Below are positions 1 through 64,000 of a stretch of 64,000 nt of DNA, in pieces. Below the pieces are notes generated by a model that did not search any database, was not told the DNA's origin, and was given only the letters and a program-made list of their open reading frames with translations. Numbering within the stretch: position 1 is the first letter of the stretch; the number at the start of each line of letters is the position of its first letter. Source of the DNA: an uncultured Verrucomicrobiota bacterium. GTDB taxonomy: Bacteria > Verrucomicrobiota > Verrucomicrobiia > Limisphaerales > CAIMTB01. A program made the position numbers and the translations under genes. The stretch spans positions 28,179 through 92,178 of the forward strand of contig CALNYA010000048.1 in NCBI GenBank assembly GCA_942490575.1, written 5' to 3'.

Positions 1-246
1 CTTCGCGCAGTCGCATTCGGTGTACTCGACCTGCCATTCGCCTTCCTCGTCTTGGAAATCGATCTCGACCTCGTGGCGGCTCCCGGGCCCGGAGCGCACC
101 GTGGCGATCAGCGCGTCGCAATCGGGCTGCCATTCCAGGGCGCCGACGGCGCCTCCCTGGGCCAGTGCTTTGGCCTTGCGAAGGGTCTGGGCCGGGAACA
201 GGTCCGTCCACCGGGACTCGGGGAAGGTGATGGGATTGGGACCCAT
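1..246 (-). CDS. SWIM zinc-finger-like protein, N-terminal fragment (continues past window start)
   Basis: Absent from the ORF track because it has no stop inside the window. My minus-strand translation from ATG 246 gives MGPNPITFPESRWTDLFPAQTLRKAKALAQGGAVGALEWQPDCDALIATVRSGPGSRHEVEIDFQDEEGEWQVEYTECDCAK and is open to base 1. It ends in the CxC that begins SWIM (CxCxnCxH) fingers. It starts 23 nt downstream of the ACT-domain gene on the same strand. Confidence 0.45.
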   Translation of the reverse strand, partial: MGPNPITFPESRWTDLFPAQTLRKAKALAQGGAVGALEWQPDCDALIATVRSGPGSRHEVEIDFQDEEGEWQVEYTECDCAK

Positions 247-269
247 GGGAATCGGCTGGGCGAGGGTGG

Positions 270-806
270 CTACGGCGCGTCCGTGACGGGGACGAGCGAG
301 ATGTCGACGAGGAGATCGGCCGCGATTCCTTCGAGGGTCGTCCGAAGTTGGGCGATGTCGGAGGAGGGCGGCAGGGCGAGTCGGGCTTTCGCCTTGAAGA
401 GGGATTCACCCGACATGGGGGCGCTGACGCATTCGGTGACCAGATCCTCCACATTGGCGCCGTGGGCGGCGAGCGCCGTGGCGATCTGCTGGACGATTCC
501 CGGGCGGTCCTGTCCGACGAGTTCGAGGTGGACCAAGGGCGACGAAGCGGGGACACCTTCCGGCGGTTCGTCGCGGCGTGCGAGGACGGTGAGGCCGGCG
601 GATTCGAGGAGGCCCAGGTCCGCCAGAAGCGCGGACTCCCGATCGGCGGGGACGGTCAGGCGCAGGATGCCGGCGAATTCACCGCCCAGGCGGCTCATCC
701 GGCTTTCGAGCCAGTTCCCGCCGTGCCGGGCGACGAGCGAGGCGAGGCGTTCGACCAATCCCGGTCGATCTCGGCCGATGAGGGTCAGGACAATGGCGGC
801 GTGCAC
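270..806 (-). CDS. gcvR: Tandem ACT-domain protein, GcvR-like (glycine cleavage system regulator family)
   Basis: 178 aa with two ACT-like modules, each opening with the hallmark motif (IVLTLIGRDRPGLVERLA and HLELVGQDRPGIVQQIA). Size and architecture match GcvR-type proteins. The function is assigned from family resemblance only. Confidence 0.6.
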   Translation of the reverse strand: MHAAIVLTLIGRDRPGLVERLASLVARHGGNWLESRMSRLGGEFAGILRLTVPADRESALLADLGLLESAGLTVLARRDEPPEGVPASSPLVHLELVGQDRPGIVQQIATALAAHGANVEDLVTECVSAPMSGESLFKAKARLALPPSSDIAQLRTTLEGIAADLLVDISLVPVTDAP

Positions 807-911
807 GGGATGACTCGTTAGCGGAAGGATGAAGCCGCGTAAAGGCGTGTGTGGATCGCGAAGGAGAAATCCGGTGGCGCCTGGAACGGGCCGGCCTAGA
901 CTGCCGGCACG

Positions 912-1823
912 ATGACGACATTGGAAGCGCCGGAGCGGGCGCGCCCGAGACTGCCGGAGTGGCTGCGTTTGCCCCTGCCCACGACGGCCGGGTATTCAAA
1001 GACGCGGAATCTCCTGCTGGATCTGAAGTTGCACACGGTGTGCGAGAGCGCCAAGTGCCCCAACCATTGGGAGTGCTGGAGCCGCGGGACGGCGACCTTC
1101 ATGATCGCGGGCGATCGTTGCACGCGGGCCTGCGGTTTCTGCGCGGTGAGCACGGCGAAACCCCTCGCGCTCGAGGAGGACGAACCCGCGCGGGTGGCCG
1201 AGGCGTCCGCTCGCATGGGGCTGAAACACGTGGTGATCACGGCGGTGGCCCGCGATGATCTGGCGGATGGGGGTGCGGGCCATTTCCGAAGGACGATCGA
1301 AGCCGTCCGGGCCCGGAATCCCGGGGTCGTGGTCGAGGTCCTGGTCCCTGATTTTCAGGACAAGGACGACGCGATCGACACCGTTTTGTCGGCGGAACCG
1401 GACATCTTCAACCACAACCTCGAGACCGTGCGCCGGTTGACGCCGTCGGTGCGCCATCGGGCGACCTACGACCGCTCGCTGGCCGTGCTCGGCAAAGTGA
1501 AGGAGAAACGGGGGGCCGCGATGCACACGAAATCGGGGATGATGCTGGGGTTGGGCGAGACGACCGACGAGGTTTTGGAGGCGATGCGGGACCTGCGGTC
1601 CTCGCGGTGCGACATCCTGACGTTGGGGCAGTACTTGCAGCCGACGCTGAAGCACTTGCCGGTGGTGGAGTTCGTGCCCCCGGCGCGCTTCGCGTGGTTC
1701 GGCGAACAGGCGGAGGCGATGGGTTTCGTCCATGTGGCCAGCGGACCGTTGGTGCGGAGTTCCTACCATGCGGACGAGTTCCAGGCCGACGCCGGTGTCC
1801 GACGGGAAAAGCCTTCATGCTGA
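912..1823 (+). CDS. lipA: Lipoyl synthase
   Basis: 303 aa. Carries the radical-SAM CxxxCxxC motif (CTRACGFC) and the N-terminal auxiliary-cluster motif CESAKCPNHWEC typical of LipA. Full length with an ATG start. Confidence 0.95.
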   Translation: MTTLEAPERARPRLPEWLRLPLPTTAGYSKTRNLLLDLKLHTVCESAKCPNHWECWSRGTATFMIAGDRCTRACGFCAVSTAKPLALEEDEPARVAEASARMGLKHVVITAVARDDLADGGAGHFRRTIEAVRARNPGVVVEVLVPDFQDKDDAIDTVLSAEPDIFNHNLETVRRLTPSVRHRATYDRSLAVLGKVKEKRGAAMHTKSGMMLGLGETTDEVLEAMRDLRSSRCDILTLGQYLQPTLKHLPVVEFVPPARFAWFGEQAEAMGFVHVASGPLVRSSYHADEFQADAGVRREKPSC

Positions 1824-3571
1824 CGCAGCTCGAGATTCGGGGATTCAAGGGGCTCGACGACGTCATCATCCCGCTGGGCGAGATGGTGGTCTTCGTCGGG
1901 CCCAACAACTCCGGCAAAACGACCGCGTTGCAGGCCTTGTCGCTTTGGGATCTGGGGTTCAGGAAGTGGGTCGAGAAGCGAAGGGACAGCCAGGCCCGGG
2001 AGCGCACTGGGGTGACTTTGAATCGGAGGGACCTTGTCGCCATCCCGGTGCCCGGAGCACGATTCCTCTGGCGAGACCTCCGGATACGGGAGTCGGAGCG
2101 CGAGAACGGCCGATCCAAGACCCACAATGTCGTTTTTGAAGTGCGGGTGGAGGGTGTCACGGATGGCGAAGCGTGGAGCGTTGGCATGGAGTTCGATTTC
2201 GCCAACGACGAGTCGTTCTATTGCCGGTCGAAGGACTGGCCTGAAGAGCGGGCTGCGCGGGATCGATTGATCGCGCTGGCGACGCGGTCGAGGGTGGCCT
2301 ATCTCCCGCCGATGTCCGGATTGGCGGCGCAAGAGTTCAGGAAAGAGGCCGGCGAAATCGGTGTTCTGATCGGGGAAGGGCGGACCGCGGAAGTATTGCG
2401 GAACCTCTGCCACCGTCTCCATAGCCGGGACGAGGCGGGAGGTTGGACCGCGCTTTGCAGCCACGTGGAGAGGCTGTTCCGGGTCCGGTTGCTGGCCCCC
2501 GAGTACCTCACTGAACGCAGCGAGATTCAGTTGCGGTACCAGCAAGGTGGGAACGATCTGGATTTGTCCTGTGCCGGGCGTGGTTTCCAGCAAACGCTCT
2601 TGCTCCTCGCATTTCTTTACGAAAACCCGAAGAGCGTCTTTCTCCTGGATGAACCCGATGCCCATCTGGAAGTGGTCCGGCAGCGTGAGATCTACTCTTT
2701 ACTCACGGAGGTCGCCGCGTCCCAGGGCAGCCAGATCATCGCGGCTTCGCATTCGGAAATCGTGTTGAACGAGGCCGCCGAGCGGGACGTTGTCGTTGTG
2801 TTCGTGGGCAAGCCGCACCGGATTGACTGCCGTCAACGCGGCCAAGTGGCGAAGGCCCTGCGCAGCATTCCTTTCGACCTGTACTATCTCGCCCAGCGAT
2901 ACGGATGGATCCTGTTTCTCGAAGGCGCGACCGATCTCGCCATCCTTCGATCGCTCGCGCGACAACTGCTTCCCGATCGCGCGAGTGGTTTCGATGAACT
3001 ACCGGTTCACTATGTGAAGAACAACATTCCAAACCTCGCCCGCGACGTTTTCCATGGACTGAAGGAGGCGGAGCCGGAGTTGCTGGGGCTGGCCCTTTTC
3101 GATAGGTTGCCGCACGTCCCGGAGGCGAGCCATGGGCTCGCCATTACGTCATGGAAACGGCGGGAGATAGAGAACTACATTGTGACGCGGGGAACTTTGG
3201 AGCGGTTCGCTCGTCACGATGTGCCGGATGATCTGTTCGGCCGCGCTGAAGCGGATCGGCGTGTGGCGGTGATGCGGGAGAGCGTCCTCGATATCGAGGG
3301 GGCGCTGGACAAACTGAACAAGCCGTCCCCTTGGTCGGCGGATATCAAGGTGACCGACGATTTCCTGAATCCCCTGTTCACGGCGTTTTACAAGCGGCTC
3401 GGATTTCCGCAATTGGCCTTCAAGCGCGACTACCATGTGCTGGCCGACCTATTGGATCCGACCGATCTCGCGCAGGATGATTTGGAAGAGATCCGTGGCG
3501 TCCTCCTTGAGATCGCCGCTCGGTCTGCCCTCAGTACGCATCGGCGACACATCGAACCGCCTCTCGCGTAG
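1818..3571 (+). CDS. ABC-type (AAA_15/21-like) ATPase fused to a DUF4435/TOPRIM-like C-terminal domain (PARIS-merged / OLD-like architecture)
   Basis: The ORF track gives 1607..3571, but the conserved N-terminus starts at ATG 1818 (MLTQLEIRGFKGL), overlapping the lipA stop (ATGCTGA). ATPase motifs are Walker A GPNNSGKT, signature-like LSCAGRGFQQ, Walker B VFLLDEPDAHLE and H-loop ASHSE. The C-terminal third carries ILFLEGATDLAIL and WKRREIENYI, resembling DUF4435-type TOPRIM motifs. About 584 aa. Confidence 0.8.
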
Positions 3572-3631
3572 TCGAGGACGTCAGTCCGCGCCTTCTCCGG
3601 GTGGGGATTCAGCGCCGGCTGACGTCGGCGG

Positions 3632-4795
3632 CTACGGTCCGGGCAGGGGGGCGCCCACCCGCCGCAGATCGACGACGCACTCGACGTGCTGGGTCTGGGG
3701 GAACATGTCGAGGGGCGTGACGCGCTCGACGCGGTAGACGTCGTCCGCGCAGATCGCCTTCAGATCGCGGGCGAGCGTCGCCGGGTGGCAGGAGATGTAG
3801 AGGATCTGGGAGGGCCGCGTTTCGCGGAGGGCTTGGATGAACGGCGGCGCGCAGCCGACCCGCGGCGGGTCCGTGATGACCAGGGTATGGTCGGCGGGAA
3901 ATTTCTGAAGGAGGGCCGGCATCCATTGCTCCGCCGCGCCCGCCACGAATTCGCCGTTGGTGACTCCGCGTTGTTCCAGGTTGAGCCGCGCGGCCTTGAT
4001 GGCGGTCTTGTCGATTTCGACCCCGGCGAAGCGCTCGACGAGCGACGCGCATTCGAGGCCGAAGAATCCAATGCCGCAGTAGGCGTCGATGAGGAACCGC
4101 GCGCCGCTGGCGCGGACCGCCGTCCGGACCGCTTCGACGAGGGCGGGCAGGAGATGGAAATTGTTCTGGAAGAAGGAATCCTGGGGAAGCTGCCAGGCGT
4201 CGGGAGCGACGCGGAGCGTGACCTTGATGCCGCCTTTCGGCGGTGGGTTGGCGCGAACCGCGAGGAGTTGCTCGTTCAGGGCGGGTTCGGCGATGGGGCA
4301 GTGGTCGACGTCGACGACGAGGCGGTTGTCGTGCCGGATGAATCCCAGGATCAGTTTCTGGGTGAATTTGTCCCACTGCGTGCGAACCATGATGCGGTTG
4401 CGGTACGCGTAGGGTGACGGGCAGGGGACCACGGGATCGACGCGGAGTTCGGTGAACCCGCCGAGGCGCCGGAGGAGGTTGAGAATCTGGTCGTGCTTGA
4501 TCCGAAGCTGTGCCGGGTAGGCGACGTGCTGGTACTGGCAGCCGCCGCAGTCGCCGAAGTGCTTGCAGACGGGCTGGGAACGCTCGGGGGACGGCTGGAG
4601 GATCTCGACGATCCTTGCGCGGGCGTAGTTCTTCTTCACCTCGGTGAGTTCCACGAGGAGTTGCTCACCCGGGATGGCGAACGGGGTGAAGATGACGAAG
4701 TCGTCGACGCGCCCGACGGCGTCACCGCCGTAGGCGATGGAATCGACGGTGAGCCGGAGTCGGTGACCGACGGGGTGGGGCGCTTCTCCCTTCAT
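3632..4795 (-). CDS. rlmD: TRAM-domain 23S rRNA (uracil-C5)-methyltransferase, RlmD/RumA family
   Basis: Has a TRAM-like N-terminus, the Fe-S cysteine cluster CKHFGDCGGCQYQH, and a SAM methyltransferase core (FLIDAYCGIGFFG, VITDPPRVGC, ISCHPATLARD). The ORF track extends to 4888. I prefer ATG 4795 (MKGEAPHPVG) because the 31-aa extension is non-conserved and AT-richer. Confidence 0.8.
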   Translation of the reverse strand: MKGEAPHPVGHRLRLTVDSIAYGGDAVGRVDDFVIFTPFAIPGEQLLVELTEVKKNYARARIVEILQPSPERSQPVCKHFGDCGGCQYQHVAYPAQLRIKHDQILNLLRRLGGFTELRVDPVVPCPSPYAYRNRIMVRTQWDKFTQKLILGFIRHDNRLVVDVDHCPIAEPALNEQLLAVRANPPPKGGIKVTLRVAPDAWQLPQDSFFQNNFHLLPALVEAVRTAVRASGARFLIDAYCGIGFFGLECASLVERFAGVEIDKTAIKAARLNLEQRGVTNGEFVAGAAEQWMPALLQKFPADHTLVITDPPRVGCAPPFIQALRETRPSQILYISCHPATLARDLKAICADDVYRVERVTPLDMFPQTQHVECVVDLRRVGAPLPGP

Positions 4796-5024
4796 GGGCC
4801 GGGGTGCGGGAGTAAAACCGGAAAAGACGGACGCCCCAAGGAAAACCGAAATAAGGATCGAATAGGGGTCAGTTCTCATAATCGACAATGGCTCACGCCT
4901 GGATCACCCCACCGACGACACCCGTTCGGACGCTGGGCAAATTAACACAATACTTTGGTCTGACCCCTTTCTTGACCCCCTTTCTGACGGTTGCCGCGCG
5001 CGGGGTGGTTGCTACGGTGGTCCC

Positions 5025-6098
5025 GTGATTCGGAACGTGATTTTCGATTGGTCGGGGACGCTGGTGGACGACCTGCCGGCGGTCCTGGAGGCGACCAACC
5101 ACGCCTTGAGGCAGGCGGGGTGCGAGCCGCTGACCCGTGAACGGTTCCGCGCGGAGTTCAAGCTTCCCTTCACGGGCTTCTACGAGCGCCACACGCCGCA
5201 CGTCCCGATGGAGCAGTTGGAGGCCTGGTTCCACGGACGGTTCCGCGAGGTCCAGGATTCGGTGGAGGAACTTCCGCACGCGCGGCGGTTTCTGGAATTC
5301 TGCCGGGCTTCCGGCCTTCGGACGCTGCTCCTGAGCACGACGCATCCGGACCATTTCGTGGTGCAGACCCGGGTGAACCGGTTGGATGAGTTCCTGGAAC
5401 ACCGTTACCTGGGGATCCTCGACAAGCGCGCGAAGATCCATGAGATCCTGGCGACCCACGGACTGGCCCCCGACGAGACGGTGTTCATCGGCGACATGGA
5501 GCACGACGTCGAAACGGCGAAAGCCGGCGGGATTCACAGCGTGGGGGTGTTGACCGGTTACAACCGCCTCGAACAGCTGCGGAACGCGGGTCCGGACCTG
5601 ATCGTGGAGCATCTCGGGGAGTTGGGGGACGTGCTCAGGCGAAACGGGATGCGGTTGAAACCGGGTTCCGGGGACCTGGGGCGGTTTCCGGTCCTGACCG
5701 TCGGGGCCGTGATCTTCAACACGGCGGGTGAGGTGCTGATGATCCGGACCCACAAATGGTCCGGTCTTTGGGGGATCCCGGGCGGCAAGGTGAAATGGGG
5801 CGAAACCAGCGAGGACGCGCTTCGGCGGGAGTTGTCGGAGGAGACCGGCTTGCGGGTCGATGAAGTCGAGTTCGTCCTGGCGCAGGACTGCCTTCATTCG
5901 AAGGAATTCTATCGGGACGAGCATTTCGTGCTGCTGAACTACCAATGCCGGGCGGCATCGCCGGGTCCGGTCGTCCTGAACGAGGAAGCGGAGGAGTTCC
6001 GGTGGGTTTCCGTCGGGGACGCCTTGGCTCTGCCCCTGAACCGTCCGACGCGCGTCCTCCTGGAGGCGATCCGGTCGGGGGGAAGGCGGGCGGCGTGA
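5025..6098 (+). CDS. HAD-superfamily phosphatase fused to a Nudix hydrolase
   Basis: 357 aa. HAD motifs are I FDWSGTLVDD (D-x-S variant), II LLLST, III DKRAK and IV GDMEHD. The C-terminal Nudix box is GGKVKWGETSEDALRRELSEETGL. The TGA stop overlaps the folB GTG start. Confidence 0.85.
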   Translation: MIRNVIFDWSGTLVDDLPAVLEATNHALRQAGCEPLTRERFRAEFKLPFTGFYERHTPHVPMEQLEAWFHGRFREVQDSVEELPHARRFLEFCRASGLRTLLLSTTHPDHFVVQTRVNRLDEFLEHRYLGILDKRAKIHEILATHGLAPDETVFIGDMEHDVETAKAGGIHSVGVLTGYNRLEQLRNAGPDLIVEHLGELGDVLRRNGMRLKPGSGDLGRFPVLTVGAVIFNTAGEVLMIRTHKWSGLWGIPGGKVKWGETSEDALRRELSEETGLRVDEVEFVLAQDCLHSKEFYRDEHFVLLNYQCRAASPGPVVLNEEAEEFRWVSVGDALALPLNRPTRVLLEAIRSGGRRAA

Positions 6099-6457
6099 GG
6101 ATCCCTCCGGACGGTGATGTCATCCGGTTGGAGGATCTGGAGGTCCACTACCGCGTGGGCGTCCCCGAGGAGGAGCGATCGAAGCCGCAACGACTCCTTT
6201 TGACGGTGGCGATGTACCGGGACGTGGGGGCCGCGGCGGCTTCGGACGACCTGACGAAGACGATCGACTACGCCGCGGTCGCGAGTCGCCTGCTGGGGCT
6301 GGGCGAAGGACGGGAGTGGCGGCTGATCGAGGCGTTGGCGGTCGAGATCGCGGACCTGGTGCTCCGTGAATTTGGCGCGACGAAGGTTGGCGTGGAGGTG
6401 AAGAAGTTCATCCTCCCGGAGGCTCGCCACGTGAGCGTCCGGGTGGAGCGAGGCTAG
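6095..6457 (+). CDS. folB: Dihydroneopterin aldolase
   Basis: The C-terminal 120 aa of ORF 5945..6457 read VRIPPDGDVIRLEDLEVHYRVGVPEEERSKPQRLLL...DYAAV...LIEALA, a FolB-like pattern. GTG at 6095 forms a GTGA overlap with the upstream stop at 6096-6098. The start choice is an inference. Confidence 0.75.
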   Translation: MRIPPDGDVIRLEDLEVHYRVGVPEEERSKPQRLLLTVAMYRDVGAAAASDDLTKTIDYAAVASRLLGLGEGREWRLIEALAVEIADLVLREFGATKVGVEVKKFILPEARHVSVRVERG

Positions 6458-6468
6458 CCGGCGGGGAG

Positions 6469-8352
6469 CTAGGGTTCGACCAGGGTCACGCGCGCGTTGG
6501 ACGGGGTCCCTTCGAGGGTTTGTTCGTCGCCGTTGGGCCAGCGGATCCGGACCGTGTCGATTTTCGAGGCCTTGCCGAGCCCGAAGGTGACCGGAAGTTC
6601 GGATTGGGAGAGATAGCTCCGGGTGGGCATGACTTGGCGGGATTGGGTGATGCCTCCGGCGGTGAGGTGGATCCAAGCCCCGATCGCGTCCCGATTCGAG
6701 GCGTTGCCGCGGAGTTGGATCCGGACCCAGGCATGGCCGGTGGCCTGGTCGTTTCGAAGCAGGAGAGGGGATCCGTGGGCCTGAATCAGGAGGACATCGA
6801 GGTCGCCGTCCCCGTCGATGTCCGCCATCGCGGAGCCGCGGCCGACGATGGGCTTGAAGAGATCCGGGCCGGCGCTGTCGGCATTGACTTCGAGAAACCC
6901 GCCGCCCCGCGGCGTGGCGCCGGCGTTCCAGAACAATTGGGCCGGTTGGCGGTAGTGCTGGCTCCGCTGGATTTTCGAGATCTCCTCCTCGAGGTGGCCG
7001 TTCGCGGTGAGGATGTCGGGCCATCCGTCGAGGTCGTAGTCGAGGAAGAGGACGCCGAATTTCAGCGGAAGCCGACTGGCGGGTCCGATGCCCTCGGCGA
7101 TGGCTTCGTCGGCGAAGAGGCCGGCCCGACCCTGGGTGACGTAGAGCGCGGTCATTTCGTTGGCGAAATTGCCGATGGCCACCGCGATCGCGTCGTCGTT
7201 CCGGTGGCGGGCGATGTCGATTCCCATGGCGCCACGGGCGTTGCCCATGGTGTCGAACGCCAGGCCGAGCACGTCGCCCGATTCCCCGAAGGTCCCGTCG
7301 CGCCGGTTGGTGAAGACGAGGTTCTGGACGGTGTCGTTGGCGACAACCAGGTCGATCCAGCCGTCCCCGTCGAGATCGGCCGGCGCGACGCCGAGGGATT
7401 TCGCGGCGGGCACACCCGTGGACTGATTGCGGATCCGCACGCCGGATTCGGCGGAGATGTCGGTGAATCGGCCGTCGCCGTCGTTGCGATACAGGTACGG
7501 GAAGGAACCCTGGAAACTCATGGGCGGTCCGTAGGCGCGATTCTTGCCGTCGAGGGTGTAGCCGACTTGGAAATCGATCTCGCGCGACCAGCGGACGTAG
7601 TTCGCGACGAACAGGTCGAGGTCGCCGTCTCGGTCGATGTCGACGAACGCGGCGCTGGTGCTCCACTGATCGGGCGCGCCCGCCACGCCCGCGGCGGCCG
7701 TGATGTCCTGGAACTTGCCGCCGCCGAGGTTTCGGAAGAGTTGGTTCGCGCCCACGTTCGCGAGGAACAGATCGACCAGTCCGTCGTTGTCAAAGTCGCC
7801 GCAGGCCACACCCATGCCCTGGGAACCGACGTCGAGGCCGGATCCCAGGGTGCGTTCCTTGAAATGACCCGAGCCGTCGTTTTCGTAAAGCGCGTGGGTT
7901 TTCGGGGGTGCGGGTGGGGATTTCGCCCAGGACCAGGCGGAGCCGTTGATCAGAAAAACATCGGGATCGCCGTCGGCGTCGAAGTCGAAGAAGGCGCCGC
8001 CGCCGCCCATGGTTTCCGGGAGGAGTTTCTCGCCTTCCGCGCCATTGAAGCGATCGAACACAAGACCGGAGGCGGCGGTGACGTCGGTGAAACGAACGCC
8101 GGGGGGCCTGATGTCTCCGTGGGACGGCGCGACGGGAGAGGCGAGCGGCGTGATCTGGGTGGGGCCGGGGGCGGGTTGGCGATTGTACCAGAGCCCGAAG
8201 GCGACACCGGCGGTGGCGAGGAGCCCGAGGATGGCGACGGACCAGCGGGTGGCGCGGCCGATGACCGCATCGTCCTGATGGCCCAATTCGCCGGAGCTCT
8301 CGGACTGCTTGGAAGGGGTGGGTCGCGCTTCGCGTGGGTCGTCGGGGTTCAT
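6469..8352 (-). CDS. FG-GAP/VCBS repeat protein with ASPIC/UnbV C-terminal domain (CRTAC1 family)
   Basis: 627 aa with an N-terminal TM anchor. Repeated FG-GAP Ca-binding loops are present (GDFDNDGLVDLFLAN, VDIDRDGDLDLFVAN, ADLDGDGWIDLVVAN, LDYDLDGWPDILTAN, ADIDGDGDLDVLLI). The C-terminus is UnbV-like (RSYLSQSELPVTFGLG). Confidence 0.85.
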   Translation of the reverse strand: MNPDDPREARPTPSKQSESSGELGHQDDAVIGRATRWSVAILGLLATAGVAFGLWYNRQPAPGPTQITPLASPVAPSHGDIRPPGVRFTDVTAASGLVFDRFNGAEGEKLLPETMGGGGAFFDFDADGDPDVFLINGSAWSWAKSPPAPPKTHALYENDGSGHFKERTLGSGLDVGSQGMGVACGDFDNDGLVDLFLANVGANQLFRNLGGGKFQDITAAAGVAGAPDQWSTSAAFVDIDRDGDLDLFVANYVRWSREIDFQVGYTLDGKNRAYGPPMSFQGSFPYLYRNDGDGRFTDISAESGVRIRNQSTGVPAAKSLGVAPADLDGDGWIDLVVANDTVQNLVFTNRRDGTFGESGDVLGLAFDTMGNARGAMGIDIARHRNDDAIAVAIGNFANEMTALYVTQGRAGLFADEAIAEGIGPASRLPLKFGVLFLDYDLDGWPDILTANGHLEEEISKIQRSQHYRQPAQLFWNAGATPRGGGFLEVNADSAGPDLFKPIVGRGSAMADIDGDGDLDVLLIQAHGSPLLLRNDQATGHAWVRIQLRGNASNRDAIGAWIHLTAGGITQSRQVMPTRSYLSQSELPVTFGLGKASKIDTVRIRWPNGDEQTLEGTPSNARVTLVEP

Positions 8353-8450
8353 GGACGGAGCCTAGGTTGGGGCAATCGTGGGCGCTCTTCCAGTCGGCAG
8401 CGCGGGGATCAGGGTTGAAGGCTTGCGCTGGGACGGGAGACAGTCCTGGC

Positions 8451-9140
8451 ATGTTCAGCGGCATCGTGGAAGAGGCCGGTCGGATCGCTTCGGTGGAACG
8501 GACGCAATCCGGAATCGCGATGGCCGTGCACGCGCGCAAAGTAGGCGCCGGTGCGCGGGTGGGCGACAGCATTGCCGTGAACGGGTGTTGTCTCACTCTC
8601 GTGCGGTCGGGTCGGGCCGCGTCGGGCGGCGGTCGGACGCTGCACTTCGATCTTCTTGAGGAGACGTGGAAGAAGACCAGTTTCGCCGATCTGAAGGCGG
8701 GTGCGCTGGTCAACCTGGAGCGGTCGCTGCGGATGAGCGACCGGTTGGGGGGGCATTTCGTCACCGGCCATGTGGATGGCACGGGAAAGATCGTCCGTTG
8801 GGAGCGGTCGGGCGCGGACTGGGTCTTGGACGTGCGCCCGCCGGCCTCGATGATGCGTTACTTCCTCGACAAGGGTTCGGTGGCGATCGATGGCATCAGC
8901 CTGACGGTCGCCGAGGTTCGGCGGGAGGTTGAGATCCGGGCCTGGATCATCCCGCACACCCGGGCGGTGACCAACCTGGGGGAGCGGGTGGTCGGCGACC
9001 GGGTGAATCTGGAGGCGGACCTGCTCGGAAAATACGTGGAACGTCTTATTACTGCAGGTCGGGATTCCGGGGGAGCGTCCCGGCGGCTTCCTTCGAATAA
9101 GGCTCGATCACGCGGACGCGCATCGCGGGGATCTCAATGA
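8451..9140 (+). CDS. ribE: Riboflavin synthase (alpha chain)
   Basis: MFSGIVEEAGRI...GDSIAVNGCCLTLV and the second lumazine-binding repeat GSVAIDGISLTV are diagnostic. ATG 8451 was chosen inside track ORF 8334..9140. The 3' tail overlaps the convergent lipoprotein gene by 92 nt. Confidence 0.85.
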   Translation: MFSGIVEEAGRIASVERTQSGIAMAVHARKVGAGARVGDSIAVNGCCLTLVRSGRAASGGGRTLHFDLLEETWKKTSFADLKAGALVNLERSLRMSDRLGGHFVTGHVDGTGKIVRWERSGADWVLDVRPPASMMRYFLDKGSVAIDGISLTVAEVRREVEIRAWIIPHTRAVTNLGERVVGDRVNLEADLLGKYVERLITAGRDSGGASRRLPSNKARSRGRASRGSQ

Positions 9141-9321
9141 TCTGACCATTGCCGTCCTTGTAGACGTATTTGCTTTCGACGCGCTTGGGTTTGGAAGGGG
9201 TGATGATTTTGGCTCCGTTCGTCGTGGTGATGACGTACCGCCCGGAGCAACCCGTCAGGAGGGACAACGTGGCCAGGGCGATGAGGAGGGCCCGGGGTGC
9301 GCCGGTCTGCAAGAATCTCAT
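9049..9321 (-). CDS. Small lipoprotein, YgdI/YgdR (DUF903)-like
   Basis: 90 aa. Signal peptide with lipobox LLTGC, followed by SGRYVITTTNGAKI...YVYKDGNGQIIEI, which resembles E. coli YgdI/YgdR. Confidence 0.6.
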   Translation of the reverse strand: MRFLQTGAPRALLIALATLSLLTGCSGRYVITTTNGAKIITPSKPKRVESKYVYKDGNGQIIEIPAMRVRVIEPYSKEAAGTLPRNPDLQ

Positions 9322-9473
9322 GGGCGCATGATTGCGCCTTGGGTCGGGCGGATCTCAATTCCAAAACCCCGCCTGATCGATTCAGCGGGAAGGGGGAAAT
9401 CGACGGGGGAGCCGGCGCGACCGATGTGCCGCCGACTTTCAGTCGGCTTGGGTGTCGGGGAGGGAAGAAAAGT

Positions 9474-9558
9474 TGGTGCGCACGGCAGGACTTGAACCTG
9501 CACGCCTTGCGGCACTACCACCTCAAAGTAGCGCGTCTGCCAATTCCGCCACGTGCGC
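9474..9558 (-). tRNA. tRNA-Leu (anticodon GAG), type II with long variable arm, CCA encoded
   Basis: Reverse complement is GCGCACGTGGCGGAATTGGCAGACGCGCTACTTTGAGGTGGTAGTGCCGCAAGGCGTGCAGGTTCAAGTCCTGCCGTGCGCACCA. It has a 7-bp acceptor stem, anticodon stem CTACT/GGTAG with loop TTGAGGT, T-loop GGTTCAAGTCC and a 3' CCA. Confidence 0.9.
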
Positions 9559-9678
9559 GACCGGCCCGCTTGTTATGCGGTGGCGCGCTGGGTGCATGCA
9601 AGCGGGTTTTCGGAATGGAAGTTTCGACCGGGGAGGATTCATGCTCGACTGCGTCATCCGAATCCCATCCAAACACCT

Positions 9679-10437
9679 ATGAACCCGTTTTCTCCAACCC
9701 GTTCCTTGTTCCTGGGCCACCGTGGACACTCCTTTGCTATCCGAGCCGTGATGAGCTGCCTTCTGGCCGGGGCCTGCCTTGTCGCGCGGGGCGCGGGCAA
9801 GGAACCCCCCGTCGTGACACCCGGCTCGTCCTTCAGCCACGGCGCGCCGCCCCCGGCGGACGCCATCGTGTTGTTTGACGGCCGGGACCTGGATGCATGG
9901 CGGTCCAAGGGCGACAAGCCCGCCGGTTGGAAGGTCGAGAACGGTTACGCCGAAGTCCGGAGCGGCGGGATTTTCACCAAAGAGGAGTTCGGCGACATCC
10001 AGTTGCACATCGAATGGGCGTCGCCGTCGGTGGTGACGGGCAAGGACCAGGGTCGGGGGAACAGCGGCGTGTATTTCCAGGGGCGCTATGAGATCCAGGT
10101 GCTGGATTCCTTCGAGAACCCGACCTACCCGGACGGCCAGGCCGGCTCCTTCTATGGCAACGCGGCGCCGTTGGTGAACGCCTCCCGGAAGCCAGGGGAA
10201 TGGCAGACCTACGATATCGTGTTTCATGCCCCGAAGCTGGATTCGGACGGCAAGGTGGTTCCCGGATCGTTCACCGTGTTTCACAACGGCGTCCTGGTGC
10301 AGGATCACGTGCCGATCAAAGGCACCGCGACCACCGCCGCGCCCGCCCAGGGTGTGGTGCCGATGGGGCAGTTGCACTTGCAGGATCATGGCAACCCGGT
10401 GCGCTATCGGAACATCTGGCTGCGCAAACTGAACTGA
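9679..10437 (+). CDS. DUF1080 (3-keto-disaccharide hydrolase-like) domain protein, secreted
   Basis: Start taken at ATG 9679 (MNPFSPTRS) within ORF 9553..10437. Has a signal peptide and the family-typical C-terminus [19 protein letters not shown]. Confidence 0.8.
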
Positions 10438-10443
10438 TCCTAA

Positions 10444-10600
10444 AAACGGCGGCAACGACCACGGAAAAAGCGGAAAGCACGGAATGAATGAGAGTGAGTT
10501 GCGGAACGAGCGCTGGTCGCGCTCCAAAGGATACCCATCGCCTTTCCAAATCCCTCCTCTTCCGTGTGTTCCGAGCCTTCCGCGGTTGAAACTGCCGTTT
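10444..10600. repeat. Imperfect about 157-nt palindromic element with periodic CGGAA motifs
   Basis: The arms are 10444-10484 and 10560-10600, with roughly 28 of 41 positions complementary by eye. Each arm has three CGGAA/CACGGAA motifs at about 9-10 nt spacing. The centre contains hairpin GAGCGC-TGGTC-GCGCTC. The element fills the convergent gap between the DUF1080 and kinase genes. Confidence 0.55.
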
Positions 10601-10619
10601 CCAGGCTGATCCAGCGCCG

Positions 10620-13600
10620 CTAGGTCTCCCTGGCCGAACAGTTCCGGGCCAGGGCCGCCGCCGCCGCATGGTTGAACGCGTCGATCTCCGCTTCGATCCG
10701 GGAGAAGTCCTGGTCGCCGGCGAGCCGTCCATTCGCGGACTTGAGGGCGCGCAGCGACTCCTGGATCGCGCCGAGGTCGCCGTTGTCCAGGTTCTCGGCC
10801 AGTTCCAGGAACAGGCGGGCAAGGGCCGGATCCGGCGGGTTCGTTGACGCGGCGGGGCCTGGTTTGGAGGCGGTTTCCTGGGCGGAAGGAGCCGACTGGG
10901 CGCGCAGTTCCGCGAGGATATCGAGGCCTTCGAAGACCCGGGCGGCCTCGGCACCGAGTTCGGTCACCATGGCTGGCAGATTGCCCTTCCCGTATTTCAC
11001 CGCGAGTTCGATCGTTTTCGCGAGCCGGCGCAATTCATGGGCCGAGAGGTTTCCCGCCGCGCCGGCCAGGGAATGGGCCAGACGCCGCGTTGCCTCGCCG
11101 TCCTCGCCTTCGATGGCTTCCCGAAGCTGGTTCACGACCTGGCGTTGGCCCCTGCCAAACTGAAGGAGCATGGTTTCGATCACTTCTTTCGGGAGTCCGA
11201 GACGTCGGATGGCATCGTCGAGGTCGATTCCCGGAAGGCGCCCGGAGGCGACGAGTTCACGGGCCGGGAGTTCGGTGATGGGCTCGGCTGTCGGCAGGAG
11301 ATCAAGCTGCGGGTCGACGGCCGGTCTCCGTCGGGGGCGCCGCCGGGGCGCGGCGGGCGGCTTGTGGGAACGGAGGATGTCGTCGGACGCGGGGCCGGAT
11401 TCGAGCGAGGTCGAGTCCTCGGCGACGAAGGAGACGCCTTCGATGGGTGGACTGGGCTCGGTGACGGAGTCGCTGACCGGGTCATCCAGCGGCGAGGGCG
11501 GCGCGGTGTGCGGGCCTTCCTCGGCCGGTGCATCGGGAACGTCGGTCGCCGGGGCGGGATCGGACAAGGAAATGGCATTGGGAACCCCTTCGGGCGCGGC
11601 ATCCGGCGGGCGTGTCGGTTTTTCCTCCAGCCATCGGCGGAGGAGGGCGACGAGGAGGGCGCGGTCGATGGGTTTGGCGAGGTAGTCGTCCATTCCCGCG
11701 GCGAGGCAGGCGTCGACGTCGCTCTTCAGGGCGTTCGCGGTCAGCGCGATGATGGGGAGGGTCAGGTCGGGATGCGCCGCTCGGATTTGCCGAGTGGCAT
11801 CCAAGCCGTCGACTCTGGGCATCTGCATGTCCATGAGGACGAGATCGAACTTCCCGGTCGCGACCATTTCGATGGCTTCGGCGCCGTCCCCGGCGATTTC
11901 GACCGTGGCGCCCGCTCGGGTGAGGAGTTCGCGCGCGACCAGCTGATTGGCTTCGTTGTCCTCGGCGACGAGGATATGCCGGCCCTTGAATAGGGTTCCC
12001 GTGGCGTCGTTGGCCGGGGTGCTCGTGAGGAGTTCGGGGCGCAGTCCGGTGGCGCGGACTATGGCGTCGAGGAGCAGGGATCCGGTGATTGGCTTGGGGA
12101 TGAAGGCATGGATTCCGACGGATTGCGCGGAGCGCTCCGCTTCCTCTCCCGCGTAGGCGCTGACCATGATGACCGGGAGGCCGCCCTTTCCGGGAAGATT
12201 CCGGATTTCGCGGGTGAGGTCGACGCCGTTGGTGTCGGGGAGGAGCCAGTCGACGATGAGCAGTCCAAACGGTTGATCGTCTCCCGGGTGATGCAGTCGG
12301 CTGAGGGCATCGGAACCTGTGGCGACAGCCTCGGCCTGGAGTCCGAAGCGGGTGAGGAGGGAGAGGAGCAGTTCGCGGCTGATCTCGTTGTCCTCGACGA
12401 TCAGGGCGCGGGTGTTCTGGAGGCCGCCTGGAAGCGTGGAGTCCTGGGGCGGGGCGGCGGAGCCGGAGGCGCGACCGAATTGGGCGGTGAAGCTGAACTC
12501 GCTTCCTCGACCGGGCTCGCTGGTGACGGCGATGGAACCCCGCATGAGGCCGACGAGGCGTTTGGAGATCGCAAGTCCGAGGCCGGTGCCGCCGTACTTC
12601 CTGGACGTGGACGTGTCGGCCTGGCTGAAGGCGCTGAACAGGGAGGCGAGCTTTTCGGGCGGGATGCCGATCCCGGTGTCGCGGACGGAGAATCGGAGGG
12701 CGACCGGGGAGGACGGGTGCTGGATGATCGACGACCCGGGATCGGGAGGAGCCTCCTCGGCTTCGGCGGCGGGACTCGATTCGCGCGGGGCCAACGCGAC
12801 ACGCACGACGATGTCGCCGCGTTCGGTGAACTTGAACGCGTTGCCGAGGAGGTTGATGAGGACCTGCCGGAGGCGAAGCGTGTCGCCGATCAGGGCGTCG
12901 GGAACTTCGTCGGCGACCAGGGCGGCGAATTCGAGGCGGGTTTCGAGGACGCGTCCGCGGAACGAATCGGCGACTTCCTCGACGAGTTGGCGGAGGCCGA
13001 AGGGGGCGGCTTCGAGTTCGAGGCGGTCGGCCTCGATTTTGGAGAAGTCGAGGATGTCGTTGAGGAGGGCGAGGAGGCTTCTTGCCGAGGAATGCGCGAC
13101 GGAGACGTACTGGCGTTGGCGGGGTGAGAGTTCGGATTCCAGCGCGAGCGCGGTCATGTTGATGATCGCGTTCATGGGGGTGCGGATCTCGTGGCTCATG
13201 GCGGCGACGAAACCGCTCTTGGCGCGGTTCGCGGCCTCCGCGGCGTCGCGGGCTCGGGCGAGTTCCTGCTGGGTCAGTTTGATTTCGGTGATATCCGTGG
13301 AAACCCCGGCGAGGGCGTACATCCTCCCATCCGGATCGAAGAGGGGGAATTTGTGGGCCAGGAAGTAGCGGGGCTTGCCATCGACGTCGGTGGCCGCCTC
13401 GGTGACTCGGGGAAGGCCATCCTTGAGGATCTCCGATTCGCTGGCGCTGAAGGCGGCGGCGGACTCCGACGGAAAGATGTCGTGGACGGTGCGGCCCAGC
13501 AGCTCCGAAGCGGGGCGCTTGAGGAGATCCACGTAGAGGCGGTTGACGAAGAGGTAGCGGCCGGAGAGGTCCTTGACGAAGATGAACGCCTCGGCGTTGT

Positions 13601-14864
13601 CGGTGACGCTTTGAAGGAGATTCTGGGAGCGGCGCAGTTCCTCCTCGGCCGCCTTGCGGTCGGTGATGTCGACGAGAAGCCCGATCAGACCTCCGGCGCA
13701 ACCGTCGGCGTGGCAGAAGCCGTCGACGGAATAGAGGGTGACGTGGGGTTCGCCATCGGCGAAGAGGATGGGGAGTTCGTAGGTGCGGCGGCCGCGGGAG
13801 TCGATGACCTCCTGGTCCTCGATGTGGAAGCGAGCCGCGTCCTCCGGGGGGATGTACTCGAGGTCGAGGACGGTTTTGCCTTTGAGATGAGCCGACGTGG
13901 TCGCGAAGGCCTGTTCGTAGGCGCGGTTGCAGCCGACGAACCGGGCGTCGGCGTCCTTGATGAAGATCGGATAGGGGATGGTGTCGATCAGGGCCTTCTG
14001 AAAGGCGACGCGGTTGGCGAGTTGCGATTCGCTTTTCTGTAGTCGGACGAGGGTTTCGCGCTCCTCCTCCTCCAGTTGCTTCTTCTGGACGAGGTTTCCG
14101 CGGAAAATGCCCAGCGCGGAGGCGAGGAGCCCGATCTCGTCGGTGCGACCGCCGCCTGGGATATCGAGGTGGGTGTCTCCGGCGATGAGGCGGCGGACCG
14201 AGAGTACGAGGTCGTTGAGGGGCCTGCCGATGGAGCGCCAGACCCAGAGTTGGGCGAGGATGAGACCCGCGGCGAGAGCGAGGACGGAGGCGAAGAGGGT
14301 ACGGCGGATGACCCGGTTGGCGGTGGCTTCGCGGGTCTTGGCGCCGTCGAGCATACTGGCCCGGATGTGCTGGCTGAGGGCTTGGAAGTAGTTCTGGAGC
14401 CGGTCGAGGCGGGGGCCGAAATCGGATTGGAACAGGGCGCGGGCGCGGTCGGCGGGGCCGATCTGTCCGAGGGTTCGGGTGGCGGAGAGGAGGAGGCTGT
14501 CGAAGGCTCGCAGGATGTCGGCGGCGGCGGAGTCGAAATTGGGGACGGACTGCCGGAGTTCGAGGATGTCCTCGGTCATGCGGGCGCGGATCGACGCGAT
14601 TTCGCGGTCGAGGCGGGCGGCTTCCTGAGGCGTCGCGGCGCCTGCTTTCTGGAACGTGAGGCGGGCGGCATTGTGGACGTTGACGTTCATCCGTGGGATG
14701 ACGAGGAGGGCGCGGGCGTCCTTGTCGAACATGCGGACGTACCTGCCCTCGACTTCGCCGAGGCGCACGAACGCGATCACGGTGACGACGATCAGGATCG
14801 CCCCGAGGCTGGCGAGCAGAAGGGTGATCTTGCGGGAGAGGGTCAGTGAGCCGGTGGACATCAT
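10620..14864 (-). CDS. Hybrid sensor histidine kinase (TM-sensor, HAMP, 2x PAS, HisKA-HATPase, 2x receiver, Pro-rich linker, Hpt)
   Basis: The true start is ATGATG at 14864 (MMSTGSLTLSRK). The first 281 aa of track ORF 10620..15707 are an out-of-frame read across the cyclase gene. Motifs are H-box SHEIRTPMN, G-box GTGLGLAISKRL, receivers LIVDWLLPDTNG and VLMDMQMPRVDG, and Hpt HSLAGAAGNL. Confidence 0.9.
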   Translation of the reverse strand: MMSTGSLTLSRKITLLLASLGAILIVVTVIAFVRLGEVEGRYVRMFDKDARALLVIPRMNVNVHNAARLTFQKAGAATPQEAARLDREIASIRARMTEDILELRQSVPNFDSAAADILRAFDSLLLSATRTLGQIGPADRARALFQSDFGPRLDRLQNYFQALSQHIRASMLDGAKTREATANRVIRRTLFASVLALAAGLILAQLWVWRSIGRPLNDLVLSVRRLIAGDTHLDIPGGGRTDEIGLLASALGIFRGNLVQKKQLEEEERETLVRLQKSESQLANRVAFQKALIDTIPYPIFIKDADARFVGCNRAYEQAFATTSAHLKGKTVLDLEYIPPEDAARFHIEDQEVIDSRGRRTYELPILFADGEPHVTLYSVDGFCHADGCAGGLIGLLVDITDRKAAEEELRRSQNLLQSVTDNAEAFIFVKDLSGRYLFVNRLYVDLLKRPASELLGRTVHDIFPSESAAAFSASESEILKDGLPRVTEAATDVDGKPRYFLAHKFPLFDPDGRMYALAGVSTDITEIKLTQQELARARDAAEAANRAKSGFVAAMSHEIRTPMNAIINMTALALESELSPRQRQYVSVAHSSARSLLALLNDILDFSKIEADRLELEAAPFGLRQLVEEVADSFRGRVLETRLEFAALVADEVPDALIGDTLRLRQVLINLLGNAFKFTERGDIVVRVALAPRESSPAAEAEEAPPDPGSSIIQHPSSPVALRFSVRDTGIGIPPEKLASLFSAFSQADTSTSRKYGGTGLGLAISKRLVGLMRGSIAVTSEPGRGSEFSFTAQFGRASGSAAPPQDSTLPGGLQNTRALIVEDNEISRELLLSLLTRFGLQAEAVATGSDALSRLHHPGDDQPFGLLIVDWLLPDTNGVDLTREIRNLPGKGGLPVIMVSAYAGEEAERSAQSVGIHAFIPKPITGSLLLDAIVRATGLRPELLTSTPANDATGTLFKGRHILVAEDNEANQLVARELLTRAGATVEIAGDGAEAIEMVATGKFDLVLMDMQMPRVDGLDATRQIRAAHPDLTLPIIALTANALKSDVDACLAAGMDDYLAKPIDRALLVALLRRWLEEKPTRPPDAAPEGVPNAISLSDPAPATDVPDAPAEEGPHTAPPSPLDDPVSDSVTEPSPPIEGVSFVAEDSTSLESGPASDDILRSHKPPAAPRRRPRRRPAVDPQLDLLPTAEPITELPARELVASGRLPGIDLDDAIRRLGLPKEVIETMLLQFGRGQRQVVNQLREAIEGEDGEATRRLAHSLAGAAGNLSAHELRRLAKTIELAVKYGKGNLPAMVTELGAEAARVFEGLDILAELRAQSAPSAQETASKPGPAASTNPPDPALARLFLELAENLDNGDLGAIQESLRALKSANGRLAGDQDFSRIEAEIDAFNHAAAAALARNCSARET

Positions 14865-15907
14865 GGGGACGATTCGGCTGGGGTGGTGGCGGGCGAGGCG
14901 GCCCAGAATGCCGGGACGGGGCGCGCGATGCCGCGGAGCGTGACGGGGCCGTGGTCGTCGCACTGGAACTCGGGGCCGAGCAGGTTTCGGGTGGCCTCCG
15001 AGAGGAGGATCCCGCCGGGTTGGGAGGCGGCCTGGAGGCGGGAGGCGACGTTCACGACCGTGCCGATGATGGTGTAGTTGACCTGCTCCTCGCTTCCGAA
15101 GTTGCCGACGACGCATTCGCCGGAGTGAATTCCGATGCGGATCAGGGTCTCGCGGCGGCGGGCGGCTTCCAGCATCTCGCCGGCCATGCGCAGGCAGCGG
15201 CGAGCATCCTCCTCGGGGCCGGAGCTCGATGGATCCCCGAAAAAGACCATGACCGCGTCCCCGATGAACTTGTCGAGAGTGCCTCCGTGGCGTTGGGCGA
15301 CCTGAGCCATCTCGTCGAGGTAATCGTTCAGCCAGGAGGCGAGTTCCCCGTCGCCCATCGCCTCGGTGCGGGCGGTGAACCCGACGATGTCGGAAAAAAA
15401 GACGGTGAGCGGCCGGCGGCGCGTTTCGCGTCGAACCTCGCGTTCCCCCGAGAAAATCATCTCGTGGACCTGCGGGGAGAGGTAGCGCGCGAGTTGCCGG
15501 GCGAGGGTGGAAATCTTGAGTCGAGCGGCGCGGAGTTGGACGTGGGTCTGGACGCGGGAGAGCAGTTCGGCCGCATTGAAGGGTTTGGTCACGTAGTCCA
15601 CGGCGCCGAGTTCGAATCCCTTGAGGATGTCGGCGGCTTCGCGGCTGGCGGTCAGAAAGATGATGGGGATTTCGCGCAGGGCGGGATTCGCCTTGAACCT
15701 CCGGCACGCCTCGAAGCCGTCCATTTCCGGCATCACCAGGTCGAGGAGGATGAGATCGGGAGGGAGGCGCTGCGCGATTTCCAGTCCCTGCGAACCCGAG
15801 CGGGCGACGCTGACCGCGAACTCGGCACCCCGCAAAATGGTCGAAACGACCTGGAGATTCTCCGTGGTGTCGTCGACGACGAGGATGCGGGCCGGGGGAG
15901 GGTTCAT
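14861..15907 (-). CDS. Response regulator receiver fused to class III adenylate/guanylate cyclase
   Basis: Start at ATG 15907 ([13 protein letters not shown]). Receiver Asp lies in LILLDLVMPEMDG. Cyclase motifs are VFFSDIVGFT, FIGDAVMVFFG and IGIHSGECVVGNFG. ATGA overlaps join it to both neighbouring genes. Confidence 0.9.
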   Translation of the reverse strand: MNPPPARILVVDDTTENLQVVSTILRGAEFAVSVARSGSQGLEIAQRLPPDLILLDLVMPEMDGFEACRRFKANPALREIPIIFLTASREAADILKGFELGAVDYVTKPFNAAELLSRVQTHVQLRAARLKISTLARQLARYLSPQVHEMIFSGEREVRRETRRRPLTVFFSDIVGFTARTEAMGDGELASWLNDYLDEMAQVAQRHGGTLDKFIGDAVMVFFGDPSSSGPEEDARRCLRMAGEMLEAARRRETLIRIGIHSGECVVGNFGSEEQVNYTIIGTVVNVASRLQAASQPGGILLSEATRNLLGPEFQCDDHGPVTLRGIARPVPAFWAASPATTPAESSP

Positions 15908-17610
15908 CGGGGGCCGATGGCGTGCAGGTCGGTCATGGTGGCGACGTACAGGAACCCGTTGGCGGCGACGGTGGTGGCGCTGATCGGGCTTCCGAGGTTC
16001 AGGGTGGCCAACTCGATCTTCTCGCGGCCGGCGGCGAGGATATGGAAGACGCCCCGGCGGGTACCGAGGTGGACCTTTCCGTCGGCCACGAAGGGCGAGG
16101 CCCATGTCTCGCCCTGAAGCTCGTGGGTCCAGAGGCGGCGGCCTGTTTCGGCGTCGACGCAGTGGAGGTTCTGGCTGCAATCCGAAACGAAGACGAGGCC
16201 CTGGTGGACGGCGGCGGTGGAGAACGTGTGACGGACGACGGGGCTGGTCCATTGGAGGACGGGTTGTCCGGTGCGGAGATCGATGCACTTGAGCCAGGCG
16301 GCGTTCTTGCCCCACCAGAGGTCTCCACCCCCGGCGAGGTAGACGCGGCCCTCATGGAAGACGGGAGCGCCGTAAAAATTGCTGGGGCCCTCCTGCTTGT
16401 TGAGGTGGAAGCGGTGGACGTCGGTCTTGGGAGCCTCCGGATCGAAGTCGAATACCCACGCCTTGCGCAGGCTGGCCGGGGAGATTCCCTGGGAATCCGG
16501 CGCGGCGGTCTCCCAGGGTTCGAAGGCGTAGAGGTGGCCGTTCCCCGCGGCGAAAAGAATCTGGTCGCGGTCCTGAACCCGGGCCAGGGCGGGCGGCGCC
16601 CAGGTGGAGTGAAAGATGTTGGCGCCGATCCCCTCGCGGTCCCGGGCGAGGTATTTTCCGGTTCGCTTGTCGAGGACGACGAGGCTTGGGGCGTCGGGAC
16701 GTCGGATCCGCCGGTGGGTGTTGTCCACGCCGGTCCCCGTGTTGAGGTAGAGATGGTCGCCGCGGATCAGGATGGAACTGTGGGAGGCGTCGTGGGACCA
16801 GATGCCGGCGCCGCTGGTGAGGTCGAAGAACCAGAGGATGTCCGCGTCCAGCGGACCGAGTTCGACCCGGTTCGGAGCCGGGACGCCGGGGGAGTCGCGA
16901 AGCGAACCGTCGGGAAGAAAGGCGGCGGGCGCGCCCTGGGCGAGATCGTTGGTGGGTTGGGGAGCGTAGTAGATGGATTCGTTGCGGAAGGGGCCGTCGT
17001 TTCCGTTCGCGAGCCCGTGGACGTCGAGGCAAAGGACGACACCGCGGTTGTCGACCACGTAGACGCGATCGCCTTCGGCGGTGGCCGTCGAGGAGATGCC
17101 GGCGTTCTTCCAGTCGAAGTAGACGTCCTCGACCCGCTTGGGGACCACCAGTTGCCAGAGGAGGCGGCCCGTGTCCTCCTCGAGCGCCATGAGGACCCCC
17201 CGGTCGCCGGCGTGGCGGGGGTCGCGGGGTTCCCCGTTGTTGGTCCCGACGAAGACCCGGCCGCGGGAGACGATGGGGGTCGAGTGGGTTTCGGTGCCGA
17301 GGCGCGCGGACCAGCGGATGTTCTCGCCCGTCTTGGGATTGAACGAAGCGGGAAAAGGGGCCTCGGCGGAAACCATGTTGCGGGACCACGCTTGCCCGAA
17401 CTGGGCGTGGTCCGCGGCGAATCCGGAAACGTGAACCGCCAGGAGCGGAAGGAAGGGAACGAAGGCCCGGAGCGGGGACCGCCTGGGGGGGGGAGGGATG
17501 GCCCCAGGAGGGTGGTGATGGTCCTGGGTCGAAGCGATGCCCGAGGCGCCGGCGGCTTCCGGCGGGATTCTCGCGCTATACGATGCCGGGGCGATCCGAG
17601 CGATCATCAC
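15904..17610 (-). CDS. PQQ-like (BamB-like) beta-propeller repeat protein, secreted
   Basis: 568 aa. A hydrophobic signal-like segment ([18 protein letters not shown]) follows an unusual 45-aa N-terminal extension. The repeated pattern (G.V...D..G..LW) is typical of PQQ-like propellers. The stop overlaps the cyclase start. Confidence 0.75.
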
Positions 17611-17664
17611 GCCCGGATTCTGGCGCGAACCGGGTCGGATCGCACGAATTGATTGCGGAGCGCG

Positions 17665-19713
17665 CTACTCGTGGCGGAGGGCTTCGATCGGGTCGAGTTG
17701 GGCGGCGGCGCGAGGCCGGGTAGAGGCCAAAGACGATGCCGATGGCGCCGGAGATTCCGAAGGCGAGGACGACGGACCACACGGTGACGATGGTCTTCAT
17801 GTCCGAAAGTTGAGAGACGAGGAAGGGGGTGAGGACGCCGACGACGACACCGATGAGTCCGCCGCCGACGGAGAGGACGACGGTTTCGACGAGGAACTGG
17901 CGTGGTGATGTCGCGGCGTTTGGCGCCCAGGGCGCGGCGGACGCCGATTTCGCGGGTGCGCTCGGTCACGGTGGCGAGCATGATGTTCATGATGCCGATG
18001 CCGCCGACGAGCAGGGAAATGGCGGCGATGGAGCCGAGCACGATGTTGAAGATGCGTTTGGTCTGCTCGGCCTGGCGCAGCAACTGCAGCGGCACGATGA
18101 CCTCGTAGTCGCGTTCTGATCGTGAAACCGGTCGAGCAGCGTCTGATCTGGGGATCGGCGGTTTCGACGGCGGCGATGTCCTCCATCTGGACGGTGATCT
18201 GGTGGAGCTCGACGCGCTCGGCCTCGAAGCTGCCGGCCGAGCGGCGAATGAGCATCTCGCCGAAGCGGGCTGCGAGACGTGGACGAGCGGGATGTAGACG
18301 TTGTTGTCGAGCGGTTCGCCCTCCATCTGGCCGGCCTGGGTGCGTTGGTCGTCCGTCGCTCGGCTCCTGGAGCGATGCCCACCACCCGGTAGTAGAACTG
18401 GTCGATCTTGACCGAGTGCTGCAGCGGATCCTGGTAGGGGAAGAGGCGCGGGCCAGGCCGACGGTCATGACGCAGACGTTGTTCTGGTGTTGTTCGTCCG
18501 AGTGGGCGAGGAAAGCGTCCGCCCGCACCAGCTCGGCGCCGACCACTTCGGTGTAGAACGGGAGCGTGCCGATGACCTGGCAGGGGATCTCGTTGCGGGC
18601 GAAGCGGACGTTTTCGCGGATGATCCGCATGGGGAGGACGCGGACGACACCGGGGATGGTGGTCTGGAGGCGGGCGCCATCGACGTAGGTGAGGCCGTAC
18701 TTGAGCTGACTGCCGCGGGAGCCGCCGCCGGTCTGGGCGCGGGCCTGTTCGGGCGGCTTCACGCTGCGGAGCAGGATGTTGTTGGACCCGAGTTTTTTGA
18801 TGGCCTCCTGGGCCTCGAACGAGGCGCCCTCGCCGATGGCGAGCATGGCGATGACCGAGCAGACGCCGAAGATGATGCCGAGCATGGTCAGCGCCGACCG
18901 CAGCTTGTGGAGCATCAGGCTCTTGATGCCGAGCTTGACGGTGCTGATGAACTGAAAGCGGATCATCATCGCGGTGACGGGGCCGTTTTGGGTGGGCCGC
19001 GGGGGGCGGTTGACGACCTCGCGATCGATCAGGCCATCCTTCATGTGGATGACCCGCTGGGCTCGGGCGGCCACGTTGTCGTCGTGGGTCACCGAGGACG
19101 ATGGTCTTGCCCTCGCTCGTTCAGGCGATCGATCAGGTCGAGGACCTCGGCGCCGGTCTTGGAGTCCAGGTTGCCGGTGGGTTCGTCGGCCAGCAGGATG
19201 GCGGGCTTGCCGATCAGGGCCCGGGCGATGGCCACGCGCTGCCTCTGGCCGCCGGAGAGCTGGTTGGGCCGGTGATCGAGCCGGTCGCTGAGCCCCACCA
19301 GCTCGGCGAGTTCCACGCAGCGCTCTTGGGACTGTCGGAGGTCTTGCCCTGGTAGAACAGGGGCACCTGGATGTTCTCCAGCACGGTGAGCTGGGCGATC
19401 AGGTTGTAGGACTGGAAGATGAAACCGATCTTCTTGCCTCGAGCCTCGGACAGTTGGTCGTCGGGCATTTGGGAGACGTCCTCGCCTCCGAGCCAGTAAT
19501 TGCCGGCGGATGGGCGGTCGAGGCATCCGAGGATGTTGAGCATCGTGGATTTGCCGGATCCGGACGGGCCCATGATGGCCAGGTAGGAGCCGCGTTCGAC
19601 CTTCAGATTCGACGCCGCGCAAGGCGCGCACCCGGTTCTCGCCGCCCAATCTCGTAGGTCTTCTCGAGGCCGCGGATGCGGATCATCAGTTCCTGGTCGG
19701 TCCCGGTGCTCAT
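17665..19713 (-). pseudogene. macB: MacB-type ABC efflux ATPase-permease (ABC + FtsX), reading frame broken at least 12 times
   Basis: Pieces lie in all three frames (track ORFs 19089..19649, 19214..19573, 17797..19092, 17987..18385, 17607..18326, 17576..17800). Stitched together they give Walker [42 protein letters not shown], FtsX helices and the C-terminus [19 protein letters not shown]. Start is ATG 19713 and stop is TAG 17665. Confidence 0.8.
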
Positions 19714-19750
19714 GGTCGGTTCGCGGTAGGGTCTCCAGGTCGGGCGTGCG

Positions 19751-21636
19751 TCACTCTGGCGGACGCTGTCCACCGCCGCCCGTTGCCGCGCACGCCCGCG
19801 CCACCTTCAGCGCCCCCTCACCACCGCCACGCTGACCGCCACCCCGTTGTCCGCCGCCGCCCATGCCAGGAAATCGCGACTGCATTTCGGCCCGCATCGC
19901 CTGCCGCTCCTCGTCGTTCAGAGTTCGCCGTCACCGTCCTTGTCGAACTGCTTGCGCATCTCCTCGAACTGCGCACGCATCTGCTCGGGATTCATCTGGG
20001 CTCCACCCGGAGCGGTGCCGGGGCGACCGCCTTCAGCAACCCCGGCGGCTCCCTCCTCACCCGGCGCCTCCCTCCGGGTGGTGATGGTCGGTCGCGGCGG
20101 TGCGTTGGTGAGAATCTCCTGGTCGCTCCTCGGTCCAGGATCGCCCCCTCGAGGTCCTTCTCCTGGGTGTCGAAAGGCGGCGAGAGGAGGACGTGATCCC
20201 CCTCCTTCAGCCCGGAGAGTGATCTCGATGAACCGGGTGTTGTACAGGCCGACTTCGACCGGAACGGGTTTGGGGTCGCGCCGCGTCGGAGGACGTAGAC
20301 CACCTGCTGCCCCTTCAAGGTGGTCACCGCCTGGATGGGGACCGAGAGGGCGTCGCTGATGTTGGTGATGATGATCTCGGCCCGGGCCGAGACGCCCGGT
20401 TTGACGTCCGGGAATCGGTCGGTGATGTGGACCTCGGTCTTGTAAACCTTGAGGTTGGGATTGCCCCAGCGGCTCTGGGCGTCGGGCAGGAGCGCCACCT
20501 TGTCGACCACGCCCGGAACTCGCTGATCGGGCATGGAATCGAGGACGACGAAGGCCGGGTGCCCGGCCTGGACCATGTTGACGTGGGACTCGTGCACCTT
20601 GATGGTGACCTTCATCCGGGACACGTCGGGGAGTTTGATGAGTTCCTGGCGATTCCGGACGGTGGCGCCCTCCTCGATGAGCGATTCGCTGGAGAAGCGG
20701 TTTTCGGAGACGTTGTAGACCACGAGTCCGTCCTGGGGAGCGAAGATCTTGGTGGCGTTGAGGTTTTTGCGATCCCGCTCGAGCTTGCGCTCGTTGAGGG
20801 CGAGCGTGTTGGACTGGGTGATCAGGTCGGCCTCGTACTGGGCGATGCGCCGTTCGCCCTGCTGCTTGACGCGCTCGAGATCCTTCTCGCCTCGTCGACG
20901 GCGGATTCGAACTCGGTCGGAGCTTACGTGATCGAAGTTCTCGATCATCCAGATCTGGCTGCATCGCCTGGATCTGCAGGGTCAGTTCCTGGTTGGTCAC
21001 GCTGAGTCGGTCGCGATCGACGCGTTGCTTGGTTTCGAAGCCCTTGGCGGCGAGGTTCCTCGGTCCATTAGTGTACTTGTCGAGATGCTGAGCTGGGCTT
21101 CCGTCTTGGTGATGTTGTTGGAGGCGGTGAGCAGTTCCACCCTCGCCTCACCCTCCAGGTATTTGTCCAGGTCCAGCTTCGCGAATTGCAGCTTGAGTTC
21201 GGCAGCGCGCACTTGGCTGTCGACGATGCTGCGCTCGATGTCCAATTGCTTCTCGGAGGAGAGCAAGGCGTACTGGGCCTTCTCGAAGGCGATTTGCTGC
21301 TGGTTGACCTGGTCCTGAGCCTGCGTGGAGTCGAGTTCCACCAGCAGATCCCCTCTTCACGTAACGTCCCTTCGGGGACGATGTAGATGATCCGCGAGGT
21401 GCCTTCGACTTCGTTGCGGATGCTCACCTCGTTGACGGCCTCCAGGTGCCGCCCTCGACGATGGAAACCGTGAAATCGCCGCGGCGAACCTCGAAGAAGG
21501 CCGTGTCGGCGCTGACGGTCTTGGGTCGGAAGACCCAGGAGAGGAGGATCAGTCCGAGGATGGCCACGCCGGCCGTGAGGAGGACGGGGCGCCGGAGGAT
21601 CAGGGAACGGACGGTGGAAAGGGAGGGTAATGACAT
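19751..21636 (-). pseudogene. macA: MacA/HlyD-family periplasmic adaptor (membrane fusion protein), frame broken at least 11 times, with unusual EF-hand-like Gly-rich tail
   Basis: Fragments are the N-terminal TM (21424..21636), lipoyl/coiled-coil pieces (21068..21427, 20997..21341) and the beta-barrel part (19992..20948, 19918..21000). Start is ATG 21636, 6 nt after the tolC stop. The inferred stop is TGA 19751. Confidence 0.75.
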
Positions 21637-21642
21637 CGTCGT

Positions 21643-23466
21643 TCAGGGTGCGGGTGCGGGTGCTGGGACGGGTTCGAGGAACCGGTCGGGCGGAATGAGT
21701 TCGTTGTCCGGCATCTGCAGGGGCCCGGGGCCGCGCATTTCGGGGGTCAGTCGGTCCGTGAGGGTGTCCTGGAGCCAGAACTTGGGCTGGTCGGTGGGGA
21801 GGATGCCGACGTCGAGGAGCAGTTGGAGCCGGGTTTGGGCGTAGGCGGTGATGGTTTGGGTGAGCCCGTTCTTGCTGGAGATGAGCTGGTCCTGGGCTTC
21901 GCGGACGTCGCGGACCTGGACGCGGCCCGCGGTGAAGAGCATGTCGTTCATCTCGACGCGGCGTTCGGCGACCTCCAGGGAGGCTTTGGCGTTGAGGTAG
22001 TTCAGTCGTCGCTGTTCGAGGGTCCGCAAACCCTCCTCGATGCGGTCCTTGAAATTATCCAGCGTGAGGCCGAGCGAGCGGATGGAGGATTCGAAATTGA
22101 TGAGCGAGGCGCGGTAGGTGTTGCGCTCCCGGAGTCGGTTGACAGGCAGGTCGAGGGAGAGTCCCGCCGAGTAGCGGACATTTTGGAGGTCGAAGTTCGC
22201 GTAGTCGTAGGGACCTTCCGATTGGAGCGACGCGCCGCCCGTGAGAAGCAATCCCGGCTTCAAGGCGTCCGCCGCGAGGCGGACCTTGCGTTTGATGTCC
22301 TCGAAACGATCGATGGCGTTGAGGATGTCCATGTGGTGTTCGATGGCCATCCGGAAACCGGCCGCGCGGTCCAGGTCGACGGGAATAAGCCCGGTGCTGA
22401 CGAGGTCCTCGAGGTCGGAATCCTCGAGGTAGACCCCCTCGCTGATGGGCAGGCCGAGGCGGAGTTTGAACGAGGCGAGGCTGTTGAGGTATCCGGCGAC
22501 CGAGTTGACGTAACCGTTCCGGGCGGAGAGTTCGGACGCGCGGGCGTCGTCGACCGAGGAGCGGCGTTCTCGGTCGGTCCGGGCGTCGGTGTAATCGGTG
22601 AGGTAGGCCCGACGGAGGAAGTTGGTGTAATTGTTCCGGACGTTGTCCTTCTGGGTGAGGAGCGCGAAGTAGTTGTTGACGATGTCGACGGCGAACTGGT
22701 GCTGGTAGAGCGTGAACGAGCGGATGGCGTAGACGACGTTTCGTTCGGACTGGGTGAGCGACTCGACCTGGGGGCTGTTGCGGCCGAACCCCCGAAGGAG
22801 GGGTTGGCTCAGGTTGACGGAAAGAATGTTGATGGCGGAATCGCGGGACGAATTGCCGACGGAGGACCAGCCGGTGAAGTACCGAAGGAGGTCGTTCGCG
22901 AGGGACACGCTGAGCCGGCCGCCGGTGGCGAGGAGTTGATCGACCCCCACCTGGGTGCGGACCCTTCCCGCCTGGGCTCCGCTCGGAGTGCCCGAGACGT
23001 CGGCGGTGGATTCGGCGAAGAACTGGGGGGAGAACTCGAACCGGGCCCCGGTCAGGCTGAGCGCCGCCAGGTACAATTGCTCCTTCTGGGTCTGGTATTC
23101 GCGGCTGTTGCGGATGGCGAGGTCCAGGACCTCGTTGAGGTGGAGGATCCGCTGGTTGGTCGCCTGCCGGTTCTCCAGGATCTCGGCGGGGGACACGGTC
23201 TTGGGATCCCGGCCGGAGAAGACGGTGTCGATGGTGAAGGCGTTGGTCTTCGCGAACAACTGTTGCTCAAAATCCTGGAGGATCCGGTACGACTGCCGGT
23301 CGGCGGCGTCGTGGTAGTGTTTTTTGGAACAACCGACGTCCAGGAACAGGAAGGGCGCGAGGGAAAGGACCAGCGCCGCGACCCTGGCGAAGACGCTGGA
23401 CCCAGCAGGGCTCCCGGGCCGGGGAGCTTGCTGTTCCCTCTTGGGACACTCAGTAGATTGTCTCAT
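21643..23466 (-). CDS. TolC-family outer membrane efflux protein (lipoprotein-type signal)
   Basis: 607 aa and intact. Lipobox LDVGCS is present, with two TolC-like repeat halves rich in coiled-coil segments. It is the first gene of the tolC-macA-macB array. Confidence 0.85.
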   Translation of the reverse strand: MRQSTECPKREQQAPRPGSPAGSSVFARVAALVLSLAPFLFLDVGCSKKHYHDAADRQSYRILQDFEQQLFAKTNAFTIDTVFSGRDPKTVSPAEILENRQATNQRILHLNEVLDLAIRNSREYQTQKEQLYLAALSLTGARFEFSPQFFAESTADVSGTPSGAQAGRVRTQVGVDQLLATGGRLSVSLANDLLRYFTGWSSVGNSSRDSAINILSVNLSQPLLRGFGRNSPQVESLTQSERNVVYAIRSFTLYQHQFAVDIVNNYFALLTQKDNVRNNYTNFLRRAYLTDYTDARTDRERRSSVDDARASELSARNGYVNSVAGYLNSLASFKLRLGLPISEGVYLEDSDLEDLVSTGLIPVDLDRAAGFRMAIEHHMDILNAIDRFEDIKRKVRLAADALKPGLLLTGGASLQSEGPYDYANFDLQNVRYSAGLSLDLPVNRLRERNTYRASLINFESSIRSLGLTLDNFKDRIEEGLRTLEQRRLNYLNAKASLEVAERRVEMNDMLFTAGRVQVRDVREAQDQLISSKNGLTQTITAYAQTRLQLLLDVGILPTDQPKFWLQDTLTDRLTPEMRGPGPLQMPDNELIPPDRFLEPVPAPAPAP

Positions 23467-24146
23467 CGTAAAGCCAAAAAGCCCGAGGCGCGAAAAAACG
23501 GAACGGCGCGGCCGGACAGGATTCCGTTCGCGAACGATAGGGGTTGTTCCCGGGGCGGTTGGGCGAGGTTGGGGTGGAATATCACCTTTCTGGAGGATGT
23601 TGACGGGTTGTGACGTCTTTTGGATACAGGGAATTCATGTCGGCAAGGGGTTGGAGGCGAACTCGAAGCCGCCCGATTCCGGAGCCCAGTCGCCGCCGGG
23701 GTCGAGCTTTTTGGATGATGAATGAGTTGGGCTGATGCCGAAGGGTCAAAAAGCAGGTGTCCGCCGAGCGTGGATTGCGAAGCCGGGGACAAGCGACGGG
23801 CAGGCGTTCCCGTTGACGATTCCGTGATTCGGGAGCAGTAAAGAAGGGCGGTCGGAGGCGGGTTCGGAAGGCCGAACCGGGAGGCCGGATCCAAGGGGAT
23901 CCACGGGATCTGGAAGGGGCCGAGGTCGACTGGAAAGTCGGCGCCACCTTGGAAGGGCGGGACGGCGAGTCGGCGGGTCGGGGAGGGGTCGGGAATCGAT
24001 TTGGGTGTCGTGCCCAAGCCGTGGAGGGGCCCACGGCCGGCGCGGCAAGGGGTATGACCCCGGGGTCTGCAGGCCCCGGGGTCGTCTCGTTCCGGGAGAG
24101 GGGGGCGAGGTTGACGGTGGGAGGGTGCCTCACTACGTTCGGCCCA

Positions 24147-24542
24147 ATGATTGCAGGAACGGCAGCGGCCACAAGCGCGGCGGCCCCATCGGCCGCGTTC
24201 CGACGGGGGGACGAGCGCCTTATTCGACTGACGAACTCCGCCGCCGACAAGGTGCGGGGTTTGCTTCAGAAGCAGGGGCGTCCCCAAGGGGTTCTCCGTG
24301 TCGCGGTGGTGGGGGGTGGCTGTTCCGGATTGCAATACAAGATGGACCTTCAGGACCGGCCTCAAAACAGGGATATCCTCGTCGAATCGGTCGGCGTTCA
24401 GGTGGTCGTCGATCCCAAGAGCGCCCTCTATGTGACCGGGTCCGAACTCGACTACCTGGATGCGCTCCAGGGGGGCGGGTTCAAAGTCACGAACCCGAAC
24501 GCGGCGACAAGTTGCTCGTGCGGGGAGAGTTTCAGCGCGTGA
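24147..24542 (+). CDS. iscA: HesB/IscA-family iron-sulfur cluster insertion protein
   Basis: Start at ATG 24147 (MIAGTAAA) within ORF 23949..24542. Family motifs GGGCSGLQY and the C-terminal CSCGESF are present. Confidence 0.85.
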   Translation: MIAGTAAATSAAAPSAAFRRGDERLIRLTNSAADKVRGLLQKQGRPQGVLRVAVVGGGCSGLQYKMDLQDRPQNRDILVESVGVQVVVDPKSALYVTGSELDYLDALQGGGFKVTNPNAATSCSCGESFSA

Positions 24543-24654
24543 CGCCGGGAGTTCCTTTCCCAACGCTTGCCCGGCCTTTCCGTTCTCCGGCGGGGTTGTT
24601 CCGGACTCGCGGAAGGATCGGGCGCCTCGAACTCCCGGACCCGAGTCTTTTCCG

Positions 24655-25296
24655 ATGAGTCACCATCCGAGGGGGGCCGATTTTTTTTCGCGCTTGGGCG
24701 AGACCCGGCGGCCGTGGCTGGATTCCGAGAGCCTTCGTTCACGCTTTGTCGAGATCTCCGCGGAAACGCATCCGGACCGGCACCATGAAGCGGCCGAGAC
24801 GGTGAGGGCGGAGGCGGGCCGGCGGTACGCGGAATTGAACGAGGCCTACCAGGTTTTGCGGGAGCCGCGGGCGCGATTGCTTCATCTGATCGAGTTGGAG
24901 CTCGGGCACAAACCCAGCGACATCCAGAAGATTCCACCGGGGACGATGGACCTGTTCGTCGAGGTGGGGCAGTTGTGCCGGGACGTGGACGGCTTTCTGT
25001 CGGAGCGAAGCCGGGTGACGTCGCCGATGCTGAAGGTTCGCTTGTTCACCGACGGCATGGGGTGGGTGGCGAAGCTGAAGGAATTGCAGGGGCGGGTTTC
25101 GGCCCGCGAACGCGCCCTCGGGGAGGAATTGGAGCGGATGAACGGGGTTTGGGCCTCGGCGCCGCCCGAGGGCGCCGAGGAACGGAGATCCGCGTTGCCG
25201 CTGACCCGGCTGGAGGAGATCTACCGGGTTCTCAGCTACTCCACGCGGTGGACGGGGCAGATCCAGGAACGTCTGGTCGAATTGGCTTTGGCGTGA
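24655..25296 (+). CDS. J-domain co-chaperone, HscB-like
   Basis: Start at ATG 24655 ([11 protein letters not shown]). The HPD tripeptide lies in a J-domain-like context ([12 protein letters not shown]...[14 protein letters not shown]). It sits immediately downstream of the iscA-like gene. Assignment to HscB specifically is uncertain. Confidence 0.55.
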
Positions 25297-25429
25297 TCCG
25301 CCAAGGGAAGCCGCGCTGGATTCGGATCCATGCGCTTGCCTCCGTTTGGCGACGCGGTATTTTGCGCCGGCCCGAGGGGTCGAACGCGTGCCACCGGGTT
25401 TCCCCGCCTCCAGTCCCACTGTGAAATCC

Positions 25430-28297
25430 ATGCCTGATTCAGTTGCCTTGAACCCGACGGATTCCTTCGTACGCCGCCATGTTGGACCGAGGCCGGCGGA
25501 GATGGTCGACATGGCGCGGGTGTGCGGATTCGACACCCTCGACGGGTTGGTGGATGCGGCCGTGCCCTCGGGGATCCGGTCCGGGAGGCCGATGGACCTC
25601 CCGAGGGCCCTCTCCGAGTCGGAAGCGCTTTCGCGACTGAAGGAGATCGCGGGACTCAACCGGGTCTTCCGGTCCTTCATCGGGATGGGGTACCACGACA
25701 CCCTCGTGCCCCCGGTGATCCAGCGGAACATCCTGGAGAATCCGGGCTGGTACACCCAGTACACGCCCTACCAGTCCGAGATTTCCCAAGGCCGCCTGGA
25801 GGGATTGCTCAATTTCCAGACGATGGTGGCGGACCTGACCGGTCTGGACGTGGCGAACGCCTCGCTCCTGGATGAGGCCACCGCCTGCGCCGAGGCCATG
25901 ATGATGTGCCACCGGCTGAAGGCGGGCGAAGCGGGGGGCGACGGTCGGGACAGGTTCTTCGTCTCGGAGGACTGTCATCCGCAGAACATCGACCTGGTGC
26001 GCACGCGCGCGGAGGCGTTGGGCCTGCGAGTGGAGATCGGTCCGTTGGCGGAGCGCCGGTTCGGACCGGGTCTGTTCGGCGCGCTCGTATCGAATCCCGC
26101 GACCGACGGAACGGTTCGAGACTTGTCGGGATTCATCGAGGCGGCCCACGCGGCCGGGGTTTTGGTGGTGGTCGCGACCGATCTGCTGGCGCTGACACTC
26201 GTTCGATCGCCTGGGGAGATGGGGGCGGATGTGGCGGTGGGGAGCGCCCAACGGTTTGGGGTCCCCTTGGGATTCGGGGGGCCGCACGCGGGGTTCATGG
26301 CGACCCGGGACGCGATGAAACGTGGATTGCCGGGGCGCCTGGTGGGGGTTTCCAAGGACGCGCGCGGGAGGCCGGCCTTGCGACTTTCCCTGGGGACGCG
26401 CGAACAGCACATCCGGCGGGAGAAGGCGACGTCGAACATCTGCACGGCCCAGGCGTTGCTGGCGAATATGGCGATGGCCTACGCCTGCTACCATGGGCCG
26501 GAGGGTTTGAGGGGAATCGCCAGCCGTGTCCACGGGCTGACGGCGCGGTTGGCGGCGGGCTTGGAACGTCTCGGCCGCCGGGTATTGACCGAGGTCTTTT
26601 TCGACACGCTGATGGTGGAGGTCGGGGATGCCTCGTCGGTGCATTCCCTGGCCGCCGGGCACGGGATCAACCTGCGTCGGGTGGACGCCACGCGGGTGGG
26701 AATCGCCCTGGACGAGGCGACCACGGAGGCCGAGGTGGATCTCCTGCTGCGAATCCTGAACGGGGACCAGGCCCCGGACTTCGGCGTGGCGACGGTGATC
26801 CCGAAGCGGGTCGATCCGCCGGAAAGGGTGGCGCCGTATCTGCGGCATCCGGTTTTCCACCGGCATCGGAGCGAGACGGAGATGCAGCGGTACCTCCGGC
26901 GGTTGGAATCCCGGGACCTTTCGTTGTGTCACAGCATGATTCCGCTGGGGTCATGCACCATGAAGCTGAACGCGGCGGCGGAGATGTTTCCGGTGAGTTG
27001 GGCCGAGTTCGCGCGCATCCATCCGTTTGTCCCGCTGGACCAGGTCGAGGGGTACCTGCGGTTGTTCCGGGACCTGGAAACCTGGCTGGCCGAGATCACC
27101 GGATTCGCGGGCGTATCGCTTCAGCCGAACGCGGGTTCCCAAGGCGAGTACGCCGGACTTCTGGTGATCCGGGCCTGGCACCGGAGCCGGGGGGAGTCCG
27201 GTCGGACGGTGTGTTTGATACCGACCAGCGCGCACGGGACGAATCCGGCCAGCGCCGTGATGGCGGGGATGCGGGTCGTGGCGGTGGTGTGCGACCGGGA
27301 GGGGAACATCGACGTGGCGGACCTGAGGGCGAAGGTGGCGGGGCACGCGGCGGAACTGGCGTGTCTGATGGTGACCTACCCGAGCACCCACGGGGTCTTC
27401 GAGGCGTCGATTCGGGAGATCTGCTCGATCGTCCACGAGGCGGGCGGGCAGGTGTACATGGATGGGGCGAACATGAACGCCCAGGTGGGCTTGACCAATC
27501 CCGCCGCCATCGGCGCGGACGTCTGCCACCTGAACCTCCACAAGACGTTCTGTATTCCGCACGGGGGCGGGGGCCCGGGGGTCGGGCCGATCTGCGTGGC
27601 GAAACATCTGGCGCCGTTCCTTCCGGGCCATCCGGTGGTGAAACTGGTTGGAGACTCCCCGATAGGCGCCGTGAGCGCGGCGCCCTGGGGCAGCGCCAGC
27701 ATCCTTCCCATACCGTGGATGTACGTGGCCATGATGGGGGCGGACGGACTGACGGAGGCGACGAAGGTCGCGATCCTCAACGCCAACTATGTGGCGAAGC
27801 GCCTGGAGAACCATTTCCCGACTCTCTACCGGGGAGCCCGGGGCGTGGTGGCCCACGAGTGCATTCTCGACCTGCGCCAGTTCAAGAAAGTCACGGCCGA
27901 GGACGTGGCGAAGCGCCTGATGGATTACGGATTCCACGCTCCGACACTCAGTTGGCCGGTGGCGGGGACCTTGATGGTGGAACCGACGGAATCCGAACCG
28001 CGGGCGGAATTGGACCGGTTCTGTGACGCGATGATCGCGATCCACGCGGAAATTATGGTCGTGGAACGTGGCGAAATGGACGCGAAGAACAACCCGCTGA
28101 AGAACGCGCCGCACACGGCGGACGTGGTGGCGGGGGACGTGTGGGACCGCCCGTACAGCCGCGAACAGGCGGCCTTTCCCGTGCCGGGACTACGGGACTG
28201 GAAGTTTTGGCCGGCGGTCGGCCGGGTGGACAACGTCCACGGCGACCGCAACCTCGTCTGCTCGTGCGTCGGGATGGAGGCGTACGGAGGCGCCTGA
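25430..28297 (+). CDS. gcvP: Glycine dehydrogenase (decarboxylating), single-chain P-protein
   Basis: About 955 aa from ATG 25430 ([20 protein letters not shown]). The PLP-lysine region is [16 protein letters not shown]. Length and end-to-end pattern match single-chain GcvP. Confidence 0.95.
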
Positions 28298-28316
28298 GCT
28301 CAGCCCAGCGGAGCTT

Positions 28317-31300
28317 TCATGGGCTGGTGAGTCGGAAGGCTTGGTGGATGGATGTGGCGGGCAGCGTCATCTCGGTGGCATTCCGGCTGCCAGGGATGTC
28401 TTTCCAACCGCCAGGAGATTCGGGCGACAAGGCTTGGAGGCGTGTCCCCCGCGGAGCCAGCCAATGGATCCTCAACGCGTCGTCCTCACGTGTCCAAGAG
28501 CGGAATACAGGCCGAAAGGCGAGCGGGGGGCCGTTGCTAAGAATCAAGACGCTGTCTTTGTAGACCGATCCCGGGCCGAACAGAAAAGCTAGGTCCGACG
28601 TGAAATTTCCGATATGCGCGGGGTTGGAGGTGTCGCTCACGTCGAAAAGTCCAATAGACCCCCAACCGGAACCCACGAGGGCGAGGTTTCCGAGTAGGGC
28701 CAAGTTTACTAGGTGTGGGGAGACGGGACCACTGGTGTCGTTGATATCTTGCGCGAACGCGCCAAGTCGACGAGGGGCGACCGGATCCGTGATGTCAAAG
28801 ATCGCGACGCCATCGGGAGTCCCCAGGACGAACGCGCAACAATCCGACAAGGTGACTCGGATCGCGCCGCTGGTGTCGGGAACGCGATGGATCACGGTTG
28901 TTTCGAGGGGATTGGAAAGATCGAGAACCGCCAGGCCACCAGGGCCGTCCGCCAGGTAGCCGTGGGTGTCGCGCACCGCCACCTCGTGTGAATGACCGGT
29001 CGTCTTGAGTCGACTGAGACGAACTGTATTCGATGGGGTGGTGATATCATAGACCAGGAATCCATCATTCCCTCTTTGGGATTCGTACAAGGGATAAGAG
29101 GGACTTGCGACCATGTACAGAAGGTTGCCCGCGGTGGCCAGGGTGGCGTCTTGTACCAACATATTGATCCGCTGAACGAATTTCGGTTGGGACCGGTCGG
29201 AGATGTCCACGACAGCGAGTCCGCCTTGACCCGCGATGAACGCGTGGCCGCCCGACACGACGGTTGATAGGGGGAAGAAGCCTTGGTAGGGCGTGGATCC
29301 GAGTGTCCTGGGTTGCGCGGGATCGCCCACGTCGACAATCCGGAATAGTTGGTCGATATCGACGAAGTAGGCGGTTGTATCCTGCACGAACACCGCGACG
29401 CCGGCGAACATGTCCTCGGATCGGTTCAGCACTTGAAGATGCGACTGACGGCTGAAATCAATCACTTCGAGGCCCCACGGATTCATGGCCACGTAGGCCC
29501 GAGTGCCGTCGATGGCGACGCCGTAGGGTTGGAATATCGTGGGACTCCATCCCACTTGCTTCGGGGAATCCGCGACCGAGATATCAAAAACTGTCACGGC
29601 GTGGTTGGAATCGAAGACCGTCACAAAGTTCCCGCCGATGGAGACACCGCTGGGAGCCAAGGCCGGGTGCCGTTGGTCGGTGATGAACATGGATGCCGGA
29701 TTCGAGATATCGATGGTGGTCAGGGAGACCTCCACGAGGACATACGCGTGGGTGCTTGACACCGCCATGGAAGTGGCGCCCGGCGCGGGAAACGTTGTCT
29801 GGAGTCGGGGTTTCGAGGGATCGCGAACATCGAAAACCCGGATGCCGGCGAATCGGTCGGTGATGAGGACGTGCCGACCGACCACGGCGATATCGCGCGG
29901 GTAGACCGTGGTCCAGACAGGGAGATCCGCGCTGAGGATCCGGGGATTCGCCGGGTCGGCAACGTCGGTGACCTGCACGCCCCGAGTGCCCGCCATGACA
30001 TACGCCAGCCCGTCTTTCACGCGGATTCCCAGGGTTCCACCCAGGGTTTCCCATCCCGCGATCCGCACGGGATTCGTCGGATCGGTGATGTCCACGACAT
30101 GGACCGTCCCGGTGGACGAGGCGACATACGCGTGGTGACCATCAAGGACAAGCTTCCTGGCGTTCGACGCGTCCTCGCACTGTCCGATCAACCGCGGTTG
30201 GGTGGGATCGGAGATATCGATCACCTGGAGGCCGAGGCGAGCCGAGGCCAGGTACGCGTAGGGTGGCGCAAGCGCGATGTCGTGGCTGGATCTCGCTGAA
30301 AGAGTGCCGCCCAAGGACCGCGGGTGGGAAGGTTCGGTGACATCCACGACGTATGTGCCCATGGCCAGGCCGGCGACGCACGCCACTCCTGAATGGACCG
30401 CGATGTCACTGACTGTCGTCGACGGGATTTGGAACGCGCCGATTCTGCCGGGCTGCGAGGGATCCCGAACATCCACGATTTCCATTCCCGCGCTTCCAAG
30501 CGCCACATAGGCGAGCGTTCCCTCGACGGTCACTCCACTGGGGATTCCGGTGGTGGCGATCTGGCCGATCCGACTTGGTTCGCTCGGATTCGCGAGATCC
30601 CATATCTCCAGCTCGGGCTCCGTGGTGACGATGTACCCGGTTGTCCCCACCAGTCTGATTCCCACCGCGCTTCCGCTCGTGCCGAATGCGCCAACTACGC
30701 GGGGGTCCGTGGGCACGCGGAAGTCCACCACGGCCAATCCGTTGGACGAATTGGCGACAAAGACATGATCGCCCGAGATCGCCAGACCTCGAATTGGCGC
30801 GTTCCCGAGGGCGGTGATCCAACATTCCCCCAGTTTCTTGGGGTGGGTTGGTTCGCCAATGTCCAAGAGCACGATGGAATTCAGCGTGTTGATGCAGGCC
30901 CGGTTCCCGTTCACGGCGACCGCGCGGGCATGGTCTCCAAATTGAGCGAGCCGAAGCGGGCGAGTCGGCTCCGAGACATCCACGATTTCGAGGCCTCCGG
31001 GGCCGCGTCCGGCATAGAGGACCGTTCCGGCGAGGACCAGATCACCCTCGATCCGAGTGTAATCCCCGTAGTCGCCAACCACGATGGGCTGGGTCTTGTC
31101 CTTCAAGGAAATGACCTGGATCGTGCCCGCTCCGACGAAGGCGTGGTCGCCGGAGATCACGACTTTCGAAGCGAGATCTCCCCGGTAGGCCGTCAGCAAG
31201 CCGACCCGAATCGGATCCCTGTCCCAATGCGCCTCGGAAGCTCCCACGGTAAAGCGGGCCGCGAGGACTAAGTGTAGCAACGCCGCGAACCTAATCGCCC

Positions 31301-31430
31301 CGCGCAACGATTGGATGCGATTCACGCCGCCCAGTCTCGTCGAGGGTACGGGAATTGGCAATGTGGCGAGGCCGGGCCGCGAGCCGTGGGAAATCGTCCG
31401 GTCGAGAGACCCGACTCGTCCAAGGACCAT
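28317..31430 (-). CDS. Large LVIVD-repeat beta-propeller protein, secreted
   Basis: 1037 aa made of about 20 degenerate 45-aa modules of the form G.A..V.V.G..AYVA....GL.V.DVSDP..P. Examples are GLEIVDVSEPTRP, GMEIVDVRDPSQP, GLQVIDISDPTQP and VHVVDITDPTNP. A GTG at 31325 (VNRIQSLRGAIRFAALLHLVLA) is a plausible alternative start that gives a cleaner signal peptide. Confidence 0.8.
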   Translation of the reverse strand: MVLGRVGSLDRTISHGSRPGLATLPIPVPSTRLGGVNRIQSLRGAIRFAALLHLVLAARFTVGASEAHWDRDPIRVGLLTAYRGDLASKVVISGDHAFVGAGTIQVISLKDKTQPIVVGDYGDYTRIEGDLVLAGTVLYAGRGPGGLEIVDVSEPTRPLRLAQFGDHARAVAVNGNRACINTLNSIVLLDIGEPTHPKKLGECWITALGNAPIRGLAISGDHVFVANSSNGLAVVDFRVPTDPRVVGAFGTSGSAVGIRLVGTTGYIVTTEPELEIWDLANPSEPSRIGQIATTGIPSGVTVEGTLAYVALGSAGMEIVDVRDPSQPGRIGAFQIPSTTVSDIAVHSGVACVAGLAMGTYVVDVTEPSHPRSLGGTLSARSSHDIALAPPYAYLASARLGLQVIDISDPTQPRLIGQCEDASNARKLVLDGHHAYVASSTGTVHVVDITDPTNPVRIAGWETLGGTLGIRVKDGLAYVMAGTRGVQVTDVADPANPRILSADLPVWTTVYPRDIAVVGRHVLITDRFAGIRVFDVRDPSKPRLQTTFPAPGATSMAVSSTHAYVLVEVSLTTIDISNPASMFITDQRHPALAPSGVSIGGNFVTVFDSNHAVTVFDISVADSPKQVGWSPTIFQPYGVAIDGTRAYVAMNPWGLEVIDFSRQSHLQVLNRSEDMFAGVAVFVQDTTAYFVDIDQLFRIVDVGDPAQPRTLGSTPYQGFFPLSTVVSGGHAFIAGQGGLAVVDISDRSQPKFVQRINMLVQDATLATAGNLLYMVASPSYPLYESQRGNDGFLVYDITTPSNTVRLSRLKTTGHSHEVAVRDTHGYLADGPGGLAVLDLSNPLETTVIHRVPDTSGAIRVTLSDCCAFVLGTPDGVAIFDITDPVAPRRLGAFAQDINDTSGPVSPHLVNLALLGNLALVGSGWGSIGLFDVSDTSNPAHIGNFTSDLAFLFGPGSVYKDSVLILSNGPPLAFRPVFRSWTREDDALRIHWLAPRGTRLQALSPESPGGWKDIPGSRNATEMTLPATSIHQAFRLTSP

Positions 31431-31480
31431 CCGTCCACCGTCGCCCGGCGATAGGGATCGAAAGGGAAAACGTTCGACCT

Positions 31481-31519
31481 TAAAAAATGGAAAACCGCGC
31501 GGAGGGTTTCTCCGCGCGG
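31481..31519 (-). terminator. Rho-independent terminator of the atp operon
   Basis: On the minus strand, CCGCGCGGAG-AAACC-CTCCGCGCGG (a 10-bp GC stem) is followed by TTTTCCATTTTTTA. It lies 26 nt after the atpC stop. Confidence 0.75.
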
Positions 31520-31544
31520 TTTGGGATTCCGAAAGTGACTGGAA

Positions 31545-31958
31545 TCAGGAACTCCGGCCGCGGCGCTTGACCCTGAGTTGCGCCATGGAATTGGCCAGCG
31601 AGGCCTTGACCTTGGCGTGATCCTCGTCGCTCAGCTTCTCGGAGAGACGGGCCTCGGCGCGCTTGCGAGCCTCCTCGGCCTTGTTCTCGTCGATGTCATC
31701 CGCCTGGATCGCCATATCCGTCAGGATGGCGACGCGGTCGCCCGTGATCTGGACAAATCCCTCGCCCACGGCCAGGTGGAAATCGCGCCCTTCCTTCAGG
31801 GCGATGACCTCCCCGGCGGCCACTTGGGTGAGGAGCGGGACGTGCATCGGGTAGATGCCCATCTCGCCCTCGACGCCCGGCAGGGTCACCATGTCGACAT
31901 CCTCGGAGTAGATCTTGGCCTCCGGTGTGACGATTTCCAGTTTGAGCTGGTTGGCCAT
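31545..31958 (-). CDS. atpC: F1 ATP synthase subunit epsilon
   Basis: 137 aa. MANQLKLEIVTPEAKIYSEDVDMVTLPGVEGEMGIYPMHVPLLT is a typical epsilon N-terminal beta-sandwich. It is the last gene of the atp operon. Confidence 0.9.
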   Translation of the reverse strand: MANQLKLEIVTPEAKIYSEDVDMVTLPGVEGEMGIYPMHVPLLTQVAAGEVIALKEGRDFHLAVGEGFVQITGDRVAILTDMAIQADDIDENKAEEARKRAEARLSEKLSDEDHAKVKASLANSMAQLRVKRRGRSS

Positions 31959-32031
31959 CGGGTGTTTGGGGGCTAGGCGGTTGGGACGGAATCAGGATCT
32001 TCGGCCGGTCGATGAAAGGAGGGACCCGGGG

Positions 32032-33618
<1,587 letters not shown>

Positions 33619-34533
33619 TCAGGCGAGGGCCATGGCGGCGCTGGAGATCTCCAGGAGCTCGTTGGTGATGCTGGCCTGGCGCATCTTGTTGTATTCGAGG
33701 GTGAGGTCTTTGATGAGCTGCTTGGCGTTGTCCGTGGCGCTCTTCATGGCGACCATGCGGGCGCTGTGCTCGCTGGCTTTGGCTTCCAGGAGGAACTGGA
33801 ACATCTGGAAGTTCAGGTAGTGCGGGAGGAGGGCGGCGAACACGTCGGCGGGGGCCGGTTCGAAAAGGTACTCGAAGCTGCCGGCTTTCGAGTCGTCGGT
33901 CGCGGGGGCGGATGCGCCGGCGGCGCCGGCGGCGGCCTTGCCGAAACCGCCTTCGTTGAAGGCTTTGACGTCGCCGAGCGGGAGGAATTCCCGGATCTCG
34001 GGCTTCTGGGTCATGACGTTGATGAAGTTCGTGAACAGGACGTCGACTCCGGAGACCTCGCCCTTGAGGAAGAGGTCCTGGACGAACTTGGAGATGGCGC
34101 GGGCCTCGCTGAACTGGGGCGCGTCCCGGTAGGTGAATTCGGCGGCGAGGTTGCGGCGGATGCGCCCGATGAACTGGGACGCCTTGCGGCCGGCGGTGAC
34201 GTAGACCGTGGTGGCGTCGGCGCGGCCGGCCTCGCGGAGGAGGTTCGAGTTGAGGGAACCGCAGAGGCCCTTGTCGGTGCTGATGACGACGAGCGCGCGC
34301 TTGGAGCCCTCGGAAGCTTCGCGCTTCTCCATGAGCGGGTGGGTGAAGTCGCCGGCATGATGGGTCACGGAGGCGAGGACCTCGTTCATCAGGGCGGCGT
34401 AGGGCCGTCCGGCGAGGGCGGCCTGCTGCGCCTTGCGCATCTTCGCCGAGGCCACCATCTGCATGGCCTTCGTGATTTGCGCCGTGTTCTTGACCGACTT
34501 GATGCGTCGGCGGATGTCGCGTGTGCTGGGCAT
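33619..34533 (-). CDS. atpG: F1 ATP synthase subunit gamma
   Basis: 304 aa. The N-terminus IRRRIKSVKNTAQITKAMQMVASAKMRKAQ and C-terminus ITNELLEISSAA are gamma hallmarks. Confidence 0.95.
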   Translation of the reverse strand: MPSTRDIRRRIKSVKNTAQITKAMQMVASAKMRKAQQAALAGRPYAALMNEVLASVTHHAGDFTHPLMEKREASEGSKRALVVISTDKGLCGSLNSNLLREAGRADATTVYVTAGRKASQFIGRIRRNLAAEFTYRDAPQFSEARAISKFVQDLFLKGEVSGVDVLFTNFINVMTQKPEIREFLPLGDVKAFNEGGFGKAAAGAAGASAPATDDSKAGSFEYLFEPAPADVFAALLPHYLNFQMFQFLLEAKASEHSARMVAMKSATDNAKQLIKDLTLEYNKMRQASITNELLEISSAAMALA

Positions 34534-34543
34534 GCGACGGGGC

Positions 34544-36083
34544 CTATTTGTAGGTTTGCTTGAACTCGGTCACGGCCGCCTTGAGGGCGGCGGTGGTCGC
34601 GTCGCTGAAGGCTTTCTCCTTCAGGATCGTGGCGAGGAGCGCCTCTTTGCGGGTCTTGAGATGCTCCGTGAGCTTGCTTTGGAAGTCCTTCACCTTCTCG
34701 ACGGGAACATCATCGAAGAACGAATTCTGGATCGCCCACATGACGGCGGACTGGATCTCGACCGGGATGGGATTGTACTGCGGTTGTTTGAACAGTTCGA
34801 CGATGCGCTTGCCCCGTTCGAGTTTCGCCTGCGTGCCCGCGTCGAGGTCGGATCCGAACTGGGCGAAGGCGGCGAGTTCCCGGAACTGGGCGAGGTCGCC
34901 CTTGATCCGGCCCGCGACCTGTTTCATGGCTTTGATCTGGGCGGCGGACCCGACGCGCGAGACGGAGAGACCGACCGAGATGGCGGGGCGGACGCCCTGG
35001 AGGAACAGGTCGGTTTCCAGGTAGATCTGCCCGTCGGTGATGGAGATGACGTTGGTCGGGATGTAGGCGGAGACGTCACCGGCCTGGGTCTCGATGATGG
35101 GAAGGGCGGTGAGGGAGCCGTTGCCGCTCACCTCATTGAGGCGGGCGGATCGCTCCAGGAGGCGGCTGTGCAGGTAGAAGACGTCGCCGGGGTAGGCTTC
35201 GCGGCCGGACGGCCGCTTCAGGATGAGGGACACCTGACGGTAGGCGACGGCGTGCTTCGAGAGATCATCGAAGATGATGAGCGCGTCCATGGCGTTGTCC
35301 ATGAACCACTCACCCATGGCGCAGCCCGCGGACGGGGCCAGGTACTGTTCGGTGGCGGAATTGGAAGCCGACGCGACGACGACGATGGTGTAGGGGAGCG
35401 CGCCGTTTTCCTCGAGCACGTCGGAGGATGTTGGCGACGTTGGACTGCTTCTGGCCGATGGCGACGTAGATCGAGTAGATGGGCCGGAAGTTGGGGTCCT
35501 TTTCCTTGGCTTCCTCGGCGGCCTTGTTCAGGCGGGCATTGGAGATGATGGTGTCGATCGCGATGGTCGTTTTGCCGGTGGACCGGTCACCGATGATCAA
35601 TTCGCGCTGGCCGCGGCCGATCGGGATCATCGCGTCGATCGGCATGATGCCGGTCTGGACGGGTTGGGTGACGGACTTCCGTTTGATGATGCCGGGGGCG
35701 ATCTTCTCGACGGGGTAGAAGGCGGTTTCCTTGATGGCACCCTTGTCGTCGATCGGTTGGCCGAGGGCATTGACGACGCGGCCGAGAAGCCCCTTGCCGA
35801 CGGGCACCTGGAGGAGGCGACCCGTGGTGCGGACCTCCTGGCCTTCGCGGATGTGGGTGTAGTCGCCGAGAATGATGGCGCCGACCTCGGTTTCCTCGAG
35901 GTTCTGAACCAACCCGGTGATGCCGTCGCCGAAGTCGAGCATTTCGCTCATCATGGCGTCGGTGAGGCCTTCGACCTTGGCCACGCCGTCGCCGATTTCG
36001 CGTACGACGCCGATGTTTTGACGGGTGACGCCGGATTTGACCTGGGCGATCTGGGCTTCGATGTCCTGCAACAAGGTGCTCAT
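34544..36083 (-). pseudogene. atpA: F1 ATP synthase subunit alpha, interrupted by a single +1 frameshift near 35420
   Basis: Track ORF 35310..36083 is alpha-like up to ...[16 protein letters not shown] (Walker A GDRSTGKT). ORF 34544..35419 continues [39 protein letters not shown] in another frame. The junction reads AAC ATC CTC CGA CGT g CTC GAG GAA, one extra base. Confidence 0.9.
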
Positions 36084-36172
36084 GTCGTTGACGAGACTGG
36101 GAGGGGGGCTTGGGCGGCTGAGACGGTGTGAATCAGAAAATCAGTAGGTGAGGGGAGTTCGGGGCCGTCGAC

Positions 36173-36565
36173 CTAGAGGGCCTCTTTCAGCGCTTCCAGA
36201 CGGGCTTTGACGCTGCCGTCGTACACGTCGCTTCCGACGCGGATGCGGAGACCACCGAGGAGGCTGGGATTGACCCCGAACGACACATCGAGCCCCGGGC
36301 CGTAGCGGCGGGTGAGGGCGCCCTGGACGGCGGACACCAGATCGGGGCTGCTTTCGACGGCGTTTTCCACCCGGGCGCGGCGGCTTTCGAGATGAAGCTC
36401 CACCAGGCGTTGAAAATGGGTGAGCGTGGCGAGGTAACCGCGCGGCTTCCCTTCGATGACTCGGCGGACCGCATCGCGAACGCGCGTCTCGTCGAGGCGA
36501 CCGTCGACCAGGCAGACCCGTAACAGGGACTTGCCGTCGCGACGGGCTTGCTTGGTGATCTTCAT
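36173..36565 (-). CDS. atpH: F1 ATP synthase subunit delta (OSCP), short form
   Basis: 130 aa, positioned between atpF and atpA. The C-terminal pattern LLGGLRIRVGSDVYDGSVKARLEAL is typical of delta. It is shorter than the usual length of about 180 aa. Confidence 0.75.
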   Translation of the reverse strand: MKITKQARRDGKSLLRVCLVDGRLDETRVRDAVRRVIEGKPRGYLATLTHFQRLVELHLESRRARVENAVESSPDLVSAVQGALTRRYGPGLDVSFGVNPSLLGGLRIRVGSDVYDGSVKARLEALKEAL

Positions 36566-36599
36566 GGATCTGAGTAGCGGCGGGGGAGCGAGGCTCGGA

Positions 36600-37154
36600 T
36601 CAGGCCGCGAGTTGCTTGTTGGTTTCCTCGGCGAGACGGCGCTGATCCTCGACGGTCAGCACCTTGCCGGTCACGCGGGCGGCGAGGTCGACGGCGAGGC
36701 GGCCCATTTCGCGGCGGAGATCGAGCTTCATGCGCTCGTAGTCGGCCAGGGCGGCTTCGCGGGCCTTGGCGATGATCTGTTCGGCTGCGGCGATGGCCTT
36801 CTGGGTTTCCTGTTCCTGAACCTTGGCGGCGACGCCGCGGGCCTCCTCAATGAGTTTGAGGGCGTCCGCGTTGGCCTTCTGGAGCGTCTCCTTGCGGGAG
36901 GTTTCGGCTTCGGCGAGCTGCTGCTTGATCTTCTCCGCGTTGGCCAGGCCCTCGGCGATGCGGTGCCTGCGCTCCTCGAGGACGGTGAGGATCGGCTTGT
37001 ACGCGAAGCGATGAAGGAGGAACGCGACGATCGAGAAGCTGATGACCTGGGAGATGAACAACTGCCAGGTCACGCCGAAGGTCGCGGCGGTATCACCGAT
37101 CATCCCGCCGCCGCCGGCGGAAGCTGCCGCTGCCATCAAGAAGCTCGAGTCCAT
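36600..37154 (-). CDS. atpF: Fo ATP synthase subunit b
   Basis: 184 aa. It has one N-terminal TM helix followed by a long charged helix (EERRHRIAEGLANAEKIKQQLAEAE...). Its operon position fits subunit b. Confidence 0.85.
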   Translation of the reverse strand: MDSSFLMAAAASAGGGGMIGDTAATFGVTWQLFISQVISFSIVAFLLHRFAYKPILTVLEERRHRIAEGLANAEKIKQQLAEAETSRKETLQKANADALKLIEEARGVAAKVQEQETQKAIAAAEQIIAKAREAALADYERMKLDLRREMGRLAVDLAARVTGKVLTVEDQRRLAEETNKQLAA

Positions 37155-37238
37155 AACGTGTGCGTTTGCGTGCTGTGCCGGGGGATGCTGGGTGGGGAAA
37201 AGGGGGATGCGGGGGATGCCCGCACCCGTTTGGGACGA

Positions 37239-37457
37239 TTACTTGCCTCCCGTCAGGAAGATCGCGAAGAACACGATGCCTTCGGCGAAGGCGGTGCTCA
37301 GGATCGCCTGAACGAGGATCTTGGTGGCGGCGCCGGGATTGCGTCCGACGGCTTCCGAGGCCTTCATACCGATGATACCGACACCGATGGCGGCACCGAG
37401 GCACGCCGCGGCGATGTGGATGTTACCGGTCATTTCGGCCAGCATGAGGCTGAACAT
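37239..37457 (-). CDS. atpE: Fo ATP synthase subunit c
   Basis: 72 aa from ATG 37457 (MFSLMLAEM). A Gly-rich helix 1 (GAAIGVGIIG) and the essential carboxylate in helix 2 (AFAEGIVFF) are present. The track ORF is N-terminally over-extended to 37526. Confidence 0.9.
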   Translation of the reverse strand: MFSLMLAEMTGNIHIAAACLGAAIGVGIIGMKASEAVGRNPGAATKILVQAILSTAFAEGIVFFAIFLTGGK

Positions 37458-37541
37458 AGTCTGTTGTTGTCCTTTCTTTGTTGCAGCAGCGGCCCCCGCG
37501 GTCCTGCCACGGTCAGGCCGCCGCAATCTTTCGTTTGCCGG

Positions 37542-38462
37542 TCAGTGTTTCGCGGTCGCGTGGCCGTGAGCACTCCCATGGGCGTGTTCCTCGTCGTGCT
37601 GACAGATCAGCAGCGTGAAGACGGCCGTGAGGAGCATGAACACGAGGGCCTGGACGAGACCGACCAGCAGTTCCATGAAATAAAAGGGGATGGCGAGCAG
37701 CCAGCCCATCGACGGGCTGAGGGTGGCCATGGTTTCCAGCATGTTTTCGCCGGCGAACACGTTGCCGTAGAGACGGAAACTGAGGGAGACCGGCCGGAAA
37801 AGGATCGAAACGACTTCGAGAAGGCCGACCAGGATGAACACGCCGATCATCAGGATCTTGAGCGCGCCCGTGGTGTCGCCCTTGGGGCCGAAGATGTGGA
37901 GCAGGAAACCACCCGCGCCATTGGCCTGGAAGGCCCAGACCGTCCAGCAGGCGAAGAAGACCATCGACATCGCGAGGGTCATGTTCAGGTCGGCGTTGGA
38001 GCCGCGGAACAGGGGGTCGCTGAGGTGGCCGAGGTGGCCCTGGGCGTCCGGGTGGCCCCAACCGATGGATCCAACTCCGGGGATGAGGCCGAACCAATTG
38101 CAGGCCAGGATAAAGATGAACAGTGTGGCGAAGAACCAGAAGGTCTTCTTGACCAGGTCGGCGCCGATGATGCCTTCGAGGAAGTCGTGGAGGCTTTCGA
38201 CCAGCCATTCCCAGAAATTCTGGGCGCCTTGGGGGACCGCCTGGATGTTGCGGGTGGCGAACTGGGCGAAGGCGATGAGGACGATGGCCACGATCCAGGT
38301 CAGGACCATGGAATTCGTGATGGCGAATGGTCCGAGATGGGCGACCTGGGGGGCGGCGGTGGGCAAACCGGAATGCGCCGCGTGGGCCGAGTCCGCCGCC
38401 TGGGCCAAAAGCGGAAGCCCGAAGAAACAGGCGAAGAGGGCAGCGATTCGCAGCACGCGCAT
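37542..38462 (-). CDS. atpB: Fo ATP synthase subunit a
   Basis: About 306 aa from ATG 38462 (MRVLRIAALFACFFG). The conserved Arg region is LSFRLYGNVFAGE. It is polytopic and the first gene of the operon. Confidence 0.9.
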   Translation of the reverse strand: MRVLRIAALFACFFGLPLLAQAADSAHAAHSGLPTAAPQVAHLGPFAITNSMVLTWIVAIVLIAFAQFATRNIQAVPQGAQNFWEWLVESLHDFLEGIIGADLVKKTFWFFATLFIFILACNWFGLIPGVGSIGWGHPDAQGHLGHLSDPLFRGSNADLNMTLAMSMVFFACWTVWAFQANGAGGFLLHIFGPKGDTTGALKILMIGVFILVGLLEVVSILFRPVSLSFRLYGNVFAGENMLETMATLSPSMGWLLAIPFYFMELLVGLVQALVFMLLTAVFTLLICQHDEEHAHGSAHGHATAKH

Positions 38463-38618
38463 GGGTCGGGGTCGGGTCGGGGTTGGGTGTCGGTTGAGGA
38501 CGATTGGTGAATTCGTGGGCCGGACAGAGACCACAAAAACCACGCGCTGGCGAAACCATGTAATGGCCTCGTCAATGTGTTGATTCGGACCCCGCAACGG
38601 GGCGTGAACGTTGGCGAG

Positions 38619-38636
38619 TTGTGAAATTTTTCACAA
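38619..38636. promoter_or_regulatory. Perfect 18-nt palindrome matching the CRP/FNR-family consensus TGTGA-N6-TCACA
   Basis: The sequence is TTGTGAAATTTTTCACAA, lying between divergent atpB (start 38462) and the receiver-like gene (start 38702). It is an AT-rich island in GC-rich DNA. TAAAAC at 38654-38659 is a possible -10 element. Confidence 0.35.
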
Positions 38637-38701
38637 GCGATTTTTTCCACGGCTAAAACGCTTTTGCTTTCACGCGCGGGGACACCCAACCTTGTGGCGG
38701 A

Positions 38702-39076
38702 ATGACCAAGCCGCTGGCGGTGCTGTTGCACGAGAAAATGGTGCCGGGCTCCAAACTCGCGTCGAAATTCGAGGAGCTGGACTACCGGGTGGTGACGGTG
38801 GCGGACCCCGCCGAGCTTCCCGCGGCCGCGCGCCGCGAGGGGCCGATGCTGGTGGTGGCGGATCTGTCGAATCGGCGCGGGGACGTTCTGGCGGCGATTG
38901 AGGCCCTTCGAGCCGACGAGGCGACTTCCCACATCCCCGTCGTGGCCTACACGGCCCGCGAGGACGAGAAGCTGCGGGAAGCGGCGCTGAAGGCCGGTGT
39001 CAAGGTCCTGGCGACCGACACGACGATCGTGCCGCATCTGCCGCACTTCGTGGACCACGCGCTGTCGTTGGACTGA
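38702..39076 (+). CDS. Stand-alone CheY-like receiver domain protein with degenerate acidic pocket
   Basis: 124 aa with receiver-fold spacing. The phospho-Asp equivalent lies in LVVADL, Thr in VVAYT and Lys in AGVKV. The N-terminal DD pair is replaced by HE (AVLLHEK). Confidence 0.55.
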   Translation: MTKPLAVLLHEKMVPGSKLASKFEELDYRVVTVADPAELPAAARREGPMLVVADLSNRRGDVLAAIEALRADEATSHIPVVAYTAREDEKLREAALKAGVKVLATDTTIVPHLPHFVDHALSLD

Positions 39077-39096
39077 CCGCGGGACTGCGGGACCGG

Positions 39097-40544
39097 TCAG
39101 GCGAGGATTTCGCGGATCACGTGGCCATGGACGTCGGTGAGTCGCATGTCGCGCCCTCCGAAACGGTAGGTGAGGCGGGTGTGCTCGATTCCGAGGGCGT
39201 GGAGGAGGGTGGCATGGAGGTCGTAGATCTCCATGCGGTTTTCAACCGCCTTGTAGCCGAACTCGTCCGTCGCTCCGTAGGTGATGCCGCCGCGGAATCC
39301 CCCGCCGGCGAGCCACACGGTGAACCCGAAGGGATTGTGATCGCGGCCGTTGGCGCCCTGGGCGAACGGGGTGCGGCCGAATTCGCCCGCCCACAAGACC
39401 ACGGTGGATTCGAGCAAGCCTCGGGAATGCAAATCCGTCAGCAGGGCGGCGATCGGCTGATCGACGGCCCGGGCGTTGTTCTCGTGGCCCTCCTTGAGGT
39501 TTCCGTGCTGGTCCCACCGATCCCCCCCACTTGCGGGCAGGTGAGTTCGATGAAGCGCACCCCCCGTTCCACCAGGCGGCGGGCGACGAGGCATTGCCGG
39601 CCGAACGTGGCTGTGGGCGTGTAGGCCGCCTCCAACCCATAGGCCCTCCGGGTCGCCTCCGTTTCCCCTTGAAGCCCGACCAGTTCCGGCACCGCGGCTT
39701 GCATGCGGAACGCGAGTTCCTGGTTGGCGATGGCGGACTCGACGGCGTCGGCGGGTCCGAGGCGGTGGAGAAGGGACTGGTCCAGGGCTCGGACCAGGTC
39801 GAGTTTGCGCCGCTGCTCTTCCGGGGACGATTCCCCGGGTTGGACATTGGCGACCGGGACTTTTCCAGGCTTGAACAGGGAGCCTTGATAGGCGGCGGGG
39901 AGGAAGCCGCTTCCGAAGTTCTCGACGCCGCCCGGAGGGACGAGGCCGCCGTTCAGGACGACGAAACCGGGCAGGTTCCTGTTTTCGCTACCCAAGCCAT
40001 AGGAGACCCAGGATCCGGCGCTGGGGCGACCGACCAGGCCGAAGCCGGTGTGCAGGAAGTAGTTCGCGGACGTGTGTTCGGAGAATTCCGAGACCATGGA
40101 CCGGATCACGCAGAGGTGGTCGGCGCAGGCGCGGACATGGGGAAAGAGGTCGCTGACGGGCAGGCCCGATTGTCCGCCCGGAGCGAAGTTCCACGGGGAG
40201 GCCAGGGTAGCTCCGTTGTTGTTGAACTGGGTGGGCTCCATCTTCATCGCGAAGGGCTTCCCGTGGTCGGTGGCCAGGCGGGGCTTCGGGTCGAAGGTGT
40301 CCATCTGGGACGGGCCTCCGTCCATGTAGAGGAAGATGACGTTCCGGGCCTTGGGGGTGAAATGAGGGGCTCGGGACGCTCCGGTTTGGGCTGAAGTCGA
40401 GGCTGCCTCAATCGAGGCGCCGCCGAAGGCGCGATCCTGCCACAGCGCGGCGGCGGCGAGGGCGCCGAAGCCGTTCGCGCACCGGGCGAGCATAGCGCGG
40501 CGGGAGACGGGCGGGTTGCCGAGTCGTTGGCAGGGATAGGACAT
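39097..40544 (-). pseudogene. DUF1501 (sulfatase-like) protein, frameshifted in a C7 homopolymer
   Basis: ORF 39438..40544 has a Tat-like signal SRRAMLARCANGFGALAAAAL and FLYMDGGPSQMDTFDPKP, and is family-like up to [11 protein letters not shown] 39097..39594 continues ...[21 protein letters not shown] in another frame. The junction is the run of 7 C at 39522-39528. Confidence 0.85.
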
Positions 40545-40572
40545 GGCCGTGGATCGGTGGTCGCGGGAACGT

Positions 40573-43500
40573 TCAGTCGACGAAAATGAACTCCTTGGCG
40601 TTCAGGAGGGCGTGGCAGAGGCCGGCCCAGGCTGCGCGCGGTTCCTCCGACGGCTTGGAGAGCTGGTCCCTGAGGTAGTTGGAGGCGATCTGGAGTTCGG
40701 AGTCGGACGGCGGCCGGGCGAATGCCTGGACCATCAGGTGGCGGATGCGCCGCGCATCGGGTCCCTCCACCTCCCGAAGGACCCTGTCGGCCCAACGTTC
40801 GGCCTCGGCTGAGACCAGGGGATCATTCATCAGGGAAAGCGCTTGGGCGGGAACGTTCGACACCGACCTTCGCCCCACGGTGGTGGCTGGGACGGGTTGA
40901 TCGAAGGCGAGCATGAAGGGCGAGAGAAAGTTTCGGCGAACTTCGAGATAGAGGCTGCGTCGTCCGTCGCCATCGAGCGGACCGCTTTTTCCCGGTCGGC
41001 CTCGGCCCTCCATGAACTCGGTCAGGTGGATTGGGACGGGCGGGCCGCCAATCCTGGGATCGAGACGTCCGGAGACTGCGAGGACGGCGTCGCGGATGCT
41101 CTCGGCGTCGAGGCGCCGGATGTTGGCCCTGTGGAAAAGGAGGTTGTCGGGATCCTTGAGGAGGGAGGCGTCGGGATCGGAGGCGAAACTGGACATTTGC
41201 CAGGCCTCCGTGAGGAGGAGTTCCCGGAGGAAGGGTTTCGGGGCGCGGCCCAGGCGCCGGAATTCGGTGGCCAGCCAGTCCAGGAGGTCCGGATGGGAGG
41301 GGGCTTCGCCAAGGGCTCCGAAGTTGTCGACCGACGCGACCAGGCCTCGGCCGAAGAGATGACTCCAGGCCCAGTTCACGAAGACGCGGTCGAAGAGCGG
41401 ATTGTCCTCCGCGGTGATGCCGTGGGCCAGAGCCAGTCTGCCCGACCCGACGCCGTTGGAGGCCGGCATCGGGGTCTGTTCATCGGAGAGGGCTTCCAGG
41501 AACCGCCGGGGAACGATTGGGCCGGGTGTCCGATGATTGCCGCGGATGAAGACGGATTCATCGACCCCGGTGCCGTCGGCCATGGTGGTGGCGAGGACGG
41601 GTGGTTGGACCTTGGCGTCGAGGTGGCGCAGGGGAGCGGTCACGGCGGCTGTGAGGTTGGAACGGGCATGGACGAGGAAACCATCGAGCCATGCGGCTTC
41701 CGCGGACGACAGGCTGGCCGGTTGGGTGACCCAGCGCTCGAGCAGCGGTTGGGGCGCGACGAGGGAGGAGTCCTCCTGGTCCCGCAAGGGCGGGGGTTCC
41801 CTATGCGACGACAGGACGACATCACCGACCGCGATCCAGCCGTCCGGTTTTCGGGATTCGCCGGGAAGGCCGGACGCGGGGTCGCCTTCGGTAAGATCGG
41901 CGAAATCGATCCAGGTTCGACGTCCCTTCCACTGGCTGACGTCCAAGGTGACCCAATGGGGATCCGGGTTCCGGACGGTTTGGCGGAGGCTTCCGTAGAT
42001 GGGCGCGCAGAGCAGGGGGAAGCCTTCGAGGCAGACGCCGAACCGCGACCCGGATCCAGCGATCCGAAGGTGCAGGAATTCGCGGTCGAGGGTGAACGTC
42101 GGAGTCCTCAGGGAGCCCTGGAATCGAAGCCCCAGCGCGCCGCTATGCCGCCATCCGGGTTGCGCGATGCGGAGGTCGTGTTCCCCCAAAACGATGGGAA
42201 GTCCCGGAGCGCCGGCGTCGGGCAGGAAGGCGTCGCCGTCGGCGAACCAGCCGGCGTCGTCGAGGCGCGCGTCTTCGGGTCGGAGCGCGAGCGGGCCGAG
42301 ATGGAGTGTTGGCCGGACGGGCGGAGCTGGGTCTTCGACGAGCGTCCGGAGAAGGGATGGCGTGATCCGGGCGGGCAGACCGGAACGGAGCGCTCGCAGT
42401 TCGGCGGCCACGGCGAGGCGAGGGGCGGGGTCGTCGACCGCGCGGAACCCGTGGCGCGAGCTGCCCAGGATTCCCAGGAGGGCGTAGTAATCCTTCGTGG
42501 AAATGGCGTCGAACTTGTGGTCATGGCAGCGGGCGCAGGCGACGGTCAGCCCGAGGAACGCCTTCGACACGACGTCGATCTGGTTGTCCACGGTTTCGGC
42601 CTGTTGAGCGCGGACATCGACGGGGGAATGGACCTGCTGGCAGAGCCAGTACTGGGCGGTGGCGAGGCGGGATTCGTCGGTGCCGTCGGCGGGATTCCTT
42701 CGGGGTTCGGGGAGTCGGTCGCCGGCTATTTGTTCCAGCGCGAACGTGTCCCACGGAAGGTCCTGATTGAAGGCGCGGACGACATAGTCCCGGTAGCGCC
42801 AGGCGCCGAGGATGGGGTGATCGAATTCGTGCCCCATGGTTTCGGCGTAGCGCACCTTGTCGAGCCAGTGGCGGGCCCAGTGTTCTCCGAAGTGCGGCGA
42901 GTCGAGGAGGCGATCGACAACGGTCGCCCAGGCTTCGGCTTCCGGGCGCGGATCGGCGACGTACGCTTCCACCTCCGCGGGTGTGGGCGGGAGTCCGGTG
43001 AGCGTCGCATGGGCCCGGCGCAGGAGGGTGGGGCGTCCGGCGCGGGGGGCGGGTTGGAGTTGGGCGGTTTCGAGGCGGGCGAGAAGGAAATGGTCGACCG
43101 CGGATTTGGGCCAACTCGAATCCCGGACTTGGGGAAGCTCCGGGTGTCGGACCGGTTGCCACGCCCAATGACGGGCGCGGCGCCCCTCCAGATCAAAGCC
43201 ACGGGCCGAGGCGTCGGCGACCGGCGGTTCGGCGGACGATCGGCTGGTGGTGGGCCATGCGACGCCCCGACGGATCCACTGGCGGAAGTCCTCGACCACC
43301 GAGGCCGGGAGCCGGGTCTTGGGAGGCATCTGAAGGTCTGGATCGTCGTAGGCGATGGCGCGGATCAAATGGCTCTGGGACGGGTCGCCCGGGACGACGG
43401 CGGGTCCCGTGTCGCCGCCCAGGAGGAGTGTTTCACGGCCGTCGACGCGCAGACCGGCCTTGAGCTTTTCGGCCCGTGCGCTGTGGCAGGAGTAACACTG

Positions 43501-43674
43501 ATCGGCGAGGACCGGGCGGATGCGCTTCTCGAAGAACTCGATCTCCCCGGGGGAAGCGGCGGGAGTCGTGGGTGCGGCGGGACGAGGGGCGGCGGAGGCG
43601 CAAACGCCGCTCCAGGCCATCAGGGCCACGGCGAGTCTGGAGCCGGCGATGAGGGATCGGAACGACGCGGTCAT
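40573..43674 (-). CDS. PSCyt1/PSCyt2(DUF1549)/PSD1(DUF1553) planctomycete-type cytochrome-domain protein
   Basis: Start at ATG 43674 (MTASFRSLIAG), with a signal peptide. Heme motif CYSCHS lies near the N-terminus and CARCHDHKFD mid-protein. The C-terminus is DUF1553-like. It is paired with the downstream DUF1501 gene, as is usual in PVC genomes. Confidence 0.9.
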   Translation of the reverse strand: MTASFRSLIAGSRLAVALMAWSGVCASAAPRPAAPTTPAASPGEIEFFEKRIRPVLADQCYSCHSARAEKLKAGLRVDGRETLLLGGDTGPAVVPGDPSQSHLIRAIAYDDPDLQMPPKTRLPASVVEDFRQWIRRGVAWPTTSRSSAEPPVADASARGFDLEGRRARHWAWQPVRHPELPQVRDSSWPKSAVDHFLLARLETAQLQPAPRAGRPTLLRRAHATLTGLPPTPAEVEAYVADPRPEAEAWATVVDRLLDSPHFGEHWARHWLDKVRYAETMGHEFDHPILGAWRYRDYVVRAFNQDLPWDTFALEQIAGDRLPEPRRNPADGTDESRLATAQYWLCQQVHSPVDVRAQQAETVDNQIDVVSKAFLGLTVACARCHDHKFDAISTKDYYALLGILGSSRHGFRAVDDPAPRLAVAAELRALRSGLPARITPSLLRTLVEDPAPPVRPTLHLGPLALRPEDARLDDAGWFADGDAFLPDAGAPGLPIVLGEHDLRIAQPGWRHSGALGLRFQGSLRTPTFTLDREFLHLRIAGSGSRFGVCLEGFPLLCAPIYGSLRQTVRNPDPHWVTLDVSQWKGRRTWIDFADLTEGDPASGLPGESRKPDGWIAVGDVVLSSHREPPPLRDQEDSSLVAPQPLLERWVTQPASLSSAEAAWLDGFLVHARSNLTAAVTAPLRHLDAKVQPPVLATTMADGTGVDESVFIRGNHRTPGPIVPRRFLEALSDEQTPMPASNGVGSGRLALAHGITAEDNPLFDRVFVNWAWSHLFGRGLVASVDNFGALGEAPSHPDLLDWLATEFRRLGRAPKPFLRELLLTEAWQMSSFASDPDASLLKDPDNLLFHRANIRRLDAESIRDAVLAVSGRLDPRIGGPPVPIHLTEFMEGRGRPGKSGPLDGDGRRSLYLEVRRNFLSPFMLAFDQPVPATTVGRRSVSNVPAQALSLMNDPLVSAEAERWADRVLREVEGPDARRIRHLMVQAFARPPSDSELQIASNYLRDQLSKPSEEPRAAWAGLCHALLNAKEFIFVD

Positions 43675-43750
43675 GACGCTGCACCAAAGTGGGACACGAA
43701 CGGCGGATGTCGAGTCTCGGAACCGGTGACCACCCGCCCGGTCGGCGGTG

Positions 43751-45191
43751 TCAACGGAAGCGAATCGAGTACAAATCCGCATCCTTGAGCGTCACGCGCA
43801 GGCGGATGGGCCCGCCGGCGAGGGGGCCCAGGTCGTGGTCGGACTTCCAGCGGACACGCCGTTCGATTTCGTCGCCGACCTGTTCGATCGCATTGGGTCC
43901 GCTGTAATCCGGGAGCGCCTTGCCGGATGCGTCGAGGACTTCAACGAGGATGCCTCCGGCGGCGCCGGTGGCGAAGTTGACGATCAAATCGCGGCCTTCG
44001 AAGCGGAACGGTCGGGTCACCATTGAGCCGCCGGCGAAGGAGCCGTGGACGGACGCGAAACCGTCGGTGCGCAGGGTGTGGCGGACGAGGTGGCAATCGG
44101 GTTGGGCGTAATGAGCCTGTTTGTAGAGGGACATCTCGGCGGGTCCGGTGGGAACGATGCCCAAGGCGGAAAGGCCGGCGCGGGACGCCCAGTTGCCGAG
44201 GTCGGGCCCCGGGCGGATGAACCCTTCGAGGAAGGTCCGGTCGTACACGCCGCCGCGGGAGGTCATGAACACCGTTTCCGCGACGTCGCCCGCGTAGTTC
44301 GGATTCACGCCCAGCGTCCGGGCCTGTTCCGGGCTGAGGACACGCCGGCCGGGAAGGAAGCGCATCGGGGTGGCCACGTAGATGTGGGGTGCCCGGAAAT
44401 AGGGATGGGTCTGGCTCGTGTACAGATGCTCGATGGCGGTGTCCCCGAAGCTCATGGGAACCGGGGCCGACCAGTCGGCGAAGTTGGTGGACGTGCAGCG
44501 GCTGATAGTCCGGAAGCCCGCGAAACCGCCACCGGTCCAGGTGCGGAAATAGAGGGCGTAGACCTGCTCGGACTCGGACCAAAAGGCGACGTTCTGGGAA
44601 TCGAAGGCGCCTTGGGTGATCAGCGGTTTGTCGCGCCAGGCGCGCCACCGGATGCCGTCGCCGGACACGAACGCGTGCAGGCCCGAGGCGGAGGTTCCGG
44701 CCAGGGCTTTGAACCGTTCGTCGGCGGAGACACCGGGACGTGTGTCGAGGAATGGGGCGAAGTTGTGCGAGAACGGAGCACGGTCGGCGAGGAATGACGT
44801 TGTTGTCGCGCGTGCCGTGGATTTCGTGCAGGCCCAGATTCGGTTTGGACCAGGTGATTCCGTCGCGGCTTTCCGCGTAGCAGGTGACCTCGTTGGCGGA
44901 GCCGTCGGCGCCGGCGACCGGCAGGCCCCGGTAATACATGGCGTAGCGATCCCCATCCTGAAGGACGGTGACATACCCGCTGAAGGGACCTTCCCACGGT
45001 TTGTCGAAGCGGAGGGCGACCCCGGCTCGCGCCGGAATGTGGAGTCGGAGCGAAGCGCCTCCTTCGAAGCGGTCGATGAGCCGGTGGTCGGTGAAGAGTT
45101 CGAGTCGGCGGCCGAGCTCGATCGGTGTGTCGGCGACGGCGGGGGCCCCGGTGAGAGCGAGCAGTACGAGAGCAAGCGAACGGCGGATCAC
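43751..45191 (-). pseudogene. Secreted beta-propeller glycoside-hydrolase-like protein with C-terminal beta-sandwich, one frameshift near 44795
   Basis: ORF 43941..45227 is coherent to ...LHEIHGTRDNNVI. ORF 43751..45175 continues LADRAPFSHNFAPFLD... to the stop. The probable start is GTG 45191 (VIRRSLALVLLALTGAPAVA), which forms a GTGA overlap with the upstream FG-GAP gene. The family assignment is tentative. Confidence 0.6.
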
Positions 45192-46492
45192 GGCAATGCG
45201 AGGGGTTTGGGTTGGGCCTTTTCCCATTCGGCGCGCGTCACGGTCTTGCGTTCCTGGAGGTGGACATAGGTTCCCTTCTTGTTGCCGACCACGAGGTCCG
45301 GGAGGCCGTCCTTGTTGACGTCGCCGACCACCACCTGGGTGCCCACCCCGGAATTGGCGTCGATCAAGTGCGGCACGAAATCCACGGAACCGCCCGGGCC
45401 GCGGACGAGTCGGAACCAGTAGGCCACGGCGGCCATGTTGCGGTCGGGATCGCCGGTTCGGCCGTGGGACCAGAAGCGTTTGCCGGTCACGATGTCCTTG
45501 AGGCCGTCACCGTCCATGTCGACGAGTTCGATGGCGTGGAGTTCGGAGAACTTGACGCCGTAACGGTTCTCGGACGGCTCCTTGTTCATGAGGATGTGTT
45601 CGACCCAACGGATGTCCTTTCCGTCGCGCCGCTGTTCGTACCAGGCGAGGCCGAACGCGTGGGCGGTGAGCGCTGTGATGATGTCGTTGAGGCCGTCGCC
45701 GTTGACGTCGTAGGCGTGCATCTGGGAGCCGCCCAGGCCGAACGGCCCCGGGTGGAACGACCACTCGGGGTCGCCTTCGAGCGAGGCGGGTTGCTCCCAC
45801 CAGCCGTCCTTTTCAAGCAGATCGAGGCGGCCGTCGCCGTTGATGTCGCCGAGGCCCATGCCGTGGGTGAAGTTGCCGTACTTCTTGTTGGGCGAGATCC
45901 GATGCCACGTCCAGGGCCGGGTCGTGTCGTTCCAGTCCGGGGTGGCGTAGCCGTAGGCGCCCTGGGTGATGCAGACGAGCTCGGGTTTTCCGTCGCCGGT
46001 GAGGTCGGCGAACGTCGGTGATTCGTTGTCCGTCTGGCTGAAGACGGCGTGACGCGGCCAGTGGCCCCCCGTGGACTTCGGGTTTTCGAACCAGGCGGTT
46101 TCCTTGCCGGGGAATCCGACGATCAAAACGTCGGTCCAACCGTCACCGTTGAAGTCGCGGGGGAAGGCGAAAAAATTGTCCGAGTAGGTGTTGGCGACTC
46201 CGAGGGCGCCTTCGAAGCCGGGGACGTTGACCGAGGTGAAGGGGCCGAGCTTGAGTTGGAAGCTGGCTTTGGCCGGGTAGATTTCGTGGCGATTGGTGAA
46301 GCCGGGTCCCTGGTACCACCACGGGCCGGAGACGATGTCGTTGTGTCCGTCCCGGTCGAAGTCGGCGAAACTGGCGCCTTCGCACCAGAACTGGTCGGAG
46401 AGTTGATGTCGTTGGAAGGACAGGAGGACGGGGTCGGCGGCCTGGGCGGCGGGCGCGGCGGTCAACAGGGCGAGGAGGGCGATGGCTTTCAT
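45188..46492 (-). CDS. FG-GAP/VCBS repeat protein, secreted
   Basis: 434 aa. The signal peptide is MKAIALLALLTAAPAAQA. Seven Ca-loop-like repeats are present (ADFDRDGHNDIV, RDFNGDGWTDVLI, ADLTGDGKPELV, GDINGDGRLDLL, YDVNGDGLNDII, VDMDGDGLKDIV, GDVNKDGLPDLVV). Confidence 0.8.
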   Translation of the reverse strand: MKAIALLALLTAAPAAQAADPVLLSFQRHQLSDQFWCEGASFADFDRDGHNDIVSGPWWYQGPGFTNRHEIYPAKASFQLKLGPFTSVNVPGFEGALGVANTYSDNFFAFPRDFNGDGWTDVLIVGFPGKETAWFENPKSTGGHWPRHAVFSQTDNESPTFADLTGDGKPELVCITQGAYGYATPDWNDTTRPWTWHRISPNKKYGNFTHGMGLGDINGDGRLDLLEKDGWWEQPASLEGDPEWSFHPGPFGLGGSQMHAYDVNGDGLNDIITALTAHAFGLAWYEQRRDGKDIRWVEHILMNKEPSENRYGVKFSELHAIELVDMDGDGLKDIVTGKRFWSHGRTGDPDRNMAAVAYWFRLVRGPGGSVDFVPHLIDANSGVGTQVVVGDVNKDGLPDLVVGNKKGTYVHLQERKTVTRAEWEKAQPKPLALP

Positions 46493-46809
46493 GGGGGAGT
46501 CAACGGGGAGAACGGGTGGTCCGGTAAGGAGAACTTTCGTTGGACGGGAGAATCAACCTCGAAACGGACCGTTGGATCCCCCAAGTACCTGCCGGGTTGC
46601 GGATACGTTCGTGATATCGGTACCGGGGGTGTGGCTTCGATCACCCACCGGGCTGCCTTCCGTATTGCCATGAGATTGGCCATTCTTCCTGGGCTTGCAG
46701 TTCGCAATTGGCTCCATGGGCCGGGATCCATGTTCGCACCCCACAGGAAGAAATAAGTAGTGGGTCGCCGAAAACGTCACCCTCGATTCGCCCGCGAGAA
46801 ATCCGCGCG

Positions 46810-46830
46810 CAGCCCCGTCAGGGGCGGCCG
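46810..46830. repeat. 21-nt GC hairpin repeat (copy 1, inverted relative to copy at 49968)
   Basis: CAGCCCCGTCAGGGGCGGCCG is the exact reverse complement of 49968-49988. The core hairpin is GCCCC-GTCA-GGGGC. It lies 45 nt downstream of the clpB stop. Confidence 0.7.
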
Positions 46831-46874
46831 ATCTCCAGCCCTCCCAGGGCGGTGGCTCGCGTCGCCGGACCCGG

Positions 46875-49481
46875 TCACATTTTTTGAAACTCGAGGCTTT
46901 CTCCGTGGCCGGTGATGGCGATGCGGTCGCCGGGGCGGAATTCGCCGTCGAGCAATTTGATGGCGAGGGGATCGAGGACGAGTTCCTGGATGGCGCGTTT
47001 GAGCGGGCGGGCGCCGAACTGCGGATCGTGACCCTCGCGGGCGAGGAGCCGTCGGGCGGATTCGTCGAGGACGATCTGGAGTTGCTGTTGGGCGAGCCGC
47101 TTTTCGAGGCGTTGGAGTTGGATGTCGACGATTCGTGCCAGTTCCTTCTCGCCGAGGCTGTGGAAGACGATGATGTCGTCGAGGCGATTGAGGAATTCGG
47201 GCCGGAAATGACCGCGCAATTCGACCTGGACGAGCTTCTCGAGTTGTTCGTGTTCCGCGGGGGTGGCGTGGCCGGCGGCGGAGAATTCCTGGATCAGCGG
47301 CGACGCGATGTTGCTGGTCATGATGACGATCGCGTTTTTGAAGTCGACGGTCCGACCTTGGCCGTCGGTGAGGCGTCCGTCGTCGAGGACCTGGAGCAGC
47401 ACGTTGAAGACGTCGGGGTGGGCCTTTTCGATCTCGTCGAAGAGAAGGACGGCGTAAGGGCGGCGGCGGACGGTTTCGGTGAGCTGTCCGCCTTCCTCGT
47501 AGCCGACGTAGCCGGGCGGAGCGCCGATGAGCCGTTGGACGGAGAACTTCTCCATGTACTCCGACATGTCGATGCGGACCATCGCCTGTTCGTCGTCGAA
47601 GAGGAACTCGGCGAGGGCCCGGGCCAGCTCGGTTTTGCCGACGCCGGTGGGTCCGAGGAACATGAAGGAGCCGATGGGACGGTTGGGATCCTGGAGGCCG
47701 GACCGCGCGCGGCGGACGGCGTTGCTGACGGCGCGGATGGGCTCCGACTGGCCGATGACGCGCTGGGACAGGCGTTCCTCCATGTGGACGAGCTTGGCGC
47801 GTTCCCCTTCGAGCATTCGGGTGACGGGAATGCCGGTCCACGCGGCGACGACACTGGCGACATCCTCCTCGGTGACTTCGGTGCCCAGGAGGCGGGAACC
47901 TTCGGGGGCGGCGTTCAGGACTTTCTCGGCGTCGGCGAGCTTCTGCTGGAGACCCGGCAGGGCGCCGTACTGGATCTCGGAGGCCTTGCCGAGGTCGCCG
48001 ATGCGCTGGGCTTTTTCGAGTTCGAGTTTGGCGCGTTCGATCTCGCCGTGGGCTTTGGAGACGGCGTCGAGGGCGGCCTTTTCGTTGTGCCACTGGGCCT
48101 TGAGGCGGGACGACTGCTCCTTGAGGTTGGCGAGGTCCTTTTCGAGCTTCTTGAGCCGTTCGCGCGAGGCGTCGTCCTTCTCCTTCTTCAGCGCGGTCTG
48201 CTCGATTTCGAGCTGGAGGATCTGACGTTCCAACTGGTCGATCTCGGTGGGCAACGAGTCGAGTTCCATCCGGAGACGGGAGGCGGCCTCGTCGATGAGA
48301 TCGACGGCCTTGTCGGGGAGGAACCGGTCGCTGATGTAGCGATGGGAGAGGGTGGCGGCGGCGACGAGCGCGGCGTCCTGGATGCGGATGCCGTGGTGGA
48401 CTTCGTAGCGTTCCTTGAGGCCGCGGAGGATGGCGACGGTGGCTTCGACGCTGGGTTCGGCGACCTGAACGGGCTGGAAGCGGCGTTCGAGGGCGGGATC
48501 CTTTTCGATGTGCTTCCGGTATTCGTCGAGCGTGGTGGCTCCGATGGTTCGGAGTTCGCCCCGGGCGAGTTGGGGCTTGAGCATGTTGGCGGCGTCGGTG
48601 GCTCCCTCCGCCTTGCCGGCCCCGACGAGCGTGTGGAGTTCGTCGATGAAAAGAATGATCCTGCCCTGGCTGGACGTGATCTCCTTGAGGAACGCCTTGA
48701 GGCGATCCTCGAATTCGCCCCGGTACTTGGCCCCGGCGATCATGGCGCCGAGGTCCATGGCGATCAGCAGTTTGCCCTTGAGCGATTCCGGGACGTCGCC
48801 GGCGACGATTCGACGGGCGAGGCCTTCGGCGATCGCGGTTTTTCCGACGCCGGGTTCGCCGATGAGGACGGGGTTGTTCTTGGTGCGCCGGGTGAGGACC
48901 TGCATGACGCGGCGGATCTCGTCGTCGCGCCCGATCACGGGATCGATCTTGCCCTGGCGGGCGAGCGCGGTGAGGTCGCGCCCGTATTTTTCGAGGGTCT
49001 GAAACTTGTCCTCGGGATTCGGATCGGTGACGCGCTGGTTGCCGCGGATTTGAGCGAGCGCGGTGAGGAGGGTGTCGTGCTTGAGGTGATGCTTCTGGAA
49101 GATCCCCTTGAGGGCGGGGCCGCCATCCTTGAGGAGGGCGAGGAGGAGGTGTTCGGTGGAGACGAATTCGTCGTGAAGCTTCTTCGATTCGGACTCGGAA
49201 GTGTCGAGGGCCCGTTTGAAAGCGGGGCTTGGGAACAGGTCCGACGAACTGATCCCGGACACCTTGGGCCGGCCGGAAAGTTCGCGCTGGAGATCGTGGA
49301 TGAGGGCGGGCGTGGCGACGCCGATCTTCTGGAGGATCGGGACCACGAGTCCGTCGGCCTCCGTGACCAGCGCCAACGCGAGATGGAGCGAGTCGAGTTC
49401 CTGGTTGGAATTCTGGTAGGCGAGGTTCTGGGCCGCCTGAAGCGCCGCCTGCGCCTTGGTTGTGAAACGCTCTAAGTTCAT
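46875..49481 (-). CDS. clpB: ATP-dependent chaperone/disaggregase ClpB
   Basis: 868 aa. There are two AAA+ modules (GEPGVGKT and GPTGVGKT) with a long coiled-coil M-domain between them, plus a Clp N-domain. Confidence 0.97.
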
Positions 49482-49570
49482 GGAAATGAGGTATCCCGGA
49501 CGGGATATCCGTCAAGTCCGGGGTTGTGGGCGGGGAACCAGGGGCGGGACCAGCCCTCCCGGAGTGGAAC

Positions 49571-49597
49571 CACGAAGCTCACGAAGACCACGAAGAA
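49571..49597. repeat. Three tandem 9-nt units CACGAAG-NN
   Basis: The sequence is CACGAAGCT CACGAAGAC CACGAAGAA. The motif and period resemble the CACGGAA/CGGAA arrays at 10444-10600. Confidence 0.6.
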
Positions 49598-49648
49598 CTT
49601 TCCAATGAAAGATCTGATGCATTGTCGGGGGCGCTCTCTATGAACCGT

Positions 49649-49716
49649 CCCTCACCCCCAGCCCCTCTCCCGTCCGACGGGAGAGGGTGGCGACGCAACG
49701 CGGCGCCGGGTGAGGG
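49649..49716. repeat. Nested-hairpin palindromic element (copy A, intergenic)
   Basis: The sequence is CCCTCACCCCCAGCCCCTCTCCCGTCCGACGGGAGAGGGTGG...CCGGGTGAGGG. The outer stem is CCCTCACCC/GGGTGAGGG and the inner stem is CTCTCCCGTC/GACGGGAGAG. A close copy lies at 52946-53005. Confidence 0.75.
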
Positions 49717-49740
49717 TTCCCTGCCTGGCCGTTCATGGTC

Positions 49741-49822
49741 CCAATTCGCGTCCAAATTTTGGAGGTTCTCCCTCTCCCCGAACCAAGGTCCGTAGGACCG
49801 GCCTGTCGATAGACCACGGCCA
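49741..49822. repeat. About 60-nt repeat unit (copy 1, carrying a 22-nt insertion), includes exact 32-mer 49776-49807
   Basis: CCCCGAACCAAGGTCCGTAGGACCGGCCTGTC at 49776-49807 is the exact reverse complement of 51936-51967. The flanks CCAATTCGCGTCC and GATAGACC also match the other copy with a few mismatches. Confidence 0.8.
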
Positions 49823-49967
49823 AGAAATGTCTGCCAAGCCCTGTAGGGGGGGGCCCAACCGATGATTCTTCCGAAATCGATCCAGGGCCATGGGAGTCTT
49901 TGACGGCCGCCCCAGGGGCCGCTCCTAACGAGCTTGAATTCATTTACGTCCGATCGTTGCTATAGAC

Positions 49968-49988
49968 CGGCCGCCCCTGACGGGGCTG
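49968..49988. repeat. 21-nt GC hairpin repeat (copy 2)
   Basis: CGGCCGCCCCTGACGGGGCTG is the exact reverse complement of 46810-46830. It lies in the repeat-dense clpB upstream region. Confidence 0.7.
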
Positions 49989-50132
49989 AAGGCCGACCTC
50001 TTGAGCTTGGATCGAAGGCGCCGCATTCGATGACCTTCCCTTTTCTTTCGAGAGTCCGTCCATCGCTTGCTCGGGGACCCGAGCCCGGAAGCCGGGGCTT
50101 GCGTGGAGGGCGGGGCTGGTAAGACTCCCGCG

Positions 50133-51911
50133 ATGCAATCCCTGCGTCTCGCCGTCCTCGGCTTCGTCTTGGCTTCGTCGCTTGTTCGGGCGGCGGATGA
50201 CTATGAATTGAGCGCTGAATCGAAGGCCCGGGCCGCGGGTGTTCCGGAAGGCAAGGTTTCGGAGTTCAAGTTCAGCGAATCCAAGATCTTCCCCGAAACA
50301 GACCGGGACGGATGGATCTATGTTCCCTCCCAGTACGACGGGTCCAAGCCGGCCGCGCTGATGGTGTTTCAGGACGGGCACGCGTACGTGGGCACCGGTG
50401 AGAACGCCCAGATGCGGGTGCCGATCGTCTTCGACAATCTGATCGCGAAGGGGGAGATGCCGGTCACGATCGCGGTGTTCGTGAATCCCGGACACCGGGG
50501 CGGGGACGGACCCGCGCGGGATGGGTGGGGGAATCGCAGCAATCGGAGCTTCGAATACGATTCCCTGGGCGACGCCTACGCGCGGTTCCTGCTCGAGGAA
50601 CTCCTGCCGTTCGTGGCCGCGAAGTTCCAGGTGAAGTTCAGCGACGACCCGGCGATGCGCGCGATCTGCGGGATGAGCAGCGGCGGGATCTGCGCGTGGA
50701 CGGTCGCGTGGGAACGTCCCGGTTCCTTCGGCAAGGTGCTCAGCCAGATCGGGAGCTTCACCAACATCCGTGGCGGGCACGTGTATCCCGCGCTGATCCG
50801 GAAGACCGAGCGGAAGCCGATCCGGGTCTTCCTCCAGGACGGGGCGAACGATCTGAACAACCTCCACGGCAACTGGCCACTGGCGAACCAGCAAATGGCC
50901 AGCGCGCTCGCCTTCGCTGGGTATGATCACAAGTTCGAATTCGGGACGGGAGCCCACAACGGCAAGCACGGCGGCGTCATCCTGCCCGATTCGCTCCGCT
51001 GGCTTTGGCGCCCGTCGTTGGCGGCCCTCCCCAAGCCCCAGACCCGCGACAATCTCCGGGGCGACGAGGCGCTGTCCAAGGTCCTGCCCGACGGCGGTCA
51101 GCCCGGGGACTGGGAACTGGTGGGCGGCGGCTACGGGTTCACGGACGCGGCCTGCGCCGATGCCGACGGGAACTTCTATTTCTCGGATCTGCCGAAGGGA
51201 ACGCTGTACCGGGTCCCGGCGGCGGGCGGGGCGCCCGAGCCCTGGCTGAAGGATGGACCGAAGGTCAGCGGGATGAAGTTTGGGTCGGACGGAATGCTGT
51301 ACGCCTGCGTGCAGGGTGAGGGAAGCAACAACGTGAAGCGCATCGTGGTGATCGATCCGGCGACGAAAAAGGTGGAGACCCTGGCGACGTCGGTCCAACC
51401 GAACGACCTGGCCGTCGCGAAGAACGGTTTCCTCTATTTCACGGACACGGGCGCCGGCGCGGTGGTCCGGGTGCCGTTGACGGCGCGGTCGATGTCGCGT
51501 CCACCCGTGGCGGCGGGTGGGATCAACAAGCCGAACGGGATCGCCCTGAGCCCGGACCAAAGTCAGTTGTGGGTGAGCGAATACGGCGGGACGAACGTCT
51601 GGAACTTCCTCGTCGCGGCCGATGGATCGTTGACGGGCGGCGAGCGGTTCGCGGAATTGCGCACGCCCGTGGGCAAGGCGGACAGCGGCGGGGACGGATC
51701 GATCACGGACGCGGCGGGGCGCGTCTATGTGACCTCCCACCTGGGGCTTCAGATGTTCGATTCGGGAGGCCGGATGGGCGGAGTGATTTCAAGGCCGCAG
51801 GAGAAGGGGACCGTGAGCTGCGCCTTCGCGGGGACGGGGCACGCGTGGCTGTACGTGTGCAGCAGCGACAAGGTCTACCGACGAAAGACCCTCGCGAGCG
51901 GGGGGAAGTGA
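50133..51911 (+). CDS. Secreted esterase (enterochelin-esterase-like alpha/beta hydrolase) fused to SMP-30/gluconolactonase-like beta-propeller
   Basis: Start at ATG 50133 (MQSLRLAVLGFVLASSLVRA). The nucleophile elbow is GMSSGG, followed by HNGKHGG. The C-terminal half has a propeller-like pattern (FYFSDLPKGTLYRV, LYFTDTGAGAVVRV, PNGIALSPDQSQLWVSE). Confidence 0.75.
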   Translation: MQSLRLAVLGFVLASSLVRAADDYELSAESKARAAGVPEGKVSEFKFSESKIFPETDRDGWIYVPSQYDGSKPAALMVFQDGHAYVGTGENAQMRVPIVFDNLIAKGEMPVTIAVFVNPGHRGGDGPARDGWGNRSNRSFEYDSLGDAYARFLLEELLPFVAAKFQVKFSDDPAMRAICGMSSGGICAWTVAWERPGSFGKVLSQIGSFTNIRGGHVYPALIRKTERKPIRVFLQDGANDLNNLHGNWPLANQQMASALAFAGYDHKFEFGTGAHNGKHGGVILPDSLRWLWRPSLAALPKPQTRDNLRGDEALSKVLPDGGQPGDWELVGGGYGFTDAACADADGNFYFSDLPKGTLYRVPAAGGAPEPWLKDGPKVSGMKFGSDGMLYACVQGEGSNNVKRIVVIDPATKKVETLATSVQPNDLAVAKNGFLYFTDTGAGAVVRVPLTARSMSRPPVAAGGINKPNGIALSPDQSQLWVSEYGGTNVWNFLVAADGSLTGGERFAELRTPVGKADSGGDGSITDAAGRVYVTSHLGLQMFDSGGRMGGVISRPQEKGTVSCAFAGTGHAWLYVCSSDKVYRRKTLASGGK

Positions 51912-51917
51912 TGCCGG

Positions 51918-51980
51918 GATGGGGCGCGGGCTATGGACAGGCCGGTCCTACGGACCTTGGTTCGGGGACGCGGATTGGCC
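51918..51980. repeat. About 60-nt repeat unit (copy 2, inverted), includes exact 32-mer 51936-51967
   Basis: GACAGGCCGGTCCTACGGACCTTGGTTCGGGG matches the reverse complement of 49776-49807 at 32 of 32 positions. It starts 7 nt after the esterase gene stop. The core GGTCC-nnn-GGACC is itself a hairpin. Confidence 0.8.
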
Positions 51981-52111
51981 AACGGAAGGGCGTTTTTCAC
52001 TCCGATGTGACGTCGAACCCTATGGTTCCGGATTTTTTGTTCCCAGAAAATGGCCAATCTCCAGGCTTCTCCCAACCTGGGAGCATGGAGAAATCCGAAA
52101 TCTTGTTCTAA

Positions 52112-52137
52112 GGAACCGCTGGTTGGGCCGTTGTCCT
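52112..52137 (+). promoter_or_regulatory. Possible ECF-type autoregulated promoter (GGAAC-N16-GTC)
   Basis: GGAAC at 52112-52116 is followed by a 16-nt spacer and then GTCC at 52133-52136. It lies 26 nt upstream of the sigma-factor ATG. This is pattern match only. Confidence 0.3.
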
Positions 52138-52162
52138 GTCGAAGGCCCACGAGGGCCGAGGC

Positions 52163-52675
52163 ATGGATGAACCGCAAACTCAGGCGGAATGGATCAGGGC
52201 CGTACTGGAACGGCACGGCGCGGCCCTGACCCGATACGCGGCCAGCATCACGGGGGACGAGGATTCGGCCCGGGATGTGGTCCAGGACACGTTCGTCCGG
52301 CTCTGCGCCCAACCGCCGGAGCACCTCGATGGTCGCCTCGCGCCCTGGCTCTTCACCGTGTGCCGAAACCGCGCCCTCGACGTGCAACGCAAGACCCATC
52401 GACTGGTTCCACTGGCGGACGACGCCTACGACACGACTCCCGATGATCGTCCGGGTCCGGCCGCGACGCTGGAGCAACGCGAAACCGCCGGTCTCGCCCT
52501 GGACTTGCTCGAGACGCTGACGCCGCAACAGCGCGAGGTGGTCCGTCTCAAATTTCAGGCCGGCCTGAGCTACCAGGAAATCGCCGACGTCACCCGCCTG
52601 AGCGCCACCAACGTCGGGTTCATTCTCCACACGGCGCTCAAGACCCTGAGACAGCGGCTGCAACGGAGCCTCTGA
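52163..52675 (+). CDS. ECF-type RNA polymerase sigma factor (sigma-70 family, group IV)
   Basis: 170 aa. Region 2 is ARDVVQDTFVRLCAQ...PWLFTVCRNRALD. The region 4 HTH is LSYQEIADVTRLSATNVGFILHTALKTLRQRL. Confidence 0.9.
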   Translation: MDEPQTQAEWIRAVLERHGAALTRYAASITGDEDSARDVVQDTFVRLCAQPPEHLDGRLAPWLFTVCRNRALDVQRKTHRLVPLADDAYDTTPDDRPGPAATLEQRETAGLALDLLETLTPQQREVVRLKFQAGLSYQEIADVTRLSATNVGFILHTALKTLRQRLQRSL

Positions 52676-52710
52676 ACCAACCGCCGACAAACTTCGAATC
52701 ATTCCACGCC

Positions 52711-55305
52711 ATGAATCACGATCCCGAAGATCCCCGGCTCACAGCCTACGCGTTGGGCGAACTCCCGCCGCGCGAGGCGCAGGAAGTCGAAGCCCTGATC
52801 GCCGCGTCCCCCGAGGCGATGCAGGAGGTCGAGGAAATCCGAGGCTTCGCCGGGTTGCTGACCGAGGTGTTCGAGCGGGAGGCGGCGTCGAAGCCGGCAC
52901 CGGACCTGGAAGCCGCGGTTGTCAATACTTGCGAGAGTCGAAGCCCCCTCACCCCGGCCCTCTCCCGTCGGACGGGAGAGGGTGGCCGAAGGCCGGGTGA
53001 GGGTGACTCCGGCGACTCTTCTCCGTGTATTCCCGCAACGAGGGATACCGAAGCCCTGGAAGCTGTCCCGGCGTCTTCCGCGGACGCTGGGGAGGAAGTC
53101 CCGGTGACCGAGGGCGAGGACAAGGGGCGCATCGTGCCGATGCCGGCGCGGCCCTCGCGTTGGCGTCTCGGGTTGGGTCTGGGACTGGGATTGGCGGCGT
53201 CGGTGAGTCTCCTGACGTTGCCGTGGTGGCTCCCGACGCGGGCACCGCGGGATGCGGTGAAACAGATGGCCGCCCGTGGGAACGAAACGAAGGCGGAGGT
53301 CCTGCCGGACGCGTCTTCAAGTGCCGCCATGCCGGTGGTCCCGGAAGTGCGCGCCGGGGCGGAACCCGAGGAGTCGACGACCGGGCCGGTCCTGATCGAA
53401 GCGCCGGCTCCGGCTGGCGAATTGGCCGCAGCGGCTGCGATTCCTGAACGGAAGGACGCGCCGAAACACGCCGAGTTCGGAGGCAATCCCGAACTGATGA
53501 GGCGCTATGGCTTGATGCCAACCACTCCCCATGTTCCCGATTCGCGGCCGAGCCCGGTGGCCGGCTCCCAACCGACCGAGGGTCCCCAGACGTTCTCGAT
53601 GAGTCCGGAGCTGATGAAACGATATGGCCTTGCGACTTCCCCGGCACCGGCGCCGACTTCGGCCCCTGGGTCAGCCAGTGAACCAAGTTCCTCGCGCCTC
53701 GCCCTTTCCAAGGATTCCGCGCCCTTGATGCGCTCCCGCTACGGCGGGGTGGAAGCGCCCGCACCGTCGGCATCCGCACCCGCTTCCGGGCGAGCGGTGC
53801 GATTCCGTCAGGGCCTGGTTTCTGACCCTTACCGGCGGGCTCAGCCCCTGGTCTTCATGGAACCGCAAGTCGAAGACCGGAGCGGCGGCGGGAACAACCC
53901 GGGTTATGTCGACGCCGGCGACAACGCCTTCGAGTCGCCCTTGACCCAACCGCTGTCGACATTCGGCCTGGATGTCGACACGGGGTCGTACGCCAACGTG
54001 CGGCGGTTTTTGAACGCTGGGACCTTCCCGCCCCGCGCGGCGGTGCGGATCGAGGAGATGATCAACTACTTCCCGTATGCTCACTCGGAGCCGGTCGGGG
54101 ACGACGTGTTCGGAGCGCGGGCGGATGTGGCGATGTGCCCCTGGGAGCCGAGGCATCGGCTGGTGCGGATCGCGCTGAAAGCCCGGGCTGTGATAGGGGA
54201 GCCGCCGGTGGCGAACCTGGTGTTCCTGGTCGACGTCTCGGGCTCCATGCAACCGAGCGAACGCTTGCCGCTACTGAAGCAGGCGCTCCGGGCGCTGACG
54301 AAGCGGTTGGCTCCGTCGGACCGGGTGGCGATCGTGACCTACGCCACCAAGTCGGGAGTGCATCTTCCGAGCACGTCGGCCGAGGAGAAGGACCGGATCC
54401 TCGAGGCGATCGATTCCCTGGCGTCGGGGGGTACGACGAATGGCGAGGGCGGCATTCGCCGGGCTTACATCTTGGCGCGGGAGCACTTCATCCCCGGGGG
54501 GGTGAATCGTGTGCTCCTCTGCACCGACGGCGATTTCAACGTGGGTTTGAGCGATCAGGACGAACTGGTTCGGCTGATCGAGGGCGAGGCGAAGTCGGGC
54601 GTGTTCCTCACCACGTTGGGCGTGGGAACCGACAACTTCAAAGACGCGCTCATGCGGAGGCTCGCGGACAAGGGCAATGGTTCCTACCACTACCTGGATT
54701 CGCATGAGGAGGCGCGGCGCGTGCTGATCGAGCAAAAGGACGCGACTTTCGTGACCGTGGCTCGGGACGCCAAGGCGCAGGTGGAATTCAATCCGGGGAA
54801 CGTCGCGGCGTGGCGGCTGATCGGCTACGAGAAGCGCCTGATGCCGGCCGAGGATTTCAACGACGACACCAAAGACGCGGGCGAGGTCGGGGCGGGCCAG
54901 ACCGTGACCGTGCTCTACGAGATCGTGCCGGTCGGCGTGCGGCCTCCGGGTTCCGTGGATCCGTTGAAGTACCAACCGGTCGCGGCGGAGCCGACGCCGG
55001 AGCGGGTGTTCGCGCGTTCGCCGGAGCTGCTGACGGTGAAACTGCGGTACCAGCGCCCGGAGGGATCGAAGAGCGTGCTGAAAGAGATCGCGGTCGCTGA
55101 TCGGGAGCGCGAACCGGATGCGGACTTCAAGTTCGCCGCGGCGGTGGCGGCCTTCGGGATGGCGCTTCGCGATCCGTCGTGGAACGGCGGCCGGGGGTTC
55201 GACACCGCATTGACCCTGGCTCAATCGGGTCTCGGCGAGGACCCGGGCGGCTGGCGGGCGGAGTTCCTGACGCTGGTGCGGAAGGCGCGAGGAATACGGC
55301 GGTAA
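52711..55305 (+). CDS. Anti-sigma-like N-terminal domain + TM + Pro/Ala-rich linker + von Willebrand factor A domain (YfbK/DUF3520-like)
   Basis: 864 aa. The N-terminus LTAYALGELPPREAQEVEALIAASPEAMQEVEEIR is typical of anti-sigma factors. The TM segment is WRLGLGLGLGLAASVSLLTLPWWL. The vWA MIDAS is LVFLVDVSGSM. The C-terminal region resembles DUF3520. Confidence 0.85.
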   Translation: MNHDPEDPRLTAYALGELPPREAQEVEALIAASPEAMQEVEEIRGFAGLLTEVFEREAASKPAPDLEAAVVNTCESRSPLTPALSRRTGEGGRRPGEGDSGDSSPCIPATRDTEALEAVPASSADAGEEVPVTEGEDKGRIVPMPARPSRWRLGLGLGLGLAASVSLLTLPWWLPTRAPRDAVKQMAARGNETKAEVLPDASSSAAMPVVPEVRAGAEPEESTTGPVLIEAPAPAGELAAAAAIPERKDAPKHAEFGGNPELMRRYGLMPTTPHVPDSRPSPVAGSQPTEGPQTFSMSPELMKRYGLATSPAPAPTSAPGSASEPSSSRLALSKDSAPLMRSRYGGVEAPAPSASAPASGRAVRFRQGLVSDPYRRAQPLVFMEPQVEDRSGGGNNPGYVDAGDNAFESPLTQPLSTFGLDVDTGSYANVRRFLNAGTFPPRAAVRIEEMINYFPYAHSEPVGDDVFGARADVAMCPWEPRHRLVRIALKARAVIGEPPVANLVFLVDVSGSMQPSERLPLLKQALRALTKRLAPSDRVAIVTYATKSGVHLPSTSAEEKDRILEAIDSLASGGTTNGEGGIRRAYILAREHFIPGGVNRVLLCTDGDFNVGLSDQDELVRLIEGEAKSGVFLTTLGVGTDNFKDALMRRLADKGNGSYHYLDSHEEARRVLIEQKDATFVTVARDAKAQVEFNPGNVAAWRLIGYEKRLMPAEDFNDDTKDAGEVGAGQTVTVLYEIVPVGVRPPGSVDPLKYQPVAAEPTPERVFARSPELLTVKLRYQRPEGSKSVLKEIAVADREREPDADFKFAAAVAAFGMALRDPSWNGGRGFDTALTLAQSGLGEDPGGWRAEFLTLVRKARGIRR
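52946..53005. repeat. Nested-hairpin palindromic element (copy B) lying in frame inside the anti-sigma/vWA CDS
   Basis: The sequence is CCCTCACCCCGGCCCTCTCCCGTCGGACGGGAGAGGGTGGCCGAAGGCCGGGTGAGGGTG. It has the same outer and inner stems as 49649-49716. It is translated as SPLTPALSRRTGEGGRRPGEG in the cytoplasmic linker. Confidence 0.75.
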
Positions 55306-55571
55306 CGCTTTCTGTCTTCGCGAACCTCCGCAAGAAAGGCTCGAGCGGTTCGAGGTTCCAGCCCTTCGCCAGCGGCATGGAGTTCCTGAAGCATCCGGAT
55401 CGGATCCGGCGTGTTGCCGACCGATTGGTTCTCGGCTTGGGCCACCGCGCGGCGAACGACCTCGGCCTGGGAGACCTGCCAGAGCGAGGCCAGTCGCTTG
55501 AGGCGCCCGGCGGTGGCTTCGTCCAAGGCGAAGGTGGTCCGATGGGTCATCGTCGGCATGACTTCGCGCAT
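55221..55571 (-). CDS. Ribbon-helix-helix (CopG/antitoxin-like) protein
   Basis: 116 aa. TTFALDEATAGRLKRLASLWQVSQAEVVRRAV fits the RHH beta-strand/helix/helix pattern. Alternative starts exist at Met5 and Met8. The last 85 nt overlap the convergent vWA gene end. Confidence 0.55.
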   Translation of the reverse strand: MREVMPTMTHRTTFALDEATAGRLKRLASLWQVSQAEVVRRAVAQAENQSVGNTPDPIRMLQELHAAGEGLEPRTARAFLAEVREDRKRYRRIPRAFRTSVRNSARQPPGSSPRPD

Positions 55572-55690
55572 ACCATCACTCCGGGGGCAGGGTCAATCCG
55601 TGGCGCGCTGTCGAACCTCGCGGCGGCGGGGTGGTGTGAACGGCAGGAAGCAGGGGGCGTGCGTCCAAACAAACAGGGCTTTTTTGTGGG

Positions 55691-56062
55691 ATGGACCCGG
55701 GGCGGACGCATTTCTCGTTTTGCTTTGGTCGCCGTGGTTTTTACCTTCCCCGCGTGACCACTGAGACCTTCAAGGCCGAGATCGCGGAGGCGCTGCGAAC
55801 CTACGACCTTTATGTGGTCTGTCTGGAGAAGACGCCGGCCGATCTGGAGAAGGCCCTGCGGTCCCTGGTGGAGAAGGCGATTCGCGCCTTTGAGAATCGC
55901 GCGCCGGGCCTGCGACACGGGATCGCGCTGGACCGCCAGGTGACGGTGATCCTCAGCCAGACCGAGGCGGCCCGGCCCCTGTGCGGGATCTACTTCAATC
56001 TTTCGAGTCCTTACCACCGCCAGAAGCCGTCCAAGGTCCCGACGAGCGGCGAGGAAGCCTAA
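55691..56062 (+). CDS. Hypothetical protein
   Basis: 123-aa ORF with plausible composition from GTG 55754 onward (VTTETFKAEIAEALRTYDLYVVCLEKTPADLEKALRSLVEKAIRAF). I recognise no family. The start is uncertain (55691 or 55754). Confidence 0.4.
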   Translation: MDPGRTHFSFCFGRRGFYLPRVTTETFKAEIAEALRTYDLYVVCLEKTPADLEKALRSLVEKAIRAFENRAPGLRHGIALDRQVTVILSQTEAARPLCGIYFNLSSPYHRQKPSKVPTSGEEA

Positions 56063-56068
56063 TCCGGG

Positions 56069-56533
56069 TCAGTGGATGCGGACTTCGTCGTCGGTCTGAA
56101 GGATGCCTTCCACGATGTCGGCGGCGATGAATCCGTTGCGTTCGGGGCCGGTGAGCCGGATCTGGCCGACGCGTTGGTTGCCGCGGTAGACGTTTACCAG
56201 CGATTCCAGGGGCGGGGCGCCGCCGAGCGTGTAATCCACCACCACGAATCGGAGCCCGGCATTGATGGTGTGGATTCGGCCGCTCGTGGGGAGCACCAGG
56301 GGTTCGGACTCGGCGTTGTCGGACTTCGTGGTGGGATCCGAGGGTTGGAATTCGGTCACCAGTCCGCCGCCTTTGCTTGGAATCGTCTGGACCGCCGGCC
56401 TGTCGGACGACGGGTCGCCGTCGTTCGACGCGCAACCGGCGAGCGATAGGGTGAACGCGAGGGTGGCGGCGAACGCGAGCGCCGTCCCAACGAAGGATTG
56501 GAAGCGGGACGCGCGCGGGGGAATCGATTTCAT
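56069..56533 (-). CDS. Lipoprotein of unknown function
   Basis: 154 aa. A signal peptide with lipobox LSLAGC is followed by a Ser/Pro/Asp-rich linker and a beta-rich C-terminal domain. The ATG overlaps the stop of the upstream ABC exporter gene (ATGA). Confidence 0.65.
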   Translation of the reverse strand: MKSIPPRASRFQSFVGTALAFAATLAFTLSLAGCASNDGDPSSDRPAVQTIPSKGGGLVTEFQPSDPTTKSDNAESEPLVLPTSGRIHTINAGLRFVVVDYTLGGAPPLESLVNVYRGNQRVGQIRLTGPERNGFIAADIVEGILQTDDEVRIH

Positions 56534-58413
56534 GGCTTGGGGTGTCCTTCGGGGGCGACGGGCTTGGGTTCAGGGGGCGCCGACTCGCGAAACTGGAGGT
56601 CGTATAGCCGGCGGTAAAGTCCGCCTCGGGCGAGGAGTTCCTCGTGACGGCCTTGATCGACGATCCGCCCCTGGTCCAAGACGACGATGAGATCGGCCCG
56701 CTGGATGGTGGAAAGGCGGTGGGCGATGCAGAGGCTGGTGCGGCCCCGCATGAGGGTTTCGAGCGCGGACTGCACGTAGCGTTCGCTCTCGGTGTCGAGG
56801 GAGCTGGTGGCCTCGTCGAGGATCAGGATGGGCGCGTCGCGGAGGAGGGCGCGGGCGATCGCGAGACGCTGGCGCTGGCCTCCGGAGAGGGCTGAGCCGC
56901 GCTCGCCGATGACCGTATCGTACCCGTCGGGTTTCTGGACGATGAATTCCTGGGCGAAAGCGTGGCGCGCGGCGGCTTCGATTTCCGGTTGGGTCGCTCC
57001 GGGGCGGCCCAGTTCGAGATTGCGGCGGATGGTGTCGTGGAAGAGGTAGACGTCCTGGCCGACGACGGCGATCTGGTTGCGGAGATCGGTCTGGGAGGCC
57101 TCGCGGAGGTCGGTGTCGCCGATGCGGATCCGGCCCTGATCGGGGTCGTGAAAGCGGAGGAGCAGATTCGCGAGAGTGGACTTGCCGGCGCCGCTCGGGC
57201 CGACCAAGGCGACCATTTTACCCGCGGGAATGACGAGGTTGATGCCGCGGAGCGCGGGTTTGCCGTCGTAGGAGAATTCGAGGTTCTCGAAGTGGATGGC
57301 GGCGCCGGCGGCTCGGATGGGTTTTGGCGCCGGCGGATCCTGAAGATCGGATGGAGTGTCGAGGATCTCGAAGACCCGCCGGCTGGAGGCGCGGGCCTGG
57401 ATCAGAAGGTTCTGGAGTTTGATGAGGGAACGGATGCGCTGGTAGAGGAGGACGATGGTGAGGACGAAGGTGAGGAACGTCGCCGCGGACGTCCCAGCGT
57501 CGGCGCGCAGCGCGACGAACCCGAGCATGACGGCGAGGCCGACGGCTCCGCCGAACTCGATGAGGGGCCCGGGCAGTTCGCTGGCCCGGGTGGCGCGCAT
57601 CCAGCGATCGTTGTAGCCGGAGACCTTCTGGCCGAAACGTTCCACCATGACGGGTTCGAGGTTGCAGGCTTTGACCAGCCAGACCCCGGACAGCGTGTCG
57701 TGCGTGACCTGGCTGACCTCCGCCGCGTCGCTTTGCAGCTTCTCCATGGCTTTGCGCAGCTTTCGGGCGAACACGACGACCGGGACCACGCAGACGGGAA
57801 AGACCACGAGGGCCGTCAGGGTGAGGCTGCGGAACTGGAAGAACAGATAGGCGATGAACGCGAGGAGGGCGACCGGATCCTTGATCAGCGAGACAAAGGA
57901 ATTGGCGAGGGCGTTGTGCAGCGCGGCGACGTCGTTGTTGAGGCGGGACATGAGTTCGCCGGTCCCGAATTTCTGGAGCACCCGCAAGGGGAGTCGAAGC
58001 AGATGATCGAGCAGGCGCGAACGGAAGTCGGCCAGGGTGTGGACGGCGACCCAATTGAGCAGGTAGGCGTTGAGAAAGCCGACGGCGCCTCGGAGCAGCA
58101 CCACGAGGGGGAGCAGCGAGACCACGATCACAATCAGGCCGACCGACGGGCCCTCGCCTTCCAACTCGATCCCTGGGAGCACCTGTTGGTTCAGCGCGTC
58201 GGCGAGCGACGGAAAATACGACCTGAGCCCCTCGATGCGGCCGCCGATTTCGGCTCGGCCGGACTCGGGGAAGATGATGGCGAACACCAGCGAGATGACG
58301 GCCGGGACCGCCGCTTCCAGGATCCCCGCCGCCAGGCCGAAGACGATGCCGACGTAGAGGCGCCCGCGGTACGGCCCGGTCAGGGCCCACAAGCGTTGGA
58401 TAAAGCCGAACAT
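56530..58413 (-). CDS. ABC exporter, fused permease-ATPase, MsbA/lipid-A-flippase-like
   Basis: 627 aa. A six-TM N-terminal half is followed by Walker A GPSGAGKST, signature [15 protein letters not shown], Walker B ILILDEATSSLD and H-loop CIAHRLST. Confidence 0.9.
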   Translation of the reverse strand: MFGFIQRLWALTGPYRGRLYVGIVFGLAAGILEAAVPAVISLVFAIIFPESGRAEIGGRIEGLRSYFPSLADALNQQVLPGIELEGEGPSVGLIVIVVSLLPLVVLLRGAVGFLNAYLLNWVAVHTLADFRSRLLDHLLRLPLRVLQKFGTGELMSRLNNDVAALHNALANSFVSLIKDPVALLAFIAYLFFQFRSLTLTALVVFPVCVVPVVVFARKLRKAMEKLQSDAAEVSQVTHDTLSGVWLVKACNLEPVMVERFGQKVSGYNDRWMRATRASELPGPLIEFGGAVGLAVMLGFVALRADAGTSAATFLTFVLTIVLLYQRIRSLIKLQNLLIQARASSRRVFEILDTPSDLQDPPAPKPIRAAGAAIHFENLEFSYDGKPALRGINLVIPAGKMVALVGPSGAGKSTLANLLLRFHDPDQGRIRIGDTDLREASQTDLRNQIAVVGQDVYLFHDTIRRNLELGRPGATQPEIEAAARHAFAQEFIVQKPDGYDTVIGERGSALSGGQRQRLAIARALLRDAPILILDEATSSLDTESERYVQSALETLMRGRTSLCIAHRLSTIQRADLIVVLDQGRIVDQGRHEELLARGGLYRRLYDLQFRESAPPEPKPVAPEGHPKP

Positions 58414-58553
58414 GCGCCGCTTTGGACTGTGGGAAGTGGGTTCGCCAGGGGCCGGATGTTTTCGCGATGGCGATGAAGTCGCCCGGGGGGTTCTAGCGGA
58501 GGCGATTCATCCGCGGAGCCGTGTGTCTCGGCGTCGCCGATCGGTTCGATCTT

Positions 58554-59825
58554 CTAGGGCTTCGCCGACGCGCCGATGCGGTAGAGATTCTCCTCGGACC
58601 GGATGAACAACGCGCCATCCGTGACGGCGTAGGAGGCCAAGGTGCGCTCGCCGATGGGGTTCTCGGCCAGTTTCCGGAATTCCTTGCCCGGAGCGACGAC
58701 GACTCCGACGCCCTGTTCGTCGAGGAGATAGATGCGGCCGTCGGCGAGGATGGGCGATGCCGAGCTCTGGCCGCAGGCGCGTTCCTGGTAGTGCGCGGCG
58801 CCGGTCTGGGCGTCGACGCAGCTCAGGACACCGTTGTCGGCGAGGAGGTAAAGCTCATCGCCCAGGACCAGGAAGGACGGGGTGTTGGGGGCGCCGCGCC
58901 GCAGGGTCCAGGCGATGTGCGAGTCCGTGACGTCGCCGCTGCCATCCAGGCGAACCGCGATCACGGTGGGCGCTTCGTACCCCGTGGAAATGAACGTCAG
59001 TCCGTGGCTGAAGACGGGCTTGGCGATCACCGACCACCCGCCGTACCGGGCCCGCCAAAGCTCCCGCCCGTCGTCGGGATCATACGAAGCGACGAATCCG
59101 CTGGCGGGACTGATGATCTGTCGCCGGCCCTGGGACTCGGTGTAGGACGCGGTCGAGAACGAGAAGGTCCTGGGAAAGGACGATTTCCGGTCGACCTTCC
59201 AGCGGACCGAACCGTCCGCGCAGTTCAGGGCGACGACGAAAGGGTCGGAACCTCCGTCGCAACTGACGAAAAGATCCTCGCCGACCAGGATCGGGGTTCC
59301 TCCGTTGCCATGGACCGGCGTGTATTTGAGGGAGTTGTTCCGCCAGAGGATCCGGCCCTCGAGATCCAGGGCGGCTGTGCCCATGTGCCCGAAGTGGACG
59401 TAAACTCGGCCGTCGTGAACCAGGGGGGTGGGGCTCGCATGGCTGTTCTTGCGATGCGGCGCGGGGGCTCCCTCGCCCTCGCTGAAAACCGTGGTCTTCC
59501 AGAGGGTCCTTCCGGTGCCGGCATCCAGACAAATCGCCGAGAGTTGAAGGTCGTTGGAGTCGGCCGGACCGATGGCGGAAGTCAGGAAGAGACGTTGTCC
59601 GACTAGGACGGGCGACGACCAACCGCGGCCTGGGACCGAAACCTTCCAGGCGACATTGCTGGCGGAGGACCAGTGAACGGGAACCTGCCGGGCGGAACTA
59701 TGTCCGTCGCCGGTGGGTCCGCGGAATTGGGGCCAGTCGGGGGCGGCCGCCGCCTGGAGCGTGATCCAGGCGCCGACAAGCGCCGTGCCGAGTGTGGCGG
59801 TCCCGAGGGGGCGCGAACGAGTCAT
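58554..59825 (-). CDS. PQQ-like (BamB-like) beta-propeller repeat protein, secreted
   Basis: 423 aa. The signal peptide is followed by the family-typical start DWPQFRGPTGDGHS and repeated W-containing blades (VAWKVSVPGRGWSSPV, TLWKT, ILWRN, VRWKV, ELWRA). Confidence 0.8.
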   Translation of the reverse strand: MTRSRPLGTATLGTALVGAWITLQAAAAPDWPQFRGPTGDGHSSARQVPVHWSSASNVAWKVSVPGRGWSSPVLVGQRLFLTSAIGPADSNDLQLSAICLDAGTGRTLWKTTVFSEGEGAPAPHRKNSHASPTPLVHDGRVYVHFGHMGTAALDLEGRILWRNNSLKYTPVHGNGGTPILVGEDLFVSCDGGSDPFVVALNCADGSVRWKVDRKSSFPRTFSFSTASYTESQGRRQIISPASGFVASYDPDDGRELWRARYGGWSVIAKPVFSHGLTFISTGYEAPTVIAVRLDGSGDVTDSHIAWTLRRGAPNTPSFLVLGDELYLLADNGVLSCVDAQTGAAHYQERACGQSSASPILADGRIYLLDEQGVGVVVAPGKEFRKLAENPIGERTLASYAVTDGALFIRSEENLYRIGASAKP

Positions 59826-59997
59826 GGGGAACAGCCTACGGATCCGGCGGGCGCGGGCCAGCCCGGAGGTGGGTCCTGCCGTGGCGCGAAAAAAGGGTGC
59901 GGAAACGGCGTTGCGATGGGGTCGCGTCTAAAATTTTGACAATCGATTCCCGTGGGGTTCCGTCGAGTTTCTCGGGAAGAGATGAATGTCAAAAAGG

Positions 59998-60654
59998 TCA
60001 ATGTTTGACCCCACCGCCCTGGCGGCAGAGGACTTCCAGCGCCTGCACGCCCGCCGCGTTCCGGTTGTCGGTGCCGAGCTTCTCGAAGATGTGGCCGAGG
60101 TGGACTTTGACCGTCTTCTCGGCCATGCCGAGAATGACGCCGATCTCGCCGTTGGATTTTCCTTGGGCGACCCAAAGCAGGACTTCGGCCTCGCGGCGGG
60201 TGAGGCGGAGATGGGATTCGAGCGGTGTGGCGGTGGAAAAATCGGGGTGGAACGCGACTTTTTCGCGGAGGGCCTGCTCCTTTTCACCATGGCGGACGAG
60301 GCGGCTGCGAACGGCGGCGAGGACTTCGTCGACGGTGGCCGGCTTGGTGAGGTAGTCGTCGGCGCCGAGGTCCATTCCGATGCGCTGGTCCTTACGTTCC
60401 CCCCGCGCCGTGAGGAAGATGAAGGGGATGGTCGACGTGGAGGAGGTCGTCCGAAGGGCTTCCAGGACACCGTGCCCATCCAACTCGGGCATCATGACAT
60501 CGCACAGGATGAGGTCCGGGGGGTCGCGATGGACTGCGGCGAGGCCCGCGGCTCCGTTGTGGGCGGTGACGGCGCGGAAGCCTTCCATCTCAAGGATGGT
60601 CTGGAGGTTCTCGCGGGTTTGATCGTCGTCTTCGATGACGAGAATGGTCTTCAT
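59998..60654 (-). CDS. Two-component response regulator, NarL/LuxR family
   Basis: Start at ATG 60654 (MKTILVIEDDD) within track ORF 59998..61458. The receiver Asp lies in LILCDVMMPELDG. The C-terminal HTH is LTRREAEVLLWVAQGKSNGEIGVILGMAEKTVKVHLGHIFEKLG. The start overlaps the kinase stop (TGATG). Confidence 0.9.
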   Translation of the reverse strand: MKTILVIEDDDQTRENLQTILEMEGFRAVTAHNGAAGLAAVHRDPPDLILCDVMMPELDGHGVLEALRTTSSTSTIPFIFLTARGERKDQRIGMDLGADDYLTKPATVDEVLAAVRSRLVRHGEKEQALREKVAFHPDFSTATPLESHLRLTRREAEVLLWVAQGKSNGEIGVILGMAEKTVKVHLGHIFEKLGTDNRNAAGVQALEVLCRQGGGVKH

Positions 60655-63600
60655 CAGGAACTGGGTTCGGAGTAGGGGGTTGAAGGCGTGGGTCGCCACA
60701 ATGGGATTCGGACTTCGAAGGTGGTTCCACCGCCCTCCCTCGATTCGTAGGCGAGGGAGCCCTGGTGGAGTTCGGTGCAGCGACGGACGATCACGAGGCC
60801 GAGGCCGGACCCTGGGGCCTGGCCGACGTTGCTGCCACGGTGGAATGCGGAGAAGAGGCGGGCGCGGTCGGCCACGGGGATGCCCAGGCCGCGGTCCTCG
60901 ATCTCGAAGATCGCCTCGGTGTTGCTCCGGCGGAGGCGGAACGCCACGGGCTGTTCGGGCGGCGAGTACTTCACCGCGTTCGAGAGAAGATTGGTGAAGA
61001 TGTGACCGAGCAGCGCCTCGTCGCCCGCGGCCGCGGCCAAGTCGCCTTGGAGATCGATTCGGATGGGGCAACGCTGGTCGGTGGCGGCGCGGATGTCGTC
61101 GGCGACGCGCTGGCAGAAGGCCGGGAGGTCGACCGGAGCCGGCAGGAATTCCATGCGTCCGGCGTCGAATCGGCCGAGGAGCAGGACCTCGTTCATCATG
61201 TGGGCCATGTGCCGCACGGACGAGGTGATGGCGCGAAGCTGGCGGACGCGCTGATCGGGGGCGAGGCGGTCGTGGTAGCGTTCGAGGATCTCGCCGGACG
61301 AGAGGATGATCTCGAGGGGGGTCCGGAACTCGTGGGAGACCAGGGACACGAAGCTGGTCTTGAGCTGGCTCAGTTCGCGTTCCTTGGCGAGGGCTATCGA
61401 CGCCTCCAACTCCGCCTGCTTCCTGGCGGTGATGTCGAGGGCGAAGACGATGACGCAACTTCTCCCGGCGATTTCGATGACGTCGGCGGATTCGACGGTC
61501 GTGAGGATCGTTCCGTCATGCCGGCGCATGACGGTTTCCTCGTTGCGGAACGAACCGGTGGCGCGTAGGCACTCGAAGAGCCGTTCCCGATGCGCCGGTT
61601 CCTGCCAGAGATTCAGGTCCAGCGACGTTCGGCCGAGGGCATCCGCCCGCGAGTACCCATAGGTGCGGACGAAACCCTCGTTGACGTCGAGGTAGCGGCC
61701 GTTCTCGAGGGACACGATGGCCAGGGCGCCCTGGCAGTTGTGAAAAGCCTTGCTGAACCGCTCCTCGGATTCACGGAGGCGGGCCTCGCTGGCGCGAAGT
61801 TCGTCAACCGTCCTGCGCCGGTCGATGGCGATGGCGATCTGTTCGGCGACGAATCCGAGGACGTCCTTCTCCTCCTGACCGAAAGCCCTGGGGTTGTGGT
61901 ATTCCTGGACGGCGAGGACACCGAACGGACGGCCGCGGAGGGCGAGCGGCGCGCCCAGCCAGAGAGCCGCCTCGGAACCGATAGCCACGCAGTCGCCGCG
62001 TTCGTAGAGCTCGGCGCAGGCGGCGCGGTCCGCGAGAAGCGGGCGCCCGGTCCGGAGGACGTACTCGGTGAATCCACGGGCGGGGCGCCGGGAGGGTGGG
62101 GTGGGGTCCTTTTCGTCGGCGTAATAGGGAAAGCTGATGAGATCCGAGACGGGGTCGTAGCTGGCGATGTAGAGATTCTCCGCGTTCATCAACTGTCGGA
62201 TCACGGCGTGGATTCGGCAGTAGAGGGCCGTGAGGTCCTCCGCGTTGTTGGCGGCTTCCGAGATTTCGTAGATCGCCTTCCGGATGCGTCCCGCGCGGTG
62301 GCGGGCGGTGATGTCGGTGAGCGTTCCGATGACCAGCGTCCGGCCTTCGCGCGGAAGGAGCGCCAGATTGATTTCACACGGGAAGTCGCGCCCCTCGACG
62401 TCGCAATGAACCCATTCGAATCGGTGGGAACCGCCCGCGAGGGTGCGGTGGATGTGCTTCGTCGCGCCCTCGCGGGATAGGATTCCGTCCGGTTGCGCGA
62501 CAGGACTCAGGTCGAAGAAGCATTTTCCAATGAGATCGGCCTGCGACATGCCGAAAAGGGAGGAGGCCGCCTCGTTCGCCTCGACGAATCGGGCGCTGGA
62601 AGGATCGAGGACGACGATCCCGTCGGGGCTGTGCTCGAGGATGGCGCGGATGCGCGCCTCGCTTTCGAGCAGGGCCGTCTCGACCCGGCGCTGGGAATCC
62701 ACTTTCTCCTCGAGATTCTGGTTGGCCCGGGTCAGTTCGGTGGTCCTCGCCTTGATGCGATCCTCAAGTTGGCGGTTGATGGCGCGCTGAGCGCCTCTCT
62801 CGCGCCAGAGGACGACGGCCCACCCGAGGAGGGCCAGCGTGACGATGGTGCAGTAGATGAGGACGCGGGCGGCGTCCTGATTGAGCCAGGCGGGGGGGGA
62901 TGCTGAGGACGACGATGTCGGCGTCGGAACGCAGGCGAAGCCGGCAATCGCTGAATTCATTGGACGCGGACGGCTTTCGCTCGATGAATCCCCGGAGTTG
63001 GAGGGTGGTTCCCAGCCGAACTCCGGGTGCCGGACCATGGACCTCGGGAAGGGCGACCTCGAACTGTTCGGATTTCTGGAAAAGACGCCACCGGTGGACT
63101 TCCGTGCCCGTGGATTCACCGGGTTGGAGTTCCTCGCGGAACTCGGCGACGACTTCCACCAGGGTGTGGAGCGGTTGGCCTTTTCGAATGTCGACGGCCG
63201 TCACGGTCAACGGGTTCGGAGCCGTCCAGGAGGCGGGAGGTTGGACTCCGCGGACTTGGGCATCGACCAGGCGTGGAGGCGTGGGTTCCCGGGCGAGGTA
63301 CCCCACCACCTCGACGAAGTCGCCCGGAGCAAGCTTTGGCGGCGCGGGGCGCTGGTCTTCGGATCCGTTCGGGTCGTCGATCGCAGCGTTTTGGAGGATG
63401 TCGACCCGGATGCCGGCGTCGCCTTCCTGGAGGACCAGTTCGCCGGGTGTGGTATGGACGACGGACCCGCGAAGGACCCGCCTCGCATCAGCCGGCCATT
63501 CCTCGGGATCGTCCGAAAGGTCCGGGAGATGCACGGTGGGAAGGGCGAATGGATCCGCGGGGGGTGCCTCAAGGACGGTGTAATGATCGAGGTCGGGCAC

Positions 63601-64000
63601 GAACACCCGGACCTCGATCAGGTTCCCATCCACATCGGCGGACTGGCTGGCGACGGCCTGGACCCGGACCCGGGAATGGACAAAATCGGCCGGAGGAATC
63701 CGTCCTTCGATCATGGGGGAATGGGCGATGAACTCCTTGCCGGCGACGGCGAGTCCGACCTCGAGACGTTGGCGGCGAAGCACCCAACGTCGGACGACCG
63801 CCTCGAATTCGATCCAGCGGGAATCCCAGCGGCCCGTGAGTAGATCCTCCGAAGTCGCGGGGGCGGGAGTGGGGATCGATGCCGTGCCGAGGATCTCGAT
63901 GGATTCCTCGTTGAGGGCGTTCCTGGGTTTGTTTCCGGTCGTGTGACCCTCGATCCGAAGAAGTTGGCCTGGGCGGAATCTTGGACGCCGGTGTGTACCG
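60654..64000 (-). pseudogene. Sensor histidine kinase (large extracytoplasmic domain, TM, PAS-GAF-PAS, HisKA-HATPase). Frameshifted in a G8 run, and the N-terminus lies beyond the window end
   Basis: ORF 60654..63119 carries H-box SHEFRTPLE, NLLSNAVKYS, DRGLGIP and GSGLGLVIV. Upstream ORF 62764..63783 joins it at ...DADIVVLSIPP | AWLNQDAARVLIYCTIV if the run at 62892-62899 has 7 G instead of 8. I checked that the upstream frame stays open from 63783 to base 64000. Confidence 0.8.

Follow-up and report, generated by a model that had tools for sequence, protein, structure and literature searches.

A candidate single-chain ATPase–Toprim defence gene of the OLD/PARIS superfamily overlapping lipA in a Limisphaerales bacterium

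Proteins that join an ATPase to a Toprim domain, such as OLD, Gabija, PARIS and the retron effectors, are a major theme of anti-phage immunity. The locus described here raises the question of what a gene of this apparent kind does when its neighbours are housekeeping genes, in this case directly behind lipA in a Limisphaerales genome. All coordinates refer to the window, that is, the whole stretch of 64,000 nucleotides, and the features of the locus are reported in Table 1.

Table 1. Position and main characteristics of the features at the lipA-linked locus (window coordinates; residues are those of the 584-aa protein)
Feature	Position	Strand	Remarks
lipA (lipoyl synthase)	912..1823	+	Housekeeping gene upstream; product 88% identical to Limisphaerales LipA
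ATPase-Toprim gene (P0001)	1817..3571	+	Single ORF of 584 aa
Start/stop overlap ATGCTGA	1817..1823	+	7 nt; ATG 1817-1819, lipA TGA 1821-1823
Walker A GPNNSGKT	1898..1921	+	Residues 28-35; G28, N31 and K34 invariant at ~30% identity
Family-specific motif YLPPMSGL	2300..2323	+	Residues 162-169, followed by invariant E173; stretch modelled as disordered
ABC signature region LSCAGRGFQQ	2564..2593	+	Residues 250-259
Walker B / D-loop VFLLDEPDAHLE	2636..2671	+	Residues 274-285
H-loop ASHSE	2744..2758	+	Residues 310-314
Predicted Toprim motif 1 ILFLEGATDLAIL	2909..2947	+	Residues 365-377; contains LEGATD; E369, D373
Predicted Toprim motif 2 LALFDRL	3089..3109	+	FDRL is residues 428-431; D429 ends strand beta-3
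WKRREIENYI	3152..3181	+	Residues 446-455; E450, E452 and Y454 invariant
C-terminal helical region	3227..3571	+	DDLFG, PWSxDIKxTDDFL, KRDYHxLA; conserved, confidently modelled
TRAM/tRNA-U5-type RNA methyltransferase gene	3632..4888	-	Convergent, downstream; context only

A first-pass annotation had described a 584-aa ORF on the forward strand, wedged between lipA and the methyltransferase gene, with an ATG overlapping the lipA stop codon, no partner gene and a series of ATPase and Toprim motifs. The ORF, the overlap, both flanking genes, the lack of a partner gene and every quoted motif were found as described; the start had been given as 1818, one base downstream of the actual ATG. Specifically, lipA terminates within the opening codons of the ATPase-Toprim gene. 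An in-frame GTG further upstream, at 1607, was rejected as a start codon because all homologues begin with MLT or MIT at an ATG. The same 7-nt overlap with lipA is present at the locus of the closest homologue (L001), and an overlap of this length recurs, behind unrelated upstream genes, at 8 of 67 loci (66 related ones and the window, itself counted among the 8). Such a frequency led us to discard it as a family-wide trait; where it occurs, it results from the conserved MLT start, encoded as ATG YTG AC.

The amino-terminal part of the protein was readily assigned. In agreement with the full ABC-type motif set claimed beforehand, the whole protein scores 70.2 bits against Pfam AAA_15 (cut-off 32.1) and 66.9 bits against AAA_21 (cut-off 27), and SMC_N also exceeds its gathering score. 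In addition, the quoted motifs are invariant or nearly so in 29 close homologues and in 30 distant ones, so that, taken together with the Pfam scores, they are not chance occurrences. We conclude that residues 1 to ~335 form an N-terminal ABC/SMC-type ATPase. Class 1 OLD nucleases have a helical dimerisation domain set into the ATPase; in the structure predicted here, two helices (189-203 and 209-221) lie between the ATPase lobes beside a low-confidence loop (167-189). The full-length model matches the folds of PtuA, Thermus scotoductus (Ts) OLD, GajA and a chain of the AriA-AriB complex, and in a profile search against the PDB the top sequence match was Ts OLD (6p74), over ATPase segments only.

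The C-terminal part proved more elusive. Neither DUF4435 (PF14491, cut-off 27 bits) nor OLD-like_TOPRIM (PF20469) matched the whole protein, and a Pfam scan of the C-terminus alone returned no match, to these or any other models, at E<=10. Hence, of the profile matches anticipated in the first-pass annotation, those to AAA_15 and AAA_21 were obtained above cut-off and those to DUF4435 or TOPRIM were not obtained with this protein alone. Its divergent relatives come closer: P0241 and P0227 reach 26.4 and 21.1 bits against DUF4435, the former just short of the gathering score, and PF14491 is annotated on the records for P0241, P0391 and P0398. When the C-termini of 30 relatives were searched with the PADLOC profiles, 13 matched AriAB and 6 matched AriB; PF20469 appeared in one or two of the 30, at E 0.036-0.05. 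The 584-aa protein itself matches the PADLOC AriAB model, of 694 positions, at E 2e-19 (67.7 bits) over part of the model only, the best stretch aligning residues 272-455 with model positions 331-521, and its C-terminus alone scores 12.6 bits (E 0.0095). The PADLOC AriA matches PDLC02979 and PDLC02980 were rejected as PARIS-specific and not counted for PARIS, since their lengths and match coordinates equal those of AAA_15 and AAA_21. The NCBIfam model MADS MAD3 was likewise discarded, at 47.9 bits versus a cut-off of 420.

Structural prediction gave concordant indications. The AlphaFold model of the C-terminus (pLDDT 89) shows a beta-alpha-beta-alpha-beta-beta arrangement, which is the Toprim topology, with E369 placed at the end of strand beta-1 and D429 after the third strand. 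A fold search with this region returned a single significant match, the PARIS chain 8ux9_A (E 8.8e-4, probability 0.97), followed by 8v46_D (E 4e-3), GajA and, in fourth place, the C-terminal region of Xanthomonas OLD (6njx, E 0.17); the TM-scores of these matches are low (0.21-0.36 overall, 0.21-0.30 for the PARIS chains). From their lengths of ~305 residues, 8ux9_A and 8v46_D appear to be AriB chains. A viral structure library gave no match below E 0.2. Three C-terminal profiles, A2 (close clade), A4 (wide family) and A5 (a DxD-bearing subclade), found no Toprim protein in the PDB.

The residues were mapped onto AriB by motif order and spacing. The catalytic acidic set of AriB comprises E26, D30, D88, E90 and E122 (PMC11464382). 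On this basis E369 and D373 would correspond to E26 and D30, with identical spacing, and D429 to D88; E450 or E452 is likely to be the counterpart of E122. Four of the five acidic residues would thus be kept, the place of E90 being occupied by L431. This substitution is systematic, in keeping with the earlier suggestion of a divergent subtype bearing FDRL for DxD: the second acidic position is Leu, Ile or Phe in all 83 close-clade loci with a readable motif, whereas more distant relatives retain DRD, DND or DSD. Since the replacement affects all 83 loci, metal binding at this site could be altered or weaker. E369, D373, D429, E450, E452, N453 and Y454 are invariant, or nearly so, down to ~30% identity; the acidic residues among them, E369, D373, D429 and E450 or E452, are likely the metal ligands. 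The helical region that follows corresponds to the part of DUF4435 through which AriB dimerises (PMC11464382).

In conclusion, the profile matches of the divergent relatives, the modelled topology and the fold match to AriB assign the C-terminus to the Toprim group of AriB and DUF4435, and residues ~360-575 are most likely a Toprim domain of this type with a helical extension. The DUF4435-type C-terminus and the single-chain architecture proposed at the outset are therefore borne out by the relatives and the fold match together.

We next consider the distribution of this family. Copies 50-55% identical to the window protein occur in at least 518 of the 185,579 GTDB species scanned, across many phyla; the family is especially plentiful among uncultured bacteria from soil and water. 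The gene tree intermixes phyla and is discordant with taxonomy; the family is a large, horizontally spread branch of the PARIS/OLD group. No match was found at E<=1e-10 among PLSDB plasmids or INPHARED phages, and IMG/VR yielded two close matches, so the family is nearly absent from it. Remote fused relatives, with ~24% identity, do occur on IMG/VR contigs; they also lack DUF4435, give only sub-threshold matches to DUF3226, and have their motifs arranged in the same order, with DRDD.

With regard to genomic context, at 10 of 80 GTDB loci the gene has a ResIII-type res gene on one side and a type III methyltransferase (mod) gene on the other, all on one strand, and at least one of the two is present at 15 of 80; neither flanks the gene in the window or at L001. 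All-against-all clustering of the flanking ORFs of 89 loci revealed no recurrent partner beyond res/mod, nor any recurring helicase other than res. Other large adjacent ORFs were dismissed, namely a SNF2/RapA-like helicase, an isoleucyl-tRNA synthetase and one ORF without a PDB relative. One copy of the gene adjoins relBE-type and mazEF-type toxin-antitoxin pairs.

The lipA neighbourhood itself was then informative. The first-pass annotation had proposed surveying whether relatives carry the gene next to lipA, and this synteny turned out to be far from universal: the context is common only to the closest homologue, other homologues being found in unrelated contexts, and close Limisphaerales relatives, with LipA proteins 88% and 84% identical, show the same synteny with the ATPase-Toprim gene missing. 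Two of the gene-less relatives retain an apparent deletion scar. The GC content is ~0.60-0.62 in the gene versus 0.66-0.68 in its flanks. Because close relatives share the neighbourhood without the gene, two of them with the apparent scar, we conclude that it is an accessory gene and not a core one. It was most likely acquired horizontally.

Among known systems, merged AriAB of PARIS (OLD class 4) is similar in pairing an AAA_15/AAA_21 ABC ATPase with an AriB/DUF4435-type Toprim, apparently in the order and spacing of its E-x3-D, D and E catalytic-type residues, and in providing the best C-terminal fold match as well as the profiles matched by the relatives. Single-gene PARIS fusions are known (Rousset 2022, PMC9122126; Burman 2024, PMC11464382), and the AAA_15/AAA_21 rule for the PARIS ATPase (PMC9122126) holds for the present protein. 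On the other hand, Pfam DUF4435 is not reached, the protein is shorter than the AriAB model that it partly matches, the position assigned to AriB E90 holds Leu, and the long coiled-coil insertions are not visible in the ATPase model. Moreover, PARIS, whose trigger is Ocr and whose target is tRNA-Lys, often resides on phages and satellites, whereas collections of phages, satellites and plasmids contain almost no copies of the present family. The protein is at most a candidate member of PARIS proper.

The layout is that of a class 1 OLD, defined as an isolated gene whose product begins with an ABC ATPase and ends in a Toprim domain, without a UvrD-like helicase gene downstream (PMC7049728), the downstream gene being the convergent methyltransferase gene. 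Class 1 proteins (P2 Old, Ts OLD 6P74, V. cholerae OLD and YbjD) are similar-sized stand-alone polypeptides with no adjacent helicase, and Ts OLD is both the best PDB sequence match, for the ATPase part, and among the top full-length folds. However, PF20469 is unmatched, the C-terminal fold and profiles rank AriB/DUF4435 first and OLD second, and the motif set (LEGxTD, FDRL, REIENY) is different. Gabija GajA (class 2 OLD as numbered in PMC11464382) has the same ATPase-then-Toprim order in a single chain and appears in both fold searches and among the PADLOC matches, weakly (E 1e-13 and worse) and mainly through the ATPase, but the GajB/UvrD-like helicase gene is absent beside the ORF. The anticodon nucleases PrrC and RloC offer a functional analogy only: they too join an ABC-type ATPase to a nuclease and are encoded inside restriction-modification (R-M) operons, as is a sizeable fraction of the family loci though not the window copy, but their nuclease domain is unrelated and their hosts are type Ic hsd loci rather than type III-like res/mod pairs.

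All together, these data make it probable that the gene encodes a single-chain abortive-infection ATPase-nuclease of the OLD/PARIS superfamily, with a role in anti-phage defence that we infer by analogy. As in PARIS, OLD and Gabija, the ATPase module would act as a sensor or switch holding the Toprim nuclease silent until an infection-associated cue lifts the restraint; the metal-dependent nuclease would then cut nucleic acid, either tRNA, as AriB does, or DNA, as OLD and GajA do, and phage growth would be aborted. Presumably inserted behind lipA in one Limisphaerales lineage, the gene would be expressed through translational coupling to lipA, and its product would work without a dedicated partner in the source genome.

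A tentative and rather doubtful extension, drawn from analogy, is that the family consists of anti-anti-restriction guards. Normally encoded within type III R-M operons, with res before and mod after the guard gene, they would monitor the R-M enzyme or sense phage anti-restriction proteins, as in the pairs PARIS-Ocr and PrrC-Stp, and fire a Toprim nuclease whose metal site would be non-canonical (a single Asp for DxD plus the EIE glutamates); the lipA-linked orphan would be an escaped guard still working alone. PrrC is described in PMC9122126 as a guard of the EcoprrI R-M enzyme, firing once EcoprrI is inhibited by a phage peptide. The recurrent res/mod placement suggests a testable idea, that of a back-up firing once restriction is disabled.

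The novelty is only moderate, this being an unnamed branch within the known PARIS/OLD group. The branch deserves attention in that it scores too low for the Pfam DUF4435 and OLD-Toprim models, is abundant in many phyla and has no member for which we found experimental work in the literature; its altered metal-binding motif would show how far Toprim nuclease sites can vary. The window copy is one more member, which helps annotation and would not surprise a specialist.

Other readings of the locus were weighed against that of a defence ATPase-nuclease. The uniform loss of the second DxD/DxE acid in the close clade, set against the DRD, DND or DSD of distant relatives, could mean that the Toprim domain has lost its nuclease activity and that the protein acts by its ATPase alone, for instance by binding and sequestering a phage or host factor; a precedent is YbjD, a class 1 OLD protein of E. 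coli, which is reported in PMC13261556 to require its ATPase but not its Toprim domain. We consider this unlikely, as the remaining acidic and EIENY residues are nearly invariant to ~30% identity, a pattern that points to a maintained active site, and the two EIENY glutamates could replace the lost ligand.

The translational coupling to lipA, kept in the closest relative, the housekeeping neighbours, an ATPase head resembling SMC_N, RecF and Rad50, and the strong conservation throughout the family would also suit a genome-maintenance ATPase-nuclease of the RecF/SbcC/Rad50 kind, tied to lipA or to the RNA methyltransferase. Such a function is extremely improbable given the gene-less state of the closest lipA relatives, the unrelated contexts of the homologues, their patchy distribution (at least 518 matches in the species scanned), the discordant gene tree and the recurrent embedding in R-M operons. 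Finally, horizontal spread and promoterless insertion right behind unrelated genes, in one case downstream of a relB/yafQ pair that the gene likewise overlaps by 7 nt, are features expected of a selfish, addiction-type toxic module, an ATPase-gated nuclease with no real anti-phage benefit that is maintained because cells losing it, or its restraint, are harmed. This too is very unlikely: no conserved antitoxin-like partner emerged, res/mod being the only genes that recur among the clustered neighbours, and strong addiction is disfavoured by the clean loss of the gene in sister genomes.

By analogy with known systems, the product of the ATPase–Toprim gene is best read as an OLD/PARIS-superfamily protein whose ATPase gates a Toprim nuclease within one polypeptide chain, and which would serve in phage defence of the abortive-infection type. 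The feature proposed by the first-pass annotation, a merged-PARIS/OLD-like defence gene, is real and its overall reading supported; all the motifs quoted there are found in the protein (residues 28-35, 250-259, 274-285, 310-314, 365-377, 428-431 and 446-455).

Specifically, the N-terminal part matches Pfam AAA_15, AAA_21 and SMC_N above their gathering scores, and among solved structures a profile of 29 homologues best matched Thermus scotoductus OLD (6p74), the match being confined to the ATPase segments. In a fold search, the whole-protein AlphaFold2 model (mean pLDDT 79) resembles the ABC-type heads of PtuA, Ts OLD, GajA and Rad50/SMC, and a chain of an AriA–AriB complex. The PADLOC 'AriA' matches were rejected as PARIS-specific and read as generic, because their lengths and coordinates equal those of AAA_15 and AAA_21.

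For the C-terminal domain, neither of the Pfam models DUF4435 and OLD-Toprim matched the protein of the window, or its C-terminus scanned alone at E ≤ 10. Only the PADLOC AriAB model matched, and weakly, with an E-value of 2e-19 for the whole protein, the matched stretch reaching residue 455, and of 0.0095 for the C-terminus alone. Hence the DUF4435/TOPRIM profile match expected by the first-pass annotation does not hold for this protein taken alone, but some relatives do reach these families. Among the C-termini of 30 relatives (29-51% identity), 13 are matched by AriAB (best E 4e-7) and six by AriB (best E 1e-8); the relative protein P0241 scores 26.4 bits against DUF4435 (cut-off 27), and three relatives carry a PF14491 record. 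In addition, the model of residues 336-584 (pLDDT 89, pTM 0.85) shows the order beta-alpha-beta-alpha-beta-beta, with E369 directly past strand 1 and D429 directly past strand 3, which, as modelled, is the Toprim arrangement. Below E 0.001, the PDB yielded a single match, to chain 8ux9_A from the PARIS complex (probability 0.97); next came 8v46_D, then GajA and the C-terminal region of Xanthomonas OLD, all at low TM-scores (0.21-0.36). The two PARIS chains are presumably AriB, given their length of about 305 residues. Profiles built on the C-terminal sequence matched none of the solved structures. All together, the family profiles, the topology and the fold search place the C-terminus in the AriB/DUF4435 Toprim group.

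The acidic residues of the AriB Toprim domain are E26, D30, D88, E90 and E122 (Burman et al., PMC11464382). In the family, E369, D373, D429, E450 and E452, together with W446, N453 and Y454, are invariant or nearly so down to about 30% identity, and the E369-x3-D373 spacing equals that of E26-x3-D30. Judging from motif order and spacing, D429 would correspond to D88, and one of the EIENY glutamates is probably the counterpart of E122. The position of E90 is occupied by L431, in agreement with the FDRL that the first-pass annotation had read as a possible DxD equivalent. FDR followed by L, I or F is found in all 83 close-clade loci with a readable motif, and is therefore a clade-wide trait and not decay of this copy; more distant relatives keep DRD, DND, DSD or DGD.

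By comparison with known systems, AriB is closest to the effector domain, while merged PARIS and class 1 OLD are closest to the overall layout. PARIS was defined using DUF4435 as criterion (PMC9122126). Since the protein of the window lacks a DUF4435 match and differs from AriB at one catalytic residue, and since its family, unlike PARIS, resides on chromosomes of uncultured bacteria and hardly occurs in phage collections, we did not file it as PARIS.

Coordinates of the ATPase–Toprim gene and of related features (L-numbers are loci of other genomes)
Feature	Location	Strand	Remarks
ATPase–Toprim gene	window 1817-3571	+	584 aa
Start codon	window 1817-1819		ATG
lipA stop codon	window 1821-1823		TGA
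7-nt overlap with upstream gene	window 1817-1823; L001, L007, L020, L033, L045, L073, L081		ATGCTGA in window
LPPMSGL motif	window 2300-2335		residues 162-173
Gene-remnant spacers	L115:3853-3994; L116:7901-8042		Limisphaerales MAG contigs; compared with window 1817-1832, 3452-3469
729-aa ORF	L001:7984-10173
Gene copy after relB/yafQ	L007:4491-6007
res, ATPase–Toprim gene, mod order	L014, L020, L021, L029, L033, L036, L037, L048, L076, L085	same strand

The start codon lies one base before the position first annotated (1818), and the proposed overlap with the lipA stop was confirmed. An in-frame GTG at 1607 was ruled out as start, since every homologue starts with MLT or MIT at the ATG. The conserved start of the family, ATG YTG ACN (M-L-T), holds a TGA in another frame, and in 8 of 67 loci (66 related loci and the window, itself one of the eight) the same 7 nt overlap the end of whatever unrelated gene lies upstream (lipA, yafQ, res and others). 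It seems that the gene lands promoterless behind other genes, giving them a stop codon.

As first described, the gene follows lipA and is itself followed by a convergent methyltransferase gene of the TRAM/tRNA-U5 type. The first-pass annotation had considered that universal synteny with lipA would argue for a core role. LipA of the window shares 88% identity with LipA from Limisphaerales MAGs, and three related contigs (LipA 88%, 88% and 84%) keep the gene order of the window (ACT-domain gene, lipA, convergent methyltransferase gene, HAD-NUDIX, folB, ASPIC/UnbV, riboflavin synthase); the ATPase–Toprim gene is missing from all three. It is present, with the same overlap, in L001 (LipA 86%). In the two 88% contigs (L115 and L116), the lipA stop is still the TGA within ATGCTGA, and the 134-nt spacer past lipA retains two gene pieces: ATGCTGACCCAACTCG, identical at 14 of 16 positions to the first 16 nt of the gene, and TTGGATCCGACGGATCTC, identical at 17 of 18 to a stretch near its 3' end. 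The latter scores 31, compared with 19.2 ± 2.2 (maximum 26) in 200 shuffles. By sequence comparison, these remnants resemble the scar left by a deletion of ~1.6 kb, which would imply an ancestral gain of the gene and its later loss from that branch. The GC content of the gene is about 0.60-0.62, against 0.66-0.68 in the flanks. Given its absence from syntenic relatives, the putative scar and the lower GC, the gene is accessory in this lineage and not a core partner of lipA.

In L001, the closest relative, a 729-aa ORF missing in the window, with no Pfam or PADLOC match, separates the ATPase–Toprim gene from a methyltransferase gene called as only 181 aa.

The family is large and widespread. 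Full-length matches at 52-82% identity fall into more than 8,000 clusters at the 90% identity level; at the 50% level, 408 representatives match at E ≤ 1e-30, the full-length ones being mostly about 550-600 aa. With one genome scanned per species, carriers amount to at least 518 species, each about 50-55% identical to the query. Those listed include Verrucomicrobiota, Planctomycetota, Acidobacteriota, Chloroflexota, several proteobacterial classes, Nitrospinota, Bacteroidota, Gemmatimonadota, Omnitrophota and one MAG labelled Bathyarchaeota, and the phyla are thoroughly intermingled in the maximum-likelihood gene tree. PLSDB plasmids and INPHARED phages gave no match to the family, and IMG/VR gave just two close ones. 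Remote fused relatives (L094, L096, L098, L099 and L100; about 24% identity, 597-599 aa) on prophage-like IMG/VR contigs share the motif order (AYLPPFAG, VEGxSD, RDRDD, RRRHIENY) and carry DRDD; they did not match DUF4435 and reached DUF3226 only below threshold. This suggests that a wider set of single-chain fusions sits between the present Pfam Toprim models.

The copy on L056, a 1.0-Mb contig labelled Candidatus Bathyarchaeota, is full-length, 51% identical to the protein of the window, and groups with a Phycisphaerales copy in the gene tree; it represents either a cross-domain transfer or a mislabelled bin.

In line with the first-pass annotation, no partner gene is conserved among the loci examined. 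In 10 of 80 GTDB loci, however, it sits between type III-like restriction (res, ~1,000 aa) and methyltransferase (mod, ~850-900 aa) genes on one strand, often with overlaps or few-base gaps; in 15 of the 80, one or both of these genes adjoin it, several of these contigs ending nearby. For res, the matches are to Pfam ResIII and, weakly, PADLOC REase_III (about 31-45 bits against known res models); for mod, they are to Pfam N6_N4_Mtase and PADLOC MTase_III (up to 886 bits), one particular model of the latter at 820-890 bits. The loci are spread across two of the three main tree clades, the sister group of the copy in the window included. In one further locus, the gene upstream encodes an SNF2/RapA-like helicase and the one downstream a methyltransferase of the type seen above. 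By analogy, the place of the gene between res and mod suggests a guard of restriction in the manner of PrrC or PARIS, the PrrC-type comparison having been drawn for PARIS itself (PMC9122126); that the orphan copy in the window is also a restriction guard is our hypothesis. The res–gene–mod arrangement is the most useful lead, as it puts guard function within direct reach of testing.

Other neighbours are housekeeping genes, such as that for isoleucyl-tRNA synthetase. The L007 copy, directly after a relB/yafQ pair and overlapping yafQ by 7 nt, also adjoins a mazE/pemK (mazEF) pair and a transposase gene, surroundings that constitute a small accessory islet.

Finally, the family's best-conserved motif, [AV][FY]LPPMSGL with the invariant E173, falls in the lowest-confidence stretch of the AlphaFold model (residues 167-189, pLDDT 30-36), and may represent a mobile Q-loop-like or partner-binding segment.
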